Shown in pieces: positions 1 to 64,000 of a stretch of DNA of 64,000 nucleotides. The stretch is from Octopus vulgaris (taxonomy: Eukaryota). The first letter of the stretch is position 1. Every line of letters begins with the position of its first letter. The notes beneath the pieces are model-generated. The model did no database searches, was not told the DNA's origin, and saw nothing but the letters and a program-made list of their open reading frames with translations. The stretch spans positions 43,400,001 through 43,464,000 of the forward strand of contig OX597818.1 in NCBI GenBank assembly GCA_951406725.2. Reading direction: 5' to 3'. The position numbers and the translations under genes are program-made.

Positions 1-2434
1 ATGTTAATTGGATAGTAATGATTAAGTACTCAAGACCAATATTTCTAAAGAACAATGCTGTCCTTTTCCTCTTTCCAATGTTGATAACATCGACTAGTTT
101 TTTTACTAAAATTTGTGACCAGGTTTAAAGTTAAAAATCATCATCATCATCATCATTTAGTGTCTGCTTTCCATGCTGGCATGGGTTAGATGGTTTGACT
201 GGAGCTGGTAAGCCAGTGATTTGCACAAGGGTTTGTCTATTTTGGCTTGGTTTCTACAGCTGGATGCCCTTCCTAATGCCAACCACTCCACAGAGCATAT
301 TGGGTGTCTTTTACATGTCACTGGCATGGGTGCCTTTTACATGTGACTGGCACAGGTACCTCTCATGTGTCACTGGCACAGGTGCCTTTCATGTGTCCCT
401 GACAATGGCCGCAACTACAATTTCAGCCAGCTGGACATGTCTTCTCAAGCACAGCAAATCACTAATGGTCTCAGTTGATTGATATTGCTTCTGTGAGATA
501 CAGCATCTGAATTTCATATTTCACTACCTCATCCCATGTCTTCCTGGGTCTACCTCTTCTACAGGTTCCCTCCAGTTAGAAATTGGCACTTCTTTATGCA
601 GCTGTCCTCAAAACATTATTACAATATTATTACAGTTAATCAGCAAGTTCTGCTCAAAATTTCAGATATGTTTTTCTTTATTTTTTATTCATTAGTTTTA
701 TTATATGTTACAATAAAATAATGATCTTATCCAAATAATTTAATTAACAACAACTGTATGGTTCTGAGGTTTGCAACCTCATGGTTTCAGGTTCATTCCC
801 ACTGCACAGCACCTTGAGCAAGTGTCATCTACAACCAATGCTTTGTGATTGAAATTTGGTAGGTAGAAACTACCTAGAAGCCCATCATGTGTGTGTGTGT
901 GCGCGTGTGTGTGTGTGCATATGTGTGTGTCTTTGTATTTGCCTTTTCCCCACCCTTGTTTGACAACTACTGTTGGTTTGTTGACATCCCTGTAACAGTG
1001 GTTTAGCTTAGAGACCAACCAGAGTTTAAAAAATAAGTAGGGAGGTGGAGTTGAGGGTATTTGAGTGAACTCTTCAAGGGAGTCCCTCTCCAATATAATT
1101 GAAACAAGCAAAAGATAAAAGATAAAACATAGATAAAAAGATAAAAGAGAAATTTAGATAATAAAGAAAAAAATTCTTTTACACAACCTTGTTGGATTTT
1201 ATCATCAGCTCTTAGATTGCATTATTCTTTTCTTTTTTTTTACTTGGGTGGCAATTTTTTTTTATTAATGTGTATATTATTTTATCTCTATTTTATTAGT
1301 TGATGTGTTTTTTATCAATTATAAACTGATTTCCTATATTTTATCAAGTGTTAATATTTATAGTTAGCAAATTACAAATCCTTTTCTAGTGATTACAAGT
1401 TTACCAGAGTATTATTATATTTGCAGTCAATGAATAATATTCAGTTAACTGATTGACTGGGAATAAACTTTCAATGTTATTTTTCTATTCACTAATGTCT
1501 AGGAACTCACAATCATCATTTAACATGTTTTCCATGCTGGTATGGGTTGGACGATTTGACCAGAGCTGGCCAAGCCAGAGAGCTGCACCAGGCTCCAATT
1601 GTCTGTTTTAGCAAGGTTTCTATGACTGGCTGCCCTTCTTAACACCAGCCACTTTACAGAGTGGGTGTTTTTATGTGGCACTGGTACAGATGCTTTCTTC
1701 ATGACACCCACACAGGTGCTTTTTATGTGGTACCAGCATGGTACCACATAAAAAAGGTACCTAACATTAAAATATTTACTTAATATACCTAACACTAAAA
1801 TTTCATGTAGTACTGGCATGGGCGCATTTTACTTGGCACCGACACAAGTGCTTTTTATGTGGCACCTGCACAGGTGCTTTTTATATGGTACCAGCACTCA
1901 TGAGCTTGCAAGACAAGAACCTCTTAGCTGAGAGAGGGAGTGAAGTGGTAGAGGGTGCATAGCCATGAAGAACATGCCTGAATAATTAAATACATATTTT
2001 AAAGGAATTTAAAGGAGCAACTCTTTAGTCCAACCCATCCCACACAAATTTACAATACACACCAGCAGCATCCTTCTGAAGTTGATTCACATCTTCATTC
2101 TCAATTAATAATTACCAAATAGAGCCTCTATACATTCATCATCCTGCTCATCTTCATTGTCATTTTAACCTATTTTTCTATACTGTCATAAGTTGAATGG
2201 ATCTGAATTATAAGCATGTCAACAATCATATCCTAATCATCAATCCAAGTCTTCTTTGATCTACCTCTATTGCACATCTCAAAGTGCATACCAATCAACA
2301 ATATGGGCTTCTGACAATATGGGTTACCAATATTTTTTTATTATTCTGAAGAAGCAGGATTTTGTATTTTATTTACTACTTTTACTTGAAAGCTTTTAGA
2401 ATACTGGAGATTATCTCAAAATATCATGACATTA

Positions 2435-2731
2435 TTTTATTTATTTATGAGCCCTTTTCAAGCCTAGCCAGGCTCATGGGCCTGGTTTCCCGATTTCTGT
2501 GGCGTATGTGTTCCCCCTAGCTGGACGGGACGCCAGTCCATCGCAATGTTACTCACGAAACAGGAAGAAAGAGTGAGAGAAAGTTGGGGTGAAAGAGTAT
2601 AACAGGGGTCGCTACCACCCTCTGCTGGAGCCTCATGGAGCTTAAACACACAAAGACCTGTCTGGGAATCAAAAACACGATCCTCCGACCACGAGTCCGC
2701 TGCCCTAACCACTGGGCCATTGCATCTCCAC
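2435..2731 (-). mobile_element. tRNA-headed SINE with V-domain-like core
   Basis: 12-bp TSD ATCATGACATTA at 2423-2434 and 2732-2743. A/B-box head and core GCGATGGACTGGCGTCCCGTCCAG. Related copy at 62841-63096. Confidence 0.8.
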
Positions 2732-4699
2732 ATCATGACATTAAGCAGCTCAGAAATCTCTTTCTCCCTCTCTCTCTCTCTGAAAAACATGCCAAACTAT
2801 TGCAGCCCTGAGTTCTGCTTCCCACCATACTTATTTTTATGCTAGGTAAACTGGACCATTGTCCCCCACAGTACACATAAACATATATGTGGGTTACATC
2901 TTTGATTTTGTGAAATACAGTTACTTGTTCTTGTAGTCAGTCATTGCTTGACAACCGATGCTGGCATGTTTACGTCCTTGTAACTTAGCGGTTCGGCAAA
3001 AGATCCCGATAGAATAAGTACTAGGCTTACAAAGAATGAGTCCTGGGGTCTATTTGCTCGACTAAAGGTGGTGCTCCAGCATGTCCACAGTCAATTGACT
3101 GAAACAAGTAAAAGAGTAAAGAGTAATAGTATAGGTCCATGCCAAGCAAACCTTGTGAGTGGATTTGGTAGACAGAAACTGAAGGAAGTCCATCATATAT
3201 AATGTGTGTGTGTGTGTACGCACATGCGTGTGTATGACTGTTGTTGCGTATGCCCCAGCCCATCCAAAGTACCTTGGATCGCAGAATGGCCTGTTGAGCT
3301 TATCTTGGATTGTAGGGTAACTTGCTGTGCTTGAGGAGGCCTATTGAGTCAAGTATATCAACATCAAAATAAAAATCAAATGGAAATTGTAGTTGTGATA
3401 CCCATGTCAGTAGCACGTAAAAAGCACCATCAGAACACGGCCAATGCCAGCGCTACCTCGACTGGCTTCCATGCCAGTGGCACATAAAAAGCACCAACCG
3501 ACCGTGGCCAGTGCCAGCCTCCTCTGGCCCCTGTGCCGGTGGCACATAAAACCACCCACTACACTCATGGAATGGTTGGCATTAGGAAGAGCATCCAGCA
3601 GTAGAAACATTGCCAGATCAGACTGGAGCCTGGTGCAGCCTCCTGGCTTCCCAGACCCAGGTCGAACAGTCTAACCCATGCTAGCATGGAAAATGGACAT
3701 TAAACGATGATGATGATGATGATGATGGTAAAGTGGATAAAAAAAAAATTTAAATGAAAGATTTTTCAAGTATCATTAGACATACAATGGTCACTTTTGT
3801 ATTATTACAGTGCTATTGTAATATGAAATAAAGGATACAGAAATTATAGTAATGCTGAAGAGGAATTAAAGGTTTTAGCAGCTTTAAAGATATGAGAGAA
3901 AAAAAAATTCTTTATGAAAGTAGCAATATTTTATGAAAATGAAGGATGATAAGTGAGAATTTTATGGTGTGAGGGTCTTCAATTGTACATGTCCTGATGT
4001 AGAAATTATACAATTAACCACTGTAAGGAATGTTTAAGGAGTTTTAACAGGCTGAGCCCCCCACACATGCTTATAGGTATTGTGGTACTACAGGCCCAAC
4101 TCACCAAATGGTAAAAAAAAAAGTATGGTCAGAAGCAGAACACAGTGCTGCATCCAAATATTTAAAACTTCAACAGCTCGTCATTGCCCCAAAAATCAAT
4201 AGCTTGATGTCCAATTCTTATAGGGGTGAGGGGAAGAGGGAGACTGAGGCCTCTAAACTGGTTAATGTATTGATATCTGAGATAGTCTCTAGTATTCTGG
4301 ATGCCTTCTGTTAAAAGTGAAAGATAAAAATGTTGCTTTTCCAGATTTGGTAATCCACACTGGTACAAGACCATATGGTTGACTGGTACCTATTCTAGTG
4401 GCCTTGGGGAATGCAAATTTGGACTCAGTGGGGTCTGAACCTAGAACATGAAGACAAAATTTAATATTGCTACAGTAAAGGCTAATCTTTTACTGTTTGG
4501 AGTCTTACTATTATACTACAAAACGTTCCCTCATTTGACATAAGGCTAAATATTTATAGGGAAAGGAGTACAGTCAACTAAATTGAACGAAGTCTAAGAA
4601 AGATACTTATGGATCAAAGACGAAGACGTTTATTTGAATTCTGAATAGGAAGGGACATAATTACAGACAACAAAGCCTTTAGTCTTCTGAACATTTGTT

Positions 4700-6665
4700 T
4701 ATCTCTTTCTATTTCTCCAGAACAGTATTGTAAATCTAATAATATATTTATACAGATATATTTGAAAGAGAACAAGGCAGACTTTTTGTTCACTATTCAC
4801 AAAATGTCAAGTTAGCCAACAAATATATAACATAGTTGTAACACTAAGTTATAAATATCCATATATATATATGAAAAATGAATTAGTCATTTCGATTGTC
4901 TCACTATATAAATACTTAAGGGAGATAACTATTTTATTTTTCTTCGTTCGCGCCTGTGTAGAACAGTGAATGACAAAATATTGCGAGAATGGTGAAACAT
5001 GAATTTTATTATTAGAAAAACAGGGATAAACAAATAATATATTCCTACCCCACCAAATATTAGGATACAGCTTAGTCCATTATAAATTTTCTTTTTATTA
5101 GCTGTGTATACACTTTTCCAATATCACATGTACCTTTTCTAAAAATTGCCTTACAGTTGAAATTAAAAGATAGTATAGAAATCATAATAAAAACTGTTAT
5201 ATAAAAAAATTTTCCAAAGTATTTTGATGTCAAAAGATACCGTCAATGTGATGTCAGCTGAGATTATGTACACCAGAATAATACAGTTTACTTTCATATA
5301 CTTGTACACGCACACACACACACGCACTCACAAAAGAAAACAAACTTCAAAGCCTTTAGTCTGAAGAAAGCCAGATATTATACAAAGGTAATAATATACA
5401 GCAGGCATAACAAATATAAAGGCAGAAGTCAAAAGAGGAGTTAAGGGAATAAAACATTGCAATCATAAGGAAAAAGAGCTCAAGAATGTTTATCATCGTG
5501 TTAAAATTAACTAAATTATAAAAAAAAAGCATCTTGAATGCTTTTGCTTTTATAATTTACAATTGGAATTCCCAATGTTTTCCATAACTTCTTTATGTTG
5601 TCAGATTTTCCTTGTTATTAAAAATTTAGAGAACTCTATTTCCTATGAGGTTTTCCTAATTAATAAGAATGTAATGATACCAAACAAGCAGGAAAAAAAA
5701 AATCACCAAAAAATCAGAACTATTGTCTTAATCTAAAAATCTTTAACAATATTATATCCGCACAGCAATCTTTTAAAGTTTTGATGCAACTTCATTGAAG
5801 AAACAAATAAGTAAAAATCAATTAACTAGAGGTCTCAAGTTGGTCAGCCAACCACTTCAAGCATATGTTATGTTGATTGCTAATTTTGTGTTTTAACTGC
5901 AGAAGGCAAAATGCATATCTTATGAATTAAAATTGTTATTATTGGATAAAATGAAATAAAAAGGTAAAAATGCAGTAAAAACTGTCCATTCTTCACTCAA
6001 GAATGAAATGATAATACCACATCTTCTAGCCTTCCCTGTGCTAATGGAAAAAGAAAATTTGTTGGAAATATTTATTCTGGTTTCTGTTTAAAGTGTACAG
6101 AAAAACTATTTCACAAATGTGCCAAATATTTTCAAAGGAAAGTTTGAAAATTTCCTTTATATATGTGAAATGGGTTTTCAAACAGATTAAAAATGCATGG
6201 AATGTCCTCTTGGTATTGTAATGGACGATGGACATTTCAATGAGGGGTGTCTTATCTACAAAAATGTACAAATACTTGCTCTATAACATACATGTGTGTA
6301 TAGTTCGAAACAAACACATATACGACATTTAAAGTACACATACACACACATATATAATTTCCTTGACATTCACAAACAGGTAATTAAAAGAAGAGATATA
6401 AATATATTCTTGAATGCATGTGTATTTAAACACAGACTTGTACACACACAAATTATCTTAGAGAATCGGTTATTCCTTTTAAAACATCCATATGCAAAAT
6501 AACTTTTATCACAGGTTCGGTTCCACTTCATAGTCAGTGGTAGGTATTGATGGTCCAAATGAGTCCATTAGCTCTCACAGCAATAACTATTTCTTTTGTA
6601 TCAATCCAATAGAAGATTCTAAAGAAAATTTTCAAATTTCATTTACCCACTGCACAAAATTAATA
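4700..6665 (-). other. SPSB3: Probable SPSB3 3' UTR
   Basis: About 2 kb of AT-rich sequence almost free of interspersed repeats, directly after the stop. Several minus-strand AATAAA hexamers. The true end cannot be fixed from sequence. Confidence 0.4.
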
Positions 6666-7039
6666 TTAAGATGGTTCTGGCAATGAGTTAACAGGCCATA
6701 AGCAGCGCCTTTTCCGCCGATCATCATCTTCATAATATCCATAAGGAGATTGACATGGTCGTTTTGAACCAGCAGTTACAACATCTTTGACAGATAAACG
6801 ACAGGATTGCAGTAGCCAACCAACTTTGTCGTGGAGGAAAGTTCGCAAACCAGGAGGCAAATCTACAACTTCTAAAACATCCATGTGGCTTGGGATATGT
6901 GTGCGTAAGATTTGGCAACACATGAATTGAAGAGATGTTGGAAATGACTGACATCTGACCACTTTCATACCACTTCGAGCAGCTGTGGAGGATACAACTG
7001 GGTATAAGTTTTTTCCTTGAAGTCCTTTGTATGCAATAC
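6666..7039 (-). CDS. SPSB3: SPSB3 coding exon 4 (end of SPRY, SOCS box, basic tail, stop)
   Basis: Acceptor tag| at 7040, phase 1. Encodes GIAYKGLQGKNLYPVVSSTAARSGMKVVRCQSFPTSLQFMCCQILR...LPPGLRTFL (BC box SLQxxC and cullin-5 box LPxxL). TAA at 6666-6668. Spliced CDS is 1308 nt = 435 aa. Confidence 0.95.
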
Positions 7040-7309
7040 CTATAGATATAGAATTGCTTCATCTATTTAATCCAAACTTTAATTACAATACTTTAAAATC
7101 ATTTTAAAACAATTTCCCAATTAATCAAAAATTCATGCACAACCTCTTCAGAATGTGAAATAAAATAATGTTTCATACAGCTGGCCACATTCAGATAAAA
7201 TATATTTAGAATTGCTTCATCTATTTAATCCGAACTTTAATTTTCATTTACTGTGTAGTCAAATTAAACATGCATAAAGTTATACTCAATAATGATGACA
7301 TTTCATTAC

Positions 7310-7854
7310 TGAGGAGATCTCCTCGGTGACCAAAGGACAAATATACCAGGCTGTCGTTCGTACTATCCTCCTCTATGGTTGTGAAACATGGCCTATGAGG
7401 GTAGTTGATCAGTGAAGGCTGGAGATGTTCGACAATGATTGTCTCCGCCACATTCTTCGCTGCCAACGCATTGATCAGGTTCCTACAGCCGGTCTTCGTC
7501 ATCGCCTGAATCTCCGGCCCCTCCCTTCGGTGCTTGTACAGCAGCGCTTAAGGTGGTTTGGTCATGCAGCCTGGCGTCCAGAGGGTGAACTGATTCGCGA
7601 TATCCTCCTCCTACCTCCACTTCCCAGCTGGCGCAAACGCACGGGCGGGCAGCTGAAGACCTGGGCAACGACGATAAAGGAGGACCTCTCCGAACTCTCA
7701 GGTCCGCAGATGGTATCGCGAATGGCTCGCTATCTCCAGTGACCTCGCACAGGACCAGCGAGCATGGGCCACCATGGTTCGTGATGCCGTTAGGACCAGA
7801 GAAGAAGCCGGCTCAACCCGCCCTGGGTGAATGCCGTCACAAGTACAAGTAAGT
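7310..7854 (+). mobile_element. 5'-truncated RTE-clade LINE
   Basis: Encodes YQAVVRTILLYGCETW...*RLEMFDNDCLRHIL...RLRWFGH (RTE ORF C-terminus). CAAGTA-type tail. 12-bp TSD ACATTTCATTAC at 7298-7309 and 7855-7866. Confidence 0.9.
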
Positions 7855-9029
7855 ACATTTCATTACAAGCCTTCATTTTATTTTAGAATGAAATATGAAA
7901 ATGTAAAAGTCTTTCAAGAAAGGACTTAATTTTTGGACTGACAATTGCATTTTTCTGTAAAATACCACATATTTGTAAAACATATGTACAAATGTTTGAA
8001 CCTAATCACATGAACAAATATATGGCAGCAAATGACAAAAAGAAATTAAACTATCCAGAATGCACTGTTTGTTTTTTTAATGAAAAAGTAAGATTAACAC
8101 TTCAAGTAATTCCATTATCTTTTAAGAAAGATCCAGGTTTGCTAATTCAAGATTTGGTCAAACTTTTCAATTCCTCAGTATATAGATTTACATACTGAGT
8201 TCAAATTTTCACACAAGGTCAGCAATTTTAGGGAGAGGGTAAGTCAATTACATTGACCTCAGTGTTCAACTGGTACTTATTTTTTTCAATGCCAAAAGGA
8301 TGAACGACAAAGTTGACCTTGGTGGAATTTGAACTCAGAATCTAAAAATGGACAAAATACTGCTAAGCATTTTGCCAAGTGTGCTAATGATTCTGCCAGG
8401 TCACCACATTAGCTAACACTAAAATATTAGATTTACATATTAACTTTCTTTTTAACATAGTTTTTCTTGTTTTATGTTCACATACAAATGGCATTTTATT
8501 AAATTCCAACTCTGCAAGTGTTATGTAGAGAGAATATGTATCTTTGTAGATTTGTTTGTCAAAGAATACACTCAATCATTAAGGGATGTGTTCTTCCAAC
8601 ACATAACATTTTATTTATGTTTTTATTTCTGTGTTGATTTATTTGACAAATCCAGGTAACACTCACACACAAAAATAGTTACTCTAAGAAAAATAATCAT
8701 GCAAAAATTCCTTGAGGCTAGATGCAAGAACATTTCATTGAAAAGGCCTAAAAAAAAGTCAAAATCTGGCATTCTTGCTGGCTGTTGCTAGGGCGAATTT
8801 TGTCTCCCTCTAATATTTAGTACTTTCTTAACATAGCACATCTGTAAGAGGTGTTATTTCACGACAAATACCATAGTAACTAGCCTATTAATGATGTATA
8901 TACATGAACTATGATACACAGATGGCTATTTTAATCAAATATGACCTCAATTATATATACTGGATTCCAGCAACAATTTTATAAGCATCAATCATTCTAA
9001 CTATTTTCCATCCATTCTTTTATTCTTTT

Positions 9030-9426
9030 CTACTCAAGACACAAGGCCCGAAAATTTGGGGGGTGGGGGACAGTCGATTAGATCGACCCCAGTATGCAAC
9101 TGGTACTTAATTTATCGACCCCAAAAGGATGAAAGGCAAAGTTGACCTCGGCGGGAATTGAACTCAAAATGTAAAAACAGATGAAACACCTATTTCTTTA
9201 CTACCCAGAAGGGGCTAAACACAGAGGGGACAAACAAGGACAAACGGATTAAGTCGATTACATCGACCCCAGTGCGTAACTGGTACTTAATTTATTGACT
9301 CCGAAAGGATGAAAGGCAAAGTGAACCTCGGCGGAATTTGAACTCAGAACGTAACAGCAGGCGAAATACAGCTATGCATTTCGCCGCCTTTGATAAAATA
9401 CCACTAAGCATTTCGCCTGACGTCCC
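9030..9426 (-). mobile_element. Dimeric Meta-domain-type SINE
   Basis: Two tandem GCCTTTCATCCTTT(C/T)GG(G/A)GTC(G/A)ATAAATTAAGTACCAG cores with different tails. Flanking direct repeat TTTATTCTTTT at 9019 and 9427. Confidence 0.7.
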
Positions 9427-11099
9427 TTTATTCTTTTGTTAACAAAGTATTCCAATATCTAAGCAAACAAGAATTAAAGTGGAGACAACTCAATTGGTTC
9501 TTCTAAAATGTTCTATGACAGTTATACATGATTATCAGAAAGATCATCTACCTATAATGAAAACCAAGTCTGGAGTGATGCTTATTATATTAGGTAGTTA
9601 AGGGATCAGCTAACAGCTATTGTGTATCAGCTAGGATCCTAGAAGACCTTCATGAAATGTAAAACAAAGTCATTTTGTGGGGGTAAAAGGATATTAATGA
9701 TGAGCTAAAGGTAGATAAATCTCCCAGAGAGTTGCTCTTCTGTGTCACACAAAGTATATTTCTTGACCCAAATTACTTTGGTAAAACAAATGTATCACTC
9801 TTTATACCACTAATACCCTGATTACATCTCACACAATCCAACTGATGTCTTAGATTAGTGGTTCCTTGCCAAACCAGTCCAACATATAATAGTTTCAAAT
9901 TTTGGCACAACACCAACAATTTTAGGGGAGGGCATAAATCAATTACATTGACCCCAGTATTTGACTGGTATTTATTCTACTGACCTGAAAGGATGAAAGG
10001 CAAAGTCGACCTTAGTTGAATTTGAACTCAAATGTTGCTAAGCATTTTGTCTGATGTGTAATGATTCAGAATGTGAAATAAAACAATGTTTCATACAGCT
10101 GGCCATATTCAAATAAAATATATTTAGAATTGTTTCATCTATTTAATCCGAACTTTAATTTTCATTTACTTTGCGGTTAGTTAAAGATGCATAAAGTTAT
10201 ACTCAATAATGATGACATTTCATTACAAGCCTTCATTTTATTTTAGAATAAAATATGAAAATGTAAAAGTCTTTCAAGAAAGGACTCAATTTTTGGACTG
10301 ACAATTGCATTTTTCTGTAAAATACCACATATTTGTAAAACATGTACAAATGTTTGAACCTAATCACATGAACAAATATAAAAAGATCCTCTCTTGCCAC
10401 TTAGTCTCATACAAGAAATGTCATTTGACTGGGCTTTCTTAAACTCATATTACCTTAAGTCATACATGGCACAGGCTGTGATTATATCTCAGACACTCTT
10501 CATTCTGTTCATTAAGGAAATGCTGGCTATTACCATTATCTGTGTACACCTCTGTAGATTATACCACTGTCTACTAATTAATGATGTTTTTGGTTACAGC
10601 TTTCATCCACACACAAACCTAAACATTTCTCATTGGGTATGAATAAAATCTATTAATAGAAATTAAATTGTGATGGAGATATGAATAACTAATCTAATCC
10701 ATCAGTACCAAGTCATAGTCACTACACATACATCACAGCAATAAACCCTATTATTACTGAACAACAAACCGCTGAAAACTTTCAAAGGATAGTCTTCCAC
10801 TCCAGTTCCCAGGAACAATTTCTGAACCTGTACAAGGTACATGTGTGTCTCACATGAGAGCAATGTTCATATATCTGGTTCAAAGCAACTGCTGCATATA
10901 TAAACATCAAAGATTGACCTGACTGGTATGGAAATGTTGAGGCAGTAATAAGTAGCTCAATACCCAGTAATCTACTAGCCTGCCAACACAATGTCCTTTC
11001 TTCTTTTCTAAATCTTACAATAACTTCTTTCCCTCTGAGCTAGTACTTTGATAGTGATAACGGTGTTGATAAGGTGATGGTAGTGATAATCATGAATAA

Positions 11100-11832
11100 T
11101 CTACCCTTTACTCAGTTTACCTTCTACTCCCCAATCCTGTCCTCTTGGCCCTGTGCTACTGCATCACTGCTCTCCGCTAGTTTCCGACCTGTGTTCCACC
11201 CATGTCTCACTGTATCAGTGCGTATGGTATGCCAGATACTTTGCCACTATCTCTATCCTGCAGTCTCCCACTCTCTCTCTCCTTCTCCTGCACTTCCTTC
11301 AGGTTAGGTAACCATGTATTTCCTTTGTGACAGTGCACCTGTTTCTGTCTTCATTCCTGATCTCTCTCTCTCCGGCCAGGTAACCTTGTACCTCCTCTAC
11401 AGCAAGACACCTGTTCCTATCTCTCTGCCTCACTATAACCTATCATCATCCGACACAAGATCACCTCCTCCAATGCCCCCTCCCCTCTCAAAAGAGCTTT
11501 TTTCCTTTTTTTATTGTCTTGCAAGTACTTGGTGACCCTGTCAGTGCAGGTGCCACTTAAAAGCACCTAATCTACACTGAAAAGTGGTTGGCATTTGGAA
11601 GAGCAACCAGCTGTAAAAACCTTGCCAAAACTGACCTCGCCTGTGCTTGTGCCACACAAAAAGCACTAAGTCCACTCAGCTGAGTGGTTGGTGTTAGAAA
11701 GGGCATCCAGTTGTTAAAATCCTGCCAAAATAGTTACAGATGTCTGGTGCAGGCTTCTGCCTAGACAGCTCTTGTCAAACCGTCCCACCCATGCCAGCAT
11801 GGAAGGCAGACGTTAAACAATGATGATGATGA
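11100..11832 (+). mobile_element. 3' UTR fragment of ATG-tailed RTE-like LINE
   Basis: Largely colinear with about 49980-50560. Ends CATGCCAGCATGGAAGGCAGACGTTAAAC(A/G)ATGATG. Confidence 0.65.
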
Positions 11833-11853
11833 GCAAGAAAAACTGAAACCTAC

Positions 11854-12082
11854 CTAAAGGTCTTCTGTTTTTATAAAATGACATTGTTCCATGCCACATA
11901 TCAAGATGGACCCCAATGATATCTCCTTGGCCAAATTTAGATGTGTATAGTTCTTTCTGAGCCTTGTGATGCGTGACACCTGTGTAAGACAAACCCCAAC
12001 TGTCCTCGTCTCTACCCAGCAAGCTACAAAATGCATGACGATATTTGTCCAAGTCAATACTCTGTGTTCCAACTCCAACCAT
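11854..12082 (-). CDS. SPSB3: SPSB3 coding exon 3 (SPRY core)
   Basis: cag|ATG...G|gtaggt. Encodes [35 protein letters not shown]...[28 protein letters not shown]. Phase 0->1. Confidence 0.96.
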
Positions 12083-12363
12083 CTGAAAAGAAAAGTAACA
12101 ATTTTTATTAAAGACAATAGGACACAGAACAAGCTAATTTTAAACAGATATACAATTAATGAAAACATAAATAATAATAATAATAATGAAATTATTGTAT
12201 ACAGTGCTCAGGTGCACCACAATGCTCAGGTGCACCACATGCTTAGACAAGAATTCACTGTCTTTGCTATAGGAGAAACTGAATAAAATACTCCTCGTGT
12301 TGTATTACCTGCTCAGCTGATAAAAAAAATCTGGTATACGCACCTGGAACAGTATTTAATTCA

Positions 12364-12582
12364 CCCTTTAGCATTTAAACCAGCCATATTGAGCCCAAAT
12401 ATTCTACCCATTTTATGTTTAAATGGCTACATACACCCCTTCACACCTATCCTACCATGCTGTTCTAAAAATATACAATCACATTATCAAAATCTTCAAG
12501 CCTCACAATAATGCATGGTCAATTCAAAACAATGTATATAGATAAGCATTACATTTAGCAGAGTAATCTGAATACTAAAGGG
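12364..12582. mobile_element. piggyBac-type MITE
   Basis: CCCTTTAGCATT ... AATACTAAAGGG termini. TTAA on the right, TTCA on the left. Confidence 0.65.
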
Positions 12583-15491
12583 TTAAAATAGCCATTTATA
12601 TATCATACTTAAAGCAGGACAAATACTGCAGTAAATGTGTACAGGAGGGTATTAAGTGCAGTATTTGTCCTGAGATAACATCTCTTATTGATTTACTGCT
12701 CAGACAAGTATGTGGCTTACTACAAGTACACACCATTGAAAAAGGTCCCGAAATGCCAAAATGTATTTGGTGCACTCTTTAGCTGCTGGGATGAATTTAA
12801 TTTCTCTTTGATATTTATTGTATTCTTAACACAGCAAGTCCATAAGGCATATCTCAGGACAAATTCTGCAGTAACTGGCCTGTCAACAATGTGTATACAT
12901 TAAATATGCTACATAGATGATTATATGTATATATAACTATAACCATTATCATTAAAGATCTATTTCACTATGCTTGCATGGGTTGGTCCTCTTCAACACA
13001 GAGTCTCTCTGCTTGTTATGTTTGCTTGTCATCTCCTTCATGAGATTCAGCAACCTAAGATTAGCTTTCACCTCTTCATATATTTCTCAGCCTTCTTCTT
13101 TAGAAGTTTCTTTCCATTCGGCTCTCTTGGCACTTCATTACCCAATTATCATCATTCATACACATTACTACATGTTTGTGCCAATATAATCTCTCTTGCA
13201 CACTACATCCGATTCCTCGTACACTCAGATTTTCTCTCTGCTCATCTCTACCCTGTTGCTCATTCACATTAACCTTACACATCCAGTGGAGAACATGCTT
13301 GCACTTTTTCTTTGCAGCTTTCACATATCCTCTGCATTCAATACCCCATTTTACTACCATGTGTCATTGATAGTAGACTCATTGCCAACTTTTATTTTGT
13401 TGACATCTCTCTACATGGCTTATATAACTTTCACAAGCCATTTCTCTATGCCTAGTTTTCTTGTAGACCATCTGACTTCTGATCATGATACCCCATCAAA
13501 GATCCTCTCCAGATCATGTAGACAGATGCAATCAATAAAGAGAGTTGACAGAGAGGAATTTATTGTACTGCTCAGTACTCATCCCTCTTATATCTATTAT
13601 AGCTTTGCAAGCCTAACAGAGGAGTTTAAGACCAGTTATCTTTGGGAACTTCTATACACTGACGACCTAGTACTAACAGCAAAGACAAAGAAGATATACA
13701 GAAGAAATTCCAGATGCAGAAACAAAACTTAGAGGGGCTTACTTTCAGTTACAAACTTCTCTTGCAGTTGTCGCACTATGAAGTGGTTATTAATAGTTCC
13801 CTCTTCTGACATAAATCTGAGCTGCATCTCAACTAATTGTCTCCCTAATCACTTGTGCTAAGATTCATTCTGTTATTTTCATAATTCAATCCATCAGTTT
13901 GACACTTCTTTAGAAGCTTGTTTCTATGGTATCTCCTTTGTTCTTGTAGTAGTTGGTTGTTATATATTTATGCAAGTCTTCTGTTTGGTACCTCTTTGTA
14001 TTTCTTGGTTCACAATCTGTAGGAGTATCTTAAGCCTTACTTCACTGGATATTTTCAGTATCTCAGCAACTATCCCAGATGGACATGCTGCTTAGCTCAT
14101 CCATTTGTTTACTACATTTGGGGTAGATTTCTTTTCCTCTCACACATTATTATTATTACTATTATTATTATTGAGTGAGAGACAAGTGCATGCAATCAAA
14201 GTGACACTGGGGTAAAATATATGAAGCCCAGTATACCCATCATGACTACCTGTCTAATAAGGGTACACCAGGCACATGCATCACAACCATATGTGGGCAA
14301 CATGCTGATCTCATATCAAGACAAACAGCGCATGATCTTGCAGGTGGGGCCCAGTTAGAATTTTCTTCAGGTCGAGTAGCTGATCCCACTCAAAAGGTCC
14401 CTGAATAAGGGTTGTTTAAGGATGTTGAACGAAACACCCATGTTTCTAAGGGTGACTTATCCCAAACCCCAAAGAATTCCTCTCAGCACATGGCTATGAT
14501 GCTCCCCCACTACTTCTGCTCCCGGTCAGAGATGCACATATCGTCAGCCACTAAGGGACATGCTCAACTGGTTAAGGTCATACAACTGACAAGTAAATCT
14601 ATGGTATTGAGCAGAATATTTGCTATAGCCCATCTTTTATACCAAAACAAAACAATGTACATGATAACACTTCCAATCAGTTAAGATCAGAAGCCATGAG
14701 AGCCACTGCCTGGTACTGCAATTATTATCATTATTAAAATTATTATTATTATTATTAATATTATTATTATTGGCTGCTACTCATAATCATGTATGACTTG
14801 ATAGCAGCAGAAGAGAGTTTCTCACACACACACATGTGGCACCTGTGAATCATAGTTGTGGTTGTTGATGGTACCATGTAAAGGGCACCCATGAATCGTT
14901 GTGGTCACTGCCAGTGCCATGTAAATGGCACTTGTGAATTGTAGTCATGGTTATTGCCAGTGTCATATAAATGGCACCTGTGCCAGTGGCATGTAAAAGT
15001 ACCCATTACACTCCTGGAGTAGAAGGGCATCCAACTGTAGACACCATGCCAAATCAGACTGAAACCTGATGCACCTCTCCAGCTCATTGGCTCGTCATGT
15101 GTGTGTGTGTGTATGTAAGGAAAACAGAAAATGGAGATAAAATTGATGAATAATAATTGATCTACACTAATTATCATTTACTCATTAATTACAAAAACAC
15201 AGAATCTCATCCTACAGCTGTTTCCATTAGCACTAACAGAAACAGCTGCAAGATGAGATTCCGTCTTTTTGTAATTAATTACAATTGGTGCAGATCAATC
15301 GTTATTCATCAATTTTACCTCCATTTCCTGTTGTCCTTGAAATATTGTTAAAATTCCATTTATTCTTGTCATTACCTATCATTTTGAGCATTAATACTAA
15401 TGCTCGTGATTAAATATAGGTAATACACCAGTTGATTCATTGGATACAAGTATACCTTAGATGGTTGTTATAACCTCTAACTTAACTCACC

Positions 15492-15541
<50 letters not shown>

Positions 15542-16231
15542 AACACACACACATACAAAGGGCACTGGCACTTTAACAACAAAGTCTTTTTCTTTCATGG
15601 AATTGTAAACTGAAGATACTGGTAAAACCCTGACTACAGGTATTGCAGAATTCTCTTGGTAGTTCTAGAGCAGTGCTTCACTCTAAAAGTTGTTGAGCTG
15701 CCAGTTATGCCATTGTGGTCTCACAAGGAAATGTTCACTACAGATTGTAAATGGCATAACTGGCAGCTCAACAACTTTTTGATACACTGTGTGTAGTCTC
15801 AGCAGAATGCAACAGACAGGATAGTAAATGTTGCATTTTGTTGATACACACACATACATAAATACAGGTAGGGATGCATGAATGTATGCACAATTATATA
15901 AACATGCAGCCAAGAGAAAAAAACTGTCTATTGCAAAAAAAAAAACACCCACTATGTATTAAGCAAAACTTCCTCAAATTTTTTTCCTTCCAGCACATGA
16001 TCTCAGATCAGGTCACTTGCTATGCAAGTACATCTCCATAATTCCTCAAATTTATCCATGCAAAACACTTTAATATCATTTTAATTCAGAACGTGAAATG
16101 CTGTCAATGAAATAGTCACTGCCAGAATATTTCAATGTTTTCTATCAAATAGTGAAATGATTTAAATTTCTGTCAATGACTCCCATAGAGTTGATAACAC
16201 TGAAGTTCCTTTGAGACCATAAATACATCTA

Positions 16232-17491
16232 TTGGGTTGTCTGGAAAGTTCATGCCGATTTTTAAGGGAAATGAAAAGATAAAACAAAATTATGCCATTA
16301 AATATTTATTCAACTAAATACGAACCATTTTGTTGCACAATCTTTCTCCATCTTTCCTTCAACTTAAAGATTCTGTCTTCCCAAAATTTCAGTGGTTTCT
16401 TGGCAAAGAACTCATTAAGGGGGATTTTTATATCCCCCAAAGAATTAAAATTTTTACCATTGAGATTATTTTGCAAGGACTTGAATAAATGAAAATCCGA
16501 AAGAGCAATGTCTGGTCAATATGGTGGGTGGAGTAAACACATCCCAGCCAAGCTGCAACAATTTTTGACAAGTTGTCCAAAAACGTGAGGTCTGGCATTA
16601 TCCTGATTTAAAACACCTTTCTTGTTTGCCAATTCTAGGCACTTTTCTTGAATTGCTGTCTTTCAATCGTCCAGTTGTGAGCAGTATTTCTCAGAATTGA
16701 CTAGTTACTTGGCAGAAGCTCATCATACAGGATTCCTTTCCAAGCCCACCAGATGCAGAGCATAACTCTCTTAGGATGAAGACCTGCTTTTGGGGTGGCT
16801 AAAGGTGGCTCATGTCACTTACCCCAAGATCTTTTTTCACTGAACATTTTTGTAAACAATCCATTTCTCATTACCTATCACAATTTGCTTAAAAAAGGGT
16901 GCATTTTCATAGCCTTAATACAGCAAATCACAGATAGAAATGCAATCCAAAAGATTCATTTCATTCATATCATGTGGTACCCAAACATCGTAGCAATTTG
17001 AGTACCCAAGCTTCACTAAACGCTCACGGATGGTGGATTTCGATAAATATAGTTTTTCTGCCAATTTCCATGTTGTGTAATGCAGGTTATTTTCAATGTC
17101 TTGATTTGGTCATCATCTGAAGTGGGGTCTGCCTGAGCATTATTCATCAATAAGGCTACAATCACCAACTCTAAACATCGTGAACCACTTCTGTACAGTT
17201 CTGTCAGCTAAAACAACTTCACTGTACACAGCACATATCTTTTTGTTGCTTGCAAGGCATTTTTGCCTTTACAGTCATCAAGTGTCTAAAATACCTTATA
17301 ATCTTCCATTTTCATAGGGATGCAAAATTGACATGAATTAAGTAATTTTAAACTTTCCTTCTCAAGAGATAGTTAGAAGTGTGCGCTAACTGGAAATGTA
17401 AGCATATTATGTGTGTCAATAAATTTGACATGTTCTAACGTGTTGGAACATGAATGACTAAAAATTGGCATGAACTTTCCGGACAACCTAA
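16232..17491 (-). mobile_element. Full-length but decayed mariner transposon
   Basis: About 30-bp TIRs TTGGGTTGTCTGGAAAGTTCATGCC / GGCATGAACTTTCCGGACAACCTAA, TA TSDs, 1260 bp long. Frameshifted transposase remnants (WVP.., HPPY.PDIA.SDFHLF). Confidence 0.88.
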
Positions 17492-18042
17492 TATATTAAC
17501 TAACAGACTCAGTTATATTAAGCTAATTACAAAGTAGTTACAATAGGTGAGTTGAACTTCCTTTAATACTTACTTGTCTCTGTTCTAAATTATTTCTGAA
17601 ATGGAAACACTGAAACTACAGAAAAGAACTGTCTTCAGTTAGTGATATTCTTAATATAAATCAATAAAATACAACTTGACTTATCTGTAAACCTTTTCTT
17701 CTTAGTATCCTTTAACTTCTGCCTTCTCTTCATCTCTTCTAATAAACTGCAACAACTTAAGTTCCTCTGAACAAGACTGACTAATACAGAGTCGTCAAGT
17801 CGTCAAGTGTTATTTACTGTACGACTTCTCAATTTATTTTTTTCCCACAAAAATACCTGACTTTGATTAGGTTTAAAAAAACAAAACCAGTACTGAAAAA
17901 AATATGCAAGTTAATTCCCTAAATGTAATTAGAATTCTGTGCTTTTCTAATACAATTAGCTGTGCCAAATGAATAAGATTAAATCATTCAAATCATAAAG
18001 GCAATGTAAGATATAGATTCAAAAGTAAATGGATGTCATTAC

Positions 18043-18230
18043 CATATCAGTGCCATAGACTGTGGAGGTCATTTTCACTTCCCAGTAATGTTGATTGTCT
18101 TTCATTGGGGTAGTACCCCGTACGGCAGCTGTGCCACAGCTATAGTCCATGTGAAATAATACTTCTCGGTGGTCTTGCTTCAGTAAGCAAGCAGAAGATT
18201 TAGAATCTTCATCCCAGACCCAGTCAAAAA
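18043..18230 (-). CDS. SPSB3: SPSB3 coding exon 2 (SPRY start)
   Basis: Not in the ORF track. Hand translation between tttcag| and |gtaatg gives [63 protein letters not shown]. Phase 1->0. Closely matches SPSB3 FDWVWD...FHMEYSCGTAAIRG...WEIKMTSPVYGTDM. Confidence 0.95.
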
Positions 18231-20133
18231 CTGAAATTAAAAATAATATTCAAATAATAATATACAGAATTTTCAAGTAGAAATGCCTTTATCTCAGATA
18301 ACAAACATCATTTAGCTCAGGTACCACCTAAATGTAAAACTAAAAGACATAAAACATATACATTTGACAGAAGTAGGATCCATCTATAAAAATTTCCAAC
18401 AGACAGAGATTATATTACTTTCTACATTTGACTTGTTCCAATCATTGGACTGCAGCCATGCTGGAGCACTGCCTTGAAGGTTTTAGTTGAACAAATTAAC
18501 CCCATTACTTATTTTTTAAGCCTTGTACTTAATTTTTCAATCTTTTTTGCTGAATCACCAAGTTACAGAGACATAAACAAACCAGTACCAGTTGCCAAGT
18601 CATGATAGGGCACAAACACACACACACACACATATATCATCATCATCATCATTTAACGTCCACTTTCCATGCTAGCATGGGTTGGACGATTTGACTGAGG
18701 GCTGGCAAACCAGATGGCTGCACCAGGCTCCAATCTTGATCTGGCAGAGTTTCTACAGCTGGATGCCCTTCCTAATGCCAACCACTCCAAGAGAGTGCGT
18801 ATATATATATATATATATATATATCGGGCATGGCTGTGTTGTTAGGGAGCTTGCTTCCTAGCTACATGGTTTCAGGTTCAGTCCCACTGCATGGCACTTT
18901 GGGCAGGTGTCTTCTGCTATAGCCCCGAGTCGACCGAAGCTTTGTGATTGAATTCAGTAGGCGGAAATTACTGCCGTGTGTGTATGTGTGCGTATAGTTG
19001 CTCAGTGCCTCTCCGAAAGAGAGAGAGAGGGAATATATATATATATATACTCACGAAGGTCTTCCCCCAGTTTCTATCTACCAAATCCACTCACAAGGCC
19101 TTGGTTAACCAGGGGCTATAATAGTAGACACTTGTCCAAAGTGTCACACAGTGGGACTGAACCCATGACCACAAGATTGGGAAGCAAGGTTCTTAACCAC
19201 TCGGCCATGCCTGCCCTTTTATATACACACATGATTAATAAAAGGCAACTTAGAAAACAAAAGTGAATTGAGCAAGTTGGTAAATAAAGGTAAATCAGAG
19301 CTTAGTTAGCATTTTATCCAAGATCAAGGTGACAATTAATCATCATTTCTCCCAGAGGGTAATTTCACAAATACTAAGGTAAATGGTTCTTTATAGGTGT
19401 GTAATTTTTGTTTACTATTAGATCGTAAACAAGAGTAAAATTCACTTAAATAGACATAATAGTTATGAAGGAACATTATGTTTATTTTTTGCAGAAACTA
19501 TAAAACACTGGTATTACATTTTTTCTGAGGGCATCAAAAATTTGATTAACCAGTAATGACTCAGTGGGGTAATAATAAATAATAATAACAATAATAATAT
19601 TGCTCTTTCAAAGCCTGCCGTTGTTTGCATCTTACCGTTAATAACTACACAATTTATCAGGAAAAAATTTCTACAACAGCTCAACATGAAAAGTTTTCTC
19701 TCGATAAAACAATGAACTTTTAGGAAAATATTTAGATAACGTTAATGGGATGTAAAGGGAGTAAGAGAGAAACAAATGCAGTTACTTTCATTACAACTAA
19801 TTGCACAGATCCATTTATAATGATTATCGTCATTAATTTCGCAACTGATGACTCTTTAAAACGTAATTTCATTTTAATGAGAATAAAAAACAATAGAATA
19901 AGGTTGCCCCAAACTGCTTATTTGATTCATGCTTTAAATGCTTCAAAGCCATTAAAAATAACATTTACGTCCCTTGCATATTTACTACAAAATGCATTCA
20001 ACAACGAATTTAGCAAAACAATTCTCATCGAAATGATAAACAAAAATGTTCCCAGTTTTCAAATTCCATTATTATTTACAATACTGGGTTTAAAATATGC
20101 CATGTGGTAGAGTAAGCGTTGAGGTATACTTAC

Positions 20134-20650
20134 ACGAATCCTCTTCTCCACACAAACATTCTTTTTCTTGACCAAGAGCATAGCAGTCACAGAATGAATC
20201 ACTTTTAGCCATTCTTTTCGGAGAGACGCGTGATGAGGATGATGAAGATGATGTTACCAGTGACGAGTTGACACTAATCGAGTCACTTTCGGAATAATTT
20301 TGGCTAAAAACGCGACACAATGCACCTCGGACTCTTTCCGAGTCGGATTGTCGCACATCAAATGTCTTGCTATTTGAATCATGGTTAGATGACAATTGAC
20401 AGTCGGGAGGTGTAACGGGAATGTCTTCAAAATCAGTTTCGAAGCTGGAAAGTGATGATTGAAAAATCGCTTTGCTGCAATTTACATCTGGTGTTATTGA
20501 TGTTGTTTGTGATGATGGCAATGCTGTTGATGTTGTTATCGGCGATGTTGTTGACGTTGCTATCGGCTCTATATCTAACCGGCAAGTGTAATCACGATCC
20601 TGTTCGTCTTCATCAGAAATCTTATGCAGGAATTCACTTTCTTCCATCAC
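20134..20650 (-). CDS. SPSB3: SPSB3 coding exon 1 (Ser/Thr-rich N-terminus, ends ...CDCYALGQEKECLCGEEDS)
   Basis: ORF 20090-20650. Donor T|GTAAGT at 20133, phase 1 (517 nt). The CxCGEED motif matches the stretch just before the SPRY domain in vertebrate SPSB3. Confidence 0.88.
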
Positions 20651-21054
20651 ACTCTAAATGCATCAAAACGTTTTATACACACCTCTTTTCATATTAGTCA
20701 CCAGTACCTATATTTTTGTTGCAATTGTATTAGTATATGTAAATAAACAAGAGTACGTTCGTGCTTATCATGCGATGTATTATAAATGAATGTAATGTCT
20801 GCCTTAAGTACACCGTTGTAGAATTACACACATTGGTGTATTTTGTTAAATACTATTAACTTAAAGTGAAATTGTTGTGTAGTTGCACCAGAGGAAACAG
20901 TAATATGTCGCTTGCGTACAACAAAAATTTTAGGTCGCTCCCGTCCCCCAAATAGTTAACTCCCTTACAAAAACATTTAGCTATATTTTTCAATACCGAT
21001 CAAAACAGTTATTATGTTGTGCTGTCTGCCTTAAAATAAAAGGAAATCATAATC

Positions 21055-21110
<56 letters not shown>

Positions 21111-21390
21111 TCTCCTTCCATCTTTCCAGGGTCAACAAAAATAAGGTACCAGTCAAGTACTGAGGTCGATAAAATCGACTCAACCCCGCCCCACAAATTT
21201 CAGTTTTTGCACCTGTGTTAGAAACAATTACAAATATAATAAAATGTTTACTTTTTTGTTGTTGTTGTTGTTGTTACTAGGCAGTGGTATTTCCTTTCTC
21301 CATATGTTTAAAATATGCTGGAAATGGCTATTATTATTTAGACTTTGCTTTCGTGACTTCAGTAACGATATTTTAAAATTTACCTGTTTC

Positions 21391-21566
21391 CCCGAACATT
21401 CTAGATAGATTCAGTGCTGAGTGGCTGATTGAGAATGTTCTTGAATTTTGGAGAATTTTCAAGTGCTTTCTAGAATTTCCTACAACTTTCGAGAACTTTC
21501 TAGAATTTTCAAGAACTTTCCAGTAATTCAAATAAAAGGACCTTAAGCTCAATAATTCAGTTCAGT
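21391..21566 (+). promoter_or_regulatory. Heat-shock promoter: HSE array + TATA-like box + Inr
   Basis: Nine phased 10-bp nnGAAnnTTC units at 21431-21520 (14 of 18 pentamers perfect) and an extra cGAAcaTTCtaGA at about 21393. AATAAAAGG at 21531, TCAGTT at 21557, caaaATGG at 21580. Confidence 0.75.
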
Positions 21567-22229
21567 TTTAGCTACCAAAATGGGTAAGACTATCTGCATT
21601 TATTGGAAATGCTGCCAAGATGTTATAAAGCATCTGGCAGACGCATTTTGCTTTGGCCAATTTATCAAGACAAGAATAAAAAAGTACTCTATGGCGCTAT
21701 CCACTAAAATGTGTAAAGCCAAGAAGGCATATTTTGGTATTTTGGAAGCAAATTCTGGAAATCTCATTTCACCTGCAAGCACAGCAAAAAAATTTTAGAT
21801 GCTAAGACAATTTTCGCCCGCTTTGATCTTTTATTGTTTTAGTCATTGGATTGTAGTCAAGCTGGGGCGTCATCTTGTAGAATTTAGTCCAACAAATTGA
21901 CTCCAGTGCTTATTTTTAAACCTGGAATTACTCTGTCGATCCCTTTTGCCGAACTGCTAAGTTACAGGGGTGTGAACAAACCAACTCTGGTTGTCAAGTG
22001 AAGGAAGGGGGCAAAACAGAAACAATGATGCAAATACGCGTACATACATGCATGCATACATACAAACATATACATACATACATACGTACGTACATACATA
22101 CATACATACATACATCACACACATCATAAGCAGTTGTCCAAAAATGTCATCATGGTATTTTTTACCTCCTCGTCGAAACAAAACTTCGGAAGAAAACCAA
22201 AACTTTCAGATAGGGATCATTGGACTCTT

Positions 22230-23084
22230 ATGCAAATTGTTAGAAAGGATCCCAGCTCCCAAAATTACCACAAAGCTTAGTGATCACCTTGAGAACCCAG
22301 TTTCCACAAAAACTGTTCACCAGGAGCTATACAAAGCCAGACTTCATAGGAGGGCTGGAATCAGAAAACCACTACTTTCAAAAACAAACATTGCAAAACA
22401 TTTAGAGTGGAGTAAAAACCTACAGAATTGGTCCCTAGAGCAGTGGAAGAATGTTATTTTCTTGGACGAGTCATCCTTATTTCCGACCACCAGCCGAGTA
22501 TGCATATGGAGACAGCCAAAATAAGTATTTGACCCAGACTGCCTTCTTCCAACTGTTAAACATGGAGGTGAATCTGTGATGATCTGGAGGGCTATATCTT
22601 GGGAATCCACTGGCCCAATGGTTTCCCTTCATGGCAGAATTAATAGTGAAGACTATTTAAGCATTTTATCTAATCAAATTCATCCTATGTTTGTGGAACT
22701 GTTTCCAGAGGGTAACACAATCTTTTGGGATGACAATGTATCAATTCACACAGCTAAAGTTTTTAATGAATGGCACGAGGAACATTCTCGTTGAACATCT
22801 TATCTGGGCACCACAATCCCCAGATCTCAATATCATTGAACATTTATGATGCATTTTAGAAAAACAAGTAAGGAGTCGATATCCCCCACCATCGTCACTA
22901 CAAGAACTGGAGACTGTTTTAGCCGAAGAATGGACAAAAATTCCTTTGGAAACAATTCAAACTTTGTACAAGTCCATACCACGTAGAATTCAAGCTGTAA
23001 TTACTGCCAAAGGCAGTCCTACCCCATATTAAAATAAATTTGTTTGAAATTTTAAGGTGTTTCCATTATTTTGTCCAACCCCTG
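22230..23084 (+). mobile_element. Tc1-like transposon relic (5' truncated)
   Basis: Transposase fragments RKPLLSKTNIAKHLEW..WKNVIFLDES, TVKHGGESVMIW, IFWDDNVSIHTAK and PQSPDLNIIEHL. Right TIR ...ATTATTTTGTCCAACCCCTG followed by TA. Confidence 0.88.
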
Positions 23085-23351
23085 TAAGTATAATCATCAC
23101 CTTTAGCATTTTTACCATTTCCACAGGCAGATTTTCTATATCCAGATGTCCTTCCTGTCACCAACCCACACCTGTTTCCAACTAAGGTTACATGTCTCCA
23201 TGGCCAGACATGTTTTTGCAGAATATCAGAAATGAATGACACTGCTTGTATAACAGTGACACTCATTTACGACTATCACACAATGGCAAAACAAGGCGAC
23301 ACAAACATACATGTACTTAACTATAAATACTGGCTAAACTTAATTCATATT

Positions 23352-23745
23352 CTTTTACTCGTTTATTCTTTCACTTGTTTCAGTCATTTGACTGCAGCCA
23401 TGCTGGAGCACCACCTTTAGTCAAGCAAATCGACCACAGGGCTTATTCTTTGTAAGCCTAGTACTTATTCTATTGGTCTCTTTTGCCGAACCATTAAGTT
23501 ATGGGGACGTAAACACACCAGCATCAGTTGTCAAGTGGTGTTGTGGAGACACACACACACACACACACATACCGCCCCACACACATATGTATGACAGGCT
23601 TCTTTCAGTTTCCATCTACCAAATCTACTCACAAGGCTTTGGTCAGGCCAAGGTTATAGTAGAAGATGCTTGCCCAAGGTGGCATGCAGTGGGACTGAAC
23701 CCAGAACCATGTGGTTGGGAAGCAAGCTACTTACCACACAGCCAT
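23352..23745 (-). mobile_element. tRNA-headed SINE with internal (TG)n and TAAAAGAG-type tail (family A)
   Basis: Near-full copy. Other copies or fragments at about 770-1145, 2945-3240, 18425-19215, 30084-30310, 35437-35832, 43957-44333, 60546-60876 and 60915-61326. Confidence 0.8.
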
Positions 23746-24436
23746 TCTTTCAAACCTTATGTAAATGAAATTGTGCAAATTCCCCATAAGAAATAAGTAA
23801 ATTTCAAATTATCGTTATCCAGATCACAAAAGCAAAATTTAAAGGAAGTAATAGCAGTTTTCTATAGTTTATCAACACAAGAAATTAACAAATAACACTT
23901 ACTGCCCAGGAACAAAAATGGTGTTGGATTGACAGTATTGTTAGAGCACTGGACAAACTACCTCTTGTTATTTTTAACAGCTCTTTATATTTTGGTTTTC
24001 AATACAGCCAAGATCAACTTCGTGTTTCACCCTTCCGGGATTGATAAAATAGAGTCAAGTATTGGAGTTGATATAATTATCTATATCACTCCCACAAATT
24101 TGAGGTCTTCTACTTAAGACAGGAAATACCATTGAAGTGGATAGACTGGCAGAATTGTAAGAGCTTTGGACAAAAAAAGTCATGCAGTATTTGTTCTGAC
24201 ATTTTCAGTAGAAGATACTTGTTCAAATGTTGCCAAAGTTAACTTTGCCTCTTATCCTTCAGGAGTTGATAAATTAAAGTATCAGTCAAGAACTTGAGTC
24301 AATAAAATCAATTATACCTCTTCTCCCAAATTTCAAGCTTTGTGTTTTATTTTAGAAACAATTATTATTATTGTTGGTGGTGTTCTGGTGGCTTGGTAGA
24401 ATGGTGGGTTAATATAAAACAGTGATTACTTATGTG

Positions 24437-24858
24437 GGACCTTTTTGGTTTGAACGGCAGTTTTTTCTAGCGGTGTCATATGAAACTGTCACCCATAATT
24501 ATGACCCTAGTATCGATCTATTGCATTTCAATCTATTTTAGGGTTAGGGTTAGGGTTAAGGGTGGGGGAAAGGGTATCCTTTTTCTTCACAAATGTAAAT
24601 AAACCCAATCTGTTTCTTAAACGAGGGACATATTCATACGGCACAGAATGTTGTTTACCTCAATAGATGTGAGTCATTGGTTGAAATTGCAGAAATTGAA
24701 GAAAAAAAACAACAAATATCTTACAAATTATAGAATTTTCTCAATAAAGCCAAGAGAAAAATATGTTTTATAAACACATTCTACCAGTATACGAAGTTTA
24801 AAATTTTTTAGTTACCTAGAAATTATGTTAAAAACTGCTGTTCAAACTGAAAAGATCC
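24437..24858. mobile_element. Non-autonomous DNA transposon (GG..CC TIRs, 8-bp TSD) with internal TTAGGG repeats
   Basis: TIRs GGACCTTTTTGGTTTGAACGGCAGTTTT / AAAACTGCTGTTCAAACTGAAAAGATCC. TSD CTTATGTG at 24429-24436 and 24859-24866. Confidence 0.8.
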
Positions 24859-25309
24859 CTTATGTGTCTTTATAATTTGAGGGCAAACCCTGCCAGAGTC
24901 CACCTTCATTCTTATCTTTCTATATTCAGTTAAATAAGTGGCTGTTAAATACTATTGTTAGTCAAAATTAAACCCACCACAAAATATATGACATTGTATG
25001 TGGCTTTCTGCTTTATCAGCCAAATAAACTACAGGAATATTTTTCTTTTACTGGCAAATAAAACTGGTGAAAACCAGTGCATGACTAAAACATTACTTAT
25101 TGCATGAGGGTCACTAGAAATCTACCACATCTGGCATAACACTACTTATCACTTCTAGTAAGTAAATACAATGAGTTGTTGAAATATGGATGTATAATTA
25201 ATTATCTACCTGGAAGTTCCTTGATATTGTTACTTGCTAAGCCTTCTTTGTTGTCATTTTTACATCTACTTTCTCCATGCTAGTTTAAGTAGTTTAAGTA
25301 CAAAAGATA

Positions 25310-26756
25310 TTTGATGAAGCAGATGGAAGAGACAGGGTTTGGAGAAGAAGGGGTGAACATTATGCCAATGGCCATATCGTGGAGGGAGACTCATGGGGAA
25401 GTTAGAACATCATGGTATGGGGCAGGATTGCACTCAACCAGAAACTTGAACCAGCGGTCTTCCAAAACATCGAACAAGGCTGGGGTGTGAAAATTTTTTT
25501 TTCCACGAGAGTTCTGGACCCCATTTATGAACTCATTTGCATACAGCCAATCAGAGCTCAATTATCAAACAAGTTTCCAACTCGTCACGAAAATATTCTG
25601 GTTGAGTTCAGTGGAAAATGTGTGTTATAGCAAAATCGAACTGTTCTAAATAGGTTAATAGGGGTGACAAATGTGAAATTTGGTGTATAAAGCGAATGGA
25701 AAGCTGCCCATCGATGATGCCATAAGTGTTGCCAATTTGTGTAATTTACTAGAAAATGTAAATGAGTGCAGTTTCCTAATTTTTTGACTGATTTTGTTCA
25801 TTCCTAATTTAAAATGTTGGTACTGATTGGAAACATTGTAATCAATATGGTGTTGTGTCGTATTGCGCCCTCCTTACATATATCAATGGGTACATGCAGT
25901 ATCACTAATCTCAGTCTGAGCATAGGTACCTAATGTTAGCTCCATACAGAGATGGTGCTCAATTGATCTATGAGGATGATGGGTGGGAGCGGGGTATGTG
26001 GTGATTATGTGAGACCTGCTATGCTGTACTCACAGAGTGGCATACACAATTCTATGCCTGAGCGGTTGTACTCTAGCAGTACAGAGTATGTGGATTTTCA
26101 AGGTGAGCTCTGATTGGCTGTATGCAAATAAGTTCATTAATCTCGTGGGAAAAAAATTTTGCAGCCGGGGCAATGGAGTAACCGCTGCTCACTACATCGA
26201 CCAAGTGTTGAGGCTTCACATTGTGTCATACTTTGCCCATCATCGGAATCACGTGTTCCAACATGACAACGCCCGTGCCCATACTGCCAGGTTGACAACA
26301 GACTTCCTTCAACAACACAACATCCAGACTCTGCCATAGCCTGCCCTAAGTCCAGACTTGAATCCCATAGAGCACTTGTGGGATGAAGTCCAAAGAAGGC
26401 TAAATTGCATCTGTCCAAGGCCAACAACTGTAGCACAACTCACTGTAAGTTTTAACAGAGTATGGGCTGCTATCCCCATGGCCTTCATCAATCATTTGGT
26501 GCATTCAGTATACAGAAGATGCCTGGTGTTAATCAATGCTAACGGTGGTCACACAAAATATTGAGTTCATCTCTTTTGATCCAGGACACTCCGTCATCAT
26601 GTGACACCATGTGATGTCAAAAATGTTTCAGGAAATGGCTTTTTATCATTAGGAAAGAACAGTTTCTTAATTAGCACTCTTCAATCAATGCTATGGCATC
26701 TTTTAATAAACCAATTTCTATTTAGTATGTAAGCAACGTTTCTTTTTGGTTCAGTT
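25310..26756 (+). mobile_element. Tc1-like transposon relic interrupted by a TIR element
   Basis: Encodes DGRDRVWRRRGEHY..IMVWG..| insertion |..YIDQVL..VFQHDNARAHTAR..P*PALSPDLNPIEHLWD. TIR-like ...TTTTTGGTTCAGT end. Confidence 0.85.
25486..26163. mobile_element. Unclassified TIR element nested in Tc1
   Basis: About 60-bp imperfect TIRs. Flanking GC(T/C)GGGG 7-bp duplication. Confidence 0.75.
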
Positions 26757-26792
26757 TACATACATGTATATGATAGGTTTCAACAGAGTTCC

Positions 26793-27025
26793 TTATTTCT
26801 TTATTGCCCACGAGGGGCTAAACATAGAGGGGACAAACAAGGACAGACAATGGGACTGAGTCAATTACAACGACCCCAGTGCGTAACTGGTACTTAATTT
26901 ATGACCCCAAAAGGATGAAAGGCAAAGTCAACTTCAGTGGAATTTGATCTCAGAACGTAACAGCACACGAAATACCACCAAGCATTTCACCCGGCATGCT
27001 AACGTTTCTGCCAGCTCACCACCTT
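26793..27025 (-). mobile_element. Meta-domain-type SINE (monomer, LINE-like tail)
   Basis: tRNA head + Meta-like core + tail. Related copies with this tail at about 31281-31508, 38495-38724 and 43376-43572. Copies with the alternative tail at about 8197-8410, 9892-10064, 41673-41860 and 63357-63565. Confidence 0.75.
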
Positions 27026-29233
27026 AGGCTTCAAAAGAGTTTCTGTCAACCAAATTCACCCATAAGCATTGGTCATCCTAGGGCTATAGTAGAAGACACT
27101 TACCCAAGGTATTGTACAGTGGAAATGGGCCCAAAATTACATGGTTGCAAAGTGAGGCCCTGAATAGGTTTCTCATCAAATGGTTCTAATATGCAGTAGC
27201 ATTATAAATGACAAGTTTTTTTTTTAATAAAGTGTTATTTTATTGAGAGAGAGGTATGATTGCATGACTAAGAAACTTGATTTCTAACCATGTGAGCTTA
27301 GGTTTAGTCCTATGGTGAGACACTTGTACAAGCATCTTCTGTTAGAGCCCCAGGTCTTATGAGTGAATTTGATAGACAGAATCTGAAAGTCCAACCCATG
27401 CCAGCATGGAAAGTTGACATTATGTATGTGCTTGTGTGTGTGTGTGTGTGTGTGTTTTGAGTGGGTGTGTTATGCAAGCACCCACCTTGATTTGACACCA
27501 TGTGACAGTTATAAGTGAATATCACCATCATACAAGTGATGTTTGATTCAAACCAGCAAGAAATATGTCTGGCCATAGGGATAGTTAATAATAGCCATTC
27601 CTCAGGACAATACTGTAGTGTCATTGATATTTACATTTGATCTTCTATTCAAGTGAATACAGAAATAAAGAGATTTGTTTGGAATTCTCAGCTGAAATCA
27701 ATTGTTTGACGAAACCTGGGAAACACTGTGTCCTTTATTAGTTCATTTGTATAACATCCATTTTCCAATGCTAGAATGGGTTGGAGAGGAACTTATTTGA
27801 CACTGGATTTTGTGGTTGGATGCTCTTCTTGTTGCCAACACTTGCTTGTTCCTTCTTCCACAGGTCTTAGAAAGTGCAGCGCATCTGGTATAAAGTCAAC
27901 AAGGAATGAAAACATCATATCACTGTTTAATTCAAGCAATAACATTTTTCCCTGTTTTTCCAATGTTTCATCAGTGTACGTTCAGAACTGCATCATCAAA
28001 TATCTATTCCCCTTTCAAGACTATATGGTGTGAGGGAAATTCGGCTACTATTCATAAACACAAACACTCACATAAACAATACAACAGGCCTGTTGTATAA
28101 GTGTGTGTGTGTTTACTCACAAAACCAAGTGTATTAATTGTTATTGGTATAGATGCCAATTTATAATCTGGATATAGAAATAGTAGTGAGAGATTTCAAA
28201 GCAGTTGTCCATAGTTATCTTCTTTCTCTTTAATTTTCAAAGAAATATTCACATTAGCAGGACAACTGACCTCTGTGATGGTTCCTACTTATTCTTGTCT
28301 GTCCCAAACAACAATGTTTTGATGGAAATGTTCCACCAGCATTCCTTGTGTTGATATTTGTCAATATATTAAATAACAGAGGAATTCTCTATATTTATTC
28401 CAGAACAGTCTTTTTTCTGAATGACATTGTATTGTGCCTAAAGTGTGCCTAAGCCAGCTGGAGGAGATGTTCTCCTAGGGCTACAAGCTACAGTAACACC
28501 CATCCTTAGTGGTTAGCCATATTGAGATGGCAAATATACCTCACATTGTATATTGTTTTTGTGACCAGGTAGTATCTTGAAGACATATTTGGGCAGCTGC
28601 TTATCATGTGTGATGTCTTCCACAGACATAGAACATAATCTACATTTTCAATTGCATTTTGGAGCTCCAAGGGTTTTACTGTTTCTTCTGTTGATTGGGT
28701 ATTTAGTAGCAATCTCCTGTTCTTGGATTACTTCTTTGAAGTGTGATGCAGCGGTCATGAATCCAAGAGAAGCTTTGCTTCATGTCAATGTAACTATCTT
28801 CTTTAAGTCTTCAGGAAGTGTCCTTCAAATGTATTTCAATCAATCAAATCAATACCAGTAGTTGACTGATATTTTAATCTTATCAAAGCTAAGGAGGATG
28901 AAAGATGAAGACGACCTTAGTGAGATTTGAACTCAGAATATAAAGGTCTGGAACCAAATGATGTAAAGTAGTTTGTCTGACACTTTAACAATTCTGTCAA
29001 TCCGCTATTTGAGAATTTCTTTTTTATCAGTTAGTCAGAAGGACAGAGCATATGATCCATTTTAGGGTCTATGAAACTGGTGGGAGGAAGAAAGGAAGGT
29101 ATCCTCAAGTTGGAAACCTCACCTAATTGCTTGCAACAGAATGGGCTCTGCTAAAGGTACCCAAAAGCCAGGTGATGGTAGTAAACAAGGCAATGAAATA
29201 ACAAGTCTATTGTGTAATGTTTGACTTTACCTA

Positions 29234-29621
29234 TCTTTATATATAAAAGTAAGGTTGTGTGTCTGTCTACTCCGATTTAGATTCCTAACTACTCCCACAT
29301 TTTGCAGTGCAGTTATAACCAAAACCGGCTATCTTATAGTCGTGATTCATATCGAGCCCTTCTGGGTATTAGCGCGCGTCTACGATGAGTCTACGATTTT
29401 AAAAATAATTTACCATCATTTTTTCCATTTTAATGCATTTTTTTAAAGGGAAGTAACTCTCTAAAAATGTCTACGATGAGTCAACGATTTTAAAAAAAAT
29501 TTACCATCATATTTTTTTCATTTTTAATGCATTTTTTTGCTATTTTTTGGCTATAACTCTCTAAAAATGCTTTATAGTTATTTCCCTTACAAACCCGAGC
29601 AACGCCAGGCGATACTGCTAG
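29234..29621 (+). mobile_element. Non-autonomous Helitron
   Basis: Inserted between A and T. 5' TC(TTTATATATAAAAG), 3' CTAG preceded by GC-rich CCCGAGCAACGCCAGGC. Internal ~70-bp direct repeat (about 29378 and 29470). Confidence 0.8.
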
Positions 29622-32600
29622 TTTCTGATAAAATACTATTATAAATTATATTTTATAACCAACTGATTAAAGTAGAGTTCACACTTACTTGTTATTTACA
29701 ATTTCATGATTTTGTATACAAGAAGAAATGCATGTGTTGAAATTAAAGACAGATGTCTTTCTGAAGAAACAGTAAAATAAAAAGAAAATATGCAATATTA
29801 GTCAACAGATTCATGCATTATTTATTGGTTGTTAATTGATTATCAGTGCTTATTTTTATGATTTAGATATTCAGGCCAAGCATAGTTCATTAAATGATCT
29901 CATCCTATTTCTGAATTATTAATAATCGCCAAAAATTCCAGACAGCATATACAAGAAATTGTTCAGAAAATTTATTTGAACTCATCAAATAATATTCTAA
30001 TGCTGCTGCAGATCAGGATGAGGATTATACTAAAAATTTCAACTTGCCACTTAGTTATTAATCTGTAAAATTAAAAAATTCACAGGAGTGGCTCTGTGGT
30101 AAGTAGCTTGCCTACCAACCACATGGTTCCGGGTTCAGTCCCACTGCGTGGCACCTTAGGCAAGTGTCTTCTACTATAGCCTCGGGCCGATCAAAGCCTT
30201 GTGAGTGGATTTGGTAGACAGAAACTGAAAGAAGCCCATCATAGATATGTATATATATATATATGTGCGTGTATGTTTGTGTGTCTGTGTTTGTCCCTTA
30301 GCATTGCTTGAGTAAAAGAGTATACCGCACATCCTTAATTTAAGTACGTCCTTAATTTTATTAGATAAATATATTAACAATTAACCTTAAAGCTTTCTTG
30401 AATTGTGTTGTTATTTAGCCCCAGGTTATCCCTGATTGAGTACATCTATAATAAATGGTATTCCAGCCTTGGCCATCCCATCTTCTTTTAACATTTTTCA
30501 CTGTTTTTCCAATATTTCATCAGTGTGCATTCAGAACTGCATCATCAAATATCTGTTCCCCTTTCAAGACTATATGGTGTGAGGGAAATTCGGCTTCTAT
30601 TCCTAGCTAGTCAAATTATTGTGTAAAAGTGCACTCATTTTCTGTCTTATCTTATTATTTTTAATAGGTGGAGACATGGCTGTGATATGCACAAGCGTAA
30701 CTGGGATAGGCTTAAGCTTGACTGTGTAGTTAAAAAGCTTGCTTTCCAACCATCTGGTCTCAGGTTTAGTCCCACTGCATGACACTTTGGACAAGTGTCT
30801 TCTACTATAGCCTAGAGCTGTCTAAAATCTGGTAAGTAGATTTCAATTTCTGTCTACCATATCCACTTACCAGACAAGCTGTCTCAACAAATTCCATCTG
30901 ATATATGCAAGCATGAAAAAGTGATGATGATAATGATGATGACAATGACGAGGAGGAGGATTCCTTGAAGCTTGTTATATATGTTTCCTTGTATGTCTGT
31001 AAGGTCTTAATGTTTTATAATCCATTATATCATCAAAGAGTCAGTGGAAAGGCTCTTCATGTTATTCAAAATGAGTTTACATTAGTGGAATTCTGTTGCT
31101 TACTTCATTCTCACAACAACATTCTATCGCTGTACTAACAGCTAATGAAACACTTGTTAATCATAGAGAAGTAAAGAGACATTCTACATGGCTCCTCTAC
31201 TTTATAAACTGAAAGCTCCACAGGAAAAGAGAAAGAGGTCATGCGTTACATCTCAGGGTTTGGGGAGGCATATATATATATTTCTTTACTACCCACAAGG
31301 GGCTAAACACAGAGGGGACAAACAAGGACAGACAAATGGATTAAGTCGATTACATCGATCCCAGTGCATAACTGGTACTTAATTTATCGACCCTGAAAGG
31401 ATGAAAGGCAAAGTCGACCTCGACGGAATTTGAACTCAGAACATAATGGCAGACGAAATATGGCTACGCATTTCGCCCTGCATGCTAATGTTTCTGCCAA
31501 CACGCCGAGGAGGAATATATATAGGCACCATTCCCGTACCGAGTTGGATTCAGTTCATAATACTTTGCTACCCTACGAATGTATAAACCTTTTGTCAATG
31601 TAAGAAATAAGTCATACATAGCTTTTGTTCTTTATGGGTAAACTATATACCTCCATATGGGTAGCTGTTTACAGTATGATGGATTGAGTAAATTTTGTGT
31701 TGTCTTTTCTAGTGTCAATTACAAATCTTAACATTGCCATTAAATGAATTGCTGGTGTTATACATAAATTTAAGATATAGAATCAAGTGGCTTTTGAACT
31801 TAAAGAACTTAACTAAACCCATACTTGCTTTTGTAACGTTATTATTTCTCGATACAAAGTATAGCACGGGTATCATTCTCACGAACGAGTTCAATTGAAA
31901 TTCGTTGAAACCACTAAGTTTATTTCACATATATATAGGTGGTGGGTGAGGTTTTCTGGCATTCTTGTTCCCCTCTCTTATAAATGGATTGCTATCAGTA
32001 TTATGAAGGACTATCTATTTCAACTAAACAAAACACAACTAATACTAATGACATCGGCTCTGTTAGTCCTAAAAAATCAAAATCATACCAAAACCGACAA
32101 AATCTTTTCTCGGCAATAGCTTTAAAATGTGTAGGAGTCTCTAATGACTTTAATCTCTCAAAAACAAACAAAAATGAACTAAAAATTGAAAGATGACGTA
32201 ATAAGATGATAAGGGGAAATAATTCATGTGACTTATTTTCCTTGCATTTCATAAGCTTCTTATCTACTTCCTTAGTTACTGCTCTGGGACCTAAACAGTT
32301 TTCCTTAGCGACCATCTTTGTATGGTTCGAATTTTTTATCTGGTGACTATTTCACCTCAAGTATTAATCTTGAGAAGTAAGGGACTGTCGAAAAAACACG
32401 ACGTGTTTGGTGGGGTTGATATTTCGGTATTCATGAAGAAGATATTTTTTTGAATTCGTTGGAAATGTTTTCTGAACATAATCATTTATGTTGATAATAT
32501 TGTAGTTTACATTCGAAAATAAACAAAATAAAAGTTAATTTAAATGAGGAAAGGATATAAGTAATATTTAATACCAACATTTTGTTAGCAGTGTAGCAGG

Positions 32601-34407
32601 TACTGCGGAGCTCTTTATGAGTGGGAGGGCTATTAAAATAAAATTAATGTTAGCATGCAGTGAAGACGGTTAAAACATTTTATAACATCTATGGTTTTTA
32701 AATTTGCTAATTTAAATGTTAATTAACATTGAAAGATGAATCGACCTTAGTCACAGGCACGTTTAAGTGAAAAGTAAAGGTCAAAGAAAGCTTTAATGCT
32801 AATTAATGTATCCAGCGATTGATAGTGGGCTTCAGTATTATGTTTTACTGAAAAATTGGGGGCTCCACGGTCTCTATATAGTCGTAGATATACAAAGAAA
32901 AAACGGATGTAGTTGGAAGCGTTCGGTTATGGGTCCCTCGATTAAAGCTCATCAGATGCTAAACAATTAGACTGTTTTGTCTTATATTGTATTAGAAGCA
33001 AATAAAATAAAGAAAGTTACGAGAAAGAAAATCGAAAAAATTTTCACTGAACTGACCATTAACGCGTTGGCGTACGTAATCGGTTTGTATGTCTAAGACC
33101 ATGAAGCTTTTTTTTTTTATTTGTTTAGGAACATAAACTACAACATTACCTTTATGAGATTTGAGCTGAGAATTACCATTACATATAACGGTGACGGCCT
33201 GATAATCGAAAATGGTAGTACATGGGTCTATTTGTCACCGTTGCTGTCGTCATCGCTCTTTGAAGACGATTGCTCGTGAATTTTTTAACTTGTATGACAT
33301 TTTAAACATGAAGTTTTCTTTAGTTTAACTTTAACAGCTATGATCTTTGTAGATCATAGTTAAATTAAGAAATGCCTTTGTGACAGTATTAAAATGGATC
33401 TGGAATGTTGATCGTCGATAATGTTTTCAAAAACAGATAAGAAACCAAGGAAACTAATAATGGTCTGCGCCGGCCAAGATTCCACATTATGAAAATTCCC
33501 CATTTTAAAGTTGTTTCGTTTTTTGTTTTTACATAAATGTTTTCGTGCTAGCACCAATGCAATTTTTTAAAATTCGTATTTGTGATTATATTAACAGGTA
33601 TACATAACAGATGTAAGTTTTTAGGAAAAGGTTAAGCTGTAACCCTTATCAACAGCTGGAAGAGGTTTAAGGTACAATGTTAAACAATTGGAAAACAGGG
33701 AACACCAAAACAGGTCCACTACCTTAAATATTCAGATCAGAGATATGTAGCATTTTATATGTGAGAAGTAGGATGATTTCAGTTGATCAAATTGACCCAA
33801 TATTTGGCAGCATTCTACTTGTAAGTGTCTTGTTTGTCTCAATGATCTGTACTTTATTACTCATAGTGATTGTATTCTTTTTCTGACTTGTGATCAACTA
33901 ACCAATAAGATTTTATACACACACATACACGTATCTGCTATCTGTCACATAGCTTCCATCTACCAAATTTCATTGACAATAAGTTGGTCGACCAAGAGCT
34001 GTGTGAGTGAATTCAGTCACAAAAAGATAAGAGGTATGAGAGGATACAAGTAGTTGATAAATTTTAGATGCAGAACATGCATTTCAATTTATACTTTTAC
34101 ATTCCAATTTAGTTCAAGTGCCATCACCATTGCCTTCACTGTCACCATTGTTGCCACTATCACCATCTTCATTGTCATCATCGGCGTCATTATCATCATC
34201 ATCATCATCGTTTAACATCCATTTTCCATGCTGGCATGGGATGGGTGGTTTGACAGGAGCTGGCAAGCCAGAGAGCTGCACCTGGCTCTTATTGTCTGCT
34301 TGTTTTGGCAATGGTTTCTATAACTGGATGCCCTTCCTAGTGCTGGCTACTACTGTACAGAGTGTAACTGGCTGCCTTTTATGAGGCACCAGCATCAGTG
34401 TTTTATG

Positions 34408-35013
34408 TGTAGTGATCCTATAATGGTGCGCGCGCGTGCACCGTCCATTTTCTATTTCGCGCGTGCGAGTGTTGGTGCCTTCACCAAGGCACAGAAAGGA
34501 AGGGCCCTCTCGCGCATGCGCGAACCACCGGAAGCACGACCCTTTTGCCTACGTGGTAGTTAGCCAAGGCAAGGGGGTCGTAGAACGTTTGACCACTAGC
34601 AGCAGTCAGCGGGGACTTGAGACATGGCTATTGAAGGCGACGGTCACGCATATTTTCTCTCCGTCCGGACTAGATTCTAGCAGCACCATACCAAAAGGCC
34701 TTTAACCAAATTGTTGCAGACCTCATCTTCTTCCTCCGGATGCCATCTTTAACCCATTCTGTTTTTAGCGGCTGAACATTGTAAATATTACAATCGATTA
34801 ACTTTCAGCCTTGCGCGCCCAGAACCAAGGACGTCAGATAACCACTTATTGTTACTGTTACCACATTAGAGAATAAAGTAGTATATATATCTTTTACGTC
34901 TGCGTCTTGTTGTTTCTGACTGGTAGAATTCTGGATTATTAAAGCAACGGCTAGTGATTGCTTTCTTGTACCCCGAAAGTACAAGAGAAGATACACACAC
35001 TAAGTTCGTTACA
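34408..35013 (+). mobile_element. Solo LTR (Gypsy-like)
   Basis: TGTAGTGA...TCGTTACA termini. 4-bp TSD TATG at 34404-34407 and 35014-35017. Internal AATAAA, CpG-rich. Interrupts an ATG-tailed repeat. Strand inferred from the AATAAA only. Confidence 0.8.
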
Positions 35014-35654
35014 TATGCGTAGCACCATTACAGGTGCTTCATATGTGGCACCAGCATGGGGGCTTTTTACATGACACCAGTATTATTTTTAAGTACTGAT
35101 TTTTGAAATTATAATTATTAAAACTAATTATAATATTGGATTGATTGTTTAAAAATATATTTAATTTGAATTTGCAACAACAATGATTTCATACAAAATA
35201 AGTCATAGTTTATCCAGTTGATATAATAATAAGAAACCAAGAATTCATTTTTTAAGAATTTTCCTCCTGGAAATAAATTCCAATAATTATCTGTTGTGAA
35301 AATGACTGACATGAAGTATTTGAAATTGCAAGGAAGTGCAATTGGATGAACCATTAGAGTGAAGTGTGTGTCTGAAATGATGATTGTGTACTTTCCCACA
35401 ACTATAGTAAAAGCTTAAATAGAAGCTTATAGCATACTCTTTTACTCTTTCTCTCTTTTACTTGTTTCAGTCATTTGACTGCGGCCATGCAGGAGCACCG
35501 CCTTTAGTCAAGCAAATCGACCCCGGGACTTATTTTTTTGTAAGCCCAGTACTTATTCTATCGGTCTCTTTTGCCGAACCGCTAAGTGATGGGGACGTAA
35601 ACACACCAGCATCGGTTGTCAATCAATGCTAGGGGGACAAACACAGACACACAA

Positions 35655-35717
<63 letters not shown>

Positions 35718-38700
35718 ACAGGCTTCTTTCAGTTTCCATCTACCAAATCCACTCACAAGGCATTGGTCAGCCCAGGGCTATAGCAGAAGACACTTGCCCA
35801 AGATGCCACGCAGTAGGACTGAACCCAGAACATCTGAGAAATTGTTGCGTATATATGTGTAGGAGAGACTGAACAAATTTATGGCATGCAGTTGGTAGAA
35901 TGGGAAGGTGTGATTCACAAGTCCAGTGCTTCACACTTCTATGTCCCCAGCTGTTGAAGACCATACTAGACACATTGATGTGCAATGGTTTGTCTTATGG
36001 AATGCAAATTGGCTGCCATGGTTTGTGTTTTCTCCATGATCCAATCTGTTGCTGTATACTTGTAGATATTATTAGTGGTGGCCACAACAGAACCAGACAA
36101 AGTGAGCTTGAGTGTAGTATGATAATTGCTCTTCCTCTGCACACATCATCCATGGTGTTCATCTCACTGCAATAATTTGAGTAAATGAGGTCATTAACAT
36201 TCCTGTTATTTATGTCAGCATGCACTTTCAGGGTTTCATTGGTATAAAGGGGAGTGTTTTCAGGATGATATTATTCAAACCATAGTGTTGTATCGTTGCT
36301 GACTATGTAAGGTATTTGAACTCATTTTGGTGTGTTTGAATGGCCTTTTACCCCTTTTTTTTAACTGTATTCTACATGTGTACTGACCTAAAAGGGTTGG
36401 TGAAGAATAGCAGGCTTTAAAACTTTGCCTCAAAAAAACCATCTGGCCTAATGCCAGCATGAAAAAGTGATTGTGAAATTCTGATGACACACACACACAC
36501 ATGCGCATGCACACACACACAGGTATGTATATGTGTATCATCATCATCATCATCATCATCGTTTGATGTCTGTTTTCCATGCTGGCATAGGTTGGACAGT
36601 CTCACAGGATCCAGTGAGCCGCAAACCTGTGTCTAGCTCAAGTGTCAGCTTTGGCATGGTTTCTACAACTAGATGCCCTTCTTAATGTCAACCACTTTAC
36701 AGAGTGTACTGGGCTGCTTTATTCATGCCACCAGCACTAGTGAGGTTGCCATGTAAATTTGAAAGACCATAAAAAGAATATGGAAAAAAGAAAAAAAATA
36801 CACAACTAAAAAGAAACCTGTGTCAGTGGAGTGCTAAGAGCACCATCCGAGCATGATCGCTGCCAGAGCAGCTGAGTGGCATTCATGCCAGTAGCACGTA
36901 AAAAGGCACCATTCAAACATGATCGTTACCAGCGCCGCCTTACTGGCACATGAAAAACATTTGAGCGAGGTCCTTGCCAGTGCTGCTGGACTGGCTCCTG
37001 TATAGGCGGCACGTAAAAGACACCATTTGAGCATGGCCGTTGCCAGTACTGCCTGACTGGCCCTCATGCCAGTGGCACATAAAAGCACCCTCTACACTCT
37101 CGGAGTGGTCGGCGTTAGGAAGGGCATCCAGCTGTAGAAACTCTGCCAGATCAGATTGGAGACTGGCGTAGCCATCTGGTTCGCCAGTCCTCAGTCAAAT
37201 CGTCCAAACCATGCTAGCATGGAAAGTGGACATTAAACGATGATGATGATGTAAGATGGAAGTGTACTCCATGAGGTTCAATGCTTGAAAAGAACTCAGT
37301 CACCACGCCTCCTTGAGGCGCAACACTCAAAAGGAACTCAGCCACTTTGCTTCTGTGAGGCCCAACGTTCAAAGGTGTACTTAGCAAATATATATATTCT
37401 CTTTTAATTTTTTATTTGCTTCAGTCATTTGACTGTGGCCATGATGGAGCACTGGCTTTAAAAAGCTACATAGTCATCATCTAGCATCTGTTTTCCTTGC
37501 TGGCATGGATTAGACAGTTTGACTGGAACTGGTAAGCCATAGAGCTGTACAAGGCTCCAGTCTGATTTTGGATGCTTTTCCTAATACCAATCACTTCATG
37601 AATGTAGTGGGTACATTCTGTGTGTCACTGGCACCAATGCCTTTTACGTGCTCACCAGTAGGAGAGTGCAATTTGTTGGTATAGATTCATGATGCAAATG
37701 GAGAATGAGTTTTGAGTGAAGAAGTGATGTGAAGTGTCAGAAAAAAATGTCAGTAGCAGAGGAAGACTGATGAGGATGTTGTAAGAACTAATAAAGTCTG
37801 ATGAGATAGAAGGCAAGTGATAATATACTGTGCATGCAGCATACCTGTCTCACCTATTCCAACATTATTGGGTATTGAAATGATGATTGTGTGTGTGTGT
37901 GTGCATGTATGTGTTTGTGTGTATATATGGGTGTGTATATGTGTATGTATGTGTATATGAATGTGTGTGAATATATATATATGTGTGTGTGTGTGTGTGC
38001 ATGCACACATGTGCACACAGATTATCTTTTCCTTAAAATTGCATCTCATCATCATCGTTTACTGTCTACTTTTCCATGTTTGCATGGGTCAGATGGAATC
38101 TGTTGAAGCAGATTTTGTATGGCTTGATGCCCTTCCTGTTGCCAACCCTCACTTATTTTCAAGTGAAGGTAATATTTCATCATGGAAGATAGGAAATGAC
38201 CAACATCGCTTATATGTCACTGATGCTCTTTTACAATCATCACATGATGTCAAGACAAGAGTACACACAAACACACACACACACACACACACACTCAGAC
38301 ATATACCATGGAGTTCTTTCAGTTTCTGTCTGTTTTGTCCCGTCATATGACTTTGGTTAGTCTATAGCTATAGTTGAAGACACTTGCCCAAGGTACTGTG
38401 CAGTGGAGCTGAACCCAAGACTGCATGTTTAGGAAAAGTGCTTCTTAACCACATAACCATGCCTGCACCCATATAATCATCATCATCACCATCTGTTTCT
38501 TTATTGCCCACAAGGGGCTAAACATAGAGGGGACAAACAAGGACAGACAAACGGATTAAGTCGATTACATCGACCCCAGTGTGTAACTGGTACTTAATTT
38601 ATCAACCCCGAAAGGATGAAAGGCAAAGTCGACCTCGGCGGAATTTGAACTCAGAATGTAACGGCAGACGAAATACAGCTACGCATTTCACCCGGCATGC

Positions 38701-41311
38701 TAACAGTTCTGCCAGCTCGCCGCCTCATCATTGTCACCTTCATTATTCTTTAACATTTGCTTTCCATGCTGGCATGACTCAGGCGGTTTGACAGGAACTG
38801 ATAAACCGGAGGGCTGCACCCAGTTCCAGTCTGATTTGGCATGGTTTCTATGGCTGGATGCTTTTCTTAATGCCAACCACTGCAAGAGTGTAATGGGTGC
38901 TTTTTACATGCCACCAGCATGGGTACCGTTTACATGACTGGCTTCCGTGTAGGTGGCACGTAAAAACCACCAACTGATCATGGCCATTGCAGCCTCCCCT
39001 GGCACCTGTGCCAGTGGCACATAAAAAGCACCCACTACACTCACAAAGTGGTTGTCATTAGGAAGGGCATCCAGCTGTAGAAACACTGCCAGATCAGACT
39101 GGAGCCTGGTGCAGCCTCCTGGCTTCCCAGACCCCAGTTGAACCATCCAACCCATGCTAGCATGGAAAACGGATATTAAGCGATGATGATAACAGTCACG
39201 ACTATAGTTCCACTTGGCTTGATGAGTCCTCTCAAGCATAGCATATCACCAATGGTCTTGGTCACTTGTCATAGCCTCAATGAGAAAAAATATTTTTAAT
39301 GATGAAATCAAACACTTTAATTCCTTCACAGAAAAATCATCTTTATTTGAAGAATTTACATGTCATGCTATTTGAATTATTAATGAGTACATTTGTCAAA
39401 CCCTGAGAAATAAGTTGGTAACAATGGAAGGAACTGTAATACTGTATCAATACTGTTGTTATTGTTGTCAAAAAGACAAATTGATTAGAGTTGAAATAAA
39501 GCTTTGAATAAAATTATCACATCACAAATTTAATACTCAGTAATCAAAATAATTTTTCTAAGAAAACCTCCAATAATTATTGATTTCTTTTGGCAAGATG
39601 CAGCCAGATTTTGTATGGAAAGATTATAATTGATTAAAATTAACACAAACATATATTATTGATACTTTTAAATTTAGAACAGAATAGAGTCTGGTGGTAG
39701 GATTTAAGCCAAAAATATAAAGATTGAATTAAATACTTTACGATATTTACTAAATATACTGTAAAATATTTAGTTACAAGTCATACTGCCTCTTGGCTGA
39801 TAAAGTAGCAAAGTTGTTAGAGTGTCAGACTGCTTTGTAATAATCCTTCAGGCTTTCTGTGATCCGGGTTCAAACCCTACTGAGGTCAACTTTGCCTTTC
39901 ACTTTTTTGGGGTTGATGAATAATGTACCAGTTTTGTTATGGAGTCAATTCTTCTCTTTCTTTCACTCATTCTTTCTTTCTCTGTTTATCTCTCATACTG
40001 GAAGAAATCAGTTGTGGAGAGTGATGGGCTCCACTCATTCTAAAAATCCCCAAAACACTGTGTATCAGGGTATCAACCCCTACAATTCCATCAAAGAGTT
40101 GAGGGCCCAAAACAAAGCAAGGCATTCTATCTCAACTATTTTCCATTATCCTGCTAAGATAGATCTGCAATTCCTATTTTTCAGAATATATATTTTTTTT
40201 TGGCAACATATTGGAAAAATACATAATACTGAATTAATGATATTAATGAACGGATCAATTAGTCGTAATTTTCCTCAGAAATATTATAGACCTATTAAAA
40301 AAAAAAATAACTGTAAATTTCTCATATTAAATCAGAATAAATTCTTATAATTCAATCATAAATTAATAAAAGGTTTGGAAATAATTTATTTGTATCACTT
40401 TACAAATGTTACTTCTTTTAGGATTTCTAAATCCCATAGGATATCTTTCAAACATATGAATCCAAAATTATCTTGCATGTATTACTAAATTTCCGAAAGC
40501 TGGCCTGGATCTACAAAAGCGATTATGTTTTGTTTTTTTCTAGTTTGTTGATAATACTATCTTATTTATTCATCAAATCACACCAACCTTTATTTCGATA
40601 GCAATGAACAAATATTATCATATCAAAATTTTAATCCTAAAATATGAAATTCTTTATAACATCCATTAATTTATTTGTCAACTTCACATTTCAAAATCTA
40701 TGTTGTTCTGTTTATTGACCCAGAACAGTATTTTTTAGATTTAAAATAATCTGGCTATCTACACCAAACTATGGCACCTATATTCAAATCACGGCAGTAA
40801 CAGAACACAATAAATATTTCTTCTTTAGATTTTCCACACTACTGTTATTGTTCTTCTGTCATTACAGTTTTCACATTATTATCCTTATAAATTCATTCTT
40901 TCTTTTATGTAACGAACAAACGATAAAATTAATTAGCTGTCTCTATTGGTTAATGGTCAAGTTATTTAATTACATATATTATTGAACTACACTCGTTTCA
41001 TTCACACTGCAAAAGTATCACACAGAAGCAATTATTTGTTTGTCAAATAAATCCATTTTTCATTACTGTGAATTTTTTCTGGAATAGCTTTCTTTTTGAT
41101 AGCATTTTACTTCAGTTTTGTAATTTTATTAATTTAAGCAGTAAGCTATTTATAACAAAGGCCAAATAATTCTCACAAATATTTACTGTTAAACTATAAT
41201 CTTCCTTTGATAATATTTAGCAAACACTAAGTTTAAATTGGAAATGTTCTTTATACTATTTTTTTAAATTCATTAGATTTAGTCTAGAATTTTAGCAACA
41301 ATTTACAGATT

Positions 41312-41580
41312 TTAATCAGCTGATGTTGAACTTGAATCTTCTGATGAAGTATCAATGCTGCTTTGTCTAGAACCGCTAGACATTGTAGTTTTATGCTTGG
41401 ACTTCGATTTTGATGTTTTACTTACATATGAGGTCGATTGTGGAATGTCAGTTGTCATGTGAGGTTTATTGTTTACATTTACAGTCTGGGTTTCAACTGT
41501 CACATAGTTTTGTACAGAGATTACTTTCTTTTCACTTCCATAGTCTTCTGATGTACTGCTTTCATTTGATTCTGATGATT
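41312..41580 (-). CDS. PLAT-domain gene last coding exon (Ser-rich tail, stop)
   Basis: tttttag| phase 1 enters the frame of ORF 41312-41626 (ESSESNESSTSEDYG...SSSTSAD*). Followed by about 0.9 kb of repeat-free putative 3' UTR. Confidence 0.8.
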
Positions 41581-42559
41581 CTAAAAATGAGATGGATGAA
41601 GAAAAAAAATTATAATCAGTATTCATATTGAAATAAATTTTAAAATCTTCAGTGGTGCATTTCTTAAAATAGGTTTCAAATTTTGGTACAAGATTAGCAA
41701 TTCTTGGGGTGGGGATAAGCTGATTACACTGGTGTGTATTGTAATGACCCTGAAAGGATGAAAGACAAAGTTGGTCCCAGCGGAATTTGAACTCAGAACA
41801 TAAAGATTAATGAAATGCTGCTAAGCATTTTGTCTAGCATGCTAATGATTCTGCCAGCTAATCCCCTTTGCATTTCTTAGTATTGGCTGAAAAGATATAA
41901 AGTAATAATTACTACTGAAATAATGGCAACTTTAAGAATTCTCTAATTTCCTGGTGCTGTTTTATTGTTGCCTATTGTTGGTTCAATATCCATAAATCAG
42001 AAAAAGAATGCAAGCTGGTCAACAATGAACAGCAATGAAAAAGCACCAGGAAACTAAATGAACCCCTTATACCCTATGAATTATGGTATTTTTCCCCAGC
42101 TACATTGGAGGGGCTTGCATGGACCAATGATTCTGAGAGCGATGCTGTCAAGGGTTTTAAATTCCTGATAGGGCCACCCTTGGTGGCAAGGTTAAAAACG
42201 AGGTCCCAGACTAAGCGCAACCAACCCTCAAAGACCCCCAACAGTGGAACCACAAATCTCAATGTTTACAACAAATCTGAATGCTTGAACCAGTAGATGA
42301 AGAGGGCTATGCAGGACAGACATGTTACAGAAGGCACCACTCAAACCTATAACCAGGTCAGCAGCCCATTGCAACTTCATAACTGGATCCTGCATGTCTC
42401 ATTCTACGTGTGCTGCAAAGGAAAGTCATAAAATCAATTGTGGGGGTCACTTCCTAGCAAGTTGAGATCAACCTTAAACGAAGCCATACCAGTGACACCT
42501 TTTTTTCTATGATGACAATGATGGATGATGACAAGTTGGCAGAGAAGAAGTTTTTGCTG

Positions 42560-43370
42560 GTAAAAATATAAAAATCTGTAGCAAGTACATGATAAAAACG
42601 CTGTTAATACTCTTAACATCAGTGTCTGGTACAAGAATCTCTCAGTAAAACTTCCAGCTTATGTAGATGACATCAACCTTCATTCCATCTTAACATCCAC
42701 CTCCAAATGTCAGTCTGGACACTTTGTGCTAAATCTGCAGGGACTCCAAGAACAAAGATCTTGAAAAGATCCTGCAAAGGGGCTATGTCAGTTTTGCTTC
42801 TTTAACAAAACAAAAGCAGAATCATGACACATATCAATAAAACAATGTATGCCTTTGTCCATATGAAAAACAAGCCACAAGGACCTTCAAGGTCAATAAC
42901 AAACAGTAGGCCTTGCTATCACTGAAGATCTCTCCTAGTATTTATGCATCTGCAACTAAACTAAGACTGCAATACAAAGACAAGTTTTTTAAACCTTTTT
43001 CACATCAGAAAATAATTCATCCCTTAACAACAACAATAACAAACCTGTTACAAAGCCCAGTTGAGAATCACAATGAAGTGCTGCTCCCACATCTAGGATG
43101 TACAGTTGCTGCTCATGCAAATACCAAAGAAAGACAACTCAAATTATTAGCACAATGTCATTCACCATTGCACTTCTATCTCTGTCTCGCTGATATTCAG
43201 TCTCCTCTCTCTCTTTGCTTTTTCTACTGTTACTACAGAAGCTTCAGTTCCTCAAACCTAGCTGAATGGAAGCTACCATCCCCATTCAGGAACTTTTAAC
43301 CAACTTGTCTCTCTTCCTCAAATCCTTCCTATTGTATACATCTCCAATCCTTGGACTTTGTACAATGCCC
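42560..43370 (+). mobile_element. Highly decayed non-LTR retrotransposon remnant
   Basis: AYVDDINLHS (YADD-like RT motif) at about 42657, followed by degenerate LINE C-terminal-like sequence. Confidence 0.4.
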
Positions 43371-43784
43371 AATCCTGTTTCTTTATTGCCCACAAGGGGC
43401 TAAACATAGAGGGGACAAACAAGGACAGATAAAGGGATTAAGTCGATTTCATCGATCCCAGTGTGTAACTAGTACTTAATTTATCAACCCCAAAAGGATG
43501 AAAGGCAAAGTCGACCTCGGCGGAATTTGAACTCAGAACACCTGGCATGCTAACATTTCTACCAGCTCACTGCCCAATCCTGATTCCCTTCGGCATTCTC
43601 TCTCTGCCCTTGTTTTTATTGCAGCTGTCAACTTGCAACTGTTCAAAAAGCACATTAACTGCATTGACTTTACCAGTCTTGGAGGGCCTACGATGGCTTG
43701 GAGTACAACCTCTTCATCATGATGAAACCAAATAAAAATACTTAAAAAATAGATGTTAAAAATGACATTATTAATATAAGTTAA

Positions 43785-44380
43785 CCCTTTCATTACTGTA
43801 TTTATTTTGAGATGCTCTGAGTTTCTTTCAATTATTTTAAATATAACAAAGAATTTAGTAAAATAACTTCATTATGATTAAGCTAGTGTTAGGAACATAA
43901 ATTGTGACTAATGTTTGGTGGAAAATTTTAATTCAAAACTTATGAAAACAAAACATATGGTTCCAGGTTCAGTCCCACTGCGTGGCATCTTGGGCAAGTG
44001 TCTTCTGCTATAGCCCTGGGCCGACCAATGCCTTGTGAGTGGATTTGGTAGACGGAAACTGAAAGAGGCCTGTCGTATATATGTATGTATATATATATGT
44101 ATGTGTGTGTGTGTTTGTGTGTCTGTGTTTGTCCCCCTAGCATTGCTTGACAACCAATGCTGGTGTGTTTACGTCCCCGTCACTTAGCGGTTCGGCAAAA
44201 GAGACCGATAGAATAAGTACTGGGCTTACAAAGAATAAGTCCCGGGGTCGATTTGCTCGACTAAAGGCGGTGCTCCAGCATGGCCGCAGTCAAATGACTG
44301 AAACAAGTAAAAGAGTAAAAAGAGTAAAAGAGAGTACTACAGAGCCAGAGCCAGTTTCAGCCGGGTTGGTAACGAAAGGG
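43785..44380. mobile_element. piggyBac-type MITE containing a 5'-truncated family-A SINE
   Basis: TTAA|CCCTTTCATTAC ... GTAACGAAAGGG|TTAA. SINE at about 43957-44333. Uninterrupted sister copy at 48226-48451. Confidence 0.85.
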
Positions 44381-44443
44381 TTAAATAATAATATTCTTGG
44401 GAATGGCATCAAAAGTATTTCATCAAACAAATGTCTTACTTAC

Positions 44444-44605
44444 CCTCGGTGCTCTCCTCATCAGTAGATTCCCTAATATAAAGTTTATCATACAAAGTGA
44501 TGTAATTTGAATCTGATGTATTATTAGTATTAGGGTTTTTTTCAGCATTTTTTTCAGTTTCTGATAATAACTGAATGAGAGGATCAACTGGAACATTATC
44601 AATAT
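44444..44605 (-). CDS. PLAT-domain gene penultimate exon
   Basis: tttacag| ... G|gtaagt, 162 nt, open frame (DIDNVPVDPLIQLLSETEKNAEKNPNT...ESTDEESTE). Phase 1->1. Confidence 0.8.
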
Positions 44606-45278
44606 CTGTAAATAAACAACAAAAATAAAGTATATTTATTTTTGATATTTAATTTTCATCATCATCAACATTTAACTTTCACATTCCATTCTGGCATGGG
44701 TTGAATACTTGGATGGGAACTGATGCATTGAAGGGCCTCATTGAGCTCCAGTGTCTACTTTGGCTTAGTTTCTATGGCTGAATAACCTTCCTGATGCCAG
44801 CTACTTCACAGTGTGTCATGAAAATAATCATAGTATAATTTCTTATCAAAATATGGGAATAATTTCTATTATTTGCTCTTGTTCTTATTTGTCATAATAC
44901 TTTGTCTATTGAAAATAGCAACAGAATAATCATTCCATTGCCCTATTATTTATTGGATCTTAATCTATAGGAAGCTTTATGACCAAGCATGGCAATAATC
45001 CAGCAACTAAAAGCAGAAAAAAATAAGTGATTTAAAATTGGAATATTAAACCAAACAGAATAATTGACATCTTACAAATCCTATAAAAGGAAAATCAGTG
45101 TAGCTTAGATTTTAGCATCTGTTTATAGGCACAAGCATGGCTGGTTGGTTTACAAGCTTGCTTCCCAACCATGTGGTCTTGAGTACAATCCCACTACATG
45201 GCACTTTGCGTAAGCCCGTCACTGACCAAAATCTTGTGAGTGGATTTGGTAGATGCAAACTGAAAGAAGTCTCTCATA

Positions 45279-45383
<105 letters not shown>

Positions 45384-46148
45384 TATTAGGGAATATGATT
45401 CCAAGCTTACATGGAAAAATTCAATTTAGTAATATTAAATCAAATTTCACAATATATAATACATGTATATAAATTAGAGAAGAACCACCATGAAGCAATT
45501 TAACAATGATTTAAGTATATCAGTGTTGAATTGCTTCATGGAGATTCTTCTCTAATTTATATGTATACATATATATATATTGGCGTTAGGAAGGGCATCA
45601 AGCTGTAGAAACCATGCCACTACAAACATCTGGTGTCTGGACAGCTCCCAGCTGGTCTGCTCCATGTCAAACCATTCAGCCTATGCCAGCATGGAAAGCA
45701 GACGTCAAACAATGTTGATGGTTATATATCATCATCGTCATCATTTAATGTCCATGTTGGCATGACTTAAACGGTTTGACTAAGAACTGGTAAGCTGGGA
45801 AGCTGCATGAGGTTCCGATCCGATTTGGTATGGTCTCTAGGTCTGGATGCCCTTCCTAATGCTAACTACTCCAAGAGCGTAGTGGGTGCTTTTTACATGC
45901 TACTGGCACAGGTGCCATTGATGTGACACCAGCATCGGCCACGACTATGATCTCATTTGGCTTGACAGGTCTTCTCAAGCATGGTATATTGCCAAAGGTC
46001 TTGGTCACTTGTCACTGTCTCCGTGAGGCCCAACACTTGAGCAGTACTTTCTACATGCCACCAGCACAGGTGCCAATAAGATGGCACTGGCATCGATCAC
46101 AACTACAATTTCACTTGGCTTGATAGGTCTTCTCAAGCACAACATATT

Positions 46149-46528
46149 CGTTTCTACTCTAGGCACAAGATCCGAAATTTGGGGGGAGGGGCAATCGATT
46201 GCATCAACCCCAGTATGCAACCGGTACGAAAGAATGAAAGGCAAAGTCAACCTTGGTAGAATTTGAACTCAGGGCGTAAAGACAGATAGAATACCTATTT
46301 CTTTACTACCCACAAGGGGCTAAACACAGAGAGGACAAACAAGGACAGATAAATGGATTAAGTCGATTACATCGACCCCAGTGCGTAACTGGTACTTAAT
46401 TTATCGACCCCGAAAGGATGAAAGGCAAAGTCGACCTCGGTGGAATTTGAACTCAGAACGTAAAGACAGACGGAATACCGCTAAACATTTCGCCTGGCAT
46501 GCAAACGTTTCTGCCAGCTCGCCGCCTT
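46149..46528 (-). mobile_element. Dimeric Meta-domain-type SINE
   Basis: Same internal junction as the 9.0-9.4 kb copy. Flanked by TCAAGCACA(A/G)CATATT at 46133 and 46529. Confidence 0.75.
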
Positions 46529-47224
46529 TCAAGCACAGCATATTGCCCAACGTTTGAAGGGTACTTTTTATGTGCCAGTTACACAACACTGCCAACATCC
46601 ACAACTACAATCTCACTTAGCTTGACAGGTCTTCTCAAGCACAGCATATCGCCAGTGGTCTCAGTCACTTGTCACTGCATAAGTCCATCAGTACAATGAG
46701 GGAGTTGTGCCCAGAGCATTGTACTGCAGTAAACTAGTGAACAAGCAAAAACACATATATTTATGTGTGATCAATAATGTTTACAACACTAGAGCTACTT
46801 TTAATTCATAATTGAATTCAATCTTATGTATTCCTCGGCGTGTTATGCTAGCAAATGGTTCTTATACTATTTGTATATAGTCATTAGTTAGTGATTCAGT
46901 TCGTCCCTGGTTTAGTTCAGTTATGTGATGTTGATAAGCCACAAAAATGGTAAATATCACTATCCATCACTCCTGGATGGGACTGGAGGCGAGTTGTCTC
47001 CCCTGTCTGAGACTTTCAGGTATTTTAACTTTCAGTGATATGAGGGAGTCATGTGTAGCCTTGTCTACACATTGTGTGGCGGTTGTAAATGAGCATCACC
47101 GTCATACAAGTGAAGCTAATCGCTTCCTGTCTTCCATAAAAAAAAAGTCTAGCTATGGGAAAATACAAATAGTGTAGTAAATATAAAAATCTATAGAAAT
47201 AGTGTGAATATATTTTAATTTTAT

Positions 47225-47625
47225 ACTTTTAGACATTAAGCATCTTACTAATAATAACTCTGAGCACCTTTTCAAACTCCACCTGTCTAACACCCGTGGA
47301 CATGTTTACAAAGTCAGAAAACGGCACAGTTCTCATGACTTTTGGAAACATCTTTTCACACTAAGAGTTGCTGAAGTATGGAACAAACTGCCGGCATCAG
47401 TTGTTAGTTGTCGGAGCACTGCATCCTTCAAAACTTCCATGCTTCCTGAGATTTGCCAACACTACACCTGATTTTCTCCCCTCCATACACATGCAAGCAT
47501 GTATCTGGCTCACACACTGTTCATTTCCCAGACATTTGTACATTACTGCATATGCTTTATACGCACTTTTGACAAGTTGTGGTGCACCTGAGCACTGTGT
47601 ACAATAATTTCATTATTATAATATT
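47225..47625 (+). mobile_element. CR1-clade LINE 3' fragment
   Basis: Near-identical to 54230-54600. Ends GTGGTGCACCTGAGCACTGT...(ATT)n. Confidence 0.7.
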
Positions 47626-47979
47626 ATAAGCAGTAATTAAAATCAGAAGAAAGAACAAGGACCTCTGGTTGCATAATAAATAGAATCAATCGGTTGACCT
47701 TTTATGATCAGAGATATATGTTTGTAGATGTTTGTTCCTAGTAAGTTCAGGTAAGGATGGAGTGGCAGTTGTGATGCCAAGAGCAATAAGTGAAATTGCT
47801 TTAACTGAAAACTGAACTTCAACTACAAACTCATTTCATCAAGTGTCCACCTTAACTCTACGATACTTAGGAATATAATAGTAATCAACTTTATATATAC
47901 AAATAACCTGCTGTAAAGATAAAATAAGTAAACAACTACTTTAAAATGGTATTACAAGAAAGGCCCTCATAGATCTCAC

Positions 47980-48129
47980 CTTCACTAGTAGAACAGTAGG
48001 GACCAAGTAGGTCACGGTATGTCTTTCTGTCTCCACCTTGTCCAGAAAACCATTGAGCACAAGGAAATTCGTAGGTCCATTTCTGCTGAAGGTCATATAT
48101 AGTTATTTGGTCTAAGAACCAAGCATATG
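47980..48129 (-). CDS. PLAT/LH2 domain exon c
   Basis: atttag| ... G|gtgaga. Encodes PYAWFLDQITIYDLQQKWTYEFPCAQWFSGQGGDRKTYRDLLGPYCSTSE (PLAT WFL...YxFPCxxW). Phase 1->1. Confidence 0.92.
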
Positions 48130-48225
48130 CTAAATGTACATATGAAAAAAAATAAGAAAATGTAATACCATTGGTTATTTGGCATGGAAGATTAATAAAT
48201 GTAAAGAATTCTATTTACATTTTAA

Positions 48226-48451
48226 CCCTTTCATTACTGTATTTATTTTGAGATGCTCTGTGTTTCTTTCAATTACTTTAAATATAACAAAGAATTTAGT
48301 AAAATAACTCAGTTATCATTCAGCTAGTGTTAGGAACATAAATTGTGGCTAAGGTTTGGTGGAAGATTTTAATTCAAAACTTATGAAAACAAGATATTTG
48401 TACTCAGAGCCAGGGCCAGAGCCGGTTTCAGCCAGGTTGGTAATGAAAGGG
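48226..48451. mobile_element. piggyBac-type MITE
   Basis: TTAA TSDs and 12-bp TIR CCCTTTCATTAC/GTAATGAAAGGG. Confidence 0.88.
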
Positions 48452-48959
48452 TTAAATTAAAATGAATTTATGAAAGAATTAGCTGTTAAGATTTTTACTG
48501 TAAAGTAACATTATACATTAAAAGTAGTAATAAGATACTGAAAAGAGCAAGAATCCCAATGATGGAGCCTGTTTCACTTTTTCTCTTTCCTGTCTCAAAT
48601 TAATGACAAATATAACAGTTTGCAAGTTCATTTGTTGTATGACTTTTGTTATTTGTAATATGAAATTCTTCTGGAAATATGAGTAATATCATAATTATAA
48701 AAAAGGTGATTGGTAAAATATTACAAATAAATACCAAGAGCCAGAAAGACTCAGAAAAATAAATCAATCTGGAAAAGAAGACTATGGAAGCTGAAAGACC
48801 TAGTAAACAGACAAAAATTTAGAGATTTCCTGATGGAAGCTTCTGACAAAAGAGAGGAAGAGTTGGGAACATATAGCATAGAGGACAATTAAAAGTTCCT
48901 GTGAGACAATTTACCGAGGGTCACAGATGAAATCTGTGGTTGGTGCAGAGTCTCAGCTA

Positions 48960-50670
48960 GACCAAGGGTGACATGGTAGTGAGACATGAGCTCTGAATGC
49001 AGAAGACATGTATAGACTGGAGAGAAATGAAGGTAGTATGCTGTGTTGGATGTGCAATATTAGTGCACATGTAGGATAAAGTGCAAATGTATTGAGAGAA
49101 AGTTGGGCATAAGAGGAATCAAATGTAATTTGCAAGAGAAGAGAGACAATGTTGGGCTGGCCATGTGATGTGTAGGAATGAGGATAGCAGCATAAAGAAG
49201 TGCCAATCACTGAAAGTGAATGGTATCCTGCAGAAGAAGGATACCCAGGACGAAATGGGATGAAGTGGTAAGGAATGATCTCAGGATGTTGGGCCTCACA
49301 GAGGAAATGACAATGGTGAAGATGTCAAGCAATATGAGGTTCTGGAAAGAACCTGCCCACATCAATGAAACTGATTTCTAGAAGTGCTGTGTGTCCCACC
49401 CACACATAACAAGAGATCTTCTCATACACCCTACCACAACAAACCAAACTACATCTCTACCTCTCTTCTCTTCCTCACATTTCCACTTCGTGCACTATGC
49501 TTACCTTCCACTCTCCAATCCTATCCTCTTGGCCCTGTCCCACTGTAACATCTTGGTTCTGTCTCGCTGCTATCCTCCGCACATTCTACCCACATGTAAC
49601 AAAAAAACTTGTCATACACCCTTCCCCAACAAACCAATCTACATCTCTAAATCTCTTCTCTTCCTCACATTTCCTCCTTCATGCACTATGCCTACCTCTC
49701 ACTCCCCAATCCTGTCCTCATGATCCCATCTCTCTATATCATTCTATCTGGTAGTCCCCTCCCCCACTCTATATACCCAGATTTTCACCATTCACTTCGC
49801 CTCCCAACTCTCTTATCATGCTTCTTTGGCAATATCCTGCTAAGTATATTATGACCTTCGAACCTCAAGGGTATGCCCTGGCACTTGCCACCACATATAT
49901 CTCTCTCTGTCTTTACTCAGCCATCCCATTTATATTCTGATCCCCATCCCCTGAAAGTATACCCAGCACTGCCACCATATCTATCCTGATGTCTCCCACT
50001 CTCTCTGTCTCCTTCTTCTGCATTTCCCTCCGGTCAGGTAACCATGTGTCTCCTTTGCAGCAACATACCTGTTTCTATCCTCATTCCTGATCTCTCTCTC
50101 TCTCTCTCCCTCTTTCCCCCAGCTGGGTAACCTTGTGCCTCCTCTACAGCAAGACACCTGTTTCTGTCTTTCTGTCGTACTATAACCACTCATCATCTGA
50201 CACAAGATCACCTTCTCCAATGCCCCTCCCCACTCAAAAGATTTTTGTCTTGCAGATTATTTGGTGACCCTGTCAGTGCAGGTGTCACTTATAAAGCATC
50301 CAGTCCACACTGTAAAGTGGTTGGCATTTGGAAGGGCATCCAGCCATAAAAACCTTGCCAAAACTGACCTACCCTGTGTTTGTGCCATGTAAAAAGTACT
50401 AAGTCCACTCTGCTGGGTGGTTGGTGTTAGGAAGGCCGTCCAGCTGTAAAAAATCCTGCCCAATCAGTCACAGAAGTCTGGTGCAGGCTTCTGCCTGGTC
50501 AGCTCCTCTCAAACCGTCCCACCCATGCCAGCATGAAAGGCAGACACTAAATGATGATGGTCATGATGATGCTGATGCTGATGGTGGTGATGATAATGAT
50601 GATGATGATTATGATGATGATGATAATGATGATGATGATGATGATGAGGAGGAGGAGGAGGAGGAGGAAT
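48960..50670 (+). mobile_element. Decayed RTE-like LINE 3' portion with long 3' UTR and expanded (GAT)n tail
   Basis: ORF remnants HGSET*ALNAEDMYRLERNEGSMLCWMC..., WAGHV, then a pyrimidine-rich UTR ending GGCAGACACTAAATGATGATG. Related decayed piece at about 13020-13350 (-). Confidence 0.65.
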
Positions 50671-50971
50671 AATGATATACAATCATTATTATTATTTATA
50701 ATGAGGCAAGTGTCTTGTAATTAGAGTCTAAAATTAAGTTTTGATTCCTGTTTGAAGCCTTTTGACTTCATACAAAAGTAAGATATGAATATCATTATAT
50801 AAATTATTTTCTTTTTCCTATAAACATGCAGATAATGTAACCAACCAGAAGAAATTAATAATAACGACATATTGATTATGAAGTACAGGCTTAGCAAAGA
50901 CATCCGCTACTTTTGTAATATAGATTTATTGGATAAAAAAAGAAATCACTTAGGCTATAAAAACAACTTAC

Positions 50972-51050
50972 GCAACTCAGGACGGTCATGGCCAATGCGA
51001 ATCTTTTCCAAATGACCAACAGAAAATGACTCCACAAAGAAATGATCCTC
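50972..51050 (-). CDS. PLAT/LH2 domain exon b
   Basis: tttttcag| ... C|gtaagt. Encodes EDHFFVESFSVGHLEKIRIGHDRPEL (PLAT DxF...VGxLxKIRIGHD). Phase 0->1. Confidence 0.92.
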
Positions 51051-51262
51051 CTGAAAAATTAAAATAAAATATATAACTTCAGATATTATTTCATCATCAT
51101 CATCATCATCATCGTTTAACGTCCGTTTTCCATGCTAGCATGGTTTGGACGGTTCAACTGGGGTCTGGGAAGCCAGAAGGCTGTGCCAAGCCCAGTCTGA
51201 TCTGGCAGTGTTTCTACAGCTGGATGCCCTTCCTAACACCAACCACTCTGTGAGTGTAGTGG

Positions 51263-52149
51263 GTGCTTTTTACGTGCCACCTGCACAGGTGCCAGACGAG
51301 GCTGACAACGGCCACAATTGGATGGTGCTTTTTACGTGCCACCTGCACAGGTGCCAGACGAGGCTGGCAACGGCCACAATCGGATGGTGCTTTTTACGTG
51401 CCACCTGCACAGGTGCCAGACGAGGCTGGCAATGGCCACAATCGGATGGTGCTTTTTACGTGCCACCTGCACAGGTGCCAGACGAGGCTGGCAACGGCCA
51501 CAATCGGATGGTGCTTTTTACGTGCCACCTGCACAGGTGCCAGATAAGGCTGGCAACAGCCACAATCGGATGGTGCTTTTTACGTGCCACCTGCACAGGT
51601 GCCAGACGAGGCTGTCAACGGCCACAATCGGATGGTGCTTTTTACGTGCCACCTGCACAGGTGCCAGACGAGGCTGGCAACGGCGACAATCGGATGGTGC
51701 TTTTTACGTGCCACCTGCACAGGTGCCAGACGAGGCTGGCAACGGCCACAATCGGATGGTGCTTTTTACGTGCCACCTGCACAGGTGCCAGACGAGGCTG
51801 GCAACGGCCACAATCGGATGGTGCTTTTTACGTTCCACCTGCACAGGTGCCAGACGAGGCTGGCAACAGCCACAATCGGATGGTGCTTTTTACGTGCCAC
51901 CTGCACAGGTGCCAGACGAGGCTGGCAACGGCCACAATCGGATGGTGCTTTTTACGTGCCACCTGCACAGGTGCCAGATGAGGCTGGCAACGGCCACAAT
52001 CGGATGGTGCTTTTTACGTGCCACCTGCACAGGTGCCAGACGAGGCTGGCAACAGCCACAATCGGATGGTGCTTTTTACGTGCCACTTGCACAGGTGCCA
52101 GACGAGGCTGGCAACGGCCACAATCGGATGGTGCTTTTTACGTGCCACC
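51263..52149. repeat. 62-bp minisatellite, 14 full units plus a partial
   Basis: Unit GTGCTTTTTACGTGCCACCTGCACAGGTGCCAGACGAGGCTGGCAACGGCCACAATCGGATG. Starts at 51263, 51325 ... 52131. Embedded in an ATG-tailed repeat starting at about 51092. Confidence 0.97.
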
Positions 52150-52558
52150 GGCACTGGTATCACAGCTACAATTGTTGTGAATAAGCTTCTGAAGGAATTC
52201 CAAGCTGACCAAGCATTTTAGAGTGAAATATATATTTGGAGAGATTAAGACAAACATAAAATTATAGAAAAGATTGCTATCCATTATCATTATAAAACAG
52301 CTCAAAACAAAGATTAAATTTCACATAACACAACTAGAATCAATGCACAGGAACTGAAGAAGTAGTTGATCGTTTGTAATTAAGAAATATTAAATGAAAA
52401 AAAACAAAACAAACAAACAAAAGGGAATGCAGTGTAAATAATGGACAGAGTCAAGACTATTGAAAAGGTTGCAAGACACAACGACAATTTTAGGAAAATA
52501 AGAAAGAAGTGGCAATTTTACTGGTGAGTGTGTTAAATTATAAGGACAACAAGGAAGA

Positions 52559-53301
52559 TATTTCTTAATTAACCTATAAAGGTTTTACATAGAGGGGACA
52601 TTACAAGGACAGACAAGGGACATTCAGGGTACAAACTCGCTTCTTACATACAGTGTGAAAAATTGGATGGATTTACATATATTGTGAATGAGGGTTAAAA
52701 ATATAAATATAAATGATGATCGGATGAGTTTTGGGTCCGGATTAGTGAGTTAACCCGCCGGTTGGTTATCCCTTTTTGGTAATCTTTTTCCTTCCTTTTA
52801 TGCCCCGACCGACCGTGCAAGCACAGCCGCGTGCATTCTCATCTTTCTTACCACTGTCCTCCATCTTTTTCCAAACGCTCTTTGCGGCAGCCTCCTCCTC
52901 TCCAGACGGATCTTGCTGGACAGATGGGCAGCGAAGTAATTCACCAGCCCACGTCCGGAGAGGAATTGACCTGTCGCAATCCCTTTTGCTCGCGTCTTCC
53001 ATACCACATCTTTCAGTATGGTTACTACGCAGAGAAAAGCTACCTTCTTTTCTTTGGCGAAAGAGGAAGGTGGTACAATCTTTATCATGGACTCAGACGA
53101 GAGTCGTACTCGCTCCGCATCCGACAACAGCTGTTCGGCAAAGGCCATCAACTCCCTCAACTCGTCACAGTGTACGAAGGCGTGCGTAACCGTTTCACAG
53201 GCATGCCCGCACCTCGGACACGTGGGGGAAATGTCAGTACCATGCCTTGACAACCTTTCTCGAACCGGTAAAGCCGATCGGTAGCACAGCCAGGTCAAAG
53301 A
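52559..53301 (-). mobile_element. Tx1/L1-clade LINE 3' fragment (zinc-knuckle C-terminus + 3' UTR)
   Basis: ORF 52798-53349 contains W....ALPVRERL....CPRCG...ETVTHAFVHC...VWKTR (zf-RVT-type CCHC region). Uninterrupted and CpG-rich. Confidence 0.85.
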
Positions 53302-53553
53302 CACAACAGAATATGCTTCAACACACGAACTCACATAAAGAACCTGCAAGCCAAATCCAAAAACAAAATATTAAATGAGTTTTTGGAATTTAAATATGTC
53401 AACATGCTAACAGAAAAGCTTTCATTTTTCTGACTTAAAACAATGAATTTAGTATTTTAATTACTTTCAGAGCCAAAATCAATAACTAAATGAAAATAGA
53501 TCAATATGATTAATTAAGTTTTTCATACTAACTTGAAAAAAAAAGATACTTAC

Positions 53554-53736
53554 CTTTCCTTTTTGAAATTTTATCTTGTTTGTCTTCGATTCAAGCAAAT
53601 CTATAGATTTGGTTCTTCCAAGATCTCCATATAACACTATTTTAACTTGAGCTCTGGTGCTAGCACCTAATTCATTACCAGTTTTTACCACAATTTTATA
53701 ATTAGTGACTGAGCCAGATGTTATTTCATTGTTAAC
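53554..53736 (-). CDS. PLAT/LH2 domain exon a
   Basis: aaag| ... AAG|gtaagt. Encodes VNNEITSGSVTNYKIVVKTGNELGASTRAQVKIVLYGDLGRTKSIDLLESKTNKIKFQKGK, matching the PLAT consensus YxVxVxTG...GAxTxAxVxIxLYG. Confidence 0.92.
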
Positions 53737-54013
53737 CTTTGATAGAAACAAAAACAATAAAACATAACTGTCACACATAATAAATGGATATGGCTTTTTT
53801 CATGCATTATAAATGAGCAGCTAAAGTGCTGTGCGGATCATAATTATTATGATTAGTAGGATATCTGTGAAAACAAAGCAGCTATAAACTGACTTCAAAA
53901 GAACTGCATCTCAACAAGCACAACAGAAGCAAGCACAGAGCTTATGTATCCTTCTTTTCATTTATATCACACATTTGAAAGGTGGTGAGCTGGTAGAAGC
54001 ATTAGCATGCCAG

Positions 54014-54615
54014 ACGGCTATCTATCTGAGGCTTTATATAGCTATGGTGTGGCCTCACCTGGAATTTGCATCACCAGTCTGGAACCCCTATCTTGCCCAG
54101 GTTATTAATCATTCAGAAACCGTTCAGCAATGTGCAACCAAGAGAATACCCTCCATCAGGCATTTGCCATATTCTGAATGCCTTACTTCCCTGGGCATGC
54201 ATACATTGAAACTCCAACGTCTGGCATAAAATTATTAACCATCTTACCAACAATAACTCTGAGCACCTGTCTAACACCCATGGACATGTTTACAAAGTCA
54301 GAAAACACCACAGCTCCCTTGACTTTCGGAAACATTTTTTCATGCTAACAGTTGCTGAAGCATGGAACAGTCTGCCGGCATCAGTTGTTAGTTGTCGGAG
54401 CACTGCATCCTTCAAAACTTCCATGCTTCCTGAGATTCACCAACACTACACCTGATTTTCTCTCCTCCATACACACACAAGCATGTATCTGATTCATACA
54501 CTGATCACTTCCTAGTCATTTGTGCATTACTGCATATACTTTATATGCACTTTTGACAAATTGTGGTGCACCTGAGCACTGTATACAATAATTTCATCAT
54601 TATGATTATTATTAT
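54014..54615 (+). mobile_element. CR1-clade LINE 3' fragment nested in a Meta-type SINE
   Basis: Encodes LYIAMVWPHLEFASPVWNPY...ETVQQCATKRIP...LPYSECL. The SINE head at about 53977-54013 resumes at about 54762. Confidence 0.8.
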
Positions 54616-54719
54616 TATTCAGTAGTTTTATTTTTATAGCGTACTTTCACTTCACTACCGAGCGCAGCTCTGTGTGCCTTAGGTATGTGCTGTGATTTGT
54701 TGTGATGCTCTGATGGTTA

Positions 54720-54760
<41 letters not shown>

Positions 54761-55216
54761 CAAATGCTTAGTAGCATTTCATTCATCTTTATGTTCTGAG
54801 GTCAAATAAAGACAGGGTCTACTTTGCCTTTCACCCCTTTCTGGGTCAATAAAATAAGTACCAGTAGAACGTTGGGGTTGATATAATTGATTTATTCGCT
54901 CCCCATGAAATTGCTGGCCTTGAGGCCACAATTTGAAACCTAAATTTCACATTTGTTTTTATTCATTTTAATAAATATAACTTGTGCAGGTATTGTTGTG
55001 TGATTAAGAAGTTTGCTTCCTGACCATGAAGTTTTCAGGTTCAGTCCCACTACATGACATCTTGAGAAAGCGTTTTCTGCTATAGCCCCAAAGCAGACCA
55101 AAGCCTTGTGAATGGATTTGGTAATCAGAAACTGGAAGAAACACATTTTGTGTGTGTGTGTGTGTGCACATTCATGCAGGTGTATTTCTGTCTCCTTGTC
55201 TTGACATCACATTATA

Positions 55217-55782
55217 TTGGGTTGTCTGGAAAGTTCATACCAATTTTTAAAGGAAAGAAAAATGTCAATAAATACTTGCCATTACATTTTTAATCAACTA
55301 CATATGAACCATTTTGTTGCACAATGTGTCTCCATCTTTCCTTTCACTTGAAAATACCCTCTTCCTAGAATTGAGGCGGTGTCATGGCAAAGAATTCATT
55401 AGGGTATCTTTTTACATCATCCAAGGAATTGAAATTTTTACCATTAAGACTATTCTGCAGAGACCTGAATAAGTGGAAATCTGAAGGAGCAATATCTGGT
55501 GAATATGGAGGGTGGGGTAACACATCCCAGCCGAGCTGCAGCAATTTTTGTCTGGTTCCCAAAGCATCAAGTGCCGAAAATGTACTTTCTTATCTTCCAT
55601 TTTAAAGGGTTACAGAATTAATACAGGTTATAGGAACATAAACCTTCTTTCACGAAAAGATAGCTTGAACTGTGCTCTAAATGGAGGTGTAATCAAATCC
55701 TATTTTATGGACTCTACCATGTTTTAAAATAAGTCGAAAGGTAAGCTACTATAAATTGGCATGAACTTTCTGGACAACCTAA
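55217..55782 (-). mobile_element. Internally deleted mariner (566 bp)
   Basis: Same TIRs as 16232-17491, TA TSDs. N-terminal MEDKKVHFRHLMLW is fused to C-terminal QKLLQLGWDVLPHPPYSPDIAPSDFHLF. Confidence 0.9.
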
Positions 55783-56002
55783 TAGTTATAAGCAAGTGTC
55801 AACATCATAAACTCATTTCTGGTCTTCCACAAAAACATGTTCAACCAAGGAGAAATATTACCTTACTTGGAAATAAGTGAGGGTTAGCAACAAGAGAAGT
55901 ATCCACCCATAATAAATCTACATTGACAAAGTTAATGCAAGCCTAGTAAACTGAACATTGAAATGATGATGACAATGAACTTGATTACGAAAACGACTTA
56001 AC

Positions 56003-56327
56003 TGCTTGTTGATGAATATTCTGATCGACAGACTCTGTGAAATCAGTTTGGGTGGAATTTTCAACCAAAACATCGTATGGTTCTGGCAGTATATTATTGA
56101 TCTGAGGAGGTGGCAATCCATCAGATGTCTTCTTCTTGAAAGTAGAGACTGTTATCTCAGTGTGCAGCTTTATGTGTTTCTCAGTAAGGATCCTAGGTGT
56201 TGCAGCAGTAACTATCTCGTCCTCATGATTAAAGTCTGCACCTGAACAGGATCTTCCTCTTTCTGAGACAGGACTGTCAGAGTTGCGATTACATTCAGCA
56301 TCATTGTCTGACTGCTGAGTTAAATCT
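56003..56327 (-). CDS. PLAT-domain gene exon (disordered region DLTQQSDNDAEC...NIHQQA)
   Basis: Within ORF 55985-56434. ctttctag| phase-2 acceptor. Donor GCA|gttaag gives the phase 0 needed by the next exon; this donor is less certain. Confidence 0.7.
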
Positions 56328-57196
56328 CTAGAAAGTGGTGATATGAAAAGACATAAGAGATAATACAAAGAAAATTCCTTTTTTTTTAAAATAAAACAAA
56401 ATTTTTTACCTAGTAAATTGATTATCATCACCAACCACCAACATCACCACCGCTAGGGCTAATAACAACATAGACAAACAAGGGAGTTAAGCCAACATCA
56501 TCATCATCGTTTAACGTCTGCTTTCCATGCTAGCATGGGTTGGACGAATGACTGAGGGCTGGCAAACCAGATGGCTGCACAAGGCTTCAATCTTGATCTG
56601 GCAGAGTTTCTACAGCTGGATGCCCTTCCTAACGCCAACCACTCTGAGAATGTAGTGGGCCAGTCAGGCGGTACTGGCAACGACCTCGCTTGAATCTTTT
56701 ACACATGCCACTGGCACAGGTGCCAGTAAGGTGATGCTGGTAACGATCAAGCTCGAATGGTGTCTTTTACGTGCCACCGGCATGGAAGCCAGTTAGCCGC
56801 TCTGTCAATGATCACACTCGTATGGTGCACTTTGCACCCCGCTAGCACAGACGCCAGTCATTGGATTTCATAAACCCATGTAGGAGTTTCTATGCAGATA
56901 TTCAGCCTGCTAAAATTAGGAGCCAGGTCTCCTTAAAATTACACCTTTTTGTAATAAAAAAAAAAATGACACATCGAATAATGTGCTAAATACATTATTA
57001 TCCTCAATGCAGTTCCTTCACCCAACCTGGATCCTTTGCCTGTTTCTGATCCCATTGCAATGTCTGTCCCATGGTTATCAAAAGACATAAATATCATCAC
57101 TGCAGATGATCCTAGATTGCCTTTCCACGTCACAGACTACTTTATCAGTATCTTCAAACCTGTCATCTACTGTATCAAATGTCAACTCAATGGAAC

Positions 57197-57543
57197 CTGG
57201 TTGGAAGTTGGTTAGTTGGTTGGTTGGTTGGTTGATTGGTTGGTTGGCTGGTTGGTTGGTTGGTTAGTTGGTTAGTTGGTTGGTTGGTTGGTTGGTTAGT
57301 TGGTTGGTTGGCTGGCTGGTTGGTCGGTCGATTGGTTGGTTGGTCAGTTGGTTGGTTGGTTGGTTGGTTACTTGATTGGTTGATTAGTTGATTGGTTGGT
57401 CAGTCAGTTGGTTGGTTGGTAGGTTGATTGGTTGGTTGGCTGGTCGGTCGGTCGGTCGGTTGGTTGGTTGGTTGGTTGGTTGGTTGGTTGGTAAGTTAGT
57501 TGGTTGGTTGGTTGATTAGTTGGTTGGTTGGTTGGTTGGTTGT
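57197..57543. repeat. (TTGG)n tetranucleotide microsatellite, degenerate
   Basis: Direct inspection. Confidence 0.95.
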
Positions 57544-58134
57544 TCTAAGCACATTTGTTAGATGTCTGGCACAACAACACCAAGTCATTCAGGCTTGTAT
57601 TCTGCAATTTCAGTTCTGAGGCCTCTCTCATCTGACCCACTGTTTACAAGTTTGTACAACAATGTGGAGCTCTTAATTCTAGACTTTATAGGCAAAATCT
57701 TCCAAAATGTTTAGTCCAGTATCAATAACTGATTTATTTTCCTCTAAACCCCTTCCCATACATATACTGATAAACAACTCAAATATGCTCCTCACATCAC
57801 CCATTTTCTATCCAAGCACTTACAGATACTTCAACAATGATCCAGCCAGACAGTCACCACACATGTCCACAAGCACACAATAGACTTTGTTCATACAACC
57901 CATGAAGTATCATGCCTTATTCACATCACCAATACATTTTTTCTCTCCATTGCATACAAACATTTGTACACAACTTTGGCCAGACAATTGATTCCTATAA
58001 TCTCGCTGTCACTCACACACAATGAAACATATTTCACAACATTGTTCCCATACTTTATTTCCCTTAGCATAGATTTGCTCTTCTCTGCTGGAAATAACAA
58101 ATTCAACTTATTTCCTATCTACCATCTTAGCATG

Positions 58135-58561
<427 letters not shown>

Positions 58562-60384
58562 GTTTAATGTCTGCTTTCCATGCTGGCATGGGTTGAATGG
58601 TTTGACTGAGGTCTGGCGAGCCAGATGGCTGCACCAGGCTCCAATCTGATCTGGCAGAGTTTCTACAGATGGATGCCCTTCCTAATGCCAACCACTTCAA
58701 GAGTGTAGTGGGTGCTTTTATGTGCCATCGGCACGAGAGCCAGTCAAGCAGTACCGGCAATGGCCACGCTCAAATGGTGTTTCTTACGTGCTACATGCAC
58801 AGGACCCAGTCCAGCAGCACTGGCAACGACCTCACTCGAATGTTGATTTTTCACATGAAAATCCCACACATACTTTTTTCCTCCCATTTTCTCTTCTTTC
58901 TTTTCTCCTTCAACATTATCAGTATCCTTTTCTTTATTTTCCTATTCTTTCCATCAAATTTTTATATATTGTCTTTGTATTCTTGTTCCTTGTTTTTGTT
59001 GCTTTTACCCCCTTTTTTAATTAAATACCCTTTAGTATCCAGATTATTGTGTCAAATGCAATGCTTATTGATTCTCATTGATTAGAATAAATAATGCATT
59101 TTCAAGTAGCTTTAAGATTTCAAAGATGTGATTATTTATTTTGAGAATGGCATTGTAGGGTAGCTGTGAGAGGCTGAATATGTCCAGTTTGAACATAAAA
59201 CAAGTAACATATTTTGGCTTGATATGGTTCAGTTTAAGTGCAATACATTTACTGTACTGATACAGACTAAATCTAGATTACAGTTGGTAGATTTATTATA
59301 CATTTTAAATGATTTACTGGATCATAATATATTAAATAATACAAGAAATATTCAAAAACAGTTTATTGATTATAAAGGCTTGTACTGAGGGAAGTTGAGT
59401 GTTGTATCATTTATATTATCACTAGATTAATAACAATTTTTACTTTACAGGTAAAAATTGAATGAGTAAGCAGGTCCACCATAACTCACCCAGTAGGGAT
59501 AGAAAATGGCATGAAGGCAACTATTATGAGTATTTGATTTATAGCCAATGAAAATGGATGAATTGTATGGATGATCCAAACACCGCCTGTCCTTATGTCA
59601 ATCTTGATACATGGATACACTCTTGTATACACACACGCACACACACACACACACACATCCTGCCTCCTCCTCCTCCTCCTCTTCCTTTCTCAACTCCCTC
59701 CTATAGAATTGCATGTATGTATGCATATATAATATGGCTCTCAGCAAGAACACGGAATATATGTGCCAAGCTTTCCTCTCCTCAGATTCAGATTGACCTT
59801 TGTCAAAATCTCTGATTGTGGTGCCACTTTAGATATCATGTTCTCTCAAGCTTAAAGACATACACACTCACATACACACTCACATAAACGCACGCACACA
59901 CACACTCACACACACATACACATCCTGCCTCCTTCTCCTCCTCCTCCTCCTTTCTCAACTCCCTCCTATAGAACTGCATTCCCAACTGGCCCCTAACCTC
60001 ATCACTGTTGATTTTTTCCTCCAACGACTTTTCCCCTTTCACTTTCCTCCTTTACTTCCCTTCTATATTTTTCTTCAGATGAAGGACTAATGCCCAAAAC
60101 ATCAAGACTCTTTCTCTTTCTTTTAAGCATTAATCTAATACAACATTTGTTAAAATTTGTCTCTCCTGTGTTGTCTTCTTTCATTTTGTGTTCTTTGCCT
60201 TCATAGATTCAGTTGACTTTCTTAAAACCTTAAAAACTTAAAAACTTAAAAAATTCATTATCCAATCCAATGAGACACATTTTCATCATTATTTGCTCAT
60301 GTCACAGTGACATAAGCAAACTCATCTTAATCAAACATCCTCTGTTGTAATATAAACATAAATATAAATAAGTATGACACCTAC

Positions 60385-60452
60385 ATGTTTTCTCTTTGTT
60401 CAGTTGACTCATATTCTTTTTCAGAATAGCTTTCTTCCTCTCCACTGGAATC
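60385..60452 (-). CDS. PLAT-domain gene exon (DSSGEEESYSEKEYESTEQREN)
   Basis: aacag| ... AT|gtaggt. Phase 0->2, matching the phase-2 acceptor at 56327. Confidence 0.62.
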
Positions 60453-60545
60453 CTGTTCAACAGAAATTGTATATTCATGTTTCACAAACATAAATTAAAT
60501 TGCAAGCTTTTTTTCTTTTCAATATATAAATATATAATAGGCGTT

Positions 60546-60704
60546 GGAGTGGCTGTGTGGTAAGTAGCTTGCTTACCAACCACATGGTTCTGGGTTCAGT
60601 CTCACTGCGTGGCACCTTGGGCAAGTGTCTTCTACTATAGCCTCGGGCCGACCAAAGCCTTGTGAGTGGATACGGTTGACGGAAACTGAAAGAAGCCTGT
60701 CATA

Positions 60705-60735
<31 letters not shown>

Positions 60736-61326
60736 TTGTTCCTCCAACATCGCTTGACAACCGAAGTTGGTGTGTTTACATCCCCGTAACTTAGCAGTTC
60801 GGCAAAAGAGACCGATAGAATAAGTACTAGGCTTACAAACAATAAGTCCTGGGATCGATTTGCTCAACTAAAGGTGTCAGTCAGGCAGCACTGGCATCGA
60901 CGACACTTGGATATCTCTTTTCTCTCTTTTACTTGTTTCAGTCATTTGACTGCAGCCATGCTGGAGCACCACTTTTAGTCGAGCAAATCAACTCCAGGAC
61001 TTATTCTTTGTAAACCTAGTACTTATTTTATTGGTCTCTTTTTGCCAAACCGATAAGTTACAGGGATGTAAACACACCAACTTCGGTTGTCAAGCGATGT
61101 TGGGGGGGGGACAAACACAGACACACAAACATATACACACACACGTACATATATATAAATATATATATACGACGGGCTTCTTTCAGTTTCTGTCTACCAA
61201 ATCCACTCACAAGGCTTTGGGTGGCCCGAGGCTATAGTAGAAGACACTTGCCCAAGGTGCCACGCAGTGGGACTGAACCCGGAACCATGTGGTTGGTAAG
61301 CAAGCTACTTACCACACAGCCACTCC
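60546..61326. mobile_element. Inverted (tail-to-tail) pair of family-A SINEs
   Basis: 60546-60876 (+) and about 60915-61326 (-) are reverse-complement copies. Confidence 0.9.
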
Positions 61327-61360
61327 TACACTCCTAGATATATTGAAACTTTATACATAC

Positions 61361-61411
61361 CTCATAAAAATGTTGCATTCTTTGATGTATATTCAGCAAA
61401 TTACTATTTTT
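61361..61411 (-). CDS. PLAT-domain gene exon (KNSNLLNIHQRMQHFYE)
   Basis: ttttcag| ... GAG|gtatgt, 51 nt, phase 0-0. Confidence 0.65.
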
Positions 61412-62840
61412 CTGAAAACAATCATGAAAAAAAAACTACAATTTTGAAGTAAATACGTGTTAGAAGCAAATAAGTATTAGGCATACACAAGATTAAACAA
61501 AAATAACACAGAAGATGTAAGTCAAAAAAGTAAATGATCAATTAATAAAAAGAAGACAAATATCAAAGAAGAAATAGGAAGATAATAGACTTAAAATGCA
61601 AACAAAGAAACTGAGTGAAGAAACAAATTGGTTTAAAAAACAGTTGAAAACAGAAGAAATGAAAAGTAACCATGGTGAGCATTAGACGATTAGAGAACAA
61701 CAAATTTCTTGGATAAACATTCCATTATTTATATAAGAGTTTTAGTGCCAACACTAGAACTAAATTCTTAAATAATGCAATTTTAACATTAACTGTAACT
61801 CATCAACATGCTTTATGTAATTCCAAAACCCATGAGACATGTGGTGAAGCAACAACAGCCACTCTTCAATTTGAGCCAATGAGGGAGTCTCTATACATAG
61901 TTGCTTGACTTGCTAGAAGCAGCAATCCTCCCTCAAATATCATATCTTAGGAAGGGGTATATTGGATGTTTTTTATATGTAAAAGGTCATAATTGGAATG
62001 CTTTTGATCATAAACCTGCTCAGTTAGGGCTGACCTATGGTTAAACAATGAAAACTCCTCTACTCGTTATCTATATTGTATCCCATTCTGCAAACCCAGC
62101 GTTAACCATTTTGATCAATCATTCCTCCTCAGAATTTCAGTCTTCTGGAACTGCCCTTTTACCAATGTTTCCCCGACTGGCATCAGTCTACAGAATTTCA
62201 AACTGAATGTCAATTACATTGACCTTATCAGTTTAAAAGGGGCTGTAAAGTTTATGCCTGTTTCTCTTCATCTTTGAACTATAAAATAAAACAATGCTAA
62301 ACAGCTCTATTTGACCAACATATGGCACAGATTCAAATATTTGGTGGGGTGACCAACAAGCTCAGTGCTGGATGTCAAGGACAATCGTATTTTTGGACAG
62401 CTGCCAACAGATAATTGCACTTTGACAATTATTAATCATTCATTATCATCATCATCATCATCATCACCACCGCCACCACCACTGCCACCACCACCGCCTC
62501 CACCATCATCATCATTTAACATCAATGTTCTATGCTGACATGGGTTGGATGGTTTGACAGGATCAGATGGGTCCAAGAACTGCAACATGCTCCAGTGTCT
62601 GCTTCAGCATATTTTTCTATGGATGGATGCCCTTCCTAATGCCAACCACTTTACAGTATGAACTGGGTGCTTTTCTTGCACCACCAGCACTACTGAGCTC
62701 ACCATGTAGCTTGCAAGATTACAAACCTTGAGTGGGTGGGGATCATATTTATATTAATGGACAAGGCATTAAAATATGTAAAGAGTGCAGAGACAAAGCA
62801 AGTTCTTGCAGAAGAGTTACATAGTTACTCATATTTAGTA

Positions 62841-63115
62841 GTGGAGGTGCATGGCTTAGTAGTTAGGGTGTCAGCATCATGATCGTAAGATTGTGGTTTC
62901 GATTCCTGGACTGGGCGACACGTTGTGTTCTTGAGCAAAACACTTCATTTCATGTTGCTCCAGTCCACTCAGTTAGCAAAAATGAGTAACACTGCGATGG
63001 ACTGGCATCCCGTCCAGCTGGGGAACACATACGCCATTGAAACTGGGAAACCGGGCCCATGAAGCTGGCTAGGCTTTATAAGGGTGCATTTATTAAGTGG
63101 AGGCGCATGGCTTAG
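62841..63115 (+). mobile_element. V-domain-like tRNA SINE
   Basis: GTGGAGGTGCATGGCTTAGTAGTTAGGG head, GGTTTCGATTCC B box, CTGCGATGGACTGGCATCCCGTCCAG core. The head is repeated at 63097-63115. Confidence 0.75.
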
Positions 63116-63210
63116 GAAAATGTCCACAGTGATTGGAGTAAAGGTAAATAAAGCTAATTCACTCAGCTTTTCAGAACAAAGATAGGAAGTGAAACCAACT
63201 GACCACTTAC

Positions 63211-63276
63211 CTTTTGAATACGCGGCAACAGTTTATGTCTGTTTGCTTGCTGAAGACCAGAACCATCATAACAACC
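63211..63276 (-). CDS. PLAT-domain gene, first visible exon (GCYDGSGLQQANRHKLLPRIQK)
   Basis: tttttgtctag| ... AAG|gtaagt, 66 nt, open frame, phase 0-0. Assigned to this gene by strand and phase only. Confidence 0.65.
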
Positions 63277-63729
63277 CTAGACAAAAATAAAACAGAATAA
63301 TTCAATAAAAAAAAAACAAATCACTTTTTCATATTATTATCACTATTGTTGGTGTTAAGGTGGCAAACTGGCTGAATTGTCAGCACACCAATCAATATGC
63401 TTAGCAGTATTTTGACTGTCACTATGTTCTGGGTTCAAATTCCACTTAAGTTGACTTCGTCTTCCGTCTTTTCAGGGTTGGTAAATTAAGTACCAGTTAA
63501 ACACTTGGATTGATGTAATCAACTAGTCCCCACCCCACAAATTTCAGGCCTTGTGCCTCTAGTCATCATCATCATCTTTTGATGTCTGCCTTCCATGCTG
63601 GCATGGGTTGGACGGTTTGACTGAGGACTGGCAAGCCAGGAGGCTGCACCAGGCTCCAATCTGATCTGGCAAGGTTTCTACAGCTGGATGCCCTTCCTAA
63701 TGCCAACCACTCCGAGTGTGTAGTGGGTG

Positions 63730-63965
63730 CTGGTTGTTGTTGTTGATGATGATGATGATGATGATGATGGTGGTGGTGATGATGATTGATGGTGGTGGTG
63801 GTGGTGGTGGTGGTTGTGGTGATGGTGATGATGATGATGACAATGATGATGATGATTGATGGTGGTGGTGATGGTGGTGGTGGTGGTGATGATGATGATG
63901 ATGATGAGGAGGAGGAGGATGGTGATGAAGGTGATGATGACTATGATGATGGCTGTGGTAATGAT
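63730..63965. repeat. Compound (GAT/GGT/GTT)n microsatellite
   Basis: Direct inspection. Explains the His/Asp/Val-rich ORFs. Confidence 0.9.
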
Positions 63966-64000
63966 GTCTGTTGATTGTGAGTAATGCTGTTGCATTCACC

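Follow-up and report, generated by a model that had tools for sequence, protein, structure and literature searches.

An unusually long array of phased heat-shock elements (HSEs), lying back-to-back with the minus-strand gene SPSB3 in a 64-kb window of Octopus vulgaris DNA (the whole stretch analysed), is read here as the orphaned promoter of a decayed hsp70 gene, probably still bound by HSF and perhaps boosting SPSB3 under heat, a reading to which sequence comparison lends a probability of roughly 0.5. It builds on the array itself and its position (Table 1), on close relatives having an array of the same length, and on the disrupted reading frame that follows, and from these we infer a history and a function. 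The locus is neither a new kind of system nor a new micropeptide system; the unusually long HSE array is real.

Table 1. Coordinates of the array, its flanks and neighbouring features within the window.
Feature	Position	Strand	Remarks
SPSB3 first exon	20134–20915	−	Start codon 20647; 100% identity to O. vulgaris SPSB3, plus contigs
Low-depth unspliced contigs	X11 21143–21681 (across array); X1 21186–21424	.	Two RNA-like runs
Weaker upstream HSE	21393–21407	.	Two perfect and one imperfect pentamers; from sequence
Phased HSE array	21432–21521	.	18 alternating nGAAn/nTTCn pentamers, 14 perfect; doubles as a 10-bp tandem repeat
TATA-like box AATAAAAGG	21531–21538	+	First-base mismatch; 10 bp past the array
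Two overlapping initiator-like TCAGTT motifs	21557–21567	+	Motifs at 21557 and 21562; putative starts 21559 or 21564
Stretch after ATG	21580–21834	+	Non-coding; likely what extensive deletion has left of an Hsp70 5′ end (11 colinear blocks on profile columns 40–185)
SINE-type repeat, (TACA)n and 5′-truncated Tc1/mariner remnant	21827–23086	.	Close the unique stretch on the right
Decayed Tc1/mariner transposase remnants (two)	22140–23086; 26013–26561	+	Pfam HTH_Tnp_Tc3_2, DDE_3
Multi-exon PLAT/LH2-domain gene	41312–63276	−	Upstream of SPSB3; PLAT at 53482–53799 and 47939–48214
zf-RVT, 3′ piece of a LINE-type reverse transcriptase	52801–53370	−	Within the PLAT gene; Pfam E=1.5e-10

The nine consecutive 10-bp units of the original prediction (21431–21520) were reproduced letter for letter, as was its count of 14 perfect pentamers out of 18; in the register beginning at 21432 the pentamers match the consensus in the order 333233133223333333, the final seven being perfect. 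No other 18-pentamer stretch in the window scores above four, and the maxima of 100 windows simulated under an order-3 Markov model were four (58 windows), five (39) and six (3), far below the array. With an HSE defined as at least three contiguous inverted nGAAn pentamers, the array holds six perfect triplets, the only ones in the 64 kb, of which just three are non-overlapping; the predicted room for about six trimers is therefore an upper bound that needs imperfect sites. The further HSE predicted upstream is present, weaker and one base out of phase relative to the array.

Mismatches to the consensus occur at 5 of 54 positions in core columns and 11 of 36 in spacer columns, the core being the less variable (Fisher p=0.013), while spacer columns 2 and 7 are identical in eight of the nine units and TRF reports the block as a period-10 repeat. 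The spacer identity indicates tandem duplication besides core conservation, so that selection and repeat expansion are not alternatives for this array: the original argument for selection over satellite expansion stands in its observation of conserved cores, but not in its exclusion of duplication. Tandem duplication is the probable origin of the array, with selection perhaps acting on its cores as well. A scan against Rfam gave no match reaching the gathering score; a resemblance to mir-237 at the array (23 bits against a cut-off of 80) was rejected as a palindrome artefact.

Contigs from four sequencing runs, two RNA-like (X1, X11) and two DNA-like (X9, X10), were aligned to 20000–21900, with X10 and X11 carrying two other organism codes and representing close relatives. 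All four runs consist of contigs, which come without strand, start, level or treatment; no evidential weight attaches to the gaps in X1 and X11 (20000–20127, 20960–21087 and 21728–21791) or to the thin cover of X9 over 21536–21727, with ~76% of that run read. Single X10 contigs cover 21288–21547, including the array (depth 7.4), and the downstream stretch at 21526–21900 (depth 4.8), alongside 6.1 over the SPSB3 exon contig and thousands over the adjoining repeats; depth is not a copy count, and these values hint that the array is approximately single-copy in X10. The prediction had named membership of a high-copy transposon as the finding that would overturn it; single X10 contigs at about exon depth and the lack of a second copy in the window hint that the block is no such element. 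In X9 and X10, short matches from other loci lift the depth over some of the array. One X9 contig at depth 56, with a joint from 21520 to 21494, carries extra HSE-like units in a similar 10-bp style, which would belong either to a longer allele or to a paralogous array at another genomic site.

Array length is equal in X10 and X11. Within the array, both relatives differ at the spacer base 21436, and X10 also at 21465, in a pentamer that is imperfect anyway. All 49 intact core bases are kept in both, against 17 events over 312 flanking bases, a contrast suggestive of core conservation that falls short of significance (P=0.064). The low-depth X11 contig bridges the array, TATA-like box, initiator and splice donor without a joint, and, spanning the array from 21143, is not accounted for by a single start at 21559; this contig and its X1 counterpart could reflect carried-over DNA, or else RNA of a divergent or enhancer type.

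To the left of the array, the minus-strand exon at 20134–20647 is 100% identical to O. vulgaris SPSB3 (P0002) over 171 residues and 73% identical to that of Argonauta, with the exons for the SPRY domain and SOCS box at ~11.9 and ~6.9 kb in the window. RNA-like records of 3.1–3.3 kb match unspliced from the exon edge at 20134 to 20884 (X1) or 20915 (X11), and the DNA-like runs continue to 21042, beyond the ends of these contigs, which hints weakly at an SPSB3 start close to 20.9 kb, with the gene facing away from the array. The mRNA-like contigs end ~520–550 bp left of the array, placing six HSEs within ~1 kb of a start site, this contig-based 5′ end being itself a weak hint. A 5′-UTR exon with a minus-strand donor at 21385 spliced to 20655 was considered and rejected, the contigs running unspliced through both positions. 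The original description of the array as having no recognisable gene is accurate insofar as there is no intact gene of the array's own, but it overlooked the minus-strand SPSB3 5′ end ~0.5 kb away, as well as the resemblance to Hsp70 in the bases that follow the ATG. Further upstream of SPSB3, the PLAT gene is fused with SPSB3 in a cuttlefish gene model (P0005), probably an annotation merge; the fusion suggests that the PLAT–SPSB3 gene order is conserved in cuttlefish. A piece of LINE-type reverse transcriptase lies within the PLAT gene (Table 1).

The spacing of HSEs, 10 bp, TATA box, initiator and ATG is that of inducible hsp promoters, and at the octopus locus the TATA-like box, initiator and ATG adjoin the array on the side pointing away from SPSB3. 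The distance from the start of the TATA-like box to the initiator A is 28 nt (21559) or 33 nt (21564), followed by an ATG at 21580 and a donor GT at 21584, leaving 16–21 nt between putative start and ATG. A complete core promoter had been predicted, and the TATA-like box, TCAGTT, ATG and GT do stand where they were placed, but the first base of the box departs from the consensus, and the combination is common: TATA boxes with at most one mismatch, paired with an initiator at this spacing, occur 32 times in the window, two of these being the present site, making such a promoter weak evidence alone. Taken with the array, the sequence supports the predicted candidate for a strong HSF1-type site with plus-strand promoter geometry. 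Immediately left of the array, GGCTGATTGAG at 21423–21433 is one base off the reverse CCAAT (NF-Y) box consensus, and could be another decayed promoter element.

Parts of the stretch after the ATG look Hsp70-like by eye, and its bases were compared with Hsp70 by a codon alignment permitting frameshifts and long deletions, using a eukaryotic profile (120 loci fetched by a short pattern, 47 with usable coding sequence) and a second, independent profile of 101 animal Hsp70 proteins under four penalty sets. On the sense strand, 11 colinear blocks correspond to the Hsp70 N-terminus directly after the ATG, for example AFIGNAAK against RLIGDAAK, TKMCKAKKAYFG against TKMKETAEAYLG, and DAKTI against DAGTI. 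The 47-locus profile scored 52.5 against a null of 32.5±6.7, with higher values in 1 of 200 shuffles and in 4 of the 474 segments taken from the window; the score with the 101-protein profile was reached by 3, 4, 4 and 8 of 300 shuffles and by 3, 2, 4 and 8 of 255 segments across the penalty sets. These protein-level results (p ~0.01–0.03) are to be read as inflated, Hsp70 having been chosen after several families had been eyed. Hsp70 columns 191–380 and 381–570, SPSB3, the PLAT protein and DnaJ gave z of −1.0 to 1.2, and the antisense strand scored 27, none of them a signal. The z of 1.2 obtained with Escherichia coli DnaK weighs against the relic.

In the DNA comparison, once the searched motif had been masked, 4 of 150 segments attained the mean z over Hsp70 loci; a DNA profile limited to codon positions 1 and 2 was not significant (62 and 40 of 500), nor were eight further settings without the biased third positions (44–171 of 600). 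Leaving the motif unmasked raised z to as much as 4.2 (13 and 7 of 500), but such scores carry some circularity and do not count as evidence. Searches of the stretch against Hsp70 by nhmmer, tblastn and Pfam returned nothing significant (best nhmmer E=0.31, at 21600–21620), and no outstanding further trace of columns 160 onward was present in 21830–33000 (best 53 on a mean of 38). A live hsp70 was not found in the 64-kb window, and no cephalopod-named Hsp70 appeared among the 240 matches listed, which were mostly arthropod-named or unnamed, with cluster look-ups yielding krill and fish. The Hsp70-like blocks fall in three frames, and the frame opened by the ATG stops after 72 codons (32 in the relatives), as in a disabled gene. 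Where the stretch lies, its strand and the part of the protein that it matches make an Hsp70 relic plausible.

A different reading of the same bases, as a heat-inducible plus-strand gene that either opens with a very short first exon (ATGG|GT) or encodes a micropeptide of 72 residues, draws on the promoter geometry and on a donor at 21584 that ranks in the top ~1% of GT sites in the window (36 of 3494, by a rough matrix), and is considered very unlikely. The 72-codon frame (21580–21798) is not conserved: in both X10 and X11 a 1-nt deletion at 21627 brings a stop after 32 codons, and the A at −3 of the start context (21577) is T, which speaks against the predicted micropeptide. Frames of at least 72 codons beginning with ATG number 63 in the window; this one matches no Pfam family at the curated cut-off and no PDB entry below E=0.16, and the exact protein is absent from ~15 billion sequences. 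A DnaJ-like reading of the frame was tried and gave no signal. As to the spliced form, the X11 contig crosses the donor unspliced, but a 25-nt first exon would be too short to align, and the donor may still be used. A further 138 frames of at least 50 codons were compared with Pfam, and none on the plus strand reached the cut-off; the one notable plus-strand match is a piece of DDE transposase. Eight downstream acceptors would give 30–57 codons after ATGG, none distinctive. A protein-coding plus-strand gene is not supported; a non-coding plus-strand RNA is possible.

Two further explanations were weighed. In one, somewhat unlikely, the array would be nothing more than an upstream heat-shock enhancer belonging to SPSB3, formed on the spot through tandem duplication of a 10-bp unit, with the plus-strand promoter and Hsp70 likeness arising by chance and the low-level RNA being upstream antisense from the SPSB3 promoter. 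The closeness of the SPSB3 contig ends, the commonness of the TATA–initiator pair, the near-invariant spacer columns, the lack of significance in the de-biased Hsp70 DNA comparisons, and the extent of the X11 contig, as for divergent RNA, all fit such an enhancer; it leaves to coincidence a colinear protein-level match to Hsp70 that has the location and strand to be expected and concerns the anticipated end of the protein, and a TATA-like box, initiator and ATG that abut the array opposite to SPSB3, and the titles and abstract openings of the matching papers listed contain no link between SPSB3 and heat induction. In the other, distinctly unlikely, the array would be a minisatellite of 10-bp units, carried by a transposon or evolving neutrally, whose HSEs are accidental and do little or nothing. 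Surroundings full of SINE and Tc1 debris, the TRF repeat, the short matches that raise array depth in X9 and X10, the X9 contig with extra units and a conservation in relatives that does not reach significance are compatible with this, but the cores vary less than the spacers, the block sits on single X10 contigs at about single-copy depth, self-BLAST found no second copy within the window, and no long terminal inverted repeat was found beside the block. Enrichment of HSEs in Helitrons was restricted to Caenorhabditis among the genomes examined, by the available text of that study (PMC6927752), and no Pfam match to Helitron Rep/helicase remnants occurred among 158 frames scanned.

Under the preferred reading, as an orphaned hsp70 promoter, the locus would once have held a copy of hsp70 whose HSE promoter had been amplified in tandem; the coding part of that copy would have lost about half its bases and been cut off by SINE and Tc1 insertion. 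The repeats on the right flank were recognised by self-BLAST, TRF and Pfam (HTH_Tnp_Tc3_2, E=6.9e-8), their right end being read by eye. The HSE block would have survived by whole-unit slippage, which preserves phase, perhaps with selection in addition. Under heat or proteotoxic stress, HSF trimers would bind three to six sites of the array cooperatively, and the occupied array would fire a short non-coding plus-strand RNA rightwards; as a proximal enhancer ~0.5 kb upstream, it could also raise SPSB3 transcription leftwards.

Human HSPA7 is near full length and keeps a heat-responsive promoter, whereas the octopus stretch would be a 250-bp, barely detectable relic. HSPA7 is usually regarded as an Hsp70 pseudogene, and HSF1 trimers are described as binding HSEs after stress (PMC13149161, available text). 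As in the promoters of inducible hsp70 genes, the phased pentamers of the array are followed at once by a TATA-like box, an initiator and an ATG; the array differs in having no intact hsp gene, a continuous block of 18 pentamers, only 16–21 nt from start to ATG, and the TATA mismatch. By analogy, the octopus array would work most like the alpha-gamma element of Drosophila melanogaster (87C), described as a detached hsp70 promoter fragment driving heat-induced non-coding RNA into transposon-derived sequence (PMC1794594, available text), and also like HSE-dense Epromoters that co-induce their neighbours. The octopus array too is trailed by SINE and Tc1 debris; alpha-gamma, however, lies between live Hsp70 genes and its induction has been shown, whereas the octopus array neighbours SPSB3 and its induction is a prediction. 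Heat-shock Epromoters, in the available account (PMC12864986), share with it an HSE-dense promoter near a non-chaperone gene and possible co-induction, but they are promoters of live genes and owe their definition to co-induction and enhancer assays in human cells; enhancer activity of the octopus array is a prediction. The Caenorhabditis Helitron clusters likewise place tandem overlapping HSEs near unrelated genes, and are reported as multi-copy with >10 and up to 86 HSEs (PMC6927752, available text), against six perfect overlapping HSEs in an array that looks single-copy.

If HSF still binds, the array would make nearby transcription heat-responsive. That selection has retained the promoter of a dead hsp70 gene as a switch through which heat shock controls SPSB3 is a narrower proposition, and an unlikely one; were it true, a Cullin-5 ubiquitin-ligase adaptor would be wired into the octopus heat-shock response, and co-option of a pseudogene promoter would be a route to a lineage-specific HSF target. 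A functional array would make SPSB3 a candidate heat-regulated gene in a temperature-sensitive, fished and farmed cephalopod, and would offer a clean case of regulatory DNA outliving its gene, best known so far from the Drosophila alpha-gamma element; a non-functional one would be an ordinary decayed promoter or minisatellite.

Literature searches, thin on subscription journals, found neither a paper tying octopus to SPSB3 nor a description of this array locus. SPSB3, SOCS box and SPRY are absent from six supplementary files of an Octopus maya heat-stress study (PMC6341066), and octopus is not mentioned in the available text of PMC8423806. Octopus bimaculoides is reported to be without Hsp70 expansion (PMC8910992, available text), and O. 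vulgaris HSP70 is stated, with citation of other work, to be raised by thermal stress (PMC11851374, available text).

Elsewhere in the window, a CpG-undepleted unique stretch at 31800–33600 (observed/expected ~1–1.7) resembles the beginning of an unannotated gene, either its promoter or its first exon, and contains a minus-strand frame of 116 codons (32001–32351) with no Pfam match at cut-off. Two phage tail loci returned by a viral scan were dismissed as chance matches. A 62-bp tandem repeat at 51262–52158 (14.5 copies, 96% matches) generates long spurious open frames on both strands, a compound triplet repeat, (CAT)10-(ATG)87-(ATC)47, at 58135–58561 has complementary arms, and a near-identical stretch of ~100 bp occurs twice, 2.5 kb apart, at ~27950–28050 and 30500–30600.
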